Of a DNA stretch of 64,000 bases, positions 1 to 64,000 are shown in pieces. The DNA comes from Octopus bimaculoides (lineage: Eukaryota), in assembly GCF_001194135.2 (NCBI RefSeq), contig NC_068988.1:39670386-39734385 (forward strand). The letters run 5' to 3'. The position numbers and the translations under genes are program-made. The first letter of the stretch is position 1, and the number at the start of each line of letters is the position of its first letter. The notes under the pieces are model-generated. The model saw only the letters and a list, made by a program, of their open reading frames with translations, was not told where the DNA came from and made no database searches.

Positions 1-231
1 TATACATACTACATACAAACATGTGTATGCGCAGACACACTGACCCACAAACATGCGCACGAACAAACAAAAAGAACGCAGCTCGGATAACGGACAGAGT
101 TGAAAAGGTTGCAAGACGCAACGAAAATATTTTGAAAAATAAATGAGTGGAAACTTTACCGGTGAGTGTGTTAAATAATAAGGCACTAAAAGGGAATGAC
201 TCGCCCCAGACACACCAAAATTTTGTGTGCT

Positions 232-299
<68 letters not shown>

Positions 300-381
300 G
301 CAAATGAAAGACAGAAGATGGAATATACGAGAATTTATCACGACAATTCCAGCATCAATCCGTCATGGGTGGGACACTCAC

Positions 382-547
382 CAAATGGTTTAGGAGTATC
401 CGACATTGCAGATGTATCTCATCGGGTAATCGATAGACACAACTTGTTAAAATAACAGTTCTGCAATGTAACTTCCGTTTTGTAGAAAGAAAAGCAGCCA
501 GACGGAAGAAATATCGCCATTTACATAGAAGATCGAAAGTAAAATCA
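382..547 (-). other. Candidate exon of a gene running off the left edge
   Basis: Acceptor GTTTCTGTTTTTCCCACCAG| and donor TTG|GTGAGT. Either one open frame across the exon, or UTR plus ATG at 406 (MSDTPKPF). A possible upstream donor CAG|GTAAGA lies at 2073. Confidence 0.35.
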
Positions 548-1038
548 CTGGTGGGAAAAACAGAAACGAACACGCCTTAACTGAATATCAAATTGGCTTA
601 AAGGCATTAAGAAACCTCACGCAATATACGACCTGATATGTTTTTATGTTCTCCATCACTTTAAATTCTCTGATTCTTTAAATGTAATGTTTTAGATGAT
701 TAAACCCGAATTGTTTAAGACTGAAAAAAAAAAGAGGGAATGTCTTTCTTGTGGAACTAACTAGAATGCATACGTGTATCCATGCCTATAGGTACATGCA
801 CATAGATATAATACAAGTAAACTTATCTTCCCGCTGATAAAACTGAGTACATTTCTTCAATATCGGTTTTCGTAACACATGTAGAAGATCATGTTCGCTT
901 CAAATGAAGTTTATGATAGACTTAATAAACGAACAAAAGTAAACAAAAACCCCAGAATTAAAGATAAAATAATATTTTGAAATAGAATTACAGTGATATT
1001 TACTAAGTTAATGAAAACAGATTATATTTCCAAAATTG

Positions 1039-1167
1039 AAATTACACCTGCTTAAAATAAAACATACACTTTTCCAGAAAATGTGGAAAATAACATGAAA
1101 TAAATTACACCTGCTTAAAATAAAACGTACACTTTTCCAGAAAATGTGGAAAATAACATGAAATAAA
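1039..1167. repeat. 63-bp tandem duplication
   Basis: ATTACACCTGCTTAAAATAAAAC(A/G)TACACTTTTCCAGAAAATGTGG.. at 1041 and 1104; one mismatch. Confidence 0.95.
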
Positions 1168-1274
1168 TGTTTACTTCGTAGTGGTGATATAAGATTTACA
1201 CTATGTCGGGATTATAAATGACTGACACACAAAAATATACACTCGTGTTCAATGTGCAAAATGATTTTTTTCAC

Positions 1275-1472
1275 CCCAAGTTCGGGGTCAATAACATCGA
1301 TCCCAGTGCTCAACTGGTATTTATTTTATCGACCCTGAAAGATGAAAGGAAAACCTCTGTGGAATTTGAACTCAGAACGTTGACCTCGATGGAATTTGAA
1401 CTTAGAACGTAAACGGACCAAACGCCGCTATTTGTTTTGTCTGGTGTGTTAACGATTCTGCCAGCTCACTGA
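1275..1472 (-). mobile_element. SINE family A copy with a short internal duplication
   Basis: Inverse of GAGCTGGCAGAATCGTTAGCAC..GTTCTGAGTTCAAATTCC..GTCGATAAA..TACCAG; GGAATTTGAACT(C/T)AGAACGT occurs twice. Confidence 0.85.
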
Positions 1473-1657
1473 ATTTGCTTGAATAAATTGCATCAATTCA
1501 GTTACAAATAATTGGTTCTGTTCATTAAGTGTAATTTGTGTAGCGAAATAAGACTACACATGTCTCTTGACTATTTAGCTATCAAAACATGCAGATGAAT
1601 ATGTGTGTACAGACATACGTAGGTACATGTATATATATTTGTCTATCTATCTATTTA

Positions 1658-1711
<54 letters not shown>

Positions 1712-1777
1712 AGTCTGTCTGCCTGTCTGTCCGTCCGTCCGCATGTCTGTCTGTCTGTCTGTCCGCCCGTCCGTCTG

Positions 1778-1824
<47 letters not shown>

Positions 1825-2318
1825 CTGTCTCTCTAGATTTGATGTTTATGGTCAAAAGTGAAGAAGAATTAATAGGGCTTTTTTAACTGAAAATATTTTA
1901 GGATCTATTGAAGTAACGTGAGTTGATTGACAAAACTGTCATATCGAGTGATTCTGTTAAAGATGTGATAGGCGCTAGACTTGAATCAGGCATTGGTAAG
2001 AACAACCTATATAAAATAAGCATGAACGAATGAATAGTTTTGTACGTCACAGTATAACCATTTGTATTCTTACCTGATGTCGCTAACACTCCCAAACTCT
2101 CCCTGCCTCTACGTAGCAACAGAGACAGTAGTATTTGGTGTCGCTGTCTTGCCAATCGATGCCTATAACCTCAACTGACTATTGGAGTCCATTGCATTTT
2201 CTCAACAGAAGCAGTGTTATCTTCTTCAGATGAAAAGAGCAGTTATTAACGTCAACGTTAATATACTATCATAATACGTACATGAGTATTTCTATATGTA
2301 TGCGCATACGTACAAGCT

Positions 2319-2353
<35 letters not shown>

Positions 2354-2354
2354 A

Positions 2355-2397
<43 letters not shown>

Positions 2398-2824
2398 TGA
2401 GAGAGACACAAACACAAAAAGCGGGGTTCACAGGATTCTTTATTCAAATCCACTACATTGTTTCGGCTCATTCCGCACCTCTAGCTCATAGGCGACAATA
2501 AATTGTCTCGTATCAGAGGTGTAGTATGTGTCTTCTCGGGTTACTTCTTAAACGAGTACCTCGCTAGATCTACTGTTGATGACATGAGGTAGCCAAGACC
2601 TGCGGACAGGTAGCCAAGACCTAAGTTAACTATGTACACACATACACACACACACATATATATATACACATACACATGTGTGTGTATGTAATTATGTATG
2701 TATGTATGTATGTATGCATTTACGCATGTATATAAGATTTTAATGTTAAAAAACGAGTGTCTGCAACATATACAGTGGTGTCATAAGTACTATACAACCA
2801 CCGTATACACGACGATTTAAAAAC

Positions 2825-3348
2825 ATCTCAGGGTGTAGAGTCTTAGCACCTGTAGTATATAAAGACATGACAGAGTCGGCCAGTATTTACACTGGACATT
2901 ATGTCGGCATTATAAAATCAAAACCGCTGTGAAATGGTGTAAACACTATCCTGAATCTGTGACTGAGAGAGAAAATGTGTCGATTCTCTGGGACTTCCCC
3001 GTACATCCCGACAAAACTATAAAAGCTAATAAACCGGATATTATTATAAAAGATCAGACAAAGAAGATGTGTTTATTAATTGACATGAGTATTCCTTGCG
3101 ATCACAATATAGCAGCGAAAGAATTTGACAAGATCAGTAAATATAAAGACTTGCTAATAAAAATTGAATGAATGTGGCATCTCAAGGCGACTACCGTACC
3201 AGCGATTGTAGGATCTCTAGGAATGATAAAAAAAAAAGGTACTGAAACCTATTTGAAAATGATACCAGGTATACCATCCCTACAGGAAGTGCGAAAAATT
3301 GTGTTAACTTGAACGACTCATGTACTGAGAAGAGCATTATCGCTGTGA
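2825..3348 (+). pseudogene. R4/Dong-clade non-LTR retrotransposon, C-terminal zinc-knuckle remnant + restriction-like endonuclease
   Basis: Reads ISGCRVLAP..DRVGQYLHWTLCRHY..ENVSILWDFPVHPDKTIKANKPDIIIKD..CLLIDMSIPCDHNIAAKEFDKISKYKDL..VPAIVGSLG..THVLRRALSL*. This is the PD..D..K RLE pattern, with in-frame stops. Confidence 0.85.
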
Positions 3349-3637
3349 AAACCACACCCATTCATGAATTTATTTATTTATAAATGTGTTTTTGAAATAC
3401 ATATTTTACCTGTGAATTTGCGTGTGTAAACTGGGAATGCATTCAATGAGCTTCTCTGCCCTAGGTGTATGGAAAACACTCGCAGAAAGAGTACAAACCA
3501 ATTGTTCAAGCGCATTTTGCTTTGCTATTAATTTCACCTTCTTTGCAACTACAGCTGCTGCACTTCGTCATGCTGTTCAACCTGGGGCATAACAGATCGA
3601 CCCAATGATGGTGGACAAGGTGCACCACATATGCTAT

Positions 3638-4114
<477 letters not shown>

Positions 4115-4960
4115 NNNNNNNNNNNNNNNNNNNNNNNNNNNNNNNNNNNNNNNNNNNNNNNNNNNNNNNNNNNNNNNNNNNNNNNNNNNNNNNNNNNNNN
4201 NNNNNNNNNNNNNNNNNNNNNNNNNNNNNNNNNNNNNNNNNNNNNNNNNNNNNNNNNNNNNNNNNNNNNNNNNNNNNNNNNNNNNNNNNNNNNNNNNNNN
4301 NNNNNNNNNNNNNNNNNNNNNNNNNNNNNNNNNNNNNNNNNNNNNNNNNNNNNNNNNNNNNNNNNNNNNNNNNNNNNNNNNNNNNNNNNNNNNNNNNNNN
4401 NNNNNNNNNNNNNNNNNNNNNNNNNNNNNNNNNNNNNNNNNNNNNNNNNNNNNNNNNNNNNNNNNNNNNNNNNNNNNNNNNNNNNNNNNNNNNNNNNNNN
4501 NNNNNNNNNNNNNNNNNNNNNNNNNNNNNNNNNNNNNNNNNNNNNNNNNNNNNNNNNNNNNNNNNNNNNNNNNNNNNNNNNNNNNNNNNNNNNNNNNNNN
4601 NNNNNNNNNNNNNNNNNNNNNNNNNNNNNNNNNNNNNNNNNNNNNNNNNNNNNNNNNNNNNNNNNNNNNNNNNNNNNNNNNNNNNNNNNNNNNNNNNNNN
4701 NNNNNNNNNNNNNNNNNNNNNNNNNNNNNNNNNNNNNNNNNNNNNNNNNNNNNNNNNNNNNNNNNNNNNNNNNNNNNNNNNNNNNNNNNNNNNNNNNNNN
4801 NNNNNNNNNNNNNNNNNNNNNNNNNNNNNNNNNNNNNNNNNNNNNNNNNNNNNNNNNNNNNNNNNNNNNNNNNNNNNNNNNNNNNNNNNNNNNNNNNNNN
4901 NNNNNNNNNNNNNNNNNNNNNNNNNNNNNNNNNNNNNNNNNNNNNNNNNNNNNNNNNNNN
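4115..4960. other. Assembly gap (others at ~17732-18026, 24456-25127, 30673-30753, 40597-40867, 45083-45365, 48084-48138, 60206-60241, 62133-62372)
   Basis: Runs of N, each bounded by microsatellites. Confidence 0.99.
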
Positions 4961-4999
<39 letters not shown>

Positions 5000-5002
<3 letters not shown>

Positions 5003-5213
5003 GTTTCAAATTTTTCCACAAGGGCACCAGTTTTTGGGGAGGGGACGTGTCGATTACATCGACCCCAGCGTTTCACTGGTACTTAATTTATCGACCCCGA
5101 AAGGATGAAAGGCAAAATCAATCTTGACAGAATTTGAACTCAGAACGTAACGGCAGACGAAATACAGCTAAGCATTTCGCCCGGCATGCTAACAATTCTG
5201 CCAGCTCGACGCA
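5000..5213 (-). mobile_element. SINE family A copy
   Basis: Same consensus; the (AAT)n tail runs into the gap. Confidence 0.9.
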
Positions 5214-5239
5214 TTAACAATCAACAACAACAACAACAA

Positions 5240-5271
<32 letters not shown>

Positions 5272-5627
5272 GCAGCAGCAACATCAATAATGCCAGGCTG
5301 GTGGTTTGAGCAAATTATCGGATAGAATGCCTTCCCGTTTTCGTTTCGGCTCTGTACTCTGCGTTGAAGCTCCACCGCGCTCAGTTTTTATAATTTCGGC
5401 GTCGATAAGTAATGCAGCAGACCACTATTTGTGTTGATACTCACCTTTTTTCTTTGGAAGAAATCATCGGTATTTAGGTTGTGAAAGTGTATGTCCCAGG
5501 CTTAAAATATACCCAAGTAAGGCTGCAAGCGGTGGAATTACTCTTGGAACACCATCAAGATTCAATACCCTCATTCACTTGCGTTATCTTCTCTTTAGAT
5601 GAAGCCTCATCAATATTTCTGATGGTG

Positions 5628-5842
5628 AGGGCGGTGAGTTGTCAGAATCGTTAGCACACCAGGCGAAATGCTTAGCCGTATTTCGTCTGCCGTTACGTTC
5701 TACGTTCAAATTCAGCCGAGGTTGACTTTGCCTTTCATCTTTTCAGGGTCGATACATTAAATACCAGTTGCGTACTGGAGTCGATCTAATCGGCACCCTT
5801 CTCCAAAATTTCGAGCTTTGTGCCTACAGTAGAAAAGAATAT
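5628..5842 (+). mobile_element. SINE family A copy
   Basis: GGCGGTGAGTTGTCAGAATCGTTAGCAC..CGTTCAAATTCAGCCGAGGTTGACTTTGCCTTTCATC; B-box-like GTTCAAAT. Confidence 0.9.
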
Positions 5843-6344
5843 TTCTGATGGTAATTTAGCGTATCTATAAATAGATTGTAATTACTTTTACTTTTTGTTT
5901 ACTTTTAATTTGGAATCACCCATCGCCATTGCTACAATTTGTAATTATCTTGTTAATTCTCATTTATCATTTGCTTGGATTGATTTAGTTCTAACGTAAT
6001 AAAATTGATCTGTGATAAAACGAAGATTAAACAAATGTTTTTATTGAGATCGTAAAATATAATAGTTTCATAAATCACACATTCTAAATGGAATTTAGAA
6101 GCTTAACTCTTACTTCTGTAGTTTAAGAAGAAACATGGATATCTATCCTCTTCCAAAGAATGCTATGCTAGTCAGTCAAAAGTACTTCTTCTACAAAGAT
6201 TTACACTTCTTACTGAATACTGAGCTACAGAAGTAATTTCTGGCAAAACATTAAGTATATTGACATTGAACTTGTAATGATGGGAATTTCCACGCATTTA
6301 AAATAAAATGACATTGTGAATTCAATAAATATTATTTTCTGCTT

Positions 6345-6545
6345 TACACACAGGGCCCAAAATCTTTGGGGAGGGGGCCAGTCGATTAGATCGACTCAAG
6401 TACGCAACTGGTACTTAACTTATCGACCTCGAAAGGATGAAAAGCAAAGTCGACCTCGGCGGAATTTTAACTTAGAACGTAAAGACAGACGAAATACCAC
6501 TAAGCATTTCACCCGGTGTGCAAAAGTTTCTGCCAGCTCGCTGCC
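6345..6545 (-). mobile_element. SINE family A copy
   Basis: Same consensus, inverted. Confidence 0.9.
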
Positions 6546-8364
6546 TCGAATTCAATAAATATTAGGTGTTATATAAAAAGCCACGTAGTATTCGTTTCGG
6601 TACTGTCAGCTTTCAGTTCAGATGCTGCGGAGATCAGAGGTCAACATTACCTTTCATCATTTTGGAATATTAGTAAATAATAAATACCTCCTCCTGCTCC
6701 TGCTCCTCTTCCGTCTTCTCCACCTTCCCTTCTCTATCAAATTTTCTCTCTCTACAGTGAGAGAAATTAAATTATAATTCGATACTTGCTTTATGCAATA
6801 CAGACAGTATTAATTTGCCTCACATTATCGATACCAGTGAAAGTCTTATTTGCTGTTTCCAATACAAATCTCGTCTAAAAATGATTGTCTTTGTGTACAC
6901 ACCACTGATAAAGCCCAAGAAGGCCGAAATGAATCTGCCGTTCTGGTTAGCCAGTGATTGGCCAATATTCATATCCCTCTTATATATATATATATTGTGC
7001 TTGTAAACACAGCACGTCCACAAGAGATGTTATCTCTGGACAATTGTCGCAGTAAACTGACTTTCGACGATGTATCTACATAATACATGGATGGGTAATT
7101 TGATATTTACTCAAATATTTCTGCTACTGAACTTCTTCATATAGTCAGTATTATTGGTCAAGACTGTGTGGCACTTCATAATGGAAGAGGTGGTTTTATC
7201 CCCCTATTCCAGGTGGAGAAATCCAGCTGGATTAACTATAGTTTTGATCCTTCGATGCACATGAAATAAATTATAATGATGTACTTGGACACATTATATC
7301 AACCAAAATCTGCTCTGAAAATTAGTGGAATTTTAATTAATGCAAGAAATTATTGCGATTACATCGTGGAAGACATGAGTTGACCATGCAGAAACATACA
7401 AAACCCGTCGCCCGAAACTGTGAACTGTTTACTATAAAAAAATTTCGCTTCAAAATTTTGCAGAATATTTTGTTAGTGAACAGGTCGCAGTTTCGAGCGA
7501 CCAAAATTATGACACTATACTACAAATAAAAATTTAATTGCAGTTGATGGTCTTTATATATATGTATTTCTGGAGTGCTAGTTTCAGAACAATATCTCAG
7601 ATCGAAGCATTTGCTATTCAAGTAATCTAAAGTACATTCCCACAAGAAGTTATTAACAAACGAGTTATCACCAAAAGTTTTAATTTACTACTCAAATCAA
7701 TTATAATTTTAATCAATTTTATATTATAATTTTGAGCCGCTTGTCTTTCTGGACAGAAATTATCACTAACCCTCTTTATTTTTCTTCTCATTAAGAGTGT
7801 AACCGCAGTTGATTAAACATCAATTACCTGCTCACTAAATATTTTCTTCTTTCGGAATACACTGGTAGGAAATATTTCTATGCTAGTATTTCTTCTGCAC
7901 AAACAGTGAATGTTTATCTAACTCAATACTATTTATATATTTCTATCGTCATTTTTAGACATGATAAGTACGATATACTTTACTGATGAGACCTAATAAA
8001 ACCTAATTATATTTGAATCGTCACCGAAATTACCAAATGTTAGATTCACTGAAAACTGAATGCCTTCCTTTAAATTTTAATTAGCTTGGATTTCAGTTTT
8101 TTCTCGCCTTTGTTGTCAAGAATTATCATTAATGTTAATGAGGTTCCGTTAATTAGGGGTTTTATTTTGATAGCCTCATAATTATATGTACTCATATACA
8201 TTAAACATTTATTCTCCGCTTTATTATAGCGAGAAATTAATATGGTAGAATAGCGTCATTAATGTCTCTCGTTTAGAATTTGATCGTTATCGAAAATAAA
8301 AATTTTAAACATATGTGGTTAAGTGGCTTGTGCAATAACTATGCCGTCCTGTGTTCAATCACAA

Positions 8365-8890
<526 letters not shown>

Positions 8891-9009
8891 TAGAAATCCT
8901 AAGAATGGGGGCTTATTTGCAAGAGTGAAAACTAAAAACAAATTGTGAAGAGATGGAGGTGGAAACTTCTAAGAAGGTCGAAGAAGAGCTATTTAATAAC
9001 ATCGTCGAA

Positions 9010-11830
9010 ATATGGTAACAAGATTAAATGAATGAATGTTTAATATCTCTTGAAAGGTGAGGAAAAATAATGATTGGCTTAGTCGCTATTGAAGCAACAG
9101 TTGAAGAACCGTATGGATTTGATAATCAGTTCTTAAATAGAATGGAACATCGGAAATCCAACACGCAAACAGTGATACCGTTGTCAAAAAGCAACCTAAA
9201 CGATCATCAAATACAAAAAGTTGATACAGAACATCTAAAGAGAAAATATCACTTTCAAGAACAAAACAAAAAGAAATAACCTTAACACAAAATATTCTTA
9301 CTCAAGGATACATGGAAAGTGATACAGATCCCTTAGCTTTTAAACAGAACCTTATCGGAAGAAAGAGAAACTTCTCTCATTCTCGACTCAAGAGCTCCTT
9401 GAATCGGAGACACCAGTTGACACCACACACGAGAAATTCTAAACGTAAAGACAACTTTAGACAAAACCAACCACACTTGATACTACACACCAGTAATTAT
9501 AATCGTAATTATAAACTTTAGGCAGAACGACCTCAATAACGAAACTATTATAGTTCGAGGTTGAAAAGAGGAGCAGATAACAGATTTAACCACTACAGTA
9601 GTGCTAATACTCTTAAGTAAAACCTTAGGAATAATTTATTGGACAGGGCAAGCCAGACGGAATTTAAAACACTCCATGTCACAGACAGGAATGGATGATT
9701 CCGAATATTTGATGCCAAATATTTTCAACGCAAGAAGTTAGAATTTTCTGGAAAGGTCTGAAATTCACCACTCACCACAAGATTTCAACATGAACTATAT
9801 ACAGAACGACTAACAGAATAATTATTTGACAAAGAAATCAATGTTGTACGAATAATTCACGGTAAAAGCACCTACAGGCCGACAAATGCTAGGAACCAAA
9901 CATAGGACAACTTTTGTGATTTTATAAACAATTTCCCTTATACATTAGTAATTTAAACTAAAAATTATCCGAATTATCCGATGCTGTCATTAAAAAAGCT
10001 GATAAAAGTAGTGCTCTAGTCATTATGGACTATGAATAATTTAAAACACAGCGCTAGTCCTTCTTTGTGACGACATTTATGAAAAAGTAACACCTATCAA
10101 CGATCCAAAATATTGAAGAAACTTAGTATCTTCATCCAACAGTTTCAAAAGGAAATCACAGTACATAAAAAGGACTATTTAACAAAATTTGACTGCAAAA
10201 CTAGCAATTTTTTTTCAAACTTCCAAAAATACACAAGAGCAAAGCGATAAATTAAAGACCTCACTGGTTATAAATATGCTACATCCGAAAGATCTCAGAT
10301 TCTGAGCAACTATAACAAGCACGTCCTGTGAAATATATAGACGCAATAACTTTATTGACATACTCCTACTACCAAACATTATAAAAGATGACTTAGATTT
10401 TCTAAACCATCTCTCAAGAACAATCAGCAAGGACTACCTTTTTGTGTGATTCAATGAAAGAAGTATGTATACCCAGATTCCACACAAATACGAGACTGAG
10501 GCTATATAATTCCCGCTGAGAAAATTCCCAAACAAAATACTTGAAGGAAATGGGAAAGGATTTATCATTGAAGGAGTAAAATTCATCCTACAAAATGACT
10601 TTTTTAATTTCAAAGATAACACATACCGACAAATATCTGGGACTGCGATGGGGACGATGGTAACTCCACATTGGCTAACGTTGTTATGGGAAAATAGAAG
10701 TCCAAATAGACGTGCAGGCCAGACTTAAATTTGGCGATAAATTCAATAAATACCTACTCATCAATTAGAAACGCTTCCTGGACGATTATTTGATCTTCTG
10801 GTCACAGAATCTAGATCAATTCTTCTGGGTTAAAAACTTAATAATATGAACCACAGTATCGTATTCACAATTGAATATAATAAAAACAGCTACTCTTACT
10901 GGACATTCTGATCATAAGAAGGGATGAACATTAAAACCCGTATCTACTTTACACCAACAAACTTAAAAGAATATCTGCTTCTTTCTTCCAGTCATCCAAA
11001 GCGTAAGAAAATCAATATATCTTTTAATCTGGCACAAAGAATCTGCAGAAATGTATCCAATCTCGAGACTCGACAGAAACGAATCCATAAACTTAGAAAT
11101 ATATTACTCGATAAACAATAGTCTATCAATTTTATGAATAACGATACTGAATACGCAGAAAGGATAGAAATCCAATAATCAAGAAAAACAAAACAAAAAC
11201 CTTGCTGATACACTCAATAGCTAACCTTATCTATCGATACGAAATACAAGAAGTACAGAAGCATACAACATTATTCATCAGAATACACCTATTTTAATGA
11301 ACGTCCTACGAATGAACTAAAATTGAAAACACATAAAATGAAGGGTATACAGACTTACTAGGGTCAAATAATGCACCGAAAAATACATCCTCCAACAGAA
11401 AAAAAATATAACCGTTCTAATTACGGAATCTGTATCAACCACATAGAAAGTTCACAGTATAAATTCTAGTCTGGACAAATATTCGCAATAAAATTTCATT
11501 TCACCGGTGCATTGAGAAGTTAAGTTTATTAAATGCGTGGAGTGTAGTAGAAACTACATAAGAAGAATCTGAGAGACAAAATGACGGTACACAGGCAAGA
11601 GACTCGGGACCTCACGACCAAGAAAATTGTGAGTAAACATCCCAAATACCAAATTTTTCGTCTATATCAATACCTTGGAAACATTTAGCCCAATTGCGAT
11701 CAAATAAGGAAAATATGTTTACTAAGAAATAGAAATCACAACTTAATACTGTATAACAAGCACACTAGAATGAAAAAACTCAGTTTATTCCACTCAAGTG
11801 GAACCGACCAGAAACAAAAATAAACCAAAA
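9010..11830 (+). mobile_element. Decayed Penelope-like element (RT + GIY-YIG endonuclease)
   Basis: Frameshifted motifs: KGLKF (~9750), IKKADKSSALVIMD (~9990), KLPKIHK, IKDDLDFLNHL, IPHKY, FNFKDNTYRQISGTAMG (~10610-10653), RFLDD (10775-10786), YLLLSSSHPKRKKINISFNLAQRICR, and a C-terminal KCVECSRNYI..LRDKMTVHRQE GIY-YIG remnant. Confidence 0.85.
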
Positions 11831-12308
11831 GTTGAAGTACCGGTCTTCCTCTGGAATTCGAAATTCTGACTCCAAACTACCGTATAACTACACCTTACAC
11901 TTTTTACACTATTTGCTAATAACATCCTAAGCTTAACTAATTAGATTTTTCCTGATCAAAATCGGACTCACAAGGAAAAAAAATAAACATTCAGGTGACC
12001 GATACAAGATACATCTTAAGGCAATCAATGAATCGAAACGTTGAAGAACCATCACACATAAACAAGTGACCAAAATATTTGATAAAGAAATGACGTATGC
12101 AGAAAACCACCCAAAGTGAAAACTGGATTACTATTTGTTATATAAAAAAAAGAGTTCAAAACAGTTGATAAACAAATGAAGTCAACAAGAAGTTAACCTG
12201 TCAGGATGTTAGACTGCTGCAAACCAAACTATTGGACTAGAAAATTCGAAAAACAAGTAACGTCGTTGAATTGATGAACAACCAGAATTTGAACCTATAT
12301 TTTATAAA

Positions 12309-12353
<45 letters not shown>

Positions 12354-14593
12354 AAGCAATTTTAGCTTTAAACAGTTATCAAACAGCAAACTCAATGATA
12401 AATAATTCTCCTTTATGTACTACGACAGAAATTAAAAATAATATTTTTTTCTGTCTCTTTTAAAGCTTCATCGTATCTCATTGTTAATATTACTTATTGC
12501 TTGAGAGCAAACAAACCTCAACTATGTATGTATAAGTTTTATGAAATTCATCGAACAGGTGAACATTTATTTTCTATTGCTAGGAAATTAACTGAATATT
12601 ATAATTTGTTCGAACACTTGATATATGAATCATGTCGTAGCGAATGGTGCTCTTGTACCTTCAATCTCTTTAACTTCTTTATTTATCAATGGAAAGCAAA
12701 AATTGAGGAAACCGCTATGGTTTTTAATGAACATGTCAATGAAAATCAAAACTACATTTCGTTTTAAGACTGAGATGCATTTTCAACCCACAAACCAACT
12801 CTTCTATATTATTTCCATATATGTTTTTAAATATTTGGTGGTGAACAAAATAAGTACATGTGGGGAAATTCAGAACGGTTCCGTCAACTATAGTATTTAT
12901 TAAAATAAATATCCTTTTACTAATTTCAAAAACCAGTGTGACGTTGTCTACAATTACGTTACTGACGGCTAATAAGATGAGTTTAAGACGTGTCATATTT
13001 GATTTTCATGTACGCCCCCATTAACTCTAGGAAAAAATATAAATTCCGTTCATAATATAGCTCTTTATTCCAGCTCAAATTTAGTCAGTATTTGCAAATA
13101 TTATGAGAAATATTTGCTAACAGCCTAGATACACACACACATTTAGACAGTAAATATAGACACACGCACCCAAACACGTATATGCTGCTTATGTACAAGC
13201 ATCATTTTTGATCATATTCATTGATGCCATAAAAGAGTGACGGCATCAACTTGTAACATATGTTGATGTATGTAATATGAAGGCAATTGATAACTCATAC
13301 AAATCAACAGAAAACGTACTTTTACGAAGAGTCAATTATTTTTCTTTTTAAGATTTCGTTTGCGCTTTTTTTTCTTCGAGTGAGTTGAGATTTTAGCAGG
13401 AGCTGTAGAAAGAAATTAAGAAAAGGAAAATATAAAAAGGAATGCTTGGTGAAGAAGAAAGTACATATTTTTCTCATCTAAAATTGAGATATCAAGAAGG
13501 AAAAGAAAAGGGATATAAAAGCAACTACGTAAATGTGGGTGGAGATGAAAACATAAATGGAGGAGGCTGGGGTAGACGAAAGTGGAGTAGAAGCCGAAAA
13601 AAGAGGAGAAAATAAAAAGAGGAAAAGGAGAAAAGTGGAGGAGAAAAGGAAACAGGGGAAAAGGATGAGTAGAAAAGGTAAAGCATACATTGAATAAGAA
13701 AAATAATAAGAAGAGTAGGCGGAGGAGTAGGAGACGAGAAAATGACCGAATGAAACAAGGGGGCCAACTGGTTTACAGTCGGCAAATTTGCATCGGACAG
13801 TGTTTCACATATTTTTTTAATACAGTCTGCGATCTGAGTTCAAATCCTCCCGAGGGTGAAGTTTACCTTACATCTTTGTGGATGATTGCTGGAAGTCTAA
13901 GAATGCGGGGTCCAGAGGCCATGCAGCATTTGTTCTCGTTGCTTGTGTTCTGAGTTTAAATCCCGCCTTGATCTGTTTGAGTGGTAAGCATAACCCATAT
14001 CGCGGCTAGACAACCCCTTCTAGAAACCTTGGGTGCATTTACTAGGGTTCACTCTATTGCAAACATTCAGGTTAGGATTCTTGATAGATGGTACCACCTT
14101 TCCGTCCTCCCTCTTTCCCAACAATATCAAAAGCAACATAACACGTCAAATTCACTGCCTTATCACCTGACTAAATAATATATATATATATATGAAGAAA
14201 AATCGAGGAATGTGTTTCCTCAAAATATATGTTGCTGTACCAGAATACTTTTGTCATCAACTGGCTTGGTTGTACATAGAATAGGTGAAAGAAATTGATC
14301 GCATGTAGGAAATAGCTAATAATAATAATAATAGTGATAATAAGATGAAATAGTGAAAGGAAATCAATTGCAAATATAAAATGTAAACATAACGATAAAT
14401 TTATCTTGGTGAGTAATTTTTTTTTCTTGTTAAGAACGTCGTATATTTTTATCGGATAGTATATATTTCGAAGCTTCACTTGATCTTCAAAGTATGTATA
14501 TGAATGAAAAAAATTGTATTTTCATCACCACCACCACCACCATAATCTATTCTGAATCTTTAAAGTATATATTTATATACATACAACATGCAT

Positions 14594-14680
<87 letters not shown>

Positions 14681-15758
14681 TAACTAGAGAAAATAAAAGA
14701 TAAAAATAACTGCCACATCATCTGCTAAATTTATGATTTCATTCAAAAGGATGTTATTGCTTTCTTTTCTATTCACTACAGTTACACAATAATTCATACA
14801 TGTTTAAGCACATTTAGACGCCGATACAGTACACGTAAATTGCCAGGGAGCAGAGACAAAATTCTGATTTCTGTTTTATAGGAATAAACTCAACTGAATT
14901 GAATCTGTTGCATTAATTTACACGATACCCAATGAAGTAGCTTCGAATCACAAAAGGAGCCGCATGAAATGTTTCTAATTAATATCTAAATTATTTAGTC
15001 TACGGTAGGAAAACAGACGAAATTATCCTACAAATGGAAATTGGGATCAAATAATTGTAGTAAAGTGGGCTGTGTTAAAATCACTCGAGGACCAGGTAGA
15101 CAGTGTTAAACAACCTTACGGATTAAATCTATTAATAAAGAACTAAAACAGTCATTCTGAATTGCTTACAGAGACTTTTCATCTAAGAGATTTTACTCAC
15201 AGCAGAAGTCATATGTACTCGTATTACAAACTTGAGTCTAAAAAAAAAAAAAAAAAAAAGAATGATAGTTTGGATAATGTAATCCTAGATATATTCTGTC
15301 TGAAACAAAAAGACAGGTTGGCCACGGCTGAAATGCTTTTGATATTATGACATCATGTTAACTAAAACAGCAACAGTATAAAGGCAATAGAAACAAAGCT
15401 TCTAAGCAATGCAAAAACTCGTTTGACGTAAACATTCTTACAGACACCGCACGTTTATTTTACACCAAAGACATACCCATGTTCGTATTTACAAGGAGTA
15501 CGTTTACAGATGTAAAAAATATCAGTGGTATAAAAAGCAAGAGGGGAAGAAATAGATCGTAGCAAATATATGTGTTGGATAAGTAATAAGTAATGCATTA
15601 TATCTGAAACTGAATCTTTACTTCTACATTTATTATTGTTTGAGAACTGAACATGAGTAAAGACATTCTAAATATGACTACCCACATTTCTTGAAAGTTC
15701 GAGTCAACTTTTTTTTTTTATATGCCTCGACTCTTCTCAGACATACATTATGGTGGCA

Positions 15759-16305
15759 CAGGATGGAGCAGAGAAGAGGGACGTTTTTGAAAAATTCGCA
15801 AAATCATTAACTTTTAGATGCAAACAAATTTTCTCGACATCAATGTATTTGTATTGAATTAGCATTTGTCAAAATCAAGTGTAAAAAACAACAGCCATCA
15901 TGTGGTGTCCGTTTTCATTGGTGCATTTCTGAAGGCGTTTTTGGAAGTTGGCCTCCAGTATCTCCAGCATTGCTATGTCGAGAGGGGCGAGTTACATGCG
16001 AATAACTACCTGTAAATCATCCAGTGTACGGGGCTTATGCGCATATACACGTAACTCAAGGTTTCCCCACAATAAATAACAACACATAAACAAATCAGGC
16101 AAAGGAATGTCAGCAAACCTAGAAATGAGGCGGTCACCGAAAAGAGGGCGAAGAACATCTATTGATGCTTTGGATGTATGGGTCGTCGCCCCATGCTGCT
16201 GAAACCACACACGTTGAATAGGCATACGTTTTTGTTGTAATTCAGACACAAGGAAGTTGTTTATCATCTCGATGGAAAGCTCAGAGTATTTCCATTATTG
16301 TCTTC
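15759..16305 (-). mobile_element. Tc1/mariner (maT/rosa-like) transposase 3' fragment with one TIR
   Basis: WFQQHGATTHTSKASIDVLRPLFGDRLISRFADIP..LWGNLELRVYAHKPRTLDDL; TIR ACAGGATGGAGCAGAGAAGAGGGACGTTTTTGAAA at 15759. Confidence 0.85.
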
Positions 16306-16314
16306 AAAATACAT

Positions 16315-16442
16315 TTCACTCAAATCGTCTCACAAGGCTTTGGTCGGCCTGAGGCCATAGTAGAAAACATTAGCTCAACATGCCACGCAGTGGGACTGAA
16401 CCCGCAACCATGTGATTGATAAGCAAGCTACTTACCACGCAC
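16315..16442 (-). mobile_element. SINE family B head
   Basis: CTCACAAGGCTTTGGTCGGCCTGAGGCCATAGTAGAA..GGGACTGAACCCGCAACCATGTG. Confidence 0.8.
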
Positions 16443-17414
16443 GCACACACGCACATATTAATGTTCATTTATAATAAAAATAATTTTACATTAATCTGAT
16501 GGGTTACTTTATACATTTGTAGAGTGCATATTTATGGTTCTTATACAAGAAGCCAACGATGGTTTAATTGGCCGAAACTTCGAAGTCACTGTCAGCAACA
16601 GTCTTGTATGACTATCTATCTGTCAGTATGCATGTATGTATGTATATATTGTTTAGTAATATATATTCAGTTGAATTTTTCTTTTACATATACAATATTG
16701 ATGAATACTGTAATTGTGCCAGCAAAATGATTTACTACTCTGTATGTGAAATATTCTTAATGGTAAATGTTAATTCCAACAGCCGTGAGTAATAGAAATA
16801 GTTAATGTCAGTAGAATGCTATAATTTATTGTCGTTTTGTTTCCTAAATGACTTCATCAGTCGGTGAATTGTAAGAGTTGTTCACGATTTGACAAAATGT
16901 GGCATTGTACTTGTTCCGATTCGTTATTTTCTGGGTACAAATCCCGCCATAGCCTACTTTGGTTGTAAACTCAATCCGTTACCCGTTAAAACACTGCGCT
17001 CTAATTCTTTTGGTGCCTTTAACAGAGTTATCTGTGTTGCAAACATAAATATCTGCTATAACGGATTGTAGATTTTACAGTCCCTAATATTTAAAAGACT
17101 TACAAAAAAAAAAAAAAAAAAAAAATTAAGACATTGTGTTGAAACTGAAAAAGCCATTCTCCATATAACTGTATTAACAACAGCAGTAGCAATAGCAGGA
17201 ATAAACCAGGACTCCTGTACATGATCGCATAATTTCCTAGAAATATTAATGAAATTTCGCTTAAGCCGCAACACAACGCCTTAAATAACGTAGGATATAA
17301 GGGCAATGTCATGTGTGATATATAAAGTGATGTGAAGATTATGTCTGAAACACCTTAACTCATAGGGTTCCGACGCCAAGTATATTCTACTAAACAACAT
17401 TGCAACAGCAGTAC

Positions 17415-18205
17415 CTTTTACTCTTTTATCTTCCACTTGTTTCAGTCATTGGACTGCGGCAATGCTGGGGCAACGCCTTGAACAATTTGTTTTAGTCGAA
17501 TGAATCGACCCCAGTATTAATGTTTTTTTATTTGATAAGTCTGGTACTTATTCTATCGGTCTCTTTTGCCGAACCGCTTAGATACGGGAAAGTAAACACA
17601 CCAGCATCGGTAGTCAAGCGGTGGTTGGGGACAAACACAGACACATACACACACACACACACACATAAACGCACACACACGCGCACATACGTATGTATGT
17701 ATGTATGTATGTATGTATGTATGTATGTATGNNNNNNNNNNNNNNNNNNNNNNNNNNNNNNNNNNNNNNNNNNNNNNNNNNNNNNNNNNNNNNNNNNNNN
17801 NNNNNNNNNNNNNNNNNNNNNNNNNNNNNNNNNNNNNNNNNNNNNNNNNNNNNNNNNNNNNNNNNNNNNNNNNNNNNNNNNNNNNNNNNNNNNNNNNNNN
17901 NNNNNNNNNNNNNNNNNNNNNNNNNNNNNNNNNNNNNNNNNNNNNNNNNNNNNNNNNNNNNNNNNNNNNNNNNNNNNNNNNNNNNNNNNNNNNNNNNNNN
18001 NNNNNNNNNNNNNNNNNNNNNNNNNNATATATGAATATGTACGACGGGCTTCTTTAAGTTTCCGTCTACTAAATCCACTCAGAAGGCTTTGGTCAGCCTG
18101 AGGCTATAGTAGTAGACACTTACCCAAGGTGCCCCGCAGTTGGATTAAACCCGGAACCATGTGGTTTCTAAGCAAACTTCTTACCATACTGCCACGCTTA
18201 CGCCT
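17415..18205 (-). mobile_element. Composite SINE family B copy spanning an N-gap
   Basis: 3' module at 17415-17640, microsatellite and gap, head at 18038-18205. Confidence 0.8.
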
Positions 18206-18744
18206 ATTAGATTTTTTTTTAAAGATGAGATTGGACAATGATACTTCGGCGTATATAATTGTAAAATGAAACAAAAATAAAAAAAAAAAGAAATAGTAAA
18301 AACAGAAAGGAAAAATGACAACGGGATGGGTAGCGTTAGAATACCTTTGATCATGTATTTGATCAATCAGATCTAGCTTCGAGTGAAAAAATAACAACCA
18401 CAACAACAATGACAAAAAGAAACACAACAAAAACAAAGACATCGAAACGAAATCCTCAACAACAACGTGATCTATACAAACAGGAATGGTAAATAGCCGT
18501 AACAATAGAATTTAACGGCAATAAAAGCTAAACAGCTTCCATGTTGTTGTATTCTCTTAAAAGCGTGTTAACAGGTGAATAAACTTAAATGGTTTGGATA
18601 AAGTGATAGGAAGGGGCGAAGTTGGGTAGGATCGGAGGAAACGGTAAATTATGGCAATGATATAGTGGAATAACCGAAGGTGTGTTTTTTTATGTTTATT
18701 GTAGCAATAGTGTCGATATTGGATGGGCAACAAACATGGTATAT

Positions 18745-18745
18745 T

Positions 18746-18798
<53 letters not shown>

Positions 18799-18802
18799 AT
18801 AA

Positions 18803-18835
<33 letters not shown>

Positions 18836-19075
18836 CAGTAGTGGTGGTGGTGGTGGTGGTAGTAGCAGTATTAGTCGTGGTAGTGGTAGAACTGGTGGTG
18901 GTGACAGTACTGTTGCTGGTGATGATATTATAGTAGTAGATGTAGTAGTAGTAGCAGCAGTAGTAGTAGTGGTCGTGGTAGTAGTAGTAGCAGCAGCATA
19001 GTAATAGTGGTGGGTGATTGTAATAGTAGTAGTAGTAGTAGTAGTGCTGGTGACAGGGGTTTGTGGTGGTGGTCA
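18745..19075. repeat. Compound (GTA)n/(GTG)n/(GCA)n trinucleotide tract
   Basis: Direct inspection; explains the poly-V/S/T/Y ORFs. Confidence 0.95.
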
Positions 19076-19238
19076 TTGTTACGACTATAATTTGGTTTTA
19101 AATAAAACTTCCGCTAATGATAACCAATGATGACTTAAACCATTATTATTATGAACAAATTAACGTTCGATATAAGATCAGGACAATGAAAAACGATCAT
19201 GATGGTCACGATAAAGCTGATGATGTGTGTGTATGTAA

Positions 19239-19324
<86 letters not shown>

Positions 19325-19577
19325 GTTTTAGAATATATGAGAATTTTTGCGCGAATAAAGATGTAAGAAACGAGCAAGATATTAAAAGGAAGGATAAAAT
19401 AGAAACACTTATAATGTGTATGTGTGGGGAAATTATAGTTTATCGATATAACAATGAAAGATGGTGTTATGTTATTGATCCCCAGGCCAGCCTTGAATAT
19501 AATAAAAGGCAAAGCAACCATGACAATGCTGTCTATTTAGATATAAACAATGACCCTTGGACTTCTCCGGATTTGTA

Positions 19578-19742
19578 CGCACAGGCGTGGCTGTGAGGCA
19601 AGAAGCCTTTTTCTCAATCACATAGTTCTAGGTTTAGTCTCATTGTGTGTCACCTTCGGCGTGTGTCTTCTATTGCAATCTCAAGTTGACTAAAGCCTTG
19701 TGAGTAGATACGGTAGACAAATACTGAAAGAAACCCACCGTA
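19578..19742 (+). mobile_element. SINE family B head
   Basis: CAGGCGTGGCTGTG..AAAGCCTTGTGAGTAG..CTGAAAGAAACCC. Confidence 0.75.
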
Positions 19743-19764
19743 TATATATATATATATAATTTAT

Positions 19765-20075
19765 ATATATATCTGCTGAGACCCACTTCGGTCAAGAATG
19801 ACCATGGGATTGCACCTAGAAAGTTACCCTCCGAGGCAAAAGTCCGGGCAAAGTTGTTTGTGGAAGGGGCTAGCAGTCGCCCATGCATACCGGCCTCCCC
19901 TCTCCCTGCCACCGATGTTATCCAAGGAAAGGGCAAAGGAGCCGATACAGCTTGGCACCAGTAACGTCGCAACACATTTGTACAGCTGAGTGAACTGGAG
20001 CAACGTGAAATACAGTGTCTTGCTCCAGAACACAACACGCAGCCCGGTCCGGGATTCGAACTCACCCCCTTGTGA
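19765..20075 (-). mobile_element. SINE family C copy
   Basis: Minus strand B-box GAGTTCGAATCCC followed by the conserved core GCAAGACACT..TTCACGTTGCTCCAGTTCACTCAGCTGT. Confidence 0.8.
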
Positions 20076-20119
20076 TCGCAACGATGATGATAATAGAATA
20101 GCAAGTGTTAGTGATGATA

Positions 20120-20156
<37 letters not shown>

Positions 20157-20339
20157 CGACAACAACGCTGTTAATGATGGAGATTAACGTAAGTATGTTC
20201 TAAATCTTTGTTGTATTATTTAACATAGAATTATAAGAACCGTTGCGTGGAGGCACTTACGCGTATGTGTGTATGTATGTGTGTGTGCACTTATATGTAA
20301 GATAGATATGGTATGCATATGATTGTAGTTTTGTAAGCT

Positions 20340-20383
<44 letters not shown>

Positions 20384-21421
20384 TGTGTGCGTATGTATGT
20401 GCGTGTGTTTGGGATAAATTGTAAGAGTGTGCGTTTGTTGTGGAAAAAGTAAATAGTCGAGCAAGAAGAGCTAAGAGCTGCGTGAATATATTTGAAAGAA
20501 TGAATGAAGTTGCTATTTTATCTAGGTACATGTGTACTCAGGTGTATCACCGATAAACGTATGATAATCCATTTTGATATCATGGCATAATGATATGAGA
20601 TGTTTTGGTGTTCATACATTTCCCAATAACAGTAACGCAATAAGTGACCATGCTACCACCAGCAAAAGAATTGTAGTGGTTGATGAGATAACGAGAGAAT
20701 ATCTAAATGGTCGCTGTAGTTGCTCGTAATAGCAGCTAAATTCACCTTAAATATTGTTTTAAAGGATAGGAGTGGCTCATTAGGAATGACAGAATAGGAG
20801 TGACATATGTATTCCATAATACATTATTCTGGAAACGAAAAGGTGTAAGGTTCATAACTGAAATACGTTAATAATAAGTCTGCAAAATCTGGGCAAAATT
20901 TTGACTAATTAACAGGTGAAAATACCAAAAGCAATTTGAATAGAAAATCTACTTCGCCGAGAACGTGGCACATACATCGCAGAGTGGATGTCTTTATTAA
21001 AGAAATCACAGCATGATACATAGGAAGAGAACAAGAAGGGAACATGCAACCGCATACACTCACAGACGCAGACAGAGACTCTCTTTCTCTGTCGATCTGT
21101 CTGCCTCTCTCTCTCTCTCGCACACGTACGCATGCACGCACGCACACACAGAGCCGATACACACAAGCTGAATTGTTTCCAAAGAGGTTAAATTATTTGC
21201 AAGTAGACAGGAATCAAATCTGAACGTTATGACTTTTATGGTTTTCATGCTATGAAATTTGTGGGTTTCGTGCATTTGGCTGTCATAGTGTAAGTAAAGA
21301 GACATAAAATTGAATAGAGGTCGGATGTTAAAATCGTTGGACAACGATTTCCGCTCTTTAGCCTTTTTGTCTATCTATTTGCCTGCCTACTACCTGCCTG
21401 CCTACCTACCTGCCTGCATGC

Positions 21422-21500
<79 letters not shown>

Positions 21501-21564
21501 GCGCATGACCAGTCCACCGACTGGCCTCCTGTATATATACTCGTATATATATCTTTATATAAAC

Positions 21565-21595
<31 letters not shown>

Positions 21596-21666
21596 TCTAT
21601 CTATCTATCTATCTATCTATCTCAGTGCTTGCTCTCTAATACGTAGCTCAATATTATATAGCTACT

Positions 21667-21885
21667 AGGCGGCGAGCTGGCAGAAACGTTAGCACTCTGG
21701 GCGGAATGCTTAACGTTATTTCGTCTGTCTTTACGTTCTGAGTTCAAATTCCGCCGAGGTTGACTTTGCCTGTCATCCTTTCAGGGTCGATAAATTAAGT
21801 ACCAGCTGCATAATGGAGTCAATCAACTCGACTGGCCTCCTGCTCCAAAATTTCGGGCATTGTGTCTACAGTAGAAAAGAATACT
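21667..21885 (+). mobile_element. SINE family A copy (near full length)
   Basis: GGCGGCGAGCTGGCAGAAACGTTAGCAC..GAGTTCAAATTCCGCCGAGGTTGACTTTGCC..GTAGAAAAGAATA. Confidence 0.9.
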
Positions 21886-22187
21886 ATATACCTACTATAT
21901 ACTTATTACGTATGTGCAGGATTTTGTGATTCAAGCTTACGAAGTCGCGGCTTCGATTCTTGAACCGGGCTGCGGTTACATTATTTCCCGCTATTCCAAT
22001 CTAATCAACAAAAAGTGACTACCAATAATATTTGGGAGTTAAAACGCAACTGTCTGCTGTCCTATCAAGAGGGTGTGCCATGTACTTTCAAGTGGCCTAA
22101 AAACCTCGAAATCTAGAACAAGCCGCGCTTATATAATCATGAAATCTTTTGGCAAACTTTAAATTTATAAAGGGACGTCACCTGTAC

Positions 22188-22645
22188 AAGCATGGCTGTG
22201 TAATAAAAAGTTTGCTTTCCATTTACAAGGTTCCAGGTTCGTTCCCACTGAGTAGCATCTTGGGCAAGTGGAATCTTTTATACCTCGTGCCACCATAGCC
22301 TCGTGAATGGATTTGGTAGCTGGAAATTGAAAAAAAACCGTCGTGCATATGCATGCGTGTGTGTGTGTGTGTTTTGTGTACGCGTCTGTGTATGTGTGTG
22401 TAAGTGTATGTGCGTGTATGTGTTTGTGTGTGAGTGTATGCATTTGTGTCTGTGTTTGTCCCCCAACACCGCTTGACAACCGGTGTTGGGATGTTTAATT
22501 TCCCGTAACCTAGCGGTTCGGCGAGACAGAACTACAAAATAAGTATCAGACTCGAAATACTAAATACTGGGGTCATTTCGTTTGACCAAAGTACCTCAAG
22601 TTATTAGACTGCATGACTACAGTCTAATGACTGAAACAAATAAAC
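22188..22645 (+). mobile_element. Composite SINE family B (tRNA-like head + internal microsatellite + 3' module)
   Basis: Head GCATGGCTGTGTAATAAAAAGTTTGCTT..GGTTCGTTCCC..CTTGGGCAAG, then (TG)n, then GTGTTTGTCCCCCAAC..GCTTGACAACC..ATGACTGAAACAAATAAA. Confidence 0.85.
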
Positions 22646-23012
22646 GGTTTATATGTATGTTGATGCACATACATATATACATATAGTGAGAGATTACATC
22701 CTCCAATAGGTTAATGTTTAAAAGGGAGCTTGGTGTGATTTCAGACACACACACACACGCATGCATATGCACGACGGTTTTTTTTCAATTTCCAGCTACC
22801 AAATTCGGCTGACGTAACAATCTGATGAAAGGCTTACAGTCTCATGTTAGACAGCGTCGATGTAAGTCATGTCAAGGCAAAAGAGATAAAACTCATTGCA
22901 GATGAAAATAGACCATGTTGATCTTTAAACTTTCTGGCAGAGTGTCTTAGTTTCTTAGAGTGTGGTGTATATGTACACCACACTTAATTTATTTCTTCAT
23001 ATGAATACTCAC

Positions 23013-23112
23013 TTAAAAATGTGGTGCTGGGTACCGTTGGGTACACAACGGCACAAAGAGCAAAGAGCACAGCCACTAATTCTAATGAAGTCTCACTAGA
23101 GATCGTCATCAT
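23013..23112 (-). CDS. Candidate first coding exon with a signal-peptide/TM-like sequence
   Basis: AAA-ATG context; reads MMTISSETSLELVAVLFALCAVVYPTVPSTTFL + 1 nt; consensus donor AA|GTGAGTAT at 23012; the other two frames are closed. No downstream exon confirmed. Confidence 0.45.
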
Positions 23113-23609
23113 TTTCTGTTTATCCAACGGTGTCTTTAAGAATCAATCAACTAAATGGCATTTAATGAACAGAAGATTTTTTTCTTTTATTTAATTTAAT
23201 TTTACTCTTTGATTATCTACATCAACGAAACTCAACCGCAAAATCTTATGGGCTAGGATCGGTTTCCATGCGAAATATAAAGAACCAAAAAGATCTGAAA
23301 TGAAAATTTTTCGGAACCTCCGAATGGATTTCCAGTTCGTCGATGGTACTGCTAAATTCCAGTATGTATTGTAACATAAGAAAGAATACGTAAATGTAAT
23401 CCAAGATACTCGTTGCCTAAAAAAAATATGGTGAGTATGATGATGCTCCAGAACGTTTTTGGTTATAGATACATAAGTTGAGGCTTTCTATGGTATATAA
23501 TGACAAGTTGTTTCGGAAATATGTCCTCTAACCTATAATTTATTGTTGCGGATTTATCATACACATCTTTCTTCCGCTGCGCATGCTGTATGTTTGAGGG
23601 ATCTTCTAC

Positions 23610-23800
23610 ATAAGCCTCGCGACCTGCTAGAAATAGCAGCTAAATCCATTTTAAATCACTATGTACAAAATTCATTTATAAATAAAATCATGAGGTGTAT
23701 ATTGCTATGTTTAGCAAAGTGAAATGATTACAGCGGTATGAATGCCTTTGATCAGACTTCAGCTCATTCAGATCTCACCTGAAGTTAAACAATGGCAGTA
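23610..23800 (+). repeat. Dispersed repeat family E (other diverged copies near 15250, 18300, 19460, 20700, 23880, 30260, 35250, 35450, 37250, 45865, 48445)
   Basis: Recurrent GACCTGCTAGAAATAGCAGC(C/T)AAAT..ATGCCTTTGATCA..CCTGGGG.TAAACAACA motifs. Confidence 0.7.
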
Positions 23801-25554
23801 ACATTCTGTACAGTACCAAGCCAACAGGAAAGATTCAATGGGATTATCACATTATAAAAAAAATAAAAAATGACAGTTCAAATCTCTTGAAATCATACTT
23901 TATAGTCTTAAAAAACGAATGAATAATACATGGGTAAAAAATGCGAGTTGGTCGCGGTCGGAATGCCCTAGCAAGATTGAAATGTTTGTACAAAACAAGT
24001 TGCACACTGCTTTTGCTCTGTAAGAGGTTTCTATAGAAGTAATCTGTCTCAAACTTAAACCACTGGAAATAAAGATAGATGTGTTTTCAGCGAGTATTAA
24101 ATTAGCGTCAGTTTCATATCGTAGCGACTTAGGTTAAATATGGCACCGAACATTAAGTAGTAGATAAGGGATTATTTTGGTTCCTTTATTCGCCAAGAAA
24201 GAGTAATATATTAACGAAATTCTACAGCAAAATCTCTTCGGCGAATATAGATTTTTGGATGAAATATAAACATTTTTTTATAGATTTTGTTACTAACGTT
24301 TTATTATATTATGCATGTGTGTGTATGTATGTATATAGGTATGTAAAAAGGCGCATAGGTAGACAATTGGTAGATAGATAGATAGATAGATACAAAAACT
24401 GATTGATAGAAGGATATATAGAGAGGTAGACGGACTGATTTATATATATATATATNNNNNNNNNNNNNNNNNNNNNNNNNNNNNNNNNNNNNNNNNNNNN
24501 NNNNNNNNNNNNNNNNNNNNNNNNNNNNNNNNNNNNNNNNNNNNNNNNNNNNNNNNNNNNNNNNNNNNNNNNNNNNNNNNNNNNNNNNNNNNNNNNNNNN
24601 NNNNNNNNNNNNNNNNNNNNNNNNNNNNNNNNNNNNNNNNNNNNNNNNNNNNNNNNNNNNNNNNNNNNNNNNNNNNNNNNNNNNNNNNNNNNNNNNNNNN
24701 NNNNNNNNNNNNNNNNNNNNNNNNNNNNNNNNNNNNNNNNNNNNNNNNNNNNNNNNNNNNNNNNNNNNNNNNNNNNNNNNNNNNNNNNNNNNNNNNNNNN
24801 NNNNNNNNNNNNNNNNNNNNNNNNNNNNNNNNNNNNNNNNNNNNNNNNNNNNNNNNNNNNNNNNNNNNNNNNNNNNNNNNNNNNNNNNNNNNNNNNNNNN
24901 NNNNNNNNNNNNNNNNNNNNNNNNNNNNNNNNNNNNNNNNNNNNNNNNNNNNNNNNNNNNNNNNNNNNNNNNNNNNNNNNNNNNNNNNNNNNNNNNNNNN
25001 NNNNNNNNNNNNNNNNNNNNNNNNNNNNNNNNNNNNNNNNNNNNNNNNNNNNNNNNNNNNNNNNNNNNNNNNNNNNNNNNNNNNNNNNNNNNNNNNNNNN
25101 NNNNNNNNNNNNNNNNNNNNNNNNNNNTATATAAGTTATAGGTATATATATATACACACACACACACGCACACACACACACACACACACCCACACACACA
25201 CAAAACAGTTGTATGTTACAGATTTGATGCTTTATCACAGAAACATTGCTCTCGCTAACTCAAAGCTCTTAGGATATATATATATATATATATATATCCT
25301 AAGTGTTAGTATAGATATATAAGTATATATATAGATATTAAGGTAGTTATGTGACAAGTAATACTAAACATTCGTTGCGGATGAACATAGTAGTGGTAGT
25401 AGATTAGACTGACTATATTGCCACAAACATCTCATATATCTATTTCTCTTTATATGTCCCTATCTATTTCTGCATGTCTGTATGTATATATCTGTCTCTC
25501 TATCCTTCAACATATACGCATATACCTACAAACAAGTGCACACTAATATACATT

Positions 25555-26335
25555 GTGTTGGACGAAAGTACCTCTTAGATTTTTAAGCGAAAACATCACG
25601 CAATTTCAAACGTAAAGCGATTTTTTTAATCAATGATATAATTACCGTGTCGTTCTAATATCCGTTGCTAACTTGGGGGTTCATTTTTCTCTCCTCAAAG
25701 ATTTTCTTGTTTTTACTGGCGAAAAACACTTTCAGATGAATTTTTACACCCCCTTTAGAGTTGAAGGCCTGTCTATTCACTGAAATTTAAAGAGACCGAA
25801 ACAAGTGGGAAGCTCAAGGTGCAAGGTCGGGCGAATATGGAGAGTTTTTCAGCCAAATAATGCTAAATTTTGCCGTGTGTGGTAAAAGTGTGCGGTGTGG
25901 CATTGATGTGGGGAAAGACAATGCCCTTCACAATCAACAACTGCTTGCGGCTTCGGGAGATATCTGCGCTAAATTTATCCAACTGGTCACAGTACACATC
26001 CGAACTAATAATCCTTCCGTATGAAGAAGCTCGTAAAAGACAGACCACTTCCAATTCACCAAACTGAATGCATGATCTTCTTCAGGTGAGTTTCAGTTTC
26101 AGAAGATATTCGTGGCGATTTGCCGATGAAAGGATAAATACGTTTCAGCAGAAGGTCATGCATGGATATGTTGGAAGAAAGCTTTAGGTTGACAGGAACA
26201 CTGATAACCAAGGTACACCAAACTCCTGTTGCACAAAACAGAGATGCAGGAATGATACCGAAATGTGGTAATCGATGCTGAATTTGTACATACAACAGAG
26301 GAGGTATAATTCACATAATAAACAGTTATTCCAAA
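25555..26335 (-). mobile_element. Degenerate mariner (DD34D-type) transposase
   Basis: HLKKIMHSVW..IISSDVYCDQLDK..KGIVFPHINATPHT..PYSPDLAP..HLFRSL..GNYIID*. Confidence 0.8.
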
Positions 26336-27274
26336 AATGACAGTGCATTATTATCTAGCACTGAATCATGATTGGCTAAGCCACTTTGCAATGCGATCCG
26401 TCGGAAGTATAATTCTGAGACCAAAGATATAAGAATCCACCCTCTGGTAAAAAGAACCCATAACTACCCGTAATACGTGAGTACTGGTGAAATGTTCTTG
26501 TGAACATTTCTATAAAATCTAAGCTTAATGTGCCAGATATAATGATTTCAGACTGATGTGGAATAGCGGAATTCAGGTACCCTGGTAAATGTCAATATAA
26601 TGCTAAAGATCAGCGAGAAAGCAAATACCTACGCTGAACTATTTAGAAATTTAGTGATACTCCTCGTAGAGAGCAAGTTTGAATTTGCATATGTAATTGT
26701 TAATGCAATTGTTTACGTAACCAACAGCTTTAGCTCATTCTTGAGAAATTAGGTTTCGAAAAATTAAAAAAAGGAGAAAGATAATTAGTAGCTTCCAGAC
26801 ACCATCCATCAATGGGATTGTAAGAATTATATAAGCTTGCCAAAATTTTTGCATATAAGTATATATCCACATATCCACGCATGCAGCTACTTGTATGAGT
26901 ACACATATAAAAATTAAACATGCAAGCCAGTACATCTCCAGACGTACTGATGTCAAATACTTGTACAAATACATATACAACTTTCTGTTGATGTTGAATT
27001 TCCATCAAAGAGGCATCAGAACTAGATTAAAAAGCGGCTCTTTCTCCATTGGCGAGAAATCTAGAAATAAAACTATATAGTAACATCCATCCAGCCACCT
27101 AACCATACGTACATACATACATGCATGCATACACCCACACATGCATATATACAATCGCATTCACCATACATATATTGTTACATCTGCGTACACACAAACA
27201 CGTGCGCGTGCAAATATAAGTATGTTTGAGTAGAGAAAATGCTAGATTATGATCGAATTCTACTTGATTGTTGG

Positions 27275-27460
27275 GTATATAAAGATATAATTTTGGTTTC
27301 GAATTTTGACAGAAGGCCAGTGCTCAAATGGTACTGACCCGGAAAGGATGGTAGGCAAACTCGACCTCGGTGGAATTTGAACTTGGAACATAAAGGCAGA
27401 CGAAATGTCACTTAGCAACATTTCGTCTGGCACACTGATGAATCTGCCAACTTGCCGCCT
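27275..27460 (-). mobile_element. SINE family A copy
   Basis: Same consensus, inverted. Confidence 0.85.
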
Positions 27461-28261
27461 TATATTAATACGTAATATGCCACCCGGATTAACATTCCTC
27501 ACTTTTGCTGCCTGTGTTAACTTTTGTTAACTAGCAAAGAGAAGCATTTAAAAAAATACTTCCTTTTTTTGAATGAAACGGAAGTGCTCCCTTTCAACAT
27601 CCTCTTTATTTATCATAATTATATATTAGTCTATGTTTCATTAACTTTAATGATGCTATTAAGAAAGTGAAAACTTGAATTTCTTATCCTCATATATTTT
27701 CAAATGGTATAAACGTACTGAATGTTGCCCACATTTTAGATGATGCAAAATCCGTTATTTATTTACTCGGATGAAGTTAATTGGTTTGTAATGGGTAATG
27801 AAAATATAATAGCGGCCAGAAAACTCTTGCTTTATTACTATAGGTAAATATCAATCTAAAAGACATGCTAATGAATAAAACTTTTGTTTTATTACTACAA
27901 GTATATATCAATCAAAAAGACATGCGGATGAATATAGCATGTTCCAGGGCAAAGTTAATCAGGCTATTTAATTAAAAAGCATTAAATTAGATTACCATAT
28001 TTGAAGGTGTATATGGTCTGGACATTTAATTAAATAATCCTTCGTATTAGCAGAGTGGCAAACTAAAATATGACAATTGTATGGCCTTTCTATATCTATT
28101 AGTATGGTGAGTGAAGTTAAATAGATTTCGAGCAGGAATGGAAATCATATTACGGAACTGACTCGTGGGTTAGTCAGAATTTAGTCTTACAGCATTCGTT
28201 ACAAATGTCGTATAAACGATTTCGTCAAGGGCTTCTCATTGGTCATTCCGACCTAAATAGA

Positions 28262-28497
28262 AAAGTTCTTGGCTTGGGTTAAAAATACTGAAAAGTTCTT
28301 GGCTTGGGTTAAAAAAAAATACAGGAGGATCAGTTAATTATGATTTTACTCAACATATTCTTCTCTCAGATTCATACGCTTAATGCAGCGGTCCTTCAGT
28401 TTTTCTTAATCCTGTGAAAGAACTCGGAATTTTGGGCCTCCAACCAGGCTTTTCGTGACACCGTTAAAGCCAGAACCGTCAAACAGCCCCTCATATC
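28262..28497. mobile_element. Mariner-derived MITE with a 29-bp tandem duplication of its left end
   Basis: GAAAAGTTCTTGGCTTGGGTTAAAAA occurs twice. The right end AAAGCCAG..CAGCCCCTCATA is an imperfect inverse of the left. The interior (minus) reads KLKDRCIKRMNLR-EYVE, like a mariner C-terminus. Confidence 0.6.
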
Positions 28498-28679
28498 AAT
28501 CAAAAATTTCTTTCAATTCAAACTCAACCTACACATTGTGTCTGGGATAAAAGATTTGTTAATCACCGACGGAAAGCTTGTGATTATAATTTTGCTTCCT
28601 CAGGAATGATATAAAGTAGGAATGTTAACGAGCATTATCACCTCAAAGAGTTCTAGAACACACACACAAATTGTAAACA

Positions 28680-29050
28680 CGGTTATTTATTCTTCCCTCT
28701 TACACTTGTTTCTGTCATTGCTTTCGTTATACCTTGAAAGGTTTTTGGTCAAACAACCAGTACTTATATTCTTTTAAAACCTTGTCCATATTCTTTTAAC
28801 CTATAATGCCTAACCACTAAGTTAGAGGGATGTAAACGAACCAGCTTTGGTTATCAATCAGTGGTAGGAGACAAACATGAATAACACACACACAAATATA
28901 TATACTCATCTACGTTGAGCTTCTTTCATTTTCCATCTACCTATTCTACTCGTCAAGCTTTAGTCACTTGCTCAAAGTGTCAAGCAGTAGAACAAAACTC
29001 GTAATAATGTAGTTGGGAAGGAAATTTCTTACTATACAGCTATGCTTGCG
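28680..29050 (-). mobile_element. Diverged composite SINE family B copy
   Basis: Both modules recognisable around a short (CA)/(TA) tract. Confidence 0.55.
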
Positions 29051-30474
29051 TTTACTATTGTTATGAAAGAAATTATATCTAAAACTATAAAAGATATTAG
29101 CTATTATTACTAAAAAATGGCTTTAATAAAACACGGAATAACATGATGTATTGCTTCAATTTGTTTGCAGTTAGATAAGATAATTATTCTCATATTAGAG
29201 TATTGGTCTTCGACCTTTCTTTATGACGAAAGAAAAAAAGTTTTATTATTCATTATTTCTTTATTTTCTGGTATATTGATAAAATTAGAAAATTATAAAT
29301 TATGTGAAACCCAAAATCAAGAACGTGTAAATGGAAGTCTGAGAAGCAAATACATTTTTACAAGCACGGAAGCACGCAAGCAGTGGTAGTCACTTCCTTG
29401 TGATCTATTGCAAAATCAACTTTTGTTATTGACGTGTAGTAAGTTAGTTTAGTGCAAGAAATCATCATTTATGTATGAAATCGTTATTATTTAACTTAAA
29501 ACTTGCAAATCTATTGAGTTGATATGGCAGCCAGACAATTTCTGGAACGTAATTGGTGTGTACACAAGAAATATTTCCGAACGCTTTATTCAGCGTTTCG
29601 AGCCTGCAGCTATTTCTGTTGTTATTCTCTTTTTATCCATATTTGACTGACAAACCGACGCACGTGCACCGTGAATGGTATTACGCTTACGTCATTACGC
29701 ATATTCGCAAATGACAATGTTTATATTTTACAACAATGATATCGTCCCTCTCGTATTTCAATTAGAAATTATTCTTATGTATCGTGAAAACAAACTTTTA
29801 ATTGTTCGGTTAAGTATAATATAGCAGCCTTTTAGCTGGATCCGCTAGTGGGTCCCTGATTCGAGAGTTCCAGGGTTTGAGGAGGGAGTGAGAAATTACT
29901 TCTTAGTCACTACTGTGCCCAGGTCTAATCTGACCTGAAAAAGTAGCACGTCTCAGCGTCTCAGCACTGGGTTAAGTAACATGTATCCACCTGAGACAGC
30001 GTACGTTGAAAGTGTGGAATGCAGCATTACGAATATGAACTATTTTGGCAAAGTCAATGAGAAATATCACTGGACGCTCAGCGGCAGAGCAGACAACAAA
30101 TTGTCTACAGTCAGGATTTACCTATTCAGTATGTGAACCTGTAGTCGTGGCGTGCGCGGATGAAATATTTCAGTTAGCGAATAACTAATATGAGCTATTA
30201 GTCCGGAAAAATCTCCGATTCAGATGGAGTATGCTGTCACCTCTGGTTTACTACCGAATACTCAACTCTTCATATACCTATGTAATCATCATGTTATGAG
30301 AATATTCCATATAGAAGTAAATAACTACTACTGTTTTGTTCTAGGTCAGCTCAGATCAATGGGATCTAGTATCAAGTTAAGCTTGCTATGACCAACCGTC
30401 GGTTTAGGTGTATGTAGAGCTTCATTACTCGATGTGTTTTTCTCACTCTTAAGAAATTTGGGTGCTATTATCTA

Positions 30475-30605
30475 TTGTCTTTCACGTGTTTCAGTTATTG
30501 GACTGCAGCCATGCTGAGACGTCATCGCTGATCCGCGACGTCACGGGGACGTAAACATACTGACGCAGGTTGTTAAGCGATGTTATAGGATAAACACAGA
30601 CACAA

Positions 30606-30666
<61 letters not shown>

Positions 30667-30900
30667 ACACANNNNNNNNNNNNNNNNNNNNNNNNNNNNN
30701 NNNNNNNNNNNNNNNNNNNNNNNNNNNNNNNNNNNNNNNNNNNNNNNNNNNNNATATATATATATATATATATATATATATACGACAGGTTTACACACCG
30801 TACCTGTCAAACAAATTCACTCACAAGGCATTTTTAGGCCCGAAGCTATAGTAGCAGACATTCGCCCAAGATATCTGTCAGTACAGCTGAATCAAAACCA
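30475..30900 (-). mobile_element. Composite SINE family B copy spanning an N-gap
   Basis: 3' module at 30475-30600, (CA)n/gap/(TA)n, head at 30783-30900. Confidence 0.7.
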
Positions 30901-32344
30901 AGAGATGTCAAAGCGAGCCTTTAAATTAGAAACCAATATCTGCTTGTATAAGGAAGGATTGGTGTTCATTCTTAATGATACGATCGTGCAAAGCTGTGAT
31001 TCTCGCATGGTCTCTTAGAAGTAAATAGTTTACTGATTGGGTAAAACGCAAGGCGGTAGATAGCGTATAGTTGTTGATTTGTTACGATACAGTGTTTACA
31101 ACAATTTTAATCATAACTATGGCCTCGGAAAACGTTGAACTCTGTCCTGCGGCCAATAGACAGACACAAAATCTGGCCTTCAGATTTCTTACCATCACCA
31201 TCACCACAACGATCACTTATCCTCACTACTGTTAATACCATCAACACTACTACCATTACCGTTTCAATTACAGCCCCCCTCCCCCGTAATCATTTAGCGC
31301 AATGAAGAGTTCATCAAATGTTAATGTCAGAAACATTTTAATTTACATCTTAAAGTTCTTAAGCAAATAACGATTATCTGTCTGTTTATCTTCTGCGTAT
31401 CTTTCGTTCATTCATTCTTTCTTGCTTTCTGTTTACAATATCTTCACACCAGAAAGGTCTCATCAAAATATCATGAATATTACTTTTTGCCTATTTACGT
31501 CACTCTCTCATAACTAAACTGATCTTATTAACACTTTAATATATACCGCAATAACTATTATATCTTCCATCTTGTTTCTTTTTCTCTCCATTTTGAAATT
31601 TTGTTTTTATCTAAGACAGAAATCAATTTATTGACTTTTCAACATTTTGAAACAAAATTTTCTGATATCTTTGTCTCTAAATGTCTGTTTTTGTTGTTGT
31701 TGTTCTCAACGTTTTATTTATTTTGCTTTTACGTTTTCATTAAAATCCTACTAATAGTTATGAAAATATTTTGAAATGGCAGCAACAAGAAGTGCAACAG
31801 CAACAAAAGCAAGAACAGTAACAACAGCAGAAGATGAAGCAAAAACAGTTAGAAGATCAAAAAAATTATTGAAGCAGCTACAATATTTCAAAGATGTTTA
31901 TATAAACAAATCATTATTTCTGATTAAATCAAATACTGATTGTTAACTGAGATACAAGGTAACTATTTTTGTGAGGCGGGAGTGCAGGTGATTATATCAT
32001 CCCAAGTACTTATTCCACCTTATTCTATCGGTTTCGAGTGGGTGAGATAAAAAGACAAACAAATCTGATGAGATTTGGACTGAGAAAACAGAGGGATATG
32101 TAAGTGAATAGTACAGCCTGTGATTGACCGATTCTGCCCAGGAGTGGTTTTAGAATTACGGTGGAAAATTCGAAAGTAACTTATTCCGAAATATAAAAAA
32201 AAAGTAGGAACAAAAGAACTTATATTATTCTAAGATCAATATTAGTGAACCCCGAATGTAATGCCACTAAGCATTTTTGTCCGGCGCGGTAACGCTTCAG
32301 CCAGCTCACCGCCTTATTAAGTTTATTACTATAAAATTTATTTG

Positions 32345-32552
32345 AAGGCGACGAGCTAGCTGATTTGTTAGCACGCCGGGAAAATGCTTAGTAGCATTTC
32401 GTACGTTTTTATGTTCTGAGTTCAAATTGCACTGAAATTGCCTTCCCCTTTCTTGTTCGATAAAATAAGTACCAGTTGTGTACTGGAGGTCGATGTAATC
32501 GACTTAACACCCCACTCGAAATTGCTGGCCTTGTGTCAACATTTGAAATCAT
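32345..32552 (+). mobile_element. SINE family A copy (inverted partial copies lie at ~32030-32140 and ~32260-32315)
   Basis: GGCGACGAGCTAGCTGATTTGTTAGCACGCCGGG..GAGTTCAAATT..TAAGTACCAGTTG. Confidence 0.85.
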
Positions 32553-32752
32553 TATTAATATTGAGTTCTATGAAATAGTGAGGTGCTGAAATAAACCGAA
32601 TATATTATATCTAGGGAAGTAATTGAGGGAGAACACTCATTCGGAGTGACACTCATCAAAAGATTTCAAGAGATTATTGCCAGACAACTAAACTTCAACT
32701 AACATTCTTGCAAACATTTCCAGAGAGAACTGTCAGTCAAGTAGATACATAC

Positions 32753-32841
32753 TGTTTATAGAATGCTTCTGCTATTTGCAGTAATTGACTCTGTGATAAA
32801 GCTTTTGAATTTGATCTTTTGAGTTTGAAAACCAATTGACC
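32753..32841 (-). CDS. Candidate internal exon
   Basis: Acceptor CTGTTTCGTTTCATGTTTAG| and donor CA|GTATGT; frame 0 is open: GQLVFKLKRSNSKALSQSQLLQIAEAFYK. Confidence 0.35.
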
Positions 32842-33057
32842 CTAAACATGAAACGAAACAGCGTCACTGACACTATCGACCGCAAACACTTTCGTCTCAA
32901 ATAATAGTATCATCAAACAGAATTATAGTATAATAATTGTACAATTATTTATTATGTTATTGGAGGTGAAATAGTCAAGTAGTGAAACCAATTCATTTTT
33001 GATATGATGTGCTATTTGTAAACGATTTATTAATATATTTTGTGCAATGTAACTTAC

Positions 33058-33140
33058 CACTGAGAGCAGCAAGCGTAGTAAGTAGAGGAACAATCATACT
33101 TCCTTACCACAATATTGGTAAAGAAAGGTTTCCAGAGAAC
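33058..33140 (-). CDS. Candidate exon (possible start of a signal peptide)
   Basis: Acceptor TTTCTAG| and donor TG|GTAAGT. ATG at 33097 gives MIVPLLTTLAALS + G (phase 1); an alternative frame gives VLWKPFFTNIVVRKYDCSSTYYACCSQ. Confidence 0.35.
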
Positions 33141-33694
33141 CTAGAAATTCCTATGATTTATTTCAATTTAGCAATGTAAATTTCAGACTATTTTAATTAC
33201 AAAAGATATGAAGATAATGAGAGAATTCATTTCATTTCAAGTGAACTGAAACAGTTGTCAAAATAGAAATAATGTCGTATTGTTATCTCACTCCGATTAA
33301 ACGTTTACTCAATATTGTTGGCCACAGTTAAATACGTAAGCCTAAAATCGTATACAATGAGTGGTTTAGATGAGAAAGTTTTTGAGAGAAGACAGATTTC
33401 TTCAAATTGTTAAGCCATACACATTGACTGGTACTTTGTTAATCTATCTCTAAAGGATAAAAGGCAATGCTGTGGTTTCATTACGGCACTACTCAAAGTT
33501 GCTCTCTAAGTTCAATCGTTGTAGCAACAAAAAGTTAAAGCATCAACTTCGAATGAACACACAACTACGCTTACTCACAAACACTAGTCCGCATGCCCAC
33601 ACGTACGTTCATGCGCACACACACATACACATATACATACACAAAATATGCACATGCTATACAACCGAAAAGGATTAAAGTACTCTATTAGCCG

Positions 33695-33925
33695 TAGACT
33701 CACGAGGATTCTCGGATTCTGTGGAGTGTATATCCACAGCCCTTCCTCTGGACGTGACGCCTCTCCGTCGCAGGATTACTAATTTTTGTCAGCCGAGTGG
33801 TGTGGAGAAACATGAAGTAAATTGTTTTGCAAAGACGACAACGAGTCGCTTGTCCAGGAATCGAAACCACAATCTCACCATCATGAGTCCAGCGCCATAA
33901 TCACTAAGCCATGCGCCTCCACGCA
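33695..33925 (-). mobile_element. tRNA-derived SINE (family C-related core)
   Basis: A box TGGCTTAGTGA, B box GGTTTCGATTCC, core TTTACTTCATGTTTCTCCACACCACTCGGCTG. A further partial copy lies at ~57680-57790. Confidence 0.75.
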
Positions 33926-34234
33926 TCACGCATATGCATATACAAAAACTAAAGATAATCATTGTGTGGACAAGAGACATCGAGGCTCACATGTAACACA
34001 CTTGAAATATGCATGCAAGCAGCTTGCCTCACGAATATGATTATGCGATTATATATGCATGAAATAATATCGCATATAATAGCGTGTTTAAAACTTATTC
34101 CAGAACGCAGATAAGTATTTGATATCGAATGGCATCAAAATAAGTGTAGTGGTAATATACTCACTTCTTATAGCCACATTTAGTCAGAGCATGTCACCTT
34201 GAGTTTCAGCACACACACATACACACACACACGC

Positions 34235-34267
<33 letters not shown>

Positions 34268-34298
34268 TAGAAACACACACACAAAATGTATAGTACCT

Positions 34299-34773
34299 GT
34301 ACGTGGTCTCTGATCAATATGTATCCGGACTGTTACCATAGTAAGGTGTGTAGCATGTGATCGTGGCATTGACTATCGTAGAGAATGTTGCATAAAATTT
34401 CGTCAAAAGATTGGCGGTACCTGCTGAGAGGCCTACGCAAAGTTTCAAAAGGTTTTCATCGTGCTTGACACCATCAAGTTGTTGTGCAACTGAAACCTGA
34501 GTGACCTTTTGGTCAGCTGAAAGCAGTTCAGGCACAACCTTGGCAGAAATGCATCTCATACCTAAATCTTCATTGATAATGGACTGAACTGAGCCGTAAC
34601 TAATCTAGACACCCCCTGATAAATCAGAGATGGGGATTCAACGATGTCCTCTCATAGCTGCACGCACATCTGCGATGTTTTTCTCAGTTCTGATGGTTGT
34701 GTATCTCCTAGAGCGTTCATTAATGCGAAAGAGATAACTGAATAACTGCAAACCTACTTTTGGGCCACCTGTA
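34299..34773. mobile_element. Rearranged mariner relic (N-terminal pieces in opposite orientations)
   Basis: Plus 34299-34450: TIR-like TACGTGGTCTCTGATCAATATGTATCCGGACTG followed by CIKF.QKIG..EAYAKFQK. Minus 34450-34720: RTEKNIADVR..ISYGSVQSIINEDLGMRCISAKVVPELLSADQK. Confidence 0.65.
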
Positions 34774-35710
34774 TATATATATTGCAATTTTGTATTTAGT
34801 GGATAGATATTCAAATTTTTTTTACCTCTATAATACTGTTTGCCATTTACATAAAGTAGATTTGCGATGATGGCATTGCATTCAGTTCAAAGGATATACA
34901 TTTGATTTATCTAGATTTTGTTATGTTTTCTATGCGATTCGAGGGAAGGGTTTTATTGCACATGTTGATCAAAGGGAGTAATTTGGCAAAAACATTTGTA
35001 TCTCAGTCCATCGTGAAGGAAAATATTAATAATTATATTAAGTTAATAAGTGATTGTAACCAGGAAATCTAAGTATAGAAGTTACCCAAAAATTATACGA
35101 CATATACATCATAATTCTGAACTTCCTCGTCTTGTAAATACATGACGGATGTTTGCCTTGATTTCGGCCTATGAGTGTTGTCTATTACTCATCAATGTAA
35201 CAAGATAGAAACATCGCTGTCGTCTTTACGCACTCGCTTGTGTTTCGATATCTGGCATTTAAATTTTCTCAAATCACACACAAACCCCATGCCATCTTAA
35301 AAAAGAAAGGCTGCAGTTAATAATTTACAAGTTCTAAATACAGAAAAAGACAGAGTGACTACTCCTGGAAAGTATTTGTTTAATCCTTTTACTGCGAAAA
35401 CCAAATATATCCACTCAAAATTTGTTTACTCTTATCTGTTGTAAACAACTCTATATACCAATCTATCTTGTTGAGGAATGTCATGTTTGACATTGATTTT
35501 TGTTGAGTTATTTTTGACATTGATTTTTGTTGAGTTATTCGTAGAAACCACCAATTATATATTTCTGTAATTATTTAGCATCATTAGTCGAATAACCATG
35601 GAAACTAATTTCACATCTAAAGGGTTGAAGGCTGGTCTAATCAGAGCAATTTCGATCTACCTCATTCCCTATCTCACTTCCTTCGTTCCACCTTATGTTA
35701 CTCTCCCTCT

Positions 35711-35981
35711 ATTGCACGGACAGAATGCCGGCTGCATTTTTGCTGAAAGACAAAAAACCGAGACCAAGAAGCCGAACGGATGCAATAAAAAAAATATCAC
35801 TCCTACCTACATAGTTTAATGACTAATTCACCAACTTGGCACGTAAGATTTAACGAGATTGAATTTTAATTTTCGTATATCTTTTCTGCATCTTCGTTCG
35901 GCTTCATGTCCGTTCGGCATTGTGTCCGTTCGGCTTCTTGTCCTTCGGCAAAAATGCATTCGGCATCCCATCTGTGTACCC
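35711..35981. mobile_element. Mutator-like (MULE/foldback-type) MITE
   Basis: Imperfect ~85-bp terminal inverted arms built from ~15-bp GGACAxxAxGCCGAA units. Flanked by the direct repeat TCTCCCTCT (35702-35710 and 35982-35990; 10 bp if the preceding C is counted). Confidence 0.75.
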
Positions 35982-36021
35982 TCTCCCTCTGTACCCATCG
36001 CTACCTAACTATTGCATCGTA

Positions 36022-36927
36022 TAGGTTGTGGCAGAGACGACGTACGATTTTAAAAAATTCCCAAAATCATTAATTTTAATTGCAAATAAATTTTGCTGAC
36101 ATCAATGTGTCTGTATTGAATTAGCGCTTGTCACAATTAAGTGTGGAAAACAACATCCATCATGTGGTGTCCGTTTTCATTGATGCTTTTCTGAAGAGGG
36201 GTTTCTTGCAAGTTAGACTCCACTCTCTCCAGCATTGCTCTGTCGATTTGAGCGACTTACACACAAATAGCTTCCTTATGCGGATACACACGTGTCTTGG
36301 GGTTTCCCCACAAGAAATAATGTCACATAGACAAATCGGGGACTGAGGGAGCCAGGGAATGTTATCAAACCAGAAAATGAGGTGGTCACCGAAGAAGGGG
36401 GCGAAGAACGTCCATTCATGCTCTGGCTGTGTGGGGTAGGCTGAAATGCAGGTCTTCATGCAAAATACATCTTATCGATCGATTACTGATACTAAGTTCA
36501 ATGGAATACCTCCGAGCAGAGCCATTTGGACTCCGTATCAAAGCTTATCTGATGCGTTCTACATTTTCCGGGGTCCGTACCGAAAGTGGCGCCACCACCA
36601 GTCTCCTATTCATTAGCATACCTTGTGTAAAAATGTGCATTCACTCAACGTAAGATTGTGTTACGGGTGCGAACAGCGTGATTTCGGTGAATTTTGAAGT
36701 GGCACCGAAACTCACGCTGAGCTGCTGTGACACTCGTTATTCTTCACGTAACTGTCATAGGCAAACACGCGATCCTTTATCGTCCACAGCACCAGCGCTT
36801 CACCTGAACAGAAAAAAGAATGCTAAGACGCCACGGACCGAAATGTACTTGTTGGACATATGTCCTTCCCACTGGGGCTGAGTTGTAGTTATTTCAAAAA
36901 CATCCATCCTCTCTACCCCACCCCGTA
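36022..36927 (-). mobile_element. Internally deleted Tc1/mariner element of the same family, both TIRs present
   Basis: N-terminal KDRVFAYDSYVKNNE..AAQREFRCHFKIHRNH..RTPENVERI plus C-terminal GDHLI..IPWLPQSP. The 36022 end and the 36890-36927 end are inverted copies of each other. The 3' ~300 bp align with 15759-16050. Confidence 0.85.
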
Positions 36928-38551
36928 GTATATATGTGAGAAGATTTTTACTCTTAACGCGATTGTCAAGTCGAATCATTTGACAACGCTGGGAGTTCGA
37001 ATCTGAGAGGCAGTACACACACACACACATACACACACAAGGGTTTCCGCACAGTTTTAGCCTATCAAGTACGAAAATATATATAATAGATGAAACTTGC
37101 TAAATCTTCCGTAGAATGTGATTGAACCCGCAACCACACGGTTGTTGTGCTCCTGGATATTATTCTTATGTTACTTAGGTCAACATGCAGGCCACTAAAA
37201 TAAAATATATGCAGTCTCAATTAAAGCGTACTCTGCCATCAAATCCTACTTCCTGCTATACGAAGACTTCATTGGACTGTGTAGTTCTAAAGACTTCATA
37301 TCTAAAAATAAATAAATAAATAAATATAGAAATGATGAGATCGTATGATCACAGCAGGAACTCTGATCGGTTAATTGTCTTTCAATCAATGCTGAGAAGA
37401 TGTAGACTGCAGTAGCACAAACAACAACAACTGTGACATAGATTTATAGAAAAGATACTAAATATAAAAGGAGTATAGACATTCGAAACATTATTAAAAT
37501 TTGTTCACTTAAATTGATCAAGTATGTAGGAAGTGGAGGAAGTTACTTTGAAGTAGCTACAATCAAGATGGAGACTGTAAAAACTGTACAAAGAATATTG
37601 AAAAATGCGTTAATTGTTTATTGGTGTCTCTTTGGGTCAAGTTCACATTACTTGATAAAGAAACAGTTAGAGATGAGTCAAAGAGTGAACCTTTCTATGT
37701 TCTGTTGACCTGCTAGAAATGGTAGTAAAATTCTCACAATTCATACTGTACTCTTTTATAACAATAAAAAAAAATGCACTGAATGATATCATCATAGATA
37801 TATTATTCCCGAATCTTAAAAAAAAATGGAATTGCCATAGCTCCAATACCTTTGTCAATTTATATGCTTGGTGAATGCTTATCTAGAGACAGTAATGGAA
37901 ATAAATTTTAGGAACTAGGAGTAAGAGAAGGGCTGTGAGATTAAAATTAAGGAGAATGATTAAACGTTTAAAATGACCACTCTGATAAAACAGAGAACCT
38001 CCATTCCCAAGGTATTCCCAAAGTATTCCCTGAACAAGTAGTAGCAGATATACAACAATGCTTTAGCTTTCTACAATAGATATTTTATATAGATTCCATA
38101 CTGAATCTATATAAAATGTTTCAATAGACCTAATGCAGTTTCAATAAGTCTGTCTCAAAAGCTGACGTTAAAAACAATTCCCTTTATATTAATACAGGTA
38201 CAATGCTGACGTTTCTGGCATTGGTGGTCTGGAACCTCTTAGAACCTACACTAATATACAAGCAGGAATTTCAAATTTTTGTAATCGTAGACTAGTTTAC
38301 TGTGCTGCCCTTATTAGCAACAGCGATGAACCCCTTAGCTACAGCAATGCAGCACCCAGGGGCATCGCGCGCACACACACACATTCACTCACGCGCGAAC
38401 ATATGCGAACACATGCACACACACATGAATACACAAACATACACAAGCCTGCTGATTTTTAATGCGTACTCGCTCCTCCATTTCAATGAAAGAATTACGC
38501 GTTTCAGGTTTTTAAATGCATACTTGAATACATTTCAATATATACTTGTAC

Positions 38552-38765
38552 AAGGCAGTGAGCTGGTAGAATCGTTAGCAAGCCAGGCAAGATGTTTTGC
38601 AGCATTTCATCCACCTTTACATTTTGAGTTCAAATTTCATCGAGGTCGACTATGTGTTTCATTCTGACGCAGTCGATAAAATAGGTTCCAGTGAGAACTA
38701 GGTTTGATTTTATTGACTTCTGCTCTCCCCCGTAATTGCTGGCATTGTGCCAATATTCTAAACCC
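38552..38765 (+). mobile_element. SINE family A copy
   Basis: Same consensus. Confidence 0.85.
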
Positions 38766-39508
38766 TTATATATTTTACATTTGCCAAGACCAAATAAAAA
38801 CAACAACACGGGAACAGATTTTTGAAAGTAAAAATTAAATACATAATCCAAATGGAGGAGGAGGCGGCTAAAATGAAGTAACGAATCAAAATGAGCTCAT
38901 GTGCATTCTTTTAATTTGCATATAGTAGACTTAAAATTTATGCGACGCAGTTAGTTTTATTGAAAACCATTTACAGATTCAAACTGAGAATTTTTGAAAA
39001 TTACATAAGATCAAGAAATTATGAATTTCAGCAAAAAACTTCTAGGAATAACCAATTACATTGAATAAACACGTGAGAGAATATATAACTCGGTATATCC
39101 TGTAGGTAGGCTGAAAGTTCATGATAATAAACTGAATTGAAATTTAACATAGATATCAGACCTAAAGCTAGTTAATTTGAAAGAAGCAAATTATCAAGTT
39201 ATATACCAAACAAAATTCTAAACTTTAAACTGGTATCAATTAAGACTAATTTATAAGATCTAGTGGCAAGCTACTGTACAGAGAGAAGGAAACTAGCAAA
39301 AAATATACATAAATGATATTAAAAATTGTTATATTCATATCTTGACACTGGCAATTAAGATGAAATGTAGTAAATTGAAATGAAAAATGAGCTACTATAT
39401 TTATATAAGAGTAATGCAGTAAGATAACTAGGTCAGTCTGGATAGGTGTTGCGCATGTGTATCAGAGAAAGTAGGAGAGGTAGAGAAAGAGAGAAGCAGA
39501 GAGGAAGA

Positions 39509-39583
<75 letters not shown>

Positions 39584-40542
39584 AAATATATAGTGAAAAA
39601 GGGAGATTTTGATAAGAGCATGGCGACATAATTCCGCCTTACATCAGCAAAACAATAATGTTCTAAACTCAATCTTCTCACGAAGATCGCTTATTGAAAA
39701 GTGTCAAGGTTCCTACCAATCCAAAGTTTCACAATATCTGATTATATCCAATGACGAGTACATGCACATTGCTTTGTATACTCTAAAGATTAGACTCTCA
39801 TTTAGAGACTGATAGTATATGGTTATCATCGCTGGTTCGGTGTATAATCTGAGTCTTGTCAGGAATGTAAAATAGACGTCCCTGAAGCGATTTCATAAGG
39901 CGGAAACACATGTTAACTTTAAAGGTCAAGTATACTCCAGTCTCTATTGTGTATATTTTCCGAAAGGTTCAATCAAGAGACCATTTAGACATCATCAGGC
40001 TTTCTTTCTTATTTTAGACATTAAACGCCTCTAAAGTAAGTTTAAATATATTCTTTTACTAATTATCACGATAAAATCCTTGAAGCAACTTTCTTTACAT
40101 CATACTATGTTACATAGACACAACCTACGTTTGTATTACGTATGTAGAACACGTCCATGAAGTATTTTCCCTTGCCATATTCGTATGTTGTGCACAAATT
40201 TTCATATTTACAACACTGATTCTGCTTACAAAACGAAAATTCTAGGCTGCATTCCAAAGAAGACCGTTCAGTTGATTGGTAGACATTCAATCACCAATGC
40301 AATAGATCCACTGGTGTACATACGTAGAGTTCCTATTTCTCTTTGTTTCTTCAAATTTCTTTCTTATAAATGTACAGAGAGAAGTGATTAAATGATTGGT
40401 TGGTACTGCGATGTGAATGTTCCTTTCTTAACTCTATGATCCATATATATATATATTCGCAAAAAAACATAAGACGAAGACAGGTGGTGTAGGCAACAAA
40501 CAGAGGTATTAGTTTAACGCTCGGGAAGTGAAAAAGTATATA

Positions 40543-40596
<54 letters not shown>

Positions 40597-41374
40597 NNNN
40601 NNNNNNNNNNNNNNNNNNNNNNNNNNNNNNNNNNNNNNNNNNNNNNNNNNNNNNNNNNNNNNNNNNNNNNNNNNNNNNNNNNNNNNNNNNNNNNNNNNNN
40701 NNNNNNNNNNNNNNNNNNNNNNNNNNNNNNNNNNNNNNNNNNNNNNNNNNNNNNNNNNNNNNNNNNNNNNNNNNNNNNNNNNNNNNNNNNNNNNNNNNNN
40801 NNNNNNNNNNNNNNNNNNNNNNNNNNNNNNNNNNNNNNNNNNNNNNNNNNNNNNNNNNNNNNNNNNTATATATATATATATATATGGAGAGTGAAATAGA
40901 GAGAGATAGAGAGAGAGAGAGAAAGAGAAATAAAGAGAGGGTAGGATAATTGATGTTCGGTGATCGGTTCTTTGTCGCCTACGAAGGAATGAAAGGCAAA
41001 ATTGACTTTCCCGAATTTCGAACTCAAAGTGTAAAGAACCAAAAGAAATACGAACAAAAATTATATTGACCTCGTATAGGTCCATGCGTTACTATTCTGG
41101 AAGATCTGCAGACATCGCTAACGTCCTATCACCCGAGAATAAAAGATAAGACAAAAACGTTCATACTGAGGTTTTGATCAAATAAGGTTTACAGAACAAA
41201 TCGTATACAGGCTACATCCCATAGGAATGTTCCAAAGACACGCAGAGGTAAGAACTTAATAAAAGCGGCACGCTCGAGTAACTTTGATTGTCTTCTACAC
41301 CTAAGCAAAATATATATTTTAGTGCCGCAAATCAAGACATGGGCGCAATATTACGTTGCTGCAATGCAAGACGG

Positions 41375-41500
41375 CTAGCTGAGGGAATCGTTAGCACGCC
41401 TGGAAAAAACATAGCGGCATTTGGTCTATCTTTACGTTCTGAGTTCAAATACCACCAAGGTTGAGTTGCCTTTGGTATGAATAGGAATAAGTACTAGTGA
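41375..41500 (+). mobile_element. SINE family A partial copy (an inverted partial copy lies at ~40955-41075)
   Basis: GAATCGTTAGCACGCC..TTACGTTCTGAGTTCAAATACC. Confidence 0.75.
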
Positions 41501-41880
41501 AACCAATATTACGTTTGCTATCATCCTTTCATACAGGAAATGAGGTAAAAGGGATTTGAACTTTTAATTGTCCCAAGTGAATAGAAAAGACTCCGGATGC
41601 GTATGAAATTAGAACATAAAGAATCAAAATTAATTAACGCGCGACAGTAATTTATTACATACGAAGTTCCTCAGGGCTGGGGATATAAATAAGGAAATCC
41701 ATGTTGCGGCATGGATTTGAATAAATCTTGGCTTTCATAAGACTTCTCTCTTTGTACATGTGCACACACACGCGCACGCACCCCACATACAGACACATGT
41801 ATATATCTAATGTGTGTATACAACAAATACATATATATGTCTGATTACATATGTACACATATGTATGTATATAAATGTAC

Positions 41881-41968
<88 letters not shown>

Positions 41969-42358
41969 ATATATATGTGCGTGTGTACATACACACATAT
42001 ATATACGTGTCTGTGTCCCTACGTGTGTGTGTGTGTGTGTGTGTGTGTGACCACGTGTGTGTATGTCTGTGTGCATGCTTATGTGTGAGCATATTTGCCA
42101 GTGTATGTATGTTTGTTTGTTTGTTTATGCGTGTGTGTGTGTGTGCGTGTACGTGTGTGAGTCTTGTGAATCTACCGTCCTGAGTACTCGCTGTTAGTTC
42201 CAGTTAAATATAACTTTTATAATGATATTTGTATGCTGCAATTTTTTGTGCTCCGATTATCAGCAAATGTTCAATTACTGCTTTACGACTTGCTTAAAGA
42301 AAATAACCTTATTTTAACACATATATACGCATACGTATACACGCTCAAGCACAAGCAT

Positions 42359-42408
<50 letters not shown>

Positions 42409-42787
42409 ACACTCATACACATTCACGAACGCACAAACGCGCACACACACACGCACACATATATGTAGTCACACTAGCAATTAACTAACATGCATATGAA
42501 TATATAGCCTTGCAGGTTCCGGCATTGAGAAAGTTTTAAGAAGGTTCATGGCTTCCCTAATTTGTTTTTTCAATTTCTCTTTTCATTCATTTCGATATGA
42601 TATTTGAGAAAAAAAATATTAATAAAACAAACTGAGGAAGTAATATCTGCAGCTTTTCGTTTATCTTTATTAATAAAATAAGAAAAAAATATATACTGGA
42701 ACCTCAGGGTATTTTATGAACACACACCCACACACGCACACACAGAAATGTTTATATAGAATTATATATATGCATATGTATGTATGC

Positions 42788-42831
<44 letters not shown>

Positions 42832-42832
42832 G

Positions 42833-42864
<32 letters not shown>

Positions 42865-43045
42865 TTATCAATCTTTATATATAAGGCTTCAGGCTATAAT
42901 TGACTCGGTTGGCCTTCGTTAATATTTCTGAGTTGATTTTGCATTAAAATGAATAGGAATTGAAAATCTTATTTTACACATAACTCTCTTTCTCTCTTTC
43001 TCTCTCTCTCCCTCTCTCTACGTATATACTTATATACATACACAC

Positions 43046-43091
<46 letters not shown>

Positions 43092-43193
43092 CTATATATA
43101 CATATACATGCATATATATATATATATATAATATACATGTGCGTGTATATATATACATATATACATACATGCGTATATATATTTATACATACA

Positions 43194-43232
<39 letters not shown>

Positions 43233-43785
43233 TACACCTACACACACTATACTACGCATACAAGCACATACACACACACACACACACAAACATACACACA
43301 CATACTATATTACATTATTATCTTTTTGTGTATCTGTTTAATTTGTAGTTATGCATACGAACGGAAATACACATATATACCTGTGTATATATTGAAATAT
43401 TTATGTGCGGTATATATACTTACATATAGTTCATAGCGCGATATATTTATACGCACTCATACAAATTTTACATGTGTATATATCTATATAATCTTGCATA
43501 TTCTATTCTGTTTCGGAGGCTATGTAATATATAGTTTAGTACATGCTGCCCAGAAATATACGTGCTTGAAAAGTTGAACAACGAAAGGGCTTACACTCGA
43601 AATACTCATACGAATAATTCTTGTCCATATGTTTGTGATAGTCTGTTAGGTTTTTAAAATTATATTTTGTAACAGTAAATAACATTAAAATAGCTTTCTT
43701 TGAATATTGTGAGTGTGTCAAGTATTTTTCGCACATGAACACAAACGCGCGCTTGCATACAAACACACACACGCGCGAACACACT

Positions 43786-43875
<90 letters not shown>

Positions 43876-43894
43876 CACACACACAAGGCTGCGA

Positions 43895-44870
43895 GGTAAG
43901 GAGCTTGCTTCGTAAACACGTGATTTGAAGCTTAGTCGAATTGAAGAAGACAGCCATGTATATATATTCCTGTGCGAATTAAACATTTCTTCAGAACCCA
44001 TCGATATTATAAACTCTTCAATTTCCACAATATCAACGTCACTGAAACTTGTTAGACTACATCACTTCCAAGTATTGCGCCTTATTGATGCTGACGCATG
44101 GCTACATAGTCTCCATTCAATACCGCGGTGTAACAGCTTAGATTTTACTAACTACTTACTTGGAGAATCCTGCGTCTGAAATGCTGTAGTTTATAGACTC
44201 ACTCAAACCATTCGACTGCATTACAAACACTACACAAGCGTGATAGCCACTAATTTAAAATTTAGGTGAGGAAGGTACATATACCACATGCAACCAATCA
44301 AGTGCATGGTTAATAGAAACACCATCTCGTTGTCCTCTTTCGTCGGGAGATTCCGTGGCCATCGTAAGGACTTCTCCAACATAAAAGTGGAGCAGCAGCC
44401 ACTGGCAGCTGATAATTCAGATATACCACCATTGGCCTCACCATCTCACAAACAAAGGCAGAGTTTTTAGTCCCTGCCATCCGTAGTATACAGCCCCCAC
44501 GGTATGGCCCCGCACCTGTTGAACATCTAGCCTCAGTTATAACCCAACACCATCAAATGACAATCCTTCCTCGTAAAGACTCTTACCTTCGGTACTTTAA
44601 TATTCCGGTGAAAGACAAAGACGACTTAGCAACTAACCTGTTCCATCTTCTCGTTCTACTACTTGCGATATCCAGTGCATAGAACGGATGTCACTGAAAA
44701 CACTATTCGCTAACTTACCACAAAAATGACACCAGCATTCTGTCAATATCCTCTCCAAACACGTAAGCCTAACAATAAATAAAATTGATGATGTTGCTTT
44801 CATTGCAGTAACACCACATGACCTAATGTGACCAAAAGAGCTCTTACATATAAAAGCCATCATTAATTTG
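43895..44870 (-). mobile_element. Highly decayed LINE (RTE-like) fragment
   Basis: Weak motifs LSFKSRVYEA, EIEEFIISMG and LHFYVGEVLTMATES resemble RTE RT and post-RT segments; many stops. Confidence 0.35.
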
Positions 44871-45029
44871 TCTCACATCTCTCATTCTTTTAATATCTGA
44901 TATTACATCATCGGTAGAATGAACAGCTGCCTACACGCTAATTTAATAATCAGATAGTTTTCTTGAAACAACTGAATATTCAACACCGAAACGTTATGAA
45001 TTCATTTTTACTTTATGTATCTCTCTCCC

Positions 45030-45082
<53 letters not shown>

Positions 45083-45365
45083 NNNNNNNNNNNNNNNNNN
45101 NNNNNNNNNNNNNNNNNNNNNNNNNNNNNNNNNNNNNNNNNNNNNNNNNNNNNNNNNNNNNNNNNNNNNNNNNNNNNNNNNNNNNNNNNNNNNNNNNNNN
45201 NNNNNNNNNNNNNNNNNNNNNNNNNNNNNNNNNNNNNNNNNNNNNNNNNNNNNNNNNNNNNNNNNNNNNNNNNNNNNNNNNNNNNNNNNNNNNNNNNNNN
45301 NNNNNNNNNNNNNNNNNNNNNNNNNNNNNNNNNNNNNNNNNNNNNNNNNNNNNNNNNNNNNNNNN

Positions 45366-45442
<77 letters not shown>

Positions 45443-45777
45443 TACACACCAGCAGCAACTCCAAAATATTTGAGGATTGTGAAAAACCTCGTTCTCTAAT
45501 TCCCTTGTATGACTATATCTATTAAAGAACTAACTTAAAAGCTGCACTCCGTGCGGACTCTTGAGCTCGCTCCTGCGGAGGGCTAATTGGACTTGTGGCC
45601 CAAAACTAAAGTGAGCTAAATAGCATGACTGTTATACGCCTATAATGACTATATGCCCCGGTGGTGTTTGATCAGAGTTTAATGACGGGTGAGAATTAAT
45701 TCTGTTATGCAATCATTCTTTTGTTCCAGTTCCAAGTTGAATTCCGACTACTGGCCAATTTGTCCCAAAGTTCTTAC

Positions 45778-45836
45778 CTCGACGTAAAATTAACGAAGCG
45801 AATGTCATTTATCTCCCCCTTGATCTCTGACTTCAT
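45778..45836 (-). CDS. Candidate exon
   Basis: TTGACGTTTGTCAG|ATG..GAG|GTAAGA; reads MKSEIKGEINDIRFVNFTS. Confidence 0.3.
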
Positions 45837-46461
45837 CTGACAAACGTCAACCAAGTTGGCGTGAATCAGCCAAGCTCTACCTGCTAGAAATAGCAACCCA
45901 AATTCTTTTAAATAAAATCCCAATGCTGTATGTTTAAGAACCAAAACAAAAGCAGATTTTCAATCCCCAAATCTTCCTGACTCCAATAACATATACGTCT
46001 ATGTAGAGCAAATGTAGACTTAGATACAGGAGTCCCGGTTAGACAGAATTCAGCGTTTATTAGTATTGAAGATTTTAATATGGTATCCTTTTTTTCTCAT
46101 CTTGTGAAGATATTACTCTTCGTTGTAAATAATATATACGTTTATCCATGTATGCATATGTGACTGCTATATGTAGCAAGCAACTCTGTACAAACTGATG
46201 TGTGGTCGGTTTGTCGGTACCTAAACTGGCAACCCTATCAACCTTGCGTAATAGAGAAAGTGGCTGTTGTTGAACTCCTTACAAGACGAAAACAAAACAC
46301 GTCAAAAGGCGGATGAACTCAATTGAGCCAACAGCCCGTAATTAGCTGGAGGAGACATCTTGTTCATAGAAGGAAGACTCTGATGCAACGTCTGCGAATT
46401 CGTTTGTATCCGGTGGTGCAGACTGCTTCTTCCCTTCACGCCAATGCATACCTTGTTGAGA

Positions 46462-46552
<91 letters not shown>

Positions 46553-46682
46553 GAATGTAAAGAGAAATAGAGAGTGAGTGACCGAGAGAGACTAGCCCTA
46601 TGCAAGACCTTTCCTCACTTTAAAGATCTTCAAGCACAAGCATCGCCTGATATTTAACAATTTAACACCTATATTAATATCT

Positions 46683-46848
46683 AGGCGCAGGCGTGGCTTT
46701 GTATTAAGAAGTTTGCTTCCCAAACACATAGCTCTGGGTTCATTACCACTACGTGGCAAACCGCGCTAATGTCTTCTATAGCCTCGGGTTGACCCAATGT
46801 CTTATGAGTGGATTTGGTAGACGGAAACTAAGAGAAGACCGTCGTATT
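46683..46848 (+). mobile_element. SINE family B head
   Basis: GGCGCAGGCGTGGCT..TATAGCCTCGGGTTGACC..GGATTTGGTAGACGGAAACT. Confidence 0.85.
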
Positions 46849-47164
46849 CACACAGACACAGACACACACACACAAACGCACAGACACACACACGCATATA
46901 TATATGTATATGTATCTATGTGTGTGTGTCTTCAATGAAAGTTTCCATGATAGAATGAAACTAGGCGTCAGCGTTGCCGGAGAGAAAACTCACATTTGTG
47001 CTGCTAATGTTTCAGGGACTAATCAAACGATGACATTTCACGAAATTGACCTTATGTTATTTGTGTATGTGTGTGTGTGTGTATATATGTATGTATTCAA
47101 GTATGTATTCGTGTATGTATACATATATGTGTGTATATACGTGTGCATACGAATATAAATGTAC

Positions 47165-47430
47165 ATGTATCTCTCTCTCTCTATCTCTCTTTCTCTATCT
47201 CTCTCTCTCTATCTATCTCTCTATATCTCTCTCTATATCTCTCTCTCTCTATCTGTCTCTCTCTATGACTCTCTCTCTGTCTGTCTCTCTCTGTGTCTGT
47301 CTCTCTGTCTGTCTGTCTTTCTCTCTGTCTGTCTCTCTCTCTGTCTGTCTCTCTCTCTGTGTCTCTGTCTGTCTGTCTGTCTGTCTCTCACTGTCTGTCG
47401 GTCTGTCTCTCTCTCTATATATATAAATAT

Positions 47431-47470
<40 letters not shown>
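47165..47470. repeat. Compound (CT)n/(CTGT)n/(CA)n tract
   Basis: Direct inspection. Confidence 0.95.
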
Positions 47471-47475
<5 letters not shown>

Positions 47476-47787
47476 CATGCACGCACATTTATATATATGC
47501 ACATATCCCAAATTCCATATATATATGTGTGTGTGTATACCTTACATGAACACATAAAAGTGACTTTAGGCTGTATGATTCGATGTTATTCAAGCTTTTT
47601 GAATTGCATTTGAAACTTGGCTTCTAAACGCATACTTTTTGAAATTTGAAAGTTATCTTCCTTCCGGTGTTTGCACATATTTATCCAATTAGTCTTTTAT
47701 ATATATATACAAGCAGATAAGTCCGGTTTCAACCGGTCTGTTTGTATGATGTGGCTGTGATCGTTTTCGATTAGGCATAATCTATAA

Positions 47788-47960
47788 CAGCGTTTCTCAA
47801 CCTTATCCTTTCAGGTCCCCGGTTTCGATTGGAGCCTCCAGCTGTAAGAAAATTTCCTGATCCCCCCCCACTTGTCAGAAAACAGCTTTAGGAGTTGTGA
47901 AGAACGAATTTGTACGTAGTCTGTTTCTGAGAGCTATTCTATTGGACGTTTGTATAATCA
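47788..47960. mobile_element. Possible hAT/Charlie-like end
   Basis: CAGCGTTTCTCAACCTT resembles Charlie-type TIRs; no partner TIR found. Confidence 0.3.
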
Positions 47961-48138
47961 TTAAAACATTGATTTACTTATGAAGATAGAAATAAATTAT
48001 AAGTTAATCCCTATATTTTGTATCCGTAAAAATTTTATTTGCAGAGAGCAGAAATTGAAAGACGATATATATATATATATATANNNNNNNNNNNNNNNNN
48101 NNNNNNNNNNNNNNNNNNNNNNNNNNNNNNNNNNNNNN

Positions 48139-48171
<33 letters not shown>

Positions 48172-48944
48172 TGTGTGTATATGTATGTGTGTGTGGGTGT
48201 GTATGTGTTTGCGTGTGTGCGTGCGTGCTTGCGCTTGTGTATGTGTGAGAGAGAGAGAGGGTGAGAAAGAGAGATAGAGTGAGTGAAGGTGTGTGTCGGG
48301 ATGATGGACGTCTTTTAAGGTACATACACATACATAGAAAATGTGAAGTCATGGTATAACATTTTTACGATAGTTGATTTATGGAAAAGATTATGTAAAT
48401 TTTTTTAAATGCAAATATGTGAATGAAAATTAAGTTCAGACATCTACATGGTAGCTAGACCTGGTAGAAATAGCAGCCAAATCTCCCTCAAAACACCCTA
48501 CTATCTTAATCCGACAATTCTGCCTATTATGCAGTTTGAATGAGAAACAGTAACTAAAGATTAAGATTATTAACTCCACAAAGAGGTGAAAGAAGAGAGA
48601 CAGCTAAAGTTTCGGCTGAATGTCATCCTGTACTCCCCTTGTTGCTAGCGAAATGGTATATGCCGGCTGTGTGAGCAACTGGTTGTTTTAATGGCGGAAC
48701 AAACAGGGAAATTCCATTAGAAAAGGTTTAATCAATTTTTTCGGTAACTATGGGGCTAGGAAAAAATACAAACCGCAGCACCATTTATGCACCCGTCTCC
48801 ACCTGTGTACTATTTTTCACACGAATCCACCCAGCTGTGAACCTCAAGACAAGAAAGAATACAATGATCGTCCAAGTCCAATTTATATAATATATATGCA
48901 TAACAGTTGATATAACTATAAAAAATTCTACTTATTGCTATACC

Positions 48945-48976
<32 letters not shown>

Positions 48977-49050
48977 TGTATGTATGTATGTATTTATGTA
49001 TGTATGTATGTATGTATGTATGCATGTATGTATGTATGTATGTATGTATG

Positions 49051-49089
<39 letters not shown>

Positions 49090-49784
49090 TTATCTATCTA
49101 TCTACACTCTCCCTTTCTTTCTCTCTGCATATGCAGGACTGTGTTTGTGTGTGTGCGTGTGTTTATGTGTGTGTATCTGCCTGTCTGAGTACGCCAGTCT
49201 GTGTGTGTGCGTGTACGTATGCATTTATCTATGTATTCTAAAATATACTACAGAATATATCTATAGTATGCAAACATAGATTTTAGGTGATCAAATGACT
49301 TGGAAATTCATTGACAACTATTATTTTATACGATCTTGTGGGTAGAGAAAGAAAATGATCATTTTCCATGATGTCAATATCATAGTCTCCAATATTTACC
49401 ATATTTTAGAACAGAACGGACACAAGTGACTAAACAACAATAACCCGAATTACAACAGCAACAACAACAATAATAGTGACTGCTCCGTTTTGAAATTTCA
49501 TTCAGGTTGTATATGTTTATCATTTTGCTTATATGTTTCGGAACGTTGCCAAAATGGAAATGAAGAAATGAACGAAAGGAGTTTTGAAAGATTAGAATAA
49601 AATGTCAACAGTTATTAGCCATACATCTGTGGTTTCTTCACTCTCTTGACTTTACGTCCAGAGTCATTTATTTTATTGAAGACTCAGGGGTGGATGGTGG
49701 AATACCATAAACAGGAATAAATATCAAACATTATCTTTTGGACAAAATTAGTAGAGGGTCGAACAAAATTCCTAAAGTTTTTTT

Positions 49785-49925
49785 TAGGTTTACAAGACTC
49801 AGAGACACTTAAATTTCTCTACTTGTCTCAGTGATGCTCCGTTGACGTATAAAGTGCACTCCGAAGATTTCTCCTTCACAAAACTAATTCTCACCAGTGC
49901 CTTGTAGCACTCTGCAACATAGATT
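49785..49925 (-). mobile_element. Short RTE LINE fragment related to 53.3 kb
   Basis: GACACTTAAATTTCTCTACTTGTCTCAGTGATGCTCC matches 53330-53368; reads CTLYVNGASLRQVEKFKCL. Confidence 0.7.
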
Positions 49926-50553
49926 CTTTTTTAAAAAACATATATTGAGTTTTAAAAACATGTATTCGAAATAATTAATGAAAGTAAGAAGGAGGTAGTA
50001 TAAGATCAGACATTGGAATTCTGTGAGTAAGCGAAAGAACAAGGTAGTAGTCACTCAATTAGATATAGAAGCCAACTCTCATCCAGATCTCACTATTCTT
50101 TCTTGACAGGAGTATATAAGTTCAAATTTGACTGAGGTACAACTTACATGATGCTGTTCAAGATGCTCATAAAAATAAGTACTTGTCAAACACTATGTCT
50201 GAACAGTTGACTTCTTCGTATGTAATAAATCGCGATTTAATCTTCCCCAATACCTTCTGTTTTTTAATATTTTTCACGTACAGATATTGGATATCACGGA
50301 AGTCGAGTTTGCATTTAATCATTTGTAGTTCAATGTTGTAAATAATAAGTCAAATAGAGAGATCTATTTAACTGATTGTTCCCCACTCGAATACATGGGG
50401 CCTTGCGTCATTGCTACTGATCGGTATTTAATCTTATCTGTCTAATTCATTAGGTTAAATCTTACCAAATAGGGATTTACTTTTCAAGCGTTTGGATCAA
50501 CAGAACAGGTACCAGATCAATAAATCAATAAATGTGATGGTCGTTGCATAGCA

Positions 50554-50590
<37 letters not shown>

Positions 50591-50793
50591 AAGCGATGCG
50601 TCCTGCCCAAGCTCTTCAAAACGCCGGTGTTAAAACGTGGGTGGCTGATGAAGGAGATGTTCTCTATGTGGCTCGTGTGTTCTCGTCTACGTTTGTTTGC
50701 AATGTCCTGTACCCAGATATGCACCTATACATACAGGTGGATGTCGGTATGCACATACCTGTACGTATATATGCATATACTCATTTACTATTT

Positions 50794-50830
<37 letters not shown>

Positions 50831-51341
50831 TATTTTGAATTTTCTGTAAAGTTTGCTCTCTAAATTGTGTTGCTTAGTTTAAACTACTTTTCCAAAATCC
50901 TTTTCGGGACCCGAAAATAACATAACTTCGTTCATATATCTATGATGACAAAACTACTTTACACACACACACACAAAGAAAAGAGAAAAATCATAAATTA
51001 TATCTCAAGAAAGATAAATAATGTATTTTGGGAAAATAACTCACGACCAAAGTAACGCCAATGACCCATGTATGTGCTGTTTGTATTTTATCTCTGCTGT
51101 TTCTAGAATACTGACTTCTATTCTTCTGAACTACTGAATTGGGTTCTACTTTCCTCGAAACAGGCATGTGACACGCACTTCATCTTCCTTCATAATCCTA
51201 TTCTCCTTCGACCCTAAATTTCAGTCTAATCCGTTTTCTCAATGATTGTTATATAAATTTACAAGAAACCTTTTATTGAAACCCTCTGGAACTCTGACTC
51301 ATGTTTTACCCTATAGACAAGCGCCAATGTACAGAAGACCA

Positions 51342-51394
51342 TTCTAGACATCAACTGGTTAAGCCCTTAAGGCTTAACCAGTTGAAGTCTGGAA
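51342..51394. other. Long near-perfect inverted repeat / hairpin
   Basis: TTCTAGAC-A-TCAACTGGTTAAGCC [CTTAA] GGCTTAACCAGTTGA-A-GTCTGGAA: 15-bp perfect inner stem, 24-bp arms with one mismatch and one G-U pair. Confidence 0.9.
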
Positions 51395-52082
51395 GTGAAT
51401 AAACATTGATTCTACGCATTCGACTCGGCAATAATAGAAATGACATTTATATTTAACGGCTCAAACCACTTAAGCTTACTTAGAGACCACAAGATAGCTT
51501 GATTTACTTTTCAGAGAGAGATTGTTTTATTGTTCTGACATCACGCATTGTCGTAAACAGAAATGTTTCTACATATAGCAATAACAATATCTGAATTCAA
51601 GGTGGTGTAAAGCTGCAGATTATTGTTTGAGACCAGCAGAACAATACCAGAAGCTAATTGAATGAAAAAAAAACAAACGCGCACACAAAAACTCACATAC
51701 ACACATACTCATGTGTGTACTTATACACTTATACATAAACATTCTATCTAACAGACTACAGTTTTTTCCACATAGATATTTTATCGATTCTGGGGGGATG
51801 AAATACAAGGACAATCTCACGGTAAGTAAGGGGTGTAACCAAATATGGCAAGACATTTTGTTTGTCATATTACTATTTCTGTAAATGACGCGGTCCTCTA
51901 TACGGTTTAAAATATCAACATATTCTAAAGAAATATTGGCCTATCGCACATTATAGTTGTCCCTCGCAACGTTGAAGCACTGCAAATCATATGATACCGT
52001 ATTACGTCTAGACGATAAAGAAATAGAATATAAAATATTTCTTTCATATATATAAGTGTATGTATGAATGTATGTATGTATG

Positions 52083-52131
<49 letters not shown>

Positions 52132-52789
52132 GCCATAGATCTGACGAAAGGATAGCAGCAAAGAATATTCTAAACAACAGACTGTATCTGATGTGTAACT
52201 TGAATTTTTCTGAAGAGTAAACCGCAAAAATGTGTTGTAATTTTTAAAATGCGAACGGTATCACTCTTTTAATTTTGTTAATGGACGCTGGTAGACCAAA
52301 AGAATTGATTCTGAAACAGTTTCTTCTTTATTCCGTTATTCTAATCTGAGTTGGCATTAGTGGGAGGATGGGAAGCAAATTTAACGCCCACGGAAATATA
52401 ATGCACTAAACAGAAAGTTGAATATTATTGTACAGATGCTCTCAAATTCGACTAGTGCTACTTTAAGCATTAGACGTTTACTGGTTTGAAGATTTAACAA
52501 TTTAATGTTACAAGAGTGAAAACGGACGAAACCAAGAGAAAGAGAAGAGAGGGAGAAAGCAGACAGAGTAGAAGGGTAGGGAAAAAGAAAAAGAACAAAG
52601 GAGATAGAGACAGAAAAAAAATTAATATAGAAAGTGTTTGAGAGAGCGAAACAGAAAGAGGTTAAGAGGAAAAGTCATGAAAATCTGATGAGTTTGTTAG
52701 ATAAAATAGAGTGCAAGTAATTAATTTACAATCTCTCTCTCCCTATCTCTCTTTTCTCTCTCTCTCTCTCTCTCTCTCTGTTTCTTTAT

Positions 52790-53390
52790 CAGTCCATTCA
52801 TCTTCTCGGCCTCCTACTTCTGGGAGGGTCATAGGGATAAAGCCCTGATGGACCTTCTCCATAGGGTCCTGTCAGAACCAACCATCATTATGCATACTTT
52901 CCAACTGAATTAGCAAATATGACTAATCACCTTAATCTTGGTCTACCTCCACGTTAACTGCGATTCTTTTCAGTGTCGTTTGAGATACGTTCCCGTAGTA
53001 CTGAAGAAGCAACATTGCAATGCAGAGGCGTATCAGCTCGACCTGAGAATCTCCGAAATATTCATCCTGAAGTGTTACGTTATTCTAGAGATCCTTCGGA
53101 GGAATGCTATTTTCGCCGTTTATATTCGACATCATACACTGTCGGTCATTAACCAACGTTTATAAATATAGATGAGGACAAACATGCAGACTGATTTGAA
53201 GACAGCGAGTTTGTCTTTCTTACCAGCCTCTTCTCTTCTGAGGAGTGAATGCTGGAGCCAGTGACTTACTGCAATTTGAGCACCCAATTCAGAGTCCTGC
53301 TTCCCGTCAATTGTGATTACAAATCCGTGACACTTAAATTTCTCCACTTGTCTCAGTTATGCTCCACTGACATGTAAAGTCAGAAATCAT
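52790..53390 (-). mobile_element. RTE-clade LINE 3' fragment
   Basis: LRQVEKFKCHGFVITIDGKQDSEL..KKDKLAVFKSVCMFVLIY..WLMTDSV..IAFLRRI resembles the RTE post-RT region VEKFKYLG..KLSIFK..ESWVMT..FLRRI. Confidence 0.75.
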
Positions 53391-53744
53391 CAGGAGGAAT
53401 GACAAGAAGACAGCTGCTAATATTGCTTGAAACGCACACATAATAACTGTACATCTCTTTCGTATATTTTACTGTAGAATTTCATATTTTGTATCATCCT
53501 TAATATAAAGTATCCATTAAAACTAGGTATTGGCTATATGATGATTCTAAAGTTGTTATTGATGCAATTGATGTTCTTATTACTATGTTGCCAGTATTGT
53601 AGCTGATGTGATAATTCAGTAAAACAGTATCCGCTGTCAGTAATATGTAAAGAAGGACAGCAAAATCTCGACTACAGCAACACCTGTTTATATCGGATTC
53701 ATGATGGTTATCATCTTGGTGATATATATAATTATATATCCACC

Positions 53745-53789
53745 GCATTGGTGGATATATAATTTCTTTCTTCGTGAATTCACAGATAA

Positions 53790-53844
<55 letters not shown>

Positions 53845-53900
53845 TTATTTAGATTTGACGGATATTTGTCCTCATCTTGTTTGTTGCTAACACAAGGATG
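53745..53900 (-). repeat. Second, truncated copy of the 55.3-kb repeat
   Basis: Near-identical to 55250-55375 on both sides of the (TA)n tract; it ends before the HHR-like part. Confidence 0.75.
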
Positions 53901-54164
53901 AAAATCCAAAATAGACAGCGAACAGCTTTGGTTTAATACCTATTTACTTATTACTGTTGGGTCTAGAGGTTTGGCAATCAGTTGTGTACTTGGTAGTGTG
54001 TAAATGAGCAAACCAAAAGTAGATAGATAAGAAGAAAAGAACATAAACAGGCACACAGAAAACAGAAAGGAAAGATATAAACTAACGGATTGTGAAGCGA
54101 AAAGTAATAGGGATGCATAAGTAGATAAACGCAAATTAAGTACTATCATAAGAAAATCTACTCA

Positions 54165-54251
<87 letters not shown>

Positions 54252-55150
54252 ACATATATACATATAGATACATATATATATACACATATATATGCATGCG
54301 TATGTGTGTATATGTGTGTGCATATGTATATATCTATATATCTATATATATTTGTATAATATGTCTATATGTATATCTATATATGTAAATATCTTTTTAT
54401 TTCTCTCTATATACGCGCACACACTCACACATACACACGCATATATATTCATTTACACCCCCCACACACATATATATATATCTTGATGCGTAGAAAAGAT
54501 TTCATAATAAACTTAATAACAGTTTATAACAAATTAGAGTGGTATTTATATTTGTATATAAAAGCTGAAAAGAATTGGATTACTGAATTTTAAGTACCGG
54601 AGGTTTTCATATTTGGTTTTGTTAGTGTAATAAATGGTACAGACAAAATATTTGGAACATATAATTATCATTGAGAGGGTCTAGTCTACGTATGGGTTAC
54701 ATTATGATGAAGTTATAAATGGACATAAATGAATGGAGTAAGAATAAGAAGAAACAAATATTATTGAATGAAACATTGCTGAGAGGCAGTAACGGTAAAC
54801 GTCTGCTTAAAATGTCGCTTGATGACTACTTTCGTATAACTTACTTTGAACATTTCTTTGATATTATAAACTAGTGTCCAAACCCATATTAGTGTCTTTA
54901 GAAAAAAAATTCATGGTATTTTTCTTTTTCTAATTACTTTGGTCATAAAAATATTTTACAGAGCAACCCGTTTAATTGTCTAACATTTCAAATAACAGTA
55001 GACACATAATATGTCTCTAGTCATTGTATTCACATTTTCCCTAAAATTTAAATAATTAGAGCTTTATGCCAACTTTCCCAAACTAAACGTAGTTTCTTTC
55101 CGACGTGTAGCCGTATGCGAGGTATGCATATATGGAGAACTGAATGCGAG

Positions 55151-55190
<40 letters not shown>

Positions 55191-55239
55191 GTGTGTGTGT
55201 GTGTGTGCATTTATACGTAAATGTCGATCGATGAAATGA

Positions 55240-55455
55240 GTGCTCCACACCGCATTGGTAGATATATAATTTCGTTCTTTGTGAATTCACAGATAAAGAA
55301 ATATATATATATATATATATATACATTATTTAGATTTGACGGATATTTGGCCTCGTCTTGTTTGTTGCTAACACAGCGTTTCGGCTGATATATACACAAG
55401 CTTACATCAGGTGTCTTGGGGAAATTTCGAACCTCGGTTCTCACTTCTAATGTAG
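55240..55455 (-). mobile_element. Penelope-type terminal-repeat-derived element with internal (TA)n and a degenerate HHR
   Basis: Shares AGATGAGG(A/C)CAAATATCCGTCAAATCTAAATAATG-(TA)n-TTTATCTGTGAATTCAC with 53730-53905. Minus strand 55415-55370 reads GACAC CUGAUGU AAGCUUG..CAGCC GAAA CGCU GUGUU, an HHR-shaped motif with a core mutation. Confidence 0.55.
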
Positions 55456-55464
55456 TTTTAGATG

Positions 55465-55494
55465 TTGTTATTATTATTATTATTGTTGTTGTTG

Positions 55495-55541
<47 letters not shown>

Positions 55542-55623
55542 TTTATTCCGGTCACTGCCTGGAATCGAACTCGGAATCTTGGGGTTAGTAGCTCACGCTC
55601 TTAACCCCTACACCATATGCCCG
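55465..55623 (-). mobile_element. Very short tRNA-derived SINE with (AAT)n tail
   Basis: Minus strand GGGCATATGGTGTAGGGGTTAAGAGCGTGAGCTACTAACCCCAAGATTCCGAGTTCGATTCCAGGCAGTGACC followed directly by (AAT/AAC)n; A and B boxes present, no proper acceptor stem. Confidence 0.75.
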
Positions 55624-55721
55624 AGCATGAGAGTATCTTGGTCAGCCGATAAAATGATGTAGGAGTTAGCTAACAACTCCACAAGCACACCCACAGTCAG
55701 AATTTCATATGTAGTAGATAT

Positions 55722-55815
55722 CATTATATTATATTATATTATATTATATTATATTATATTATATTATATTACATTATATTATATTATATTATATTATATT
55801 ATATTATATTATATT
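55722..55815. repeat. (ATATT)n pentanucleotide tract
   Basis: Direct inspection. Confidence 0.95.
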
Positions 55816-56161
55816 TTCCTCTACACTGCAAAGCGTAACATCGATACAGTAACCGAGCTTTCATTGACTCCACTGCTAGTAAGCATGTGTGAGTTTGAAT
55901 GTGCTTCTAGGTTTATAGACTGAGAAAGAAAAAGTTATTAAAGAGAAGTATTACGCACACATACACGAATGAACACACACACACAGATGCACACACACAC
56001 TTACACACTCACACACATACACATATTTGCATATATAACTACTCACACACACACACATATATATTTATGCGTACATATATACTTATCTGCATATTTGTAA
56101 ATATATATATATATATATATTTACACACGTATATATATATATATATAAATAAATATCTATC

Positions 56162-56193
<32 letters not shown>

Positions 56194-56678
56194 CAAACAC
56201 ACACATGCATATAGATATGTATGTGTTTATATATATTTATCTTTCTTTGCAGTGGATTTGTTTCTCCTTGTCTGTCTCTCTCTCAATACATATACACAAC
56301 TGCGCACACACAAGCACACAGGCATACACATGCAGATACACACAAATAAAGACATATATATATATATGTATATACTTATTTACTTAAACATTCACATTCA
56401 CGCACTTATATATATGAACATAATCACATCGTTAACAGCATACAGGTGAGGGATGTACGTTAGATCGAATTCCATCTACCTTCTTAATTGATAACATGAC
56501 GTTGAAGTATCTATAGTAACCACCTAGTCAGGTGAATTCTTGCAACAAGCTAGTCATTGATTATCTCACTTGCAGCCAATCATATATTTATTCGTCCTAG
56601 CTAACTCTACTTTTTCTTAATCAATGCTGGTCATGCATATATATGACCTGATGTCACCGACTACCGTATTTGTCGAGT

Positions 56679-56719
<41 letters not shown>

Positions 56720-56884
56720 CTGATAATGCCTTAAAGTTTTGCTTACACGCATAAACACAGACGCACACACACACACACATTTTAAACAACAAAGTAAATA
56801 CGGGTATATACTCAATATTTTCACAGCTTTACTGCGTTCAAAATTTAATCTCTTGTCTATAATATACCATATACATTATTTTCT

Positions 56885-57092
56885 ACTCTAGGCACATGGC
56901 CTAGAAATTTTTGGGGAAGGAGCCAGTCGATTTTATCGAACCCAGTACGCAACTGGTACTTTATTTATCAACAACGAAAGGATGAAAGGCAAAGTAGACC
57001 TCGGTGGAATTTGAACTCAGAACGCAAAGACAGACAAAATACCACGAAGCATTTCTCCCGGTGTGCTAACGTTTCTGCCAGCTCACCGCCAT
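56885..57092 (-). mobile_element. SINE family A copy
   Basis: Same consensus, inverted, near full length. Confidence 0.9.
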
Positions 57093-57894
57093 ACACATTC
57101 GACGCTTTCAACGTTGGTTTATAAGATATTGTCGAATTCGAAAAAACCTATTATTTAGCTTAATGGTAGAGCTCTCAGCCAGTTCTTGAAGGATACGTGT
57201 TGTAATCCCATACCCGCATGCTGGGAACCCGGTTTCCGTCTTCTAAGCGTAAATATTAAATTTTTCTTCTGTGTTCACAATTATACTGCGTTCGAAATTA
57301 CATTTCTCGTCTGTAAAATACTATACACATTCGACGCTTCCAAATTTTGTTTATAATATATATGTATATACTTTTTGCTTGAATGGCACAAATTTAACGT
57401 TTTAGCATAAATCCTGAATTGTTCTATGTATTGATATATATACTTGAAAATGAAAATATAAAAATAAGCCTTCACAAAGAAATATCTTAGGATTGGATGT
57501 GCATGTGTGTGTGTGTGTATTTACATATATATTTATGATGGACTGTCCCGTCTCAGCCGACGTATGAGTGTTCAACTTTTGCAGAACTACCTGCATATAT
57601 GATTTGCTTAAACTGATCAAATATTCGTTTAGCATACTAGCTCACTCTCTCCATCAAGTTGATGTTGTCTGAACAAGTGTACGGTGTATCACGCGTCAGG
57701 TGTTGGAGTAATCGCAGAGCAACGCGAGATGAAGTGTTTCGCCCAAGAACGCAACGTGCCATCTGGCCCAGTTATTGAAATCATGATCGCCACACATACA
57801 CACACACACACACATACACGCACGCACACACGTACACACACACACGCACGCACGCACGCACACAGACGCACACACACAGATACACACACATATA

Positions 57895-58505
57895 GTAAAT
57901 TTAAGCCCAAGGAAAACATCTCTTCCAGCAGGCTATCGACTCACAGTCTGTGTCCATATAGTGTTTGCAAGGGAGGCCATTGCTCCCATCTCTAGACTTA
58001 CGTGATACTCACAGACCATGGTTTTTGGGTGGTTATTTCTGGCTGTTTATGAACGCTTTCTCCACTCGCAAACACTATATATTCTTTAAGCGACACACAG
58101 TTGCTGATCTCGTATAAAGAAAACAAGTTGTTTTAAATCTCTCAACGAGAGATCTACAGTAACAGTACCGAATAGTAAAGTTTATTTGCCAACAGAATTT
58201 GTGTGGCCCTATTAAGGACGATGTTACTGTTGTTTAATCCCCAGGAAAACATCTTTTCCAGCTGGCTATCGACACACAGTCTATGTCCGTACAGTGTTTG
58301 CAAGGGATGTCATCGCTCCCATCTACAGCCTTACGTCATACTCACAGACCATGGTTTCTGGGTGGTTAACCATCCTCAGTGTGAGAAAATTACTGGCTGT
58401 TGATGAACGCCTTGTCCACTCGCAAACACTATACGTTCTTTAAGCGACAGACCGTCGCTGATCTCGTAGAGACAAAATCAACTTGTTTTAAATCTCTCAG
58501 CAAGA
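57895..58505 (-). mobile_element. Retrozyme-like tandem repeat (~1.8 copies of a ~350-nt unit)
   Basis: Two diverged copies offset by 333 nt (GGAAAACATC at 57911 and 58244; GACCATGG at 58014 and 58347). The 58.3-kb copy has an intact HHR. The 58.0-kb copy lacks the CUGAGGA core (24 nt replaced by 3 nt) and has GAAA changed to AAAA. Confidence 0.7.
58341..58385 (-). ncRNA. Type I hammerhead ribozyme motif (minimal, palindromic stem III)
   Basis: Minus strand reads CUCACA CUGAGGA UGG-UUAACCAC-CCA GAAA CCAUG GUC UGUGAG. Stem I is CUCACA/UGUGAG (6 bp), the CUGANGA and GAAA core is intact, stem II is UGG/CCA, stem III is the self-complementary ACCAUGGU, and the cleavage triplet is GUC (cut between 58347 and 58346). 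Stem I extends distally (ACAGCC/GGCUGU). The first stem II pair is U-A rather than the usual G-C. Confidence 0.8.
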
Positions 58506-58510
58506 TATAT

Positions 58511-58577
<67 letters not shown>

Positions 58578-59340
58578 CGTTTGGGTATGGGTGTGTGTAT
58601 GAATATATTTGCGAGGTGGTACGGAAACGTAGTGAGGGCTAGCAGTGATCTTCATGAGGCAGCGTACTGAGTGACATTGGTGTGTTTACTTCGCAAGTTG
58701 TGAAATTTGTGTTATTGTGATCACATGTATGCCATAGTATTGCGATTTTGTCTTGGACAGGAATATAGAGGCAACGTGAAATTATGCATTGAACATGGGA
58801 AATCTGCTAGAGACACATCGAGGATGCTTCGGCGGCTTACGACAACGAGGCAATGGGCCGTACGCAATATTTCGAATGATACGAGCGCTTCAAAAGCGGA
58901 AGAACGGCCCTGAAAAATAATGAGCGATCTGAAAGACCTTCCACGAGAATCACCCCTTTAAATATGGTATTTTACATCGAGTACATACGTTGAAAGCAAC
59001 CGGATCTGTGCAGCGCGAAGAATTTGATTCTTCACTGAGCTCTACTCACTGATGAGTCTCTCGTCAAAATCAACACGGTATCGCTTCTGCACCCAACCGT
59101 CCTATTCGCGGGTTTAGCACTTGCAGACCTCCATCTCCTCCCAAAGATGAAAAGGCAGCTCAAAGGTCACTGTTTCAACACCATTGTTGAGATCCAGAGC
59201 GAATCGCAGAAGGTCCTCGACTCGCATACGGAAAATTACTTCCAGACGGGCTTCCAAAAGTGGCAGGAGCGTTTGAATTGGCGTACTATTGTGCAAGATG
59301 ACTATTTCGAAGGAGATGATTGTTAAAACCTAGGTAAATA

Positions 59341-59648
59341 CATGATGTTAGAACTTTATTCATGTGTATCGTCTCACGGAGACGGTGCTGTCCAGTTCCA
59401 TTGTTGCGTCAGCATCGATTTTACTGAGGAGACACAGACAATTATTTAATTGTTCATGTCGAAACCTTATGGTATGGAATTAAGTGCTATGTTTATTATT
59501 TTTTTTCATTTGTCTAGCTCTGTCTAGTGTGTTGCTAATTTGAGAACACAGATTTCGTGGTAGGATGGTTTGACGTCTATTTTTTAGCATACAAAGGACC
59601 CACTTAGTGGTCTCCTCTTATTTATATTTAAATATAACTCACGCTCCT
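59341..59648 (+). mobile_element. 308-bp HHR-bearing insertion inside a mariner relic
   Basis: Flanked by the direct repeat TAGGTAAATA (59331-59340 and 59649-59658), between the mariner stop codon and its 3' TIR-like end. Confidence 0.55.
59411..59488 (+). ncRNA. Type I hammerhead ribozyme motif (extended)
   Basis: AGCA-UC-GAUUUUA CUGAGGA GACA-CA-GACAAUU-AUUU-AAUUGUU-CA-UGUC GAAA CC-UUAU-GG UA UGGAAUU-AAG-UGCU. Core at 59424-59430 and 59461-59464. Stem II is GACA/UGUC plus a 7-bp hairpin, stem III is ACC/GGU, the cleavage triplet is GUA (cut after 59474), and stem I has 7 bp (3 G-U) plus 4 bp beyond an internal loop. Confidence 0.8.
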
Positions 59649-60105
59649 TAGGTAAATATGTTATATCTTTATTAAACGTATGTAGTCCAGGAATGTTTTG
59701 ATACCATCTAGTTAATATATATATATGTATGTGTGTGTGTGTGTGTGTGAGTGTACGCGTGCGTGCGTATTTGTGTATGTATGTATGTATGTATATATGC
59801 ATGAATGTGTGTGCATTTGTGTTTGCGTTTGTCTCCCACCACCCACATACAGGTACACTTTAAAAAGACAGTAATATTGACAAGCGAAGCCTCTCTTTGA
59901 ATCATTGCTGGTACATCACATCACTCTTAGAAGTTTATGCATTTGCAATCCAAGAATAAGAGATTGATACGAATTACCTAATAAACAACTAAGACGGTAA
60001 AACCCTTGAAGCTCCAAGATGCAACTGTAAGTGTAGATTGTCATATTTCTGTGGAAGACATCATGCATGTGTTTAGCAGCTACTCAAAAATGCACATCAA
60101 GGTTC

Positions 60106-60163
60106 TACCTCCCTTTGAAGCATGATGTTGTTGCACAAACTCCATTGGGCAAAACAAACTCTT
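60106..60163 (-). CDS. Candidate exon (possibly terminal)
   Basis: Acceptor TTCTCTGTATTTATTCCAG|; phase 1 reads (E)EFVLPNGVCATTSCFKGR*. Confidence 0.3.
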
Positions 60164-60729
60164 CTGGAATAAATACAGAGAATACTTCTGTTATTGTATA
60201 TATATNNNNNNNNNNNNNNNNNNNNNNNNNNNNNNNNNNNNATATATATATATATATATATACAGGCATCAACACAAGGAACACTGGTGGAATATTCTCC
60301 TCACAACATCTGTCAAGTGTAAACATAACAGGCTGAATATTGTTGTATTGCACAAACAAGAATAAAAAAAAAAAGAAACTACGCACTATTATAGAGGTCA
60401 ATTCTCATGCTGTTGTAAATATCTGTTTGAAATCCAAAGAGAATAACTATGGACACTGCTTCGAACCTGCTGTTTCTATTTTAAGAATACAAATTCATAT
60501 TTATACTAAGAAGAATTGGTGCACTGGTTTTGTAAAGTATGCAAGATTGGGGTCTGTGCAATATTTTCATCATACGCTACACTATAACTTTTGCTTGATC
60601 CATAATAACAAGGGATACCACTGTGAATTCCAGAGCTCAATAGAATTTTTGTCTATAACATTGTATTACATTCGGAAATTGTTTTTGCTTGCAGACATAG
60701 GACGTTCAGATGAATGACATTTCTCTTAC

Positions 60730-60768
60730 CTATAGTAATATCTGCGTACAAACTCCCTCTCTCCCTAT
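60730..60768 (-). CDS. Candidate 39-nt exon
   Basis: CAATTCAG| acceptor, TAG|GTAAGA donor, phase 1-1, reads (D)RERGSLYADITI. Confidence 0.3.
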   Translation of the reverse strand: MGREGVCTQILL

Positions 60769-61051
60769 CTGAATTGTGAGTGCAGGTACGCGGATGTGAT
60801 AGTCTACACACATGCACACAAATACACACACACACACACACACACACATACACACACATACACACACACACATACACGCACGCACACACACACACAAGAA
60901 CACACACGCATACATACGCAAACTTACGACCACATGAATTTGTATATTATACTTTTTTTTTTTCGTTAACGTACAGTGTGATTTGTGATTGTATGAATTG
61001 TAACTTTTACTTTTTCATCTTTTTATGTATGCATTTATGTGTGTATATCTA

Positions 61052-61205
<154 letters not shown>

Positions 61206-62057
61206 TATGTATGTATTATATGTGTATACATATTTGTATTTGTATACATGAATATACACATACACCTGTTCGTATAACTATTCTTTTATTCCTCCTCTGG
61301 CTTCCTTCTTTCTTCCTCTTGCTTCCGTTTCCTTCTGCAACTTGCTTCTACTCCTGTTTACGGTTTTTGAAACTAGATCACCAAATACATCGCTTTTCAC
61401 TATTTCGTAATTATCTTAAATCCTTTTAAAATTCTCTTTCCCTTCATTGACTTATTTGTCTGTTTCTCCTACCTTTCTTTTTTCTCATTCTTTTCATTCA
61501 TCATCATTATTTTCTTTACGTTTGTTTACTGTTCTTTCTCTTCTGATTATGTATTCGTCCCATGTTTTCCTTCTTTTTTTTTGTAATCTTTCGTTTTCAT
61601 AAACTTACCGTTTCGTCATTTCTCCAACCACTTGGCCCCTGTTCTATTGCACTTCACCTTCTCCAAATCCAACATCAAAATTATTTTCTATTCTTCTTCC
61701 ATTTTCACACATAATTTTTCAAATTTCTCCTTCATTTCTTCTTCAATCTCCATCATCAGACGGCCACTATAATTAATGATTAAAATTATTCAGCACACCA
61801 AGCCGAATTCCATAGTTTTCACAACTAGGATTAATTCCTCCCCACTTTATAATTCACACAAAACCTATATGAAAAGCCCTGGCATATAAAACCTATTTAC
61901 CTCGCAGTCCTTTGAGACAGATGCACAAGAGAACAATACAAGTAGTAAGAGGCTTTTATAATATTAATTTTACATTCGTTTTTGATATCCTTTTTATAAT
62001 CCCCCCTCTTTTTTCGACTTTCCGCTTTCACAATATTCACGTCCCTTGTATATACAT

Positions 62058-62132
<75 letters not shown>

Positions 62133-62399
62133 NNNNNNNNNNNNNNNNNNNNNNNNNNNNNNNNNNNNNNNNNNNNNNNNNNNNNNNNNNNNNNNNNNNN
62201 NNNNNNNNNNNNNNNNNNNNNNNNNNNNNNNNNNNNNNNNNNNNNNNNNNNNNNNNNNNNNNNNNNNNNNNNNNNNNNNNNNNNNNNNNNNNNNNNNNNN
62301 NNNNNNNNNNNNNNNNNNNNNNNNNNNNNNNNNNNNNNNNNNNNNNNNNNNNNNNNNNNNNNNNNNNNNNNNATATATATATATATATAGCATATACAT

Positions 62400-63045
62400 T
62401 TTCTTATGGGCAACATTTTGAATATTCAAATAAAGCTCTTATTCCATTATGCCGGCCACCGTCTAATGATGTTGACAGGTGGACCAGTTTTTGCGGGTTT
62501 CATCATGTTATACCGACTATAATGTAAGATAACTATAATAATATTAACAATAATCCTTGGATGGATTTTATAAATATTTTATGCATCGCTACGCGCGATT
62601 CCATAGATCACATGTCTCTTAAGATCGCTGATTCATTTCTTCAAGCGATATAACATTAGCTGATGTACAATAGAGAGATACTTTTCCATTTTTACCAGCA
62701 TGAAGGTCAAGCGAGCTATGTGGGTATTTCTGTGTCTTTGTCGTGGAGAGGAGGGGAGATTATGGAAATAGAGGAAGGAATGGTTGTTATATTGGGATGG
62801 AAGTATATGTGGTAGTGTCGCTCTTATTTTGCTATTCATTCAGCAGATGTTTAGAATGAGTGGTGTAATTTTTGTTTGATTTCATTGAAGGCTTGACTAT
62901 CTTCAGTAAAATCAACCATTGGTCATCGGGTACTACAGGGTTATTTATGAGTGGGGTTTGTTGAATGAAATAATCTTTGACCATTTCATTGTTTCTCTTG
63001 GTATAGTGTATAGCATTTCAAATATTGGTTTCTTTGTTTATTTCT
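62400..63045 (-). mobile_element. Possible decayed Penelope-like C-terminal fragment
   Basis: Only LYCTSANVI, which resembles the CTSANVIY motif preceding PLE GIY-YIG domains. Confidence 0.25.
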
Positions 63046-63055
63046 TTGGGTTAAG

Positions 63056-63119
<64 letters not shown>

Positions 63120-63134
63120 ACACCCACACACACA

Positions 63135-63548
63135 TTATCCTTTACTTTTTTCCATCATTGGACTGCAGCTATGCTAGGACACCGTCTTCAAGGATTTAGT
63201 CGAACAAATAGCCCCCGTATATATATTTTAAGTCTGGTAGAGATAATATCATAATCTTCTGCATAGTCGCTAAGTTATGAGAACCGTCAACAGTTGTCAA
63301 GCCCTGGTGTGGAAACAAACTCAAAGGATGATACACACATTGCTATATAAATACATACATGCATGCACATAAATACACAAACTCACACATATTTATATCT
63401 TCGACGGGTTTCTTTTTGTTTCCGTTTACCAAATCAACTCACCAGGCTACGATCAGTCCGGGGCTTGCCAGGATGTCAGGTGGTGGGACTGAACCCGACA
63501 CTATGTGATTGGCAAGCAATCTTATTGCTCCAAACCATGCGTGCATCT
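63135..63548 (-). mobile_element. Composite SINE family B copy
   Basis: 3' module CATTGGACTGCAGCTATGCTAGGACACCG; head ACCAAATCAACTCACCAGGCT..GGGACTGAACCC. Confidence 0.7.
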
Positions 63549-64000
63549 ACAGCGAGCTTCCTACGCACAGCCATACCGTATTGATATGCGTGCATAGTTA
63601 CAAATGTGCTTACATATATTCAAACATATCACAACACCAAACATTTCAACAGACATATCATACACAGGAACATTTAAATACAGACACCATAATTATAAGT
63701 ATATAAATTATGCATGCATAACTGTAAAATAACACCCGCGACCGACCACCTTGCAATATTGCTGATGCCATTTAACTTTTGATAAGATCTGAAATATTTC
63801 GCCCACAACTGGAATGTGGAAAACGAAAGGCTTTAATATCAGGAAATATGCGGGGGAACAATGAAAAGTTTATTATATTACACAGACGCTCTTGTCACTC
63901 TTAATTTTCAGATTATTACATGGAGATACCGGAGTTTTAGCAATACATACGCACGCACACATATGCATATATATATATTGCAGTAAATATTCTCGTGGTA

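What the first reader, a model, noticed from the sequence alone, without database searches (positions are those of the whole stretch)
57895..58505. Retrozyme-like tandem repeat with a complete, dimer-type hammerhead ribozyme
Seen: two copies of a unit offset by 333 nt (about 350 nt once a net 21-nt deletion is restored), with no coding capacity. The minus strand of the right copy folds as a type I HHR (58385-58341) with full CUGAGGA/GAAA core, GUC site, 6-bp stem I with a distal extension and palindromic stem III (ACCAUGGU). The left copy has lost exactly the catalytic core. Established: minimal type I HHRs with palindromic stem III are typical of Penelope-like elements and metazoan retrozymes, which are tandem units of a few hundred nt that self-cleave into monomers, circularise, and are thought to act as dimers. 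Inference: this is a member of a cephalopod retrozyme/HHR-satellite family that may not be annotated. This locus could cut only once, but sister arrays may release ~350-nt circular RNAs. The U-A first pair in stem II is atypical, so activity is not guaranteed.
Basis: partly seen in the sequence, partly recalled or inferred. Interest (0 to 1): 0.88.

Follow-up and report, generated by a model that had tools for sequence, protein, structure and literature searches.

The report
Decayed hammerhead-ribozyme retroelement (retrozyme) copy
This is an old, decayed copy of a small non-coding mobile element that carries a self-cleaving hammerhead ribozyme motif and spread with the insertion hallmarks of Penelope-like retrotransposons: a real but known kind of element, apparently undescribed in this genome.

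Summary
Window 57892-58507 is one retro-insertion of about 1.96 units of a 351-nt non-coding repeat. Its minus strand carries a type I hammerhead (HHR) at 58341-58385. All 12 core nucleotides are intact, with GUC at the cleavage site and a palindromic helix III. The left unit lost the core through a 21-nt deletion.

The unit belongs to a dispersed family (at least 1,669 first-look candidates, roughly 10^3 copies). Copies are 5-19% diverged from their subfamily consensus. All three subfamily consensuses keep the HHR.

Differences between subfamilies preserve pairing through four compensatory double changes, one of which keeps the helix III palindrome (CCAUGG to CCUAGG). The whole unit folds as a rod (z = -8).

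Copies have scattered 5' ends. Their 3' ends join microsatellites by microhomology. Many exceed one unit, and 14 of 52 loci have adjacent inverted copies. These are Penelope-like-element hallmarks, so this is a metazoan non-LTR retrozyme.

Caveats:
- The consensus has an unusual C.A pair of nucleotides between the core and helix II.
- Rfam models miss the motif.
- No locus with two intact tandem HHRs was found.
- No autonomous partner was identified.
- Catalysis, circular RNA and the host species were not tested.

Verdict: a new member of a known kind, of moderate interest.

The parts
57791..57890 (.). (CA)n-type microsatellite flanking the element's 3' end, in the sense of the ribozyme strand. 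It is half of the target microsatellite.
   Evidence: Tandem Repeats Finder rows. Reading the minus strand, the junction is TTTACTAT|ATGTGTGTG.
57892..57899 (-). Canonical 3' terminus of the family (TTTACTAT on the minus strand, unit positions h168-175). It is separated from the rest of the element by a gap of about 52 nt relative to the consensus (h115-167), from a deletion or a template jump.
   Evidence: 20 of 74 sampled elements end at h171-176 with ...AAATAAACTTTACTAT. Window sequence.
57900..58232 (-). Left (3'-proximal) repeat unit, 333 nt. Its hammerhead is destroyed by the 21-nt deletion.
   Evidence: Direct repeat families D2, D3 and D5, the alignment and unit mapping.
57994..58061 (-). 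Remnant of the left unit's hammerhead. Helix III, the GUC site and the 3' strand of stem I are kept. The 5' strand of stem I, the CUGAGGA box and half of helix II are deleted (deletion point 58034|58035).
   Evidence: Family covariance model R1 scores 29.6 bits here, against 92.8 bits for the right copy.
58233..58507 (-). Right (5'-proximal) unit, truncated at its 5' end (h191) where it meets the microsatellite.
58327..58398 (-). Hammerhead domain with the extended stem I, as matched by the family model.
   Evidence: R1 hit, 92.8 bits, E = 3.7e-25.
58341..58385 (-). Minimal type I hammerhead, with these sub-features:
- stem I 5' strand: 58380-58385
- C3-A9 (CUGAGGA): 58373-58379
- helix II with its flanking U...A: 58359-58372
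- G12-A14: 58356-58358
- palindromic helix III (ACCAUGGU): 58348-58355
- C17: 58347
- predicted cleavage: between 58347 and 58346
- stem I 3' strand (UGUGAG): 58341-58346
   Evidence: Sequence, pattern match at 58347-58379 on the minus strand, and family alignments.
58508..58572 (.). (CA)n(TA)n microsatellite flanking the truncated 5' end. It is the other half of the target.
   Evidence: Tandem Repeats Finder rows 58511-58527 (AC) and 58527-58572 (AT). Flank listing.

Best explanation
**What it is.** Window 57892-58507 is one old insertion of a non-autonomous, non-coding retroelement of the metazoan 'non-LTR retrozyme' kind. Its unit is 351 nt.

**Shown**
- The element's RNA is the window's minus strand.
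- Each unit folds into a long rod. One end of the rod is the extended stem I of a type I hammerhead.
- Helix III of that hammerhead is an 8-nt palindrome. It cannot close as a hairpin, but it can pair between two ribozymes.
- The family spread by copying RNA into microsatellites. The 3' junctions lie at internal unit positions that share microhomology with the target repeat.
- The 5' ends are truncated at variable points.
- Template read-through often exceeded one unit and ran seamlessly across the cleavage-site junction.
- Adjacent inverted copies are frequent.
- This copy keeps one intact ribozyme core. The other was lost to a 21-nt deletion.
- The sampled family is 5-19% diverged.

**Inferred**
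- Multimeric transcripts self-cleave at GUC/U as dimeric hammerheads.
- The resulting monomers are circularised by a host RNA ligase.
- A Penelope-like element's reverse transcriptase and GIY-YIG endonuclease copies the circle or multimer into nicked microsatellites.

**Confidence.** The 0.8 is for the classification and the retro-insertion history. I put the claim that the family's master ribozyme was catalytically active at about 0.55.
For: **Repeat and motif.**

**Family size**
- At least 1,669 first-look candidates; 57 scored matches at 75-89% identity.
- Strict HHR pattern: 33 genome hits against 0 in the reversed control.
- Looser pattern: 112 hits against 9.

**Core conservation.** All 12 core nucleotides are identical in the three subfamily consensuses.

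**Structure-preserving change**
- Subfamilies A and B differ at 19 of 351 positions. Eleven of these are at paired positions and all eleven keep pairing.
- Three are compensatory doubles: h21/h299 G-C to A-U, h51/h271 C-G to U-A, and the helix III centre AU to UA.
- Subfamily C adds a G-C to A-U change in helix II.
- Tool counts on the HHR alignment: 88.9% of cells paired against 16-42% when partners are slid.
- Tool counts on whole units: 91.1% of cells paired against 36-49% when slid. Double-change cells number 54 against 26 +/- 5.6 in shuffles, reached by 0 of 500.
- All 33 CCWWGG hits are AT or TA, never AA or TT.
- A sister family has a different but complementary stem I (CUGUG/CACAG).

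**Folding**
- Whole unit: MFE -133.1 kcal/mol against -89.7 +/- 5.4 for shuffles, z = -8.0.
- The dimer is predicted to form the intermolecular ACCAUGGU duplex: -52.2 against 2 x -21.3 kcal/mol.

**Insertion anatomy (74 elements in 52 loci)**
- 3' ends: 31 at h163-187 and 19 at h214-232, abutting (TA)n, (CT)n or (TG)n.
- 5' ends are scattered.
- 34 elements are longer than 351 nt.
- 14 of 52 loci have adjacent inverted copies.
- This matches the PLE hallmarks in PMC8557442.

**PLE presence.** PLE-type GIY-YIG ORFs are abundant: 112 matches over cut-off among 150 scored, from 2,261 candidates.

**Age of the duplication.** The two window units share only 2 derived changes, against about 15 private changes in the right unit and 34 in the left, 21 of which are the deletion. 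The duplication therefore dates from the insertion.

**Literature.** The definition of non-LTR retrozymes and their link to PLEs comes from PMC7229834, PMC4209133 and the preprint 10.64898/2026.07.22.740005.
Against: - **No Rfam support.** No hammerhead model reaches even E = 10 on this copy. A consensus-like copy is also missed.
- **Atypical core junction.** The consensus places a C after A9 and an A before G12, so the usual G10.1-C11.1 pair does not abut the core. PLE-type minimal HHRs cleave poorly in vitro (PMC4209133).
- **No partner.** No autonomous partner sharing sequence with the unit was identified. The one PLE locus fetched was largely withheld. None of the first 60 loci has an RT/EN ORF beside the element.
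- **Short copies only.** No element longer than 1.96 units was seen, and no locus has two intact tandem HHRs.
- **Neutral decay of copies.** Divergence from the consensus is 7.0% in the core, 9.2% in stems and 9.8% elsewhere. Constraint is therefore visible only between subfamily consensuses, which amounts to a few events.
- **Biased sample.** Loci were chosen by similarity to the window copy or by an intact HHR. Fractions such as '65 of 74 cross the junction' are inflated by that choice.
- **No RNA evidence.** No expression or circular RNA data were available.
Confidence: 0.8

Rival explanations
1. A structured, PLE-dependent non-autonomous element whose hammerhead-like motif is a non-catalytic vestige. 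On this reading the conserved feature is the rod or hairpin, recognised for example by the reverse transcriptase, and no self-cleavage or circular RNA is involved.
For: - C and A are interposed between the core and helix II.
- Rfam models do not detect the motif.
- The thermodynamic MFE pairs CUG of the core with CAG instead of leaving it open.
- Most compensatory changes lie in the rod rather than in the ribozyme proper.
- PLE minimal HHRs show low activity in vitro (PMC4209133).
Against: - All 12 core nucleotides are kept in the three subfamily consensuses and in sister families that have a different stem I and helix II.
- The palindrome-preserving AU-to-UA change in helix III, and the helix II G-C to A-U change, have no role in a plain rod.
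- An axolotl retrozyme HHR with a U.U mismatch at the base of helix II still cleaves as a dimer (PMC7229834).
Confidence: 0.25
2. A SINE-like element of the Schistosoma Sm-alpha type, in which the hammerhead trims upstream read-through sequence and defines the 5' end of a linear template RNA. No circular intermediate is involved.
For: - 55 of 74 sampled copies contain a single HHR position.
- The family is dispersed rather than arrayed.
- AAUAAA sits about 10 nt upstream of the commonest 3' end, h175.
Against: - 5' ends do not pile up at the cleavage site: 4 of 74 lie within 6 nt, against 2.5 expected.
- Copies retain the ribozyme upstream of the site and run seamlessly across it.
- A second class of 3' ends at h214-232 reads through the AAUAAA/h175 site.
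- There is no tRNA-like head and no A-tail.
Confidence: 0.1
3. A local tandem duplication or small satellite carrying a chance hammerhead-like motif.
For: Only two units are present at this locus. One chance match to a loose HHR pattern occurs in 4 of 100 shuffled windows.
Against: - The unit and motif recur at roughly 10^3 dispersed loci on many contigs.
- The two units share almost no derived changes.
- Element ends are anchored and join microsatellites.
- The stems covary.
Confidence: 0.02

Closest known systems
Metazoan non-LTR retrozymes (Cervera & de la Pena 2020, PMC7229834; Li, Clavereau & Pollet 2026 preprint, 10.64898/2026.07.22.740005)
   Same: - Non-coding unit of a few hundred nt (351) with GC of about 0.39-0.44.
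- Type I HHR with a weak palindromic helix III suited to dimeric action.
- Head-to-tail partial repeats, and no LTR, PBS or PPT.
- Highly structured unit RNA.
- Co-occurrence with PLEs.
- The preprint reports that 75% of retrozyme families reach at most seven repeat units and that the share of monomers ranges from 0 to 1, so short copies fit the kind.
   Different: - No arrays beyond about 2 units were seen in the sample.
- No locus with two intact HHRs was found.
- The consensus has a C.A pair of extra nucleotides between the core and helix II.
- 3' junctions sit at internal unit positions chosen by microhomology with the target microsatellite.
- Expression as circular RNA was not tested.
Minimal / dimeric hammerheads of Penelope-like elements (Cervera & de la Pena 2014, PMC4209133)
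   Same: - Type I topology.
- Short palindromic helix III.
- An extra nucleotide between A9 and helix II.
- Occurrence of close inverted pairs.
- Within-genome families rich in compensatory changes.
   Different: - Here the motif is not in the pseudo-LTR of an element with an RT/EN ORF.
- Stem I is long (6 bp plus extensions), not 4-5 bp.
- Helix II is 4 bp, not 6-8 bp.
- There is an additional nucleotide (A) between helix II and G12.
Axolotl HHR_Amex2 retrozyme (350-bp repeat; PMC7229834)
   Same: - Similar unit size.
- A mismatch at the base of helix II (U.U there, C.A here).
- A helix III too weak for monomeric action. The axolotl motif cleaves much better as a dimer.
   Different: - Axolotl repeats form very large arrays: about 126,000 HHR motifs in the genome, roughly half of them of this type.
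- They are experimentally shown to be expressed and circularisable. Neither is shown here.
Schistosoma Sm-alpha SINE-like elements and newt satellite 2
   Same: Dispersed or tandem units of about 330 nt that carry a type I HHR.
   Different: Canonical G10.1-C11.1 pair. The newt repeats are true satellites. The anatomy of Sm-alpha insertions was not compared here.

Membership tests
Hammerhead ribozyme, type I | Conserved core: C3 U4 G5 A6 N7 G8 A9, G12 A13 A14, the A15.1-U16.1 pair, and H17 before the cleavage site. | tested here: met
   The window copy has CUGAGGA...GAAA...U C. The core is identical in the three subfamily consensuses. 14 of 28 unselected copies keep all 12 positions.
Hammerhead ribozyme, type I | Three helices around the core, with helix I open, supported by covariation. 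| tested here: met
   - 88.9% of cells paired on the HHR alignment.
- 91.1% paired on whole units, against 36-49% when partners are slid.
- Compensatory doubles in stem I extensions, helix II and helix III.
- A sister family has a different complementary stem I.
Hammerhead ribozyme, type I | The G10.1-C11.1 pair directly abuts A9 and G12. | tested here: not met
   The consensus reads A9-C-GGGU...ACCC-A-G12. The window copy has U...A through CpG decay.
Hammerhead ribozyme, type I | Recognition by curated covariance models (the Rfam hammerhead families, e.g. RF00163). | tested here: not met
   No hit at gathering score or at E <= 10 on the window copy. None at E <= 1 on a consensus-like copy, although RF00163 finds other HHRs in the same genome.
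Hammerhead ribozyme, type I | Site-specific, Mg2+-dependent self-cleavage. | not testable with these tools
   Needs in vitro transcription assays.
PLE-type dimeric/minimal hammerhead (PMC4209133) | Very short helix III with a palindromic sequence that allows an extended intermolecular helix. | tested here: met
   - Helix III is ACCAUGGU or ACCUAGGU.
- All 33 strict hits have AU or UA at the centre.
- The centre pair counts are AU 17 and UA 13.
- Cofolding predicts the 8-bp intermolecular duplex.
PLE-type dimeric/minimal hammerhead (PMC4209133) | Location in the pseudo-LTRs of an element encoding RT and a GIY-YIG endonuclease. | tested here: not met
   No RT/EN ORF lies within 1.5 kb of the element in the first 60 loci. 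The element is therefore non-autonomous.
Metazoan non-LTR retrozyme (PMC7229834) | Type I HHR inside a non-coding repeat unit of about 170-400 bp, with low GC and no LTR, PBS or PPT. | tested here: met
   The unit is 351 nt. GC is 0.39-0.44. The longest stop-free stretch is 53-76 aa.
Metazoan non-LTR retrozyme (PMC7229834) | Head-to-tail tandem copies, from dimers to multimers, so that two ribozymes flank a unit. | tested here: inconclusive
   - 34 of 74 elements exceed one unit. The maximum is 683 nt.
- 5 elements span two HHR positions, and none has both intact.
- No tandem pair appears among the 33 strict hits or the 100 listed looser hits.
Metazoan non-LTR retrozyme (PMC7229834) | Expression as linear and circular unit-length RNA. 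| not testable with these tools
   No transcriptome data were available.
Metazoan non-LTR retrozyme (PMC7229834) | Mobilisation by, and sequence relationship to, Penelope-like elements. | tested here: inconclusive
   PLE-like insertion hallmarks are present and PLE endonuclease ORFs are abundant. No partner sharing sequence was retrieved.
SINE (Pol III-derived) | A tRNA-, 5S- or 7SL-derived head and an A-rich or LINE-derived tail. | tested here: not met
   ARAGORN finds no tRNA-like sequence. The 3' ends abut (TA)n, (CT)n or (TG)n with no A-tail.
Satellite DNA | Long head-to-tail arrays. | tested here: not met
   Copies are dispersed over many contigs and are at most 1.96 units long in the sample.

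The most novel reading that the evidence does not exclude
This genome's retrozyme superfamily uses a hammerhead architecture not captured by current models: a conserved 1x1 internal loop between the catalytic core and helix II, with one extra nucleotide after A9 and another before G12. The pair is C.A here and A.A in an abundant sister family. On this reading the variant is catalytically active as a dimer. In addition, the microhomology-chosen internal 3' junctions and the copies longer than one unit would be genomic footprints of reverse transcription primed on circular RNA. The responsible enzyme could be a (TA)n-targeting PLE such as a Naiad, a clade that itself lacks hammerheads.
Probability: 0.2. 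Interest if true: 0.6.

Novelty: new member of a known kind. Interest (0 to 1): 0.4.

Why it matters
**What it adds**
- It adds a mollusc-type genome to the list of animals with hammerhead-bearing non-LTR retrozymes.
- No paper in the searched library links hammerheads to a retrozyme family in cephalopods.

**Sequence-level observations that bear on open questions**
1. Selection on the whole unit's rod structure and on the dimer palindrome is visible between subfamilies.
2. The 3' junctions sit at internal unit positions that match the target microsatellite. This argues for priming on a template with no fixed 3' end, meaning a circle or a multimer.
3. The atypical core/helix II junction escapes Rfam models, so such elements are probably under-annotated.

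**Why the locus itself is minor**
This particular locus is a decayed relic with no evident host function.

Tried and rejected
1. **Rfam scan.** No hammerhead hit on the window (gathering score), on the 1-kb region (E <= 10) or on a consensus-like copy. I read this as model blindness, not absence, because the motif and its covariation are clear.
2. **Genome search with my own covariance model R1.** I used patterns instead.
3. **Autonomous partner.**
   - The single locus fetched (L071) has its RT region withheld as N and no similarity to the unit.
   - The partner was not identified.
4. **In-vivo cleavage footprint.** I looked for a pile-up of 5' ends at the cleavage site. There is none: 4 observed against 2.5 expected. 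The apparent starts at h349 turned out to be copies with internal deletions.
5. **Tandem arrays of the sister family.** At a period of 303-333 nt there were 0 hits.
6. **Species identification.** A zinc-finger ORF from locus L022 gave an uninformative result, with hits at only 35-63% identity across all animals.
7. **Stronger conservation of the core in individual copies.** Not seen: 7.0% divergence against 9.8% elsewhere.
8. **SINE, satellite and chance-motif readings.** Rejected.
Full report
**1. The observation**

The region holds two direct copies. 57900-58035 matches 58233-58368 at 88% identity with an offset of 333. 58035-58123 matches 58389-58477 at 87% with an offset of 354. The change in offset comes from a single 21-nt gap in the left copy, between 58034 and 58035, where AACCATCCTCAGTGTGAGAAA is missing.

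On the minus strand the right copy reads 5'-CUCACA CUGAGGA UGGUUAACCACCCA GAAA CCAUGG UC|UGUGAG-3'. C3 is at 58379 and C17 at 58347. A loose hammerhead pattern hits the 64-kb window once. Dinucleotide-preserving shuffles give 0.04 hits on average, and 4 of 100 shuffles give a hit.

No ORF of 120 aa or more overlaps the region, and ARAGORN finds no tRNA-like sequence.

**2. It is a family, and the ribozyme is ancestral**

The window lies on contig C8 of a 2.34-Gb assembly. The right unit finds 57 scored matches at 75-89% identity on many contigs, out of 1,669 first-look candidates.

The full unit is 351 nt. It corresponds to the right copy plus the 78-nt stretch 58155-58232 that follows the left copy. 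From here on I use 'h' coordinates on the ribozyme strand, where h1 is the first nucleotide 3' of the GUC site.

The family consensus around the ribozyme is GUGAUUGU CUCACA CUGAGGA C GGGU AACC ACCC A GAAA CCAUGG UC | UGUGAG U AUCAC. The 21 nt missing from the left copy are present in the consensus, so the left copy suffered a deletion.

Pattern counts across the genome:

| Pattern | Genome hits | Reversed control |
|---|---|---|
| Strict: CTGAGGA-N12-16-GAAACCWWGGTCTGTGAG | 33 | 0 |
| Looser: CTGANGA-N12-16-GAAACCWWGGTH | 112 | 9 |

In a sample not selected on the ribozyme (loci L001-L030), copies differ from their subfamily consensus by 9.8% outside the ribozyme, 9.2% in its stems and 7.0% in the core. 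14 of 28 keep all 12 core nucleotides. Per-element divergence is 5-19%, and the window element is at 10.4%. Individual copies are therefore neutrally decaying relics. Any evidence of function must come from comparing lineages.

**3. Evidence of selection on RNA structure**

Three subfamilies can be told apart:
- A has CCAUGG in helix III.
- B has CCUAGG in helix III.
- C has CCUAGG plus helix II GGAU/AUCC in place of GGGU/ACCC.

The A and B consensuses differ at 19 of 351 positions. Eleven of these fall at paired positions of the predicted structure, and all eleven keep pairing. Three are full compensatory doubles:
- h21/h299, G-C to A-U
- h51/h271, C-G to U-A
- the centre of helix III, AU to UA, which keeps the 8-nt palindrome

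The other five are wobble-compatible single changes. Subfamily C adds a G-C to A-U double in helix II. Only one weakly supported difference breaks a pair. None of the 12 core positions differs between the three consensuses.

Tool counts agree:

| Alignment | Cells paired | Slid controls | Double-change cells | Shuffled |
|---|---|---|---|---|
| 52 ribozyme segments | 88.9% | 16-42% | 38 | 17.3 +/- 2.8 (0 of 500) |
| 30 whole units | 91.1% | 36-49% | 54 | 26.1 +/- 5.6 (0 of 500) |

These cells reflect a handful of inherited events, so the count of independent events is about four doubles plus several wobble changes.

All 33 strict pattern hits have AU or UA at the W W positions, never AA or UU. 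The centre of helix III would be an unconstrained loop in a monomer. A palindrome-preserving double change there is what the dimer model predicts.

The whole consensus unit folds far better than chance: -133.1 kcal/mol against -89.7 +/- 5.4 for shuffles, z = -8.0. It forms a long rod that continues stem I. Cofolding two ribozyme segments predicts the intermolecular ACCAUGGU duplex (-52.2 against 2 x -21.3 kcal/mol).

A sister family in the same genome shares ...CCCAGAAACCAUGGUC. It has the canonical CUGAUGA box, a different helix II and a different but complementary stem I (CUGUG/CACAG). Its flank is distantly homologous to this unit.

**4. Insertion anatomy points to Penelope-like elements**

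I mapped 74 elements in 52 independent loci. In ribozyme-strand orientation:
- **3' ends cluster.**
  - 31 lie at h163-187. 20 of these are at h171-176, reading ...GGCAAAUAAACUUUACUAU and typically followed by (TA)n.
  - 19 lie at h214-232, reading ...UUUUUCUCUCU followed by (CT)n, or ...CUCUAUA followed by (TA)n or (TG)n.
  - The junctions therefore sit where the element shares microhomology with the target microsatellite.
- **Microsatellite flanks are enriched.** A perfect dinucleotide run of 8 nt or more lies within 30 nt of the 3' junction in 20 of 61 elements. In control windows from the same loci the rate is 10.7%.
- **5' ends are scattered**.
- **Many copies exceed one unit.** 34 of 74 are longer than 351 nt (maximum 683 nt) and run seamlessly across the h351|h1 junction.
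- **Inverted neighbours are common.** 14 of 52 loci carry an adjacent inverted copy.

Partial tandems, adjacent inverted 5'-truncated copies and a microsatellite insertion bias are the hallmarks described for Penelope-like elements (PMC8557442). The anchored-3'/variable-5' polarity also shows, independently, that the ribozyme lies on the RNA template strand.

PLE-type GIY-YIG ORFs are abundant in this genome: 112 matches over cut-off among 150 scored, from 2,261 candidates. Canonical PLE-type minimal hammerheads are also present. None of the first 60 loci has an RT/EN ORF beside the element, so the family is non-autonomous.

The window copy fits this picture:
- The 5' end is at about 58507 (h191), against (CA)n(TA)n.
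- The canonical 3' terminus UUUACUAU is at 57892-57899, against (TG)n on that strand.
- There is a gap of about 52 nt relative to the consensus (h115-167).
- The 21-nt deletion removed the second ribozyme's core.
- The two units share only 2 derived changes, against many private ones. The duplication therefore dates from the insertion and is not a later local event.

One caveat applies to the fractions above. The loci were chosen by similarity to the window copy or by an intact ribozyme, so the fractions are biased.

**5. Mechanism**

Shown:
- a structured non-coding RNA element with a conserved hammerhead motif on the template strand
- retro-insertion into microsatellites with PLE hallmarks
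- templates longer than one unit

Inferred, by analogy with PMC7229834 and PMC4209133:
1. Multimeric transcripts self-cleave through dimeric hammerheads.
2. Monomers are circularised by a host tRNA ligase.
3. A PLE RT/EN copies circles or multimers.

The variable internal 3' junctions and the seamless crossing of the cleavage site fit a circular or multimeric template. They cannot tell the two apart.

The alternative in which the ribozyme defines the 5' end of a linear template is not supported. 5' ends within 6 nt of the cleavage site number 4, against 2.5 expected.

**6. What is atypical**

- **Extra nucleotides at the core/helix II junction.**
  - The consensus has a C between A9 and helix II and an A between helix II and G12.
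  - An extra nucleotide after A9 is a known trait of PLE hammerheads (PMC4209133). To my knowledge the second one is not.
  - Sister families have A...A at the same places.
  - The window's U-A comes from CpG decay of that C. This copy also has a U.C mismatch inside helix II.
- **Rfam misses the family.** Its hammerhead models fail on this family while finding other hammerheads in the genome.
- **Activity is unproven.** An axolotl retrozyme ribozyme with a U.U mismatch at the base of helix II does cleave as a dimer (PMC7229834).

**7. Present-day capacity**

This locus has one intact core and could cut at most once. Among the 33 strict hits and the 100 listed of 112 looser hits, no two lie in tandem within 1 kb. 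One inverted pair exists. Five sampled elements span two ribozyme positions, and none has both intact. With 5-19% divergence, the family looks extinct or nearly so. The sister family has many identical motif copies and may be younger, but I could not fetch its loci.

**8. Classification and novelty**

The element meets the sequence-level definition of a metazoan non-LTR retrozyme, and its ribozyme is of the PLE/dimeric type I kind. It fails the SINE and satellite tests.

The searched literature holds no description of a hammerhead retrozyme family in cephalopods. I could not verify the host species.

Verdict: a real element, and a new member of a known kind. It has an atypical ribozyme junction and informative insertion junctions. 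Interest is moderate.

Noticed in passing
Genome G000, e.g. C3:158974678-158974710(+), C6:20712902-20712934(+), C19:32790557-32790589(-): An abundant sister hammerhead family: CUGAUGA-A-GAGAAAUAACCC-A-GAAACCAUGGUC with stem I CUGUG/CACAG. Many copies have identical motifs, and the flank is distantly homologous to this unit. It may be younger than the window's family. No tandem period of 303-333 nt was found.
   Followed up: partly
Genome G000, loci L061-L070 (e.g. L062:1501-1546(+), L063:1501-1542(-)): Canonical PLE-type minimal hammerheads, such as GUAC CUGAAGAG ACCCAGAACGGGUC GAAAC AUGU GUC GUAC, pass the Rfam RF00163 cut-off. 11 of 74 scored candidates pass, from 186,549 first-look candidates.
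   Followed up: partly
Genome G000, e.g. L071:3071-3500(-): PLE-type GIY-YIG endonuclease ORFs are very numerous: 112 matches over cut-off among 150 scored, with open frames listed up to 693-1096 aa. In L071 most of the 693-aa frame is N, because the sequence upstream of the endonuclease is withheld. The listed frame lengths are therefore not evidence of intact genes.
   Followed up: partly
Window 57994-58061; L053:1560-1660; L028:1820-1930; L022:1237-1372: Several copies have independently lost the ribozyme core or helix II through small internal deletions, while keeping the stem I flanks. This suggests the hairpin-rich ribozyme region is prone to deletion.
   Followed up: partly
Window 57701-57760: A short stretch just upstream of the (CA)n tract resembles sequences beside family copies in L002 and L045 (77-88% identity over 42-61 nt). 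It is probably part of another interspersed repeat whose microsatellite tail served as the target.
   Followed up: partly
Window 4115-4960, 17732-18026, 24456-25127, 30672-30753, 40597-40866, 45083-45365, 48084-48138, 60206-60241, 62133-62372: Runs of N totalling 2,779 bases, either assembly gaps or withheld stretches. They explain the stretches that appear open in all six reading frames in the ORF list.
   Followed up: yes
Unit positions h160-165 (consensus); lost from the window's 3'-proximal unit: An AAUAAA hexamer lies about 10 nt upstream of the commonest 3' end (h175) on the ribozyme strand. Even so, insertions carry no A-tail, and a second class of copies reads through to h214-232.
   Followed up: no
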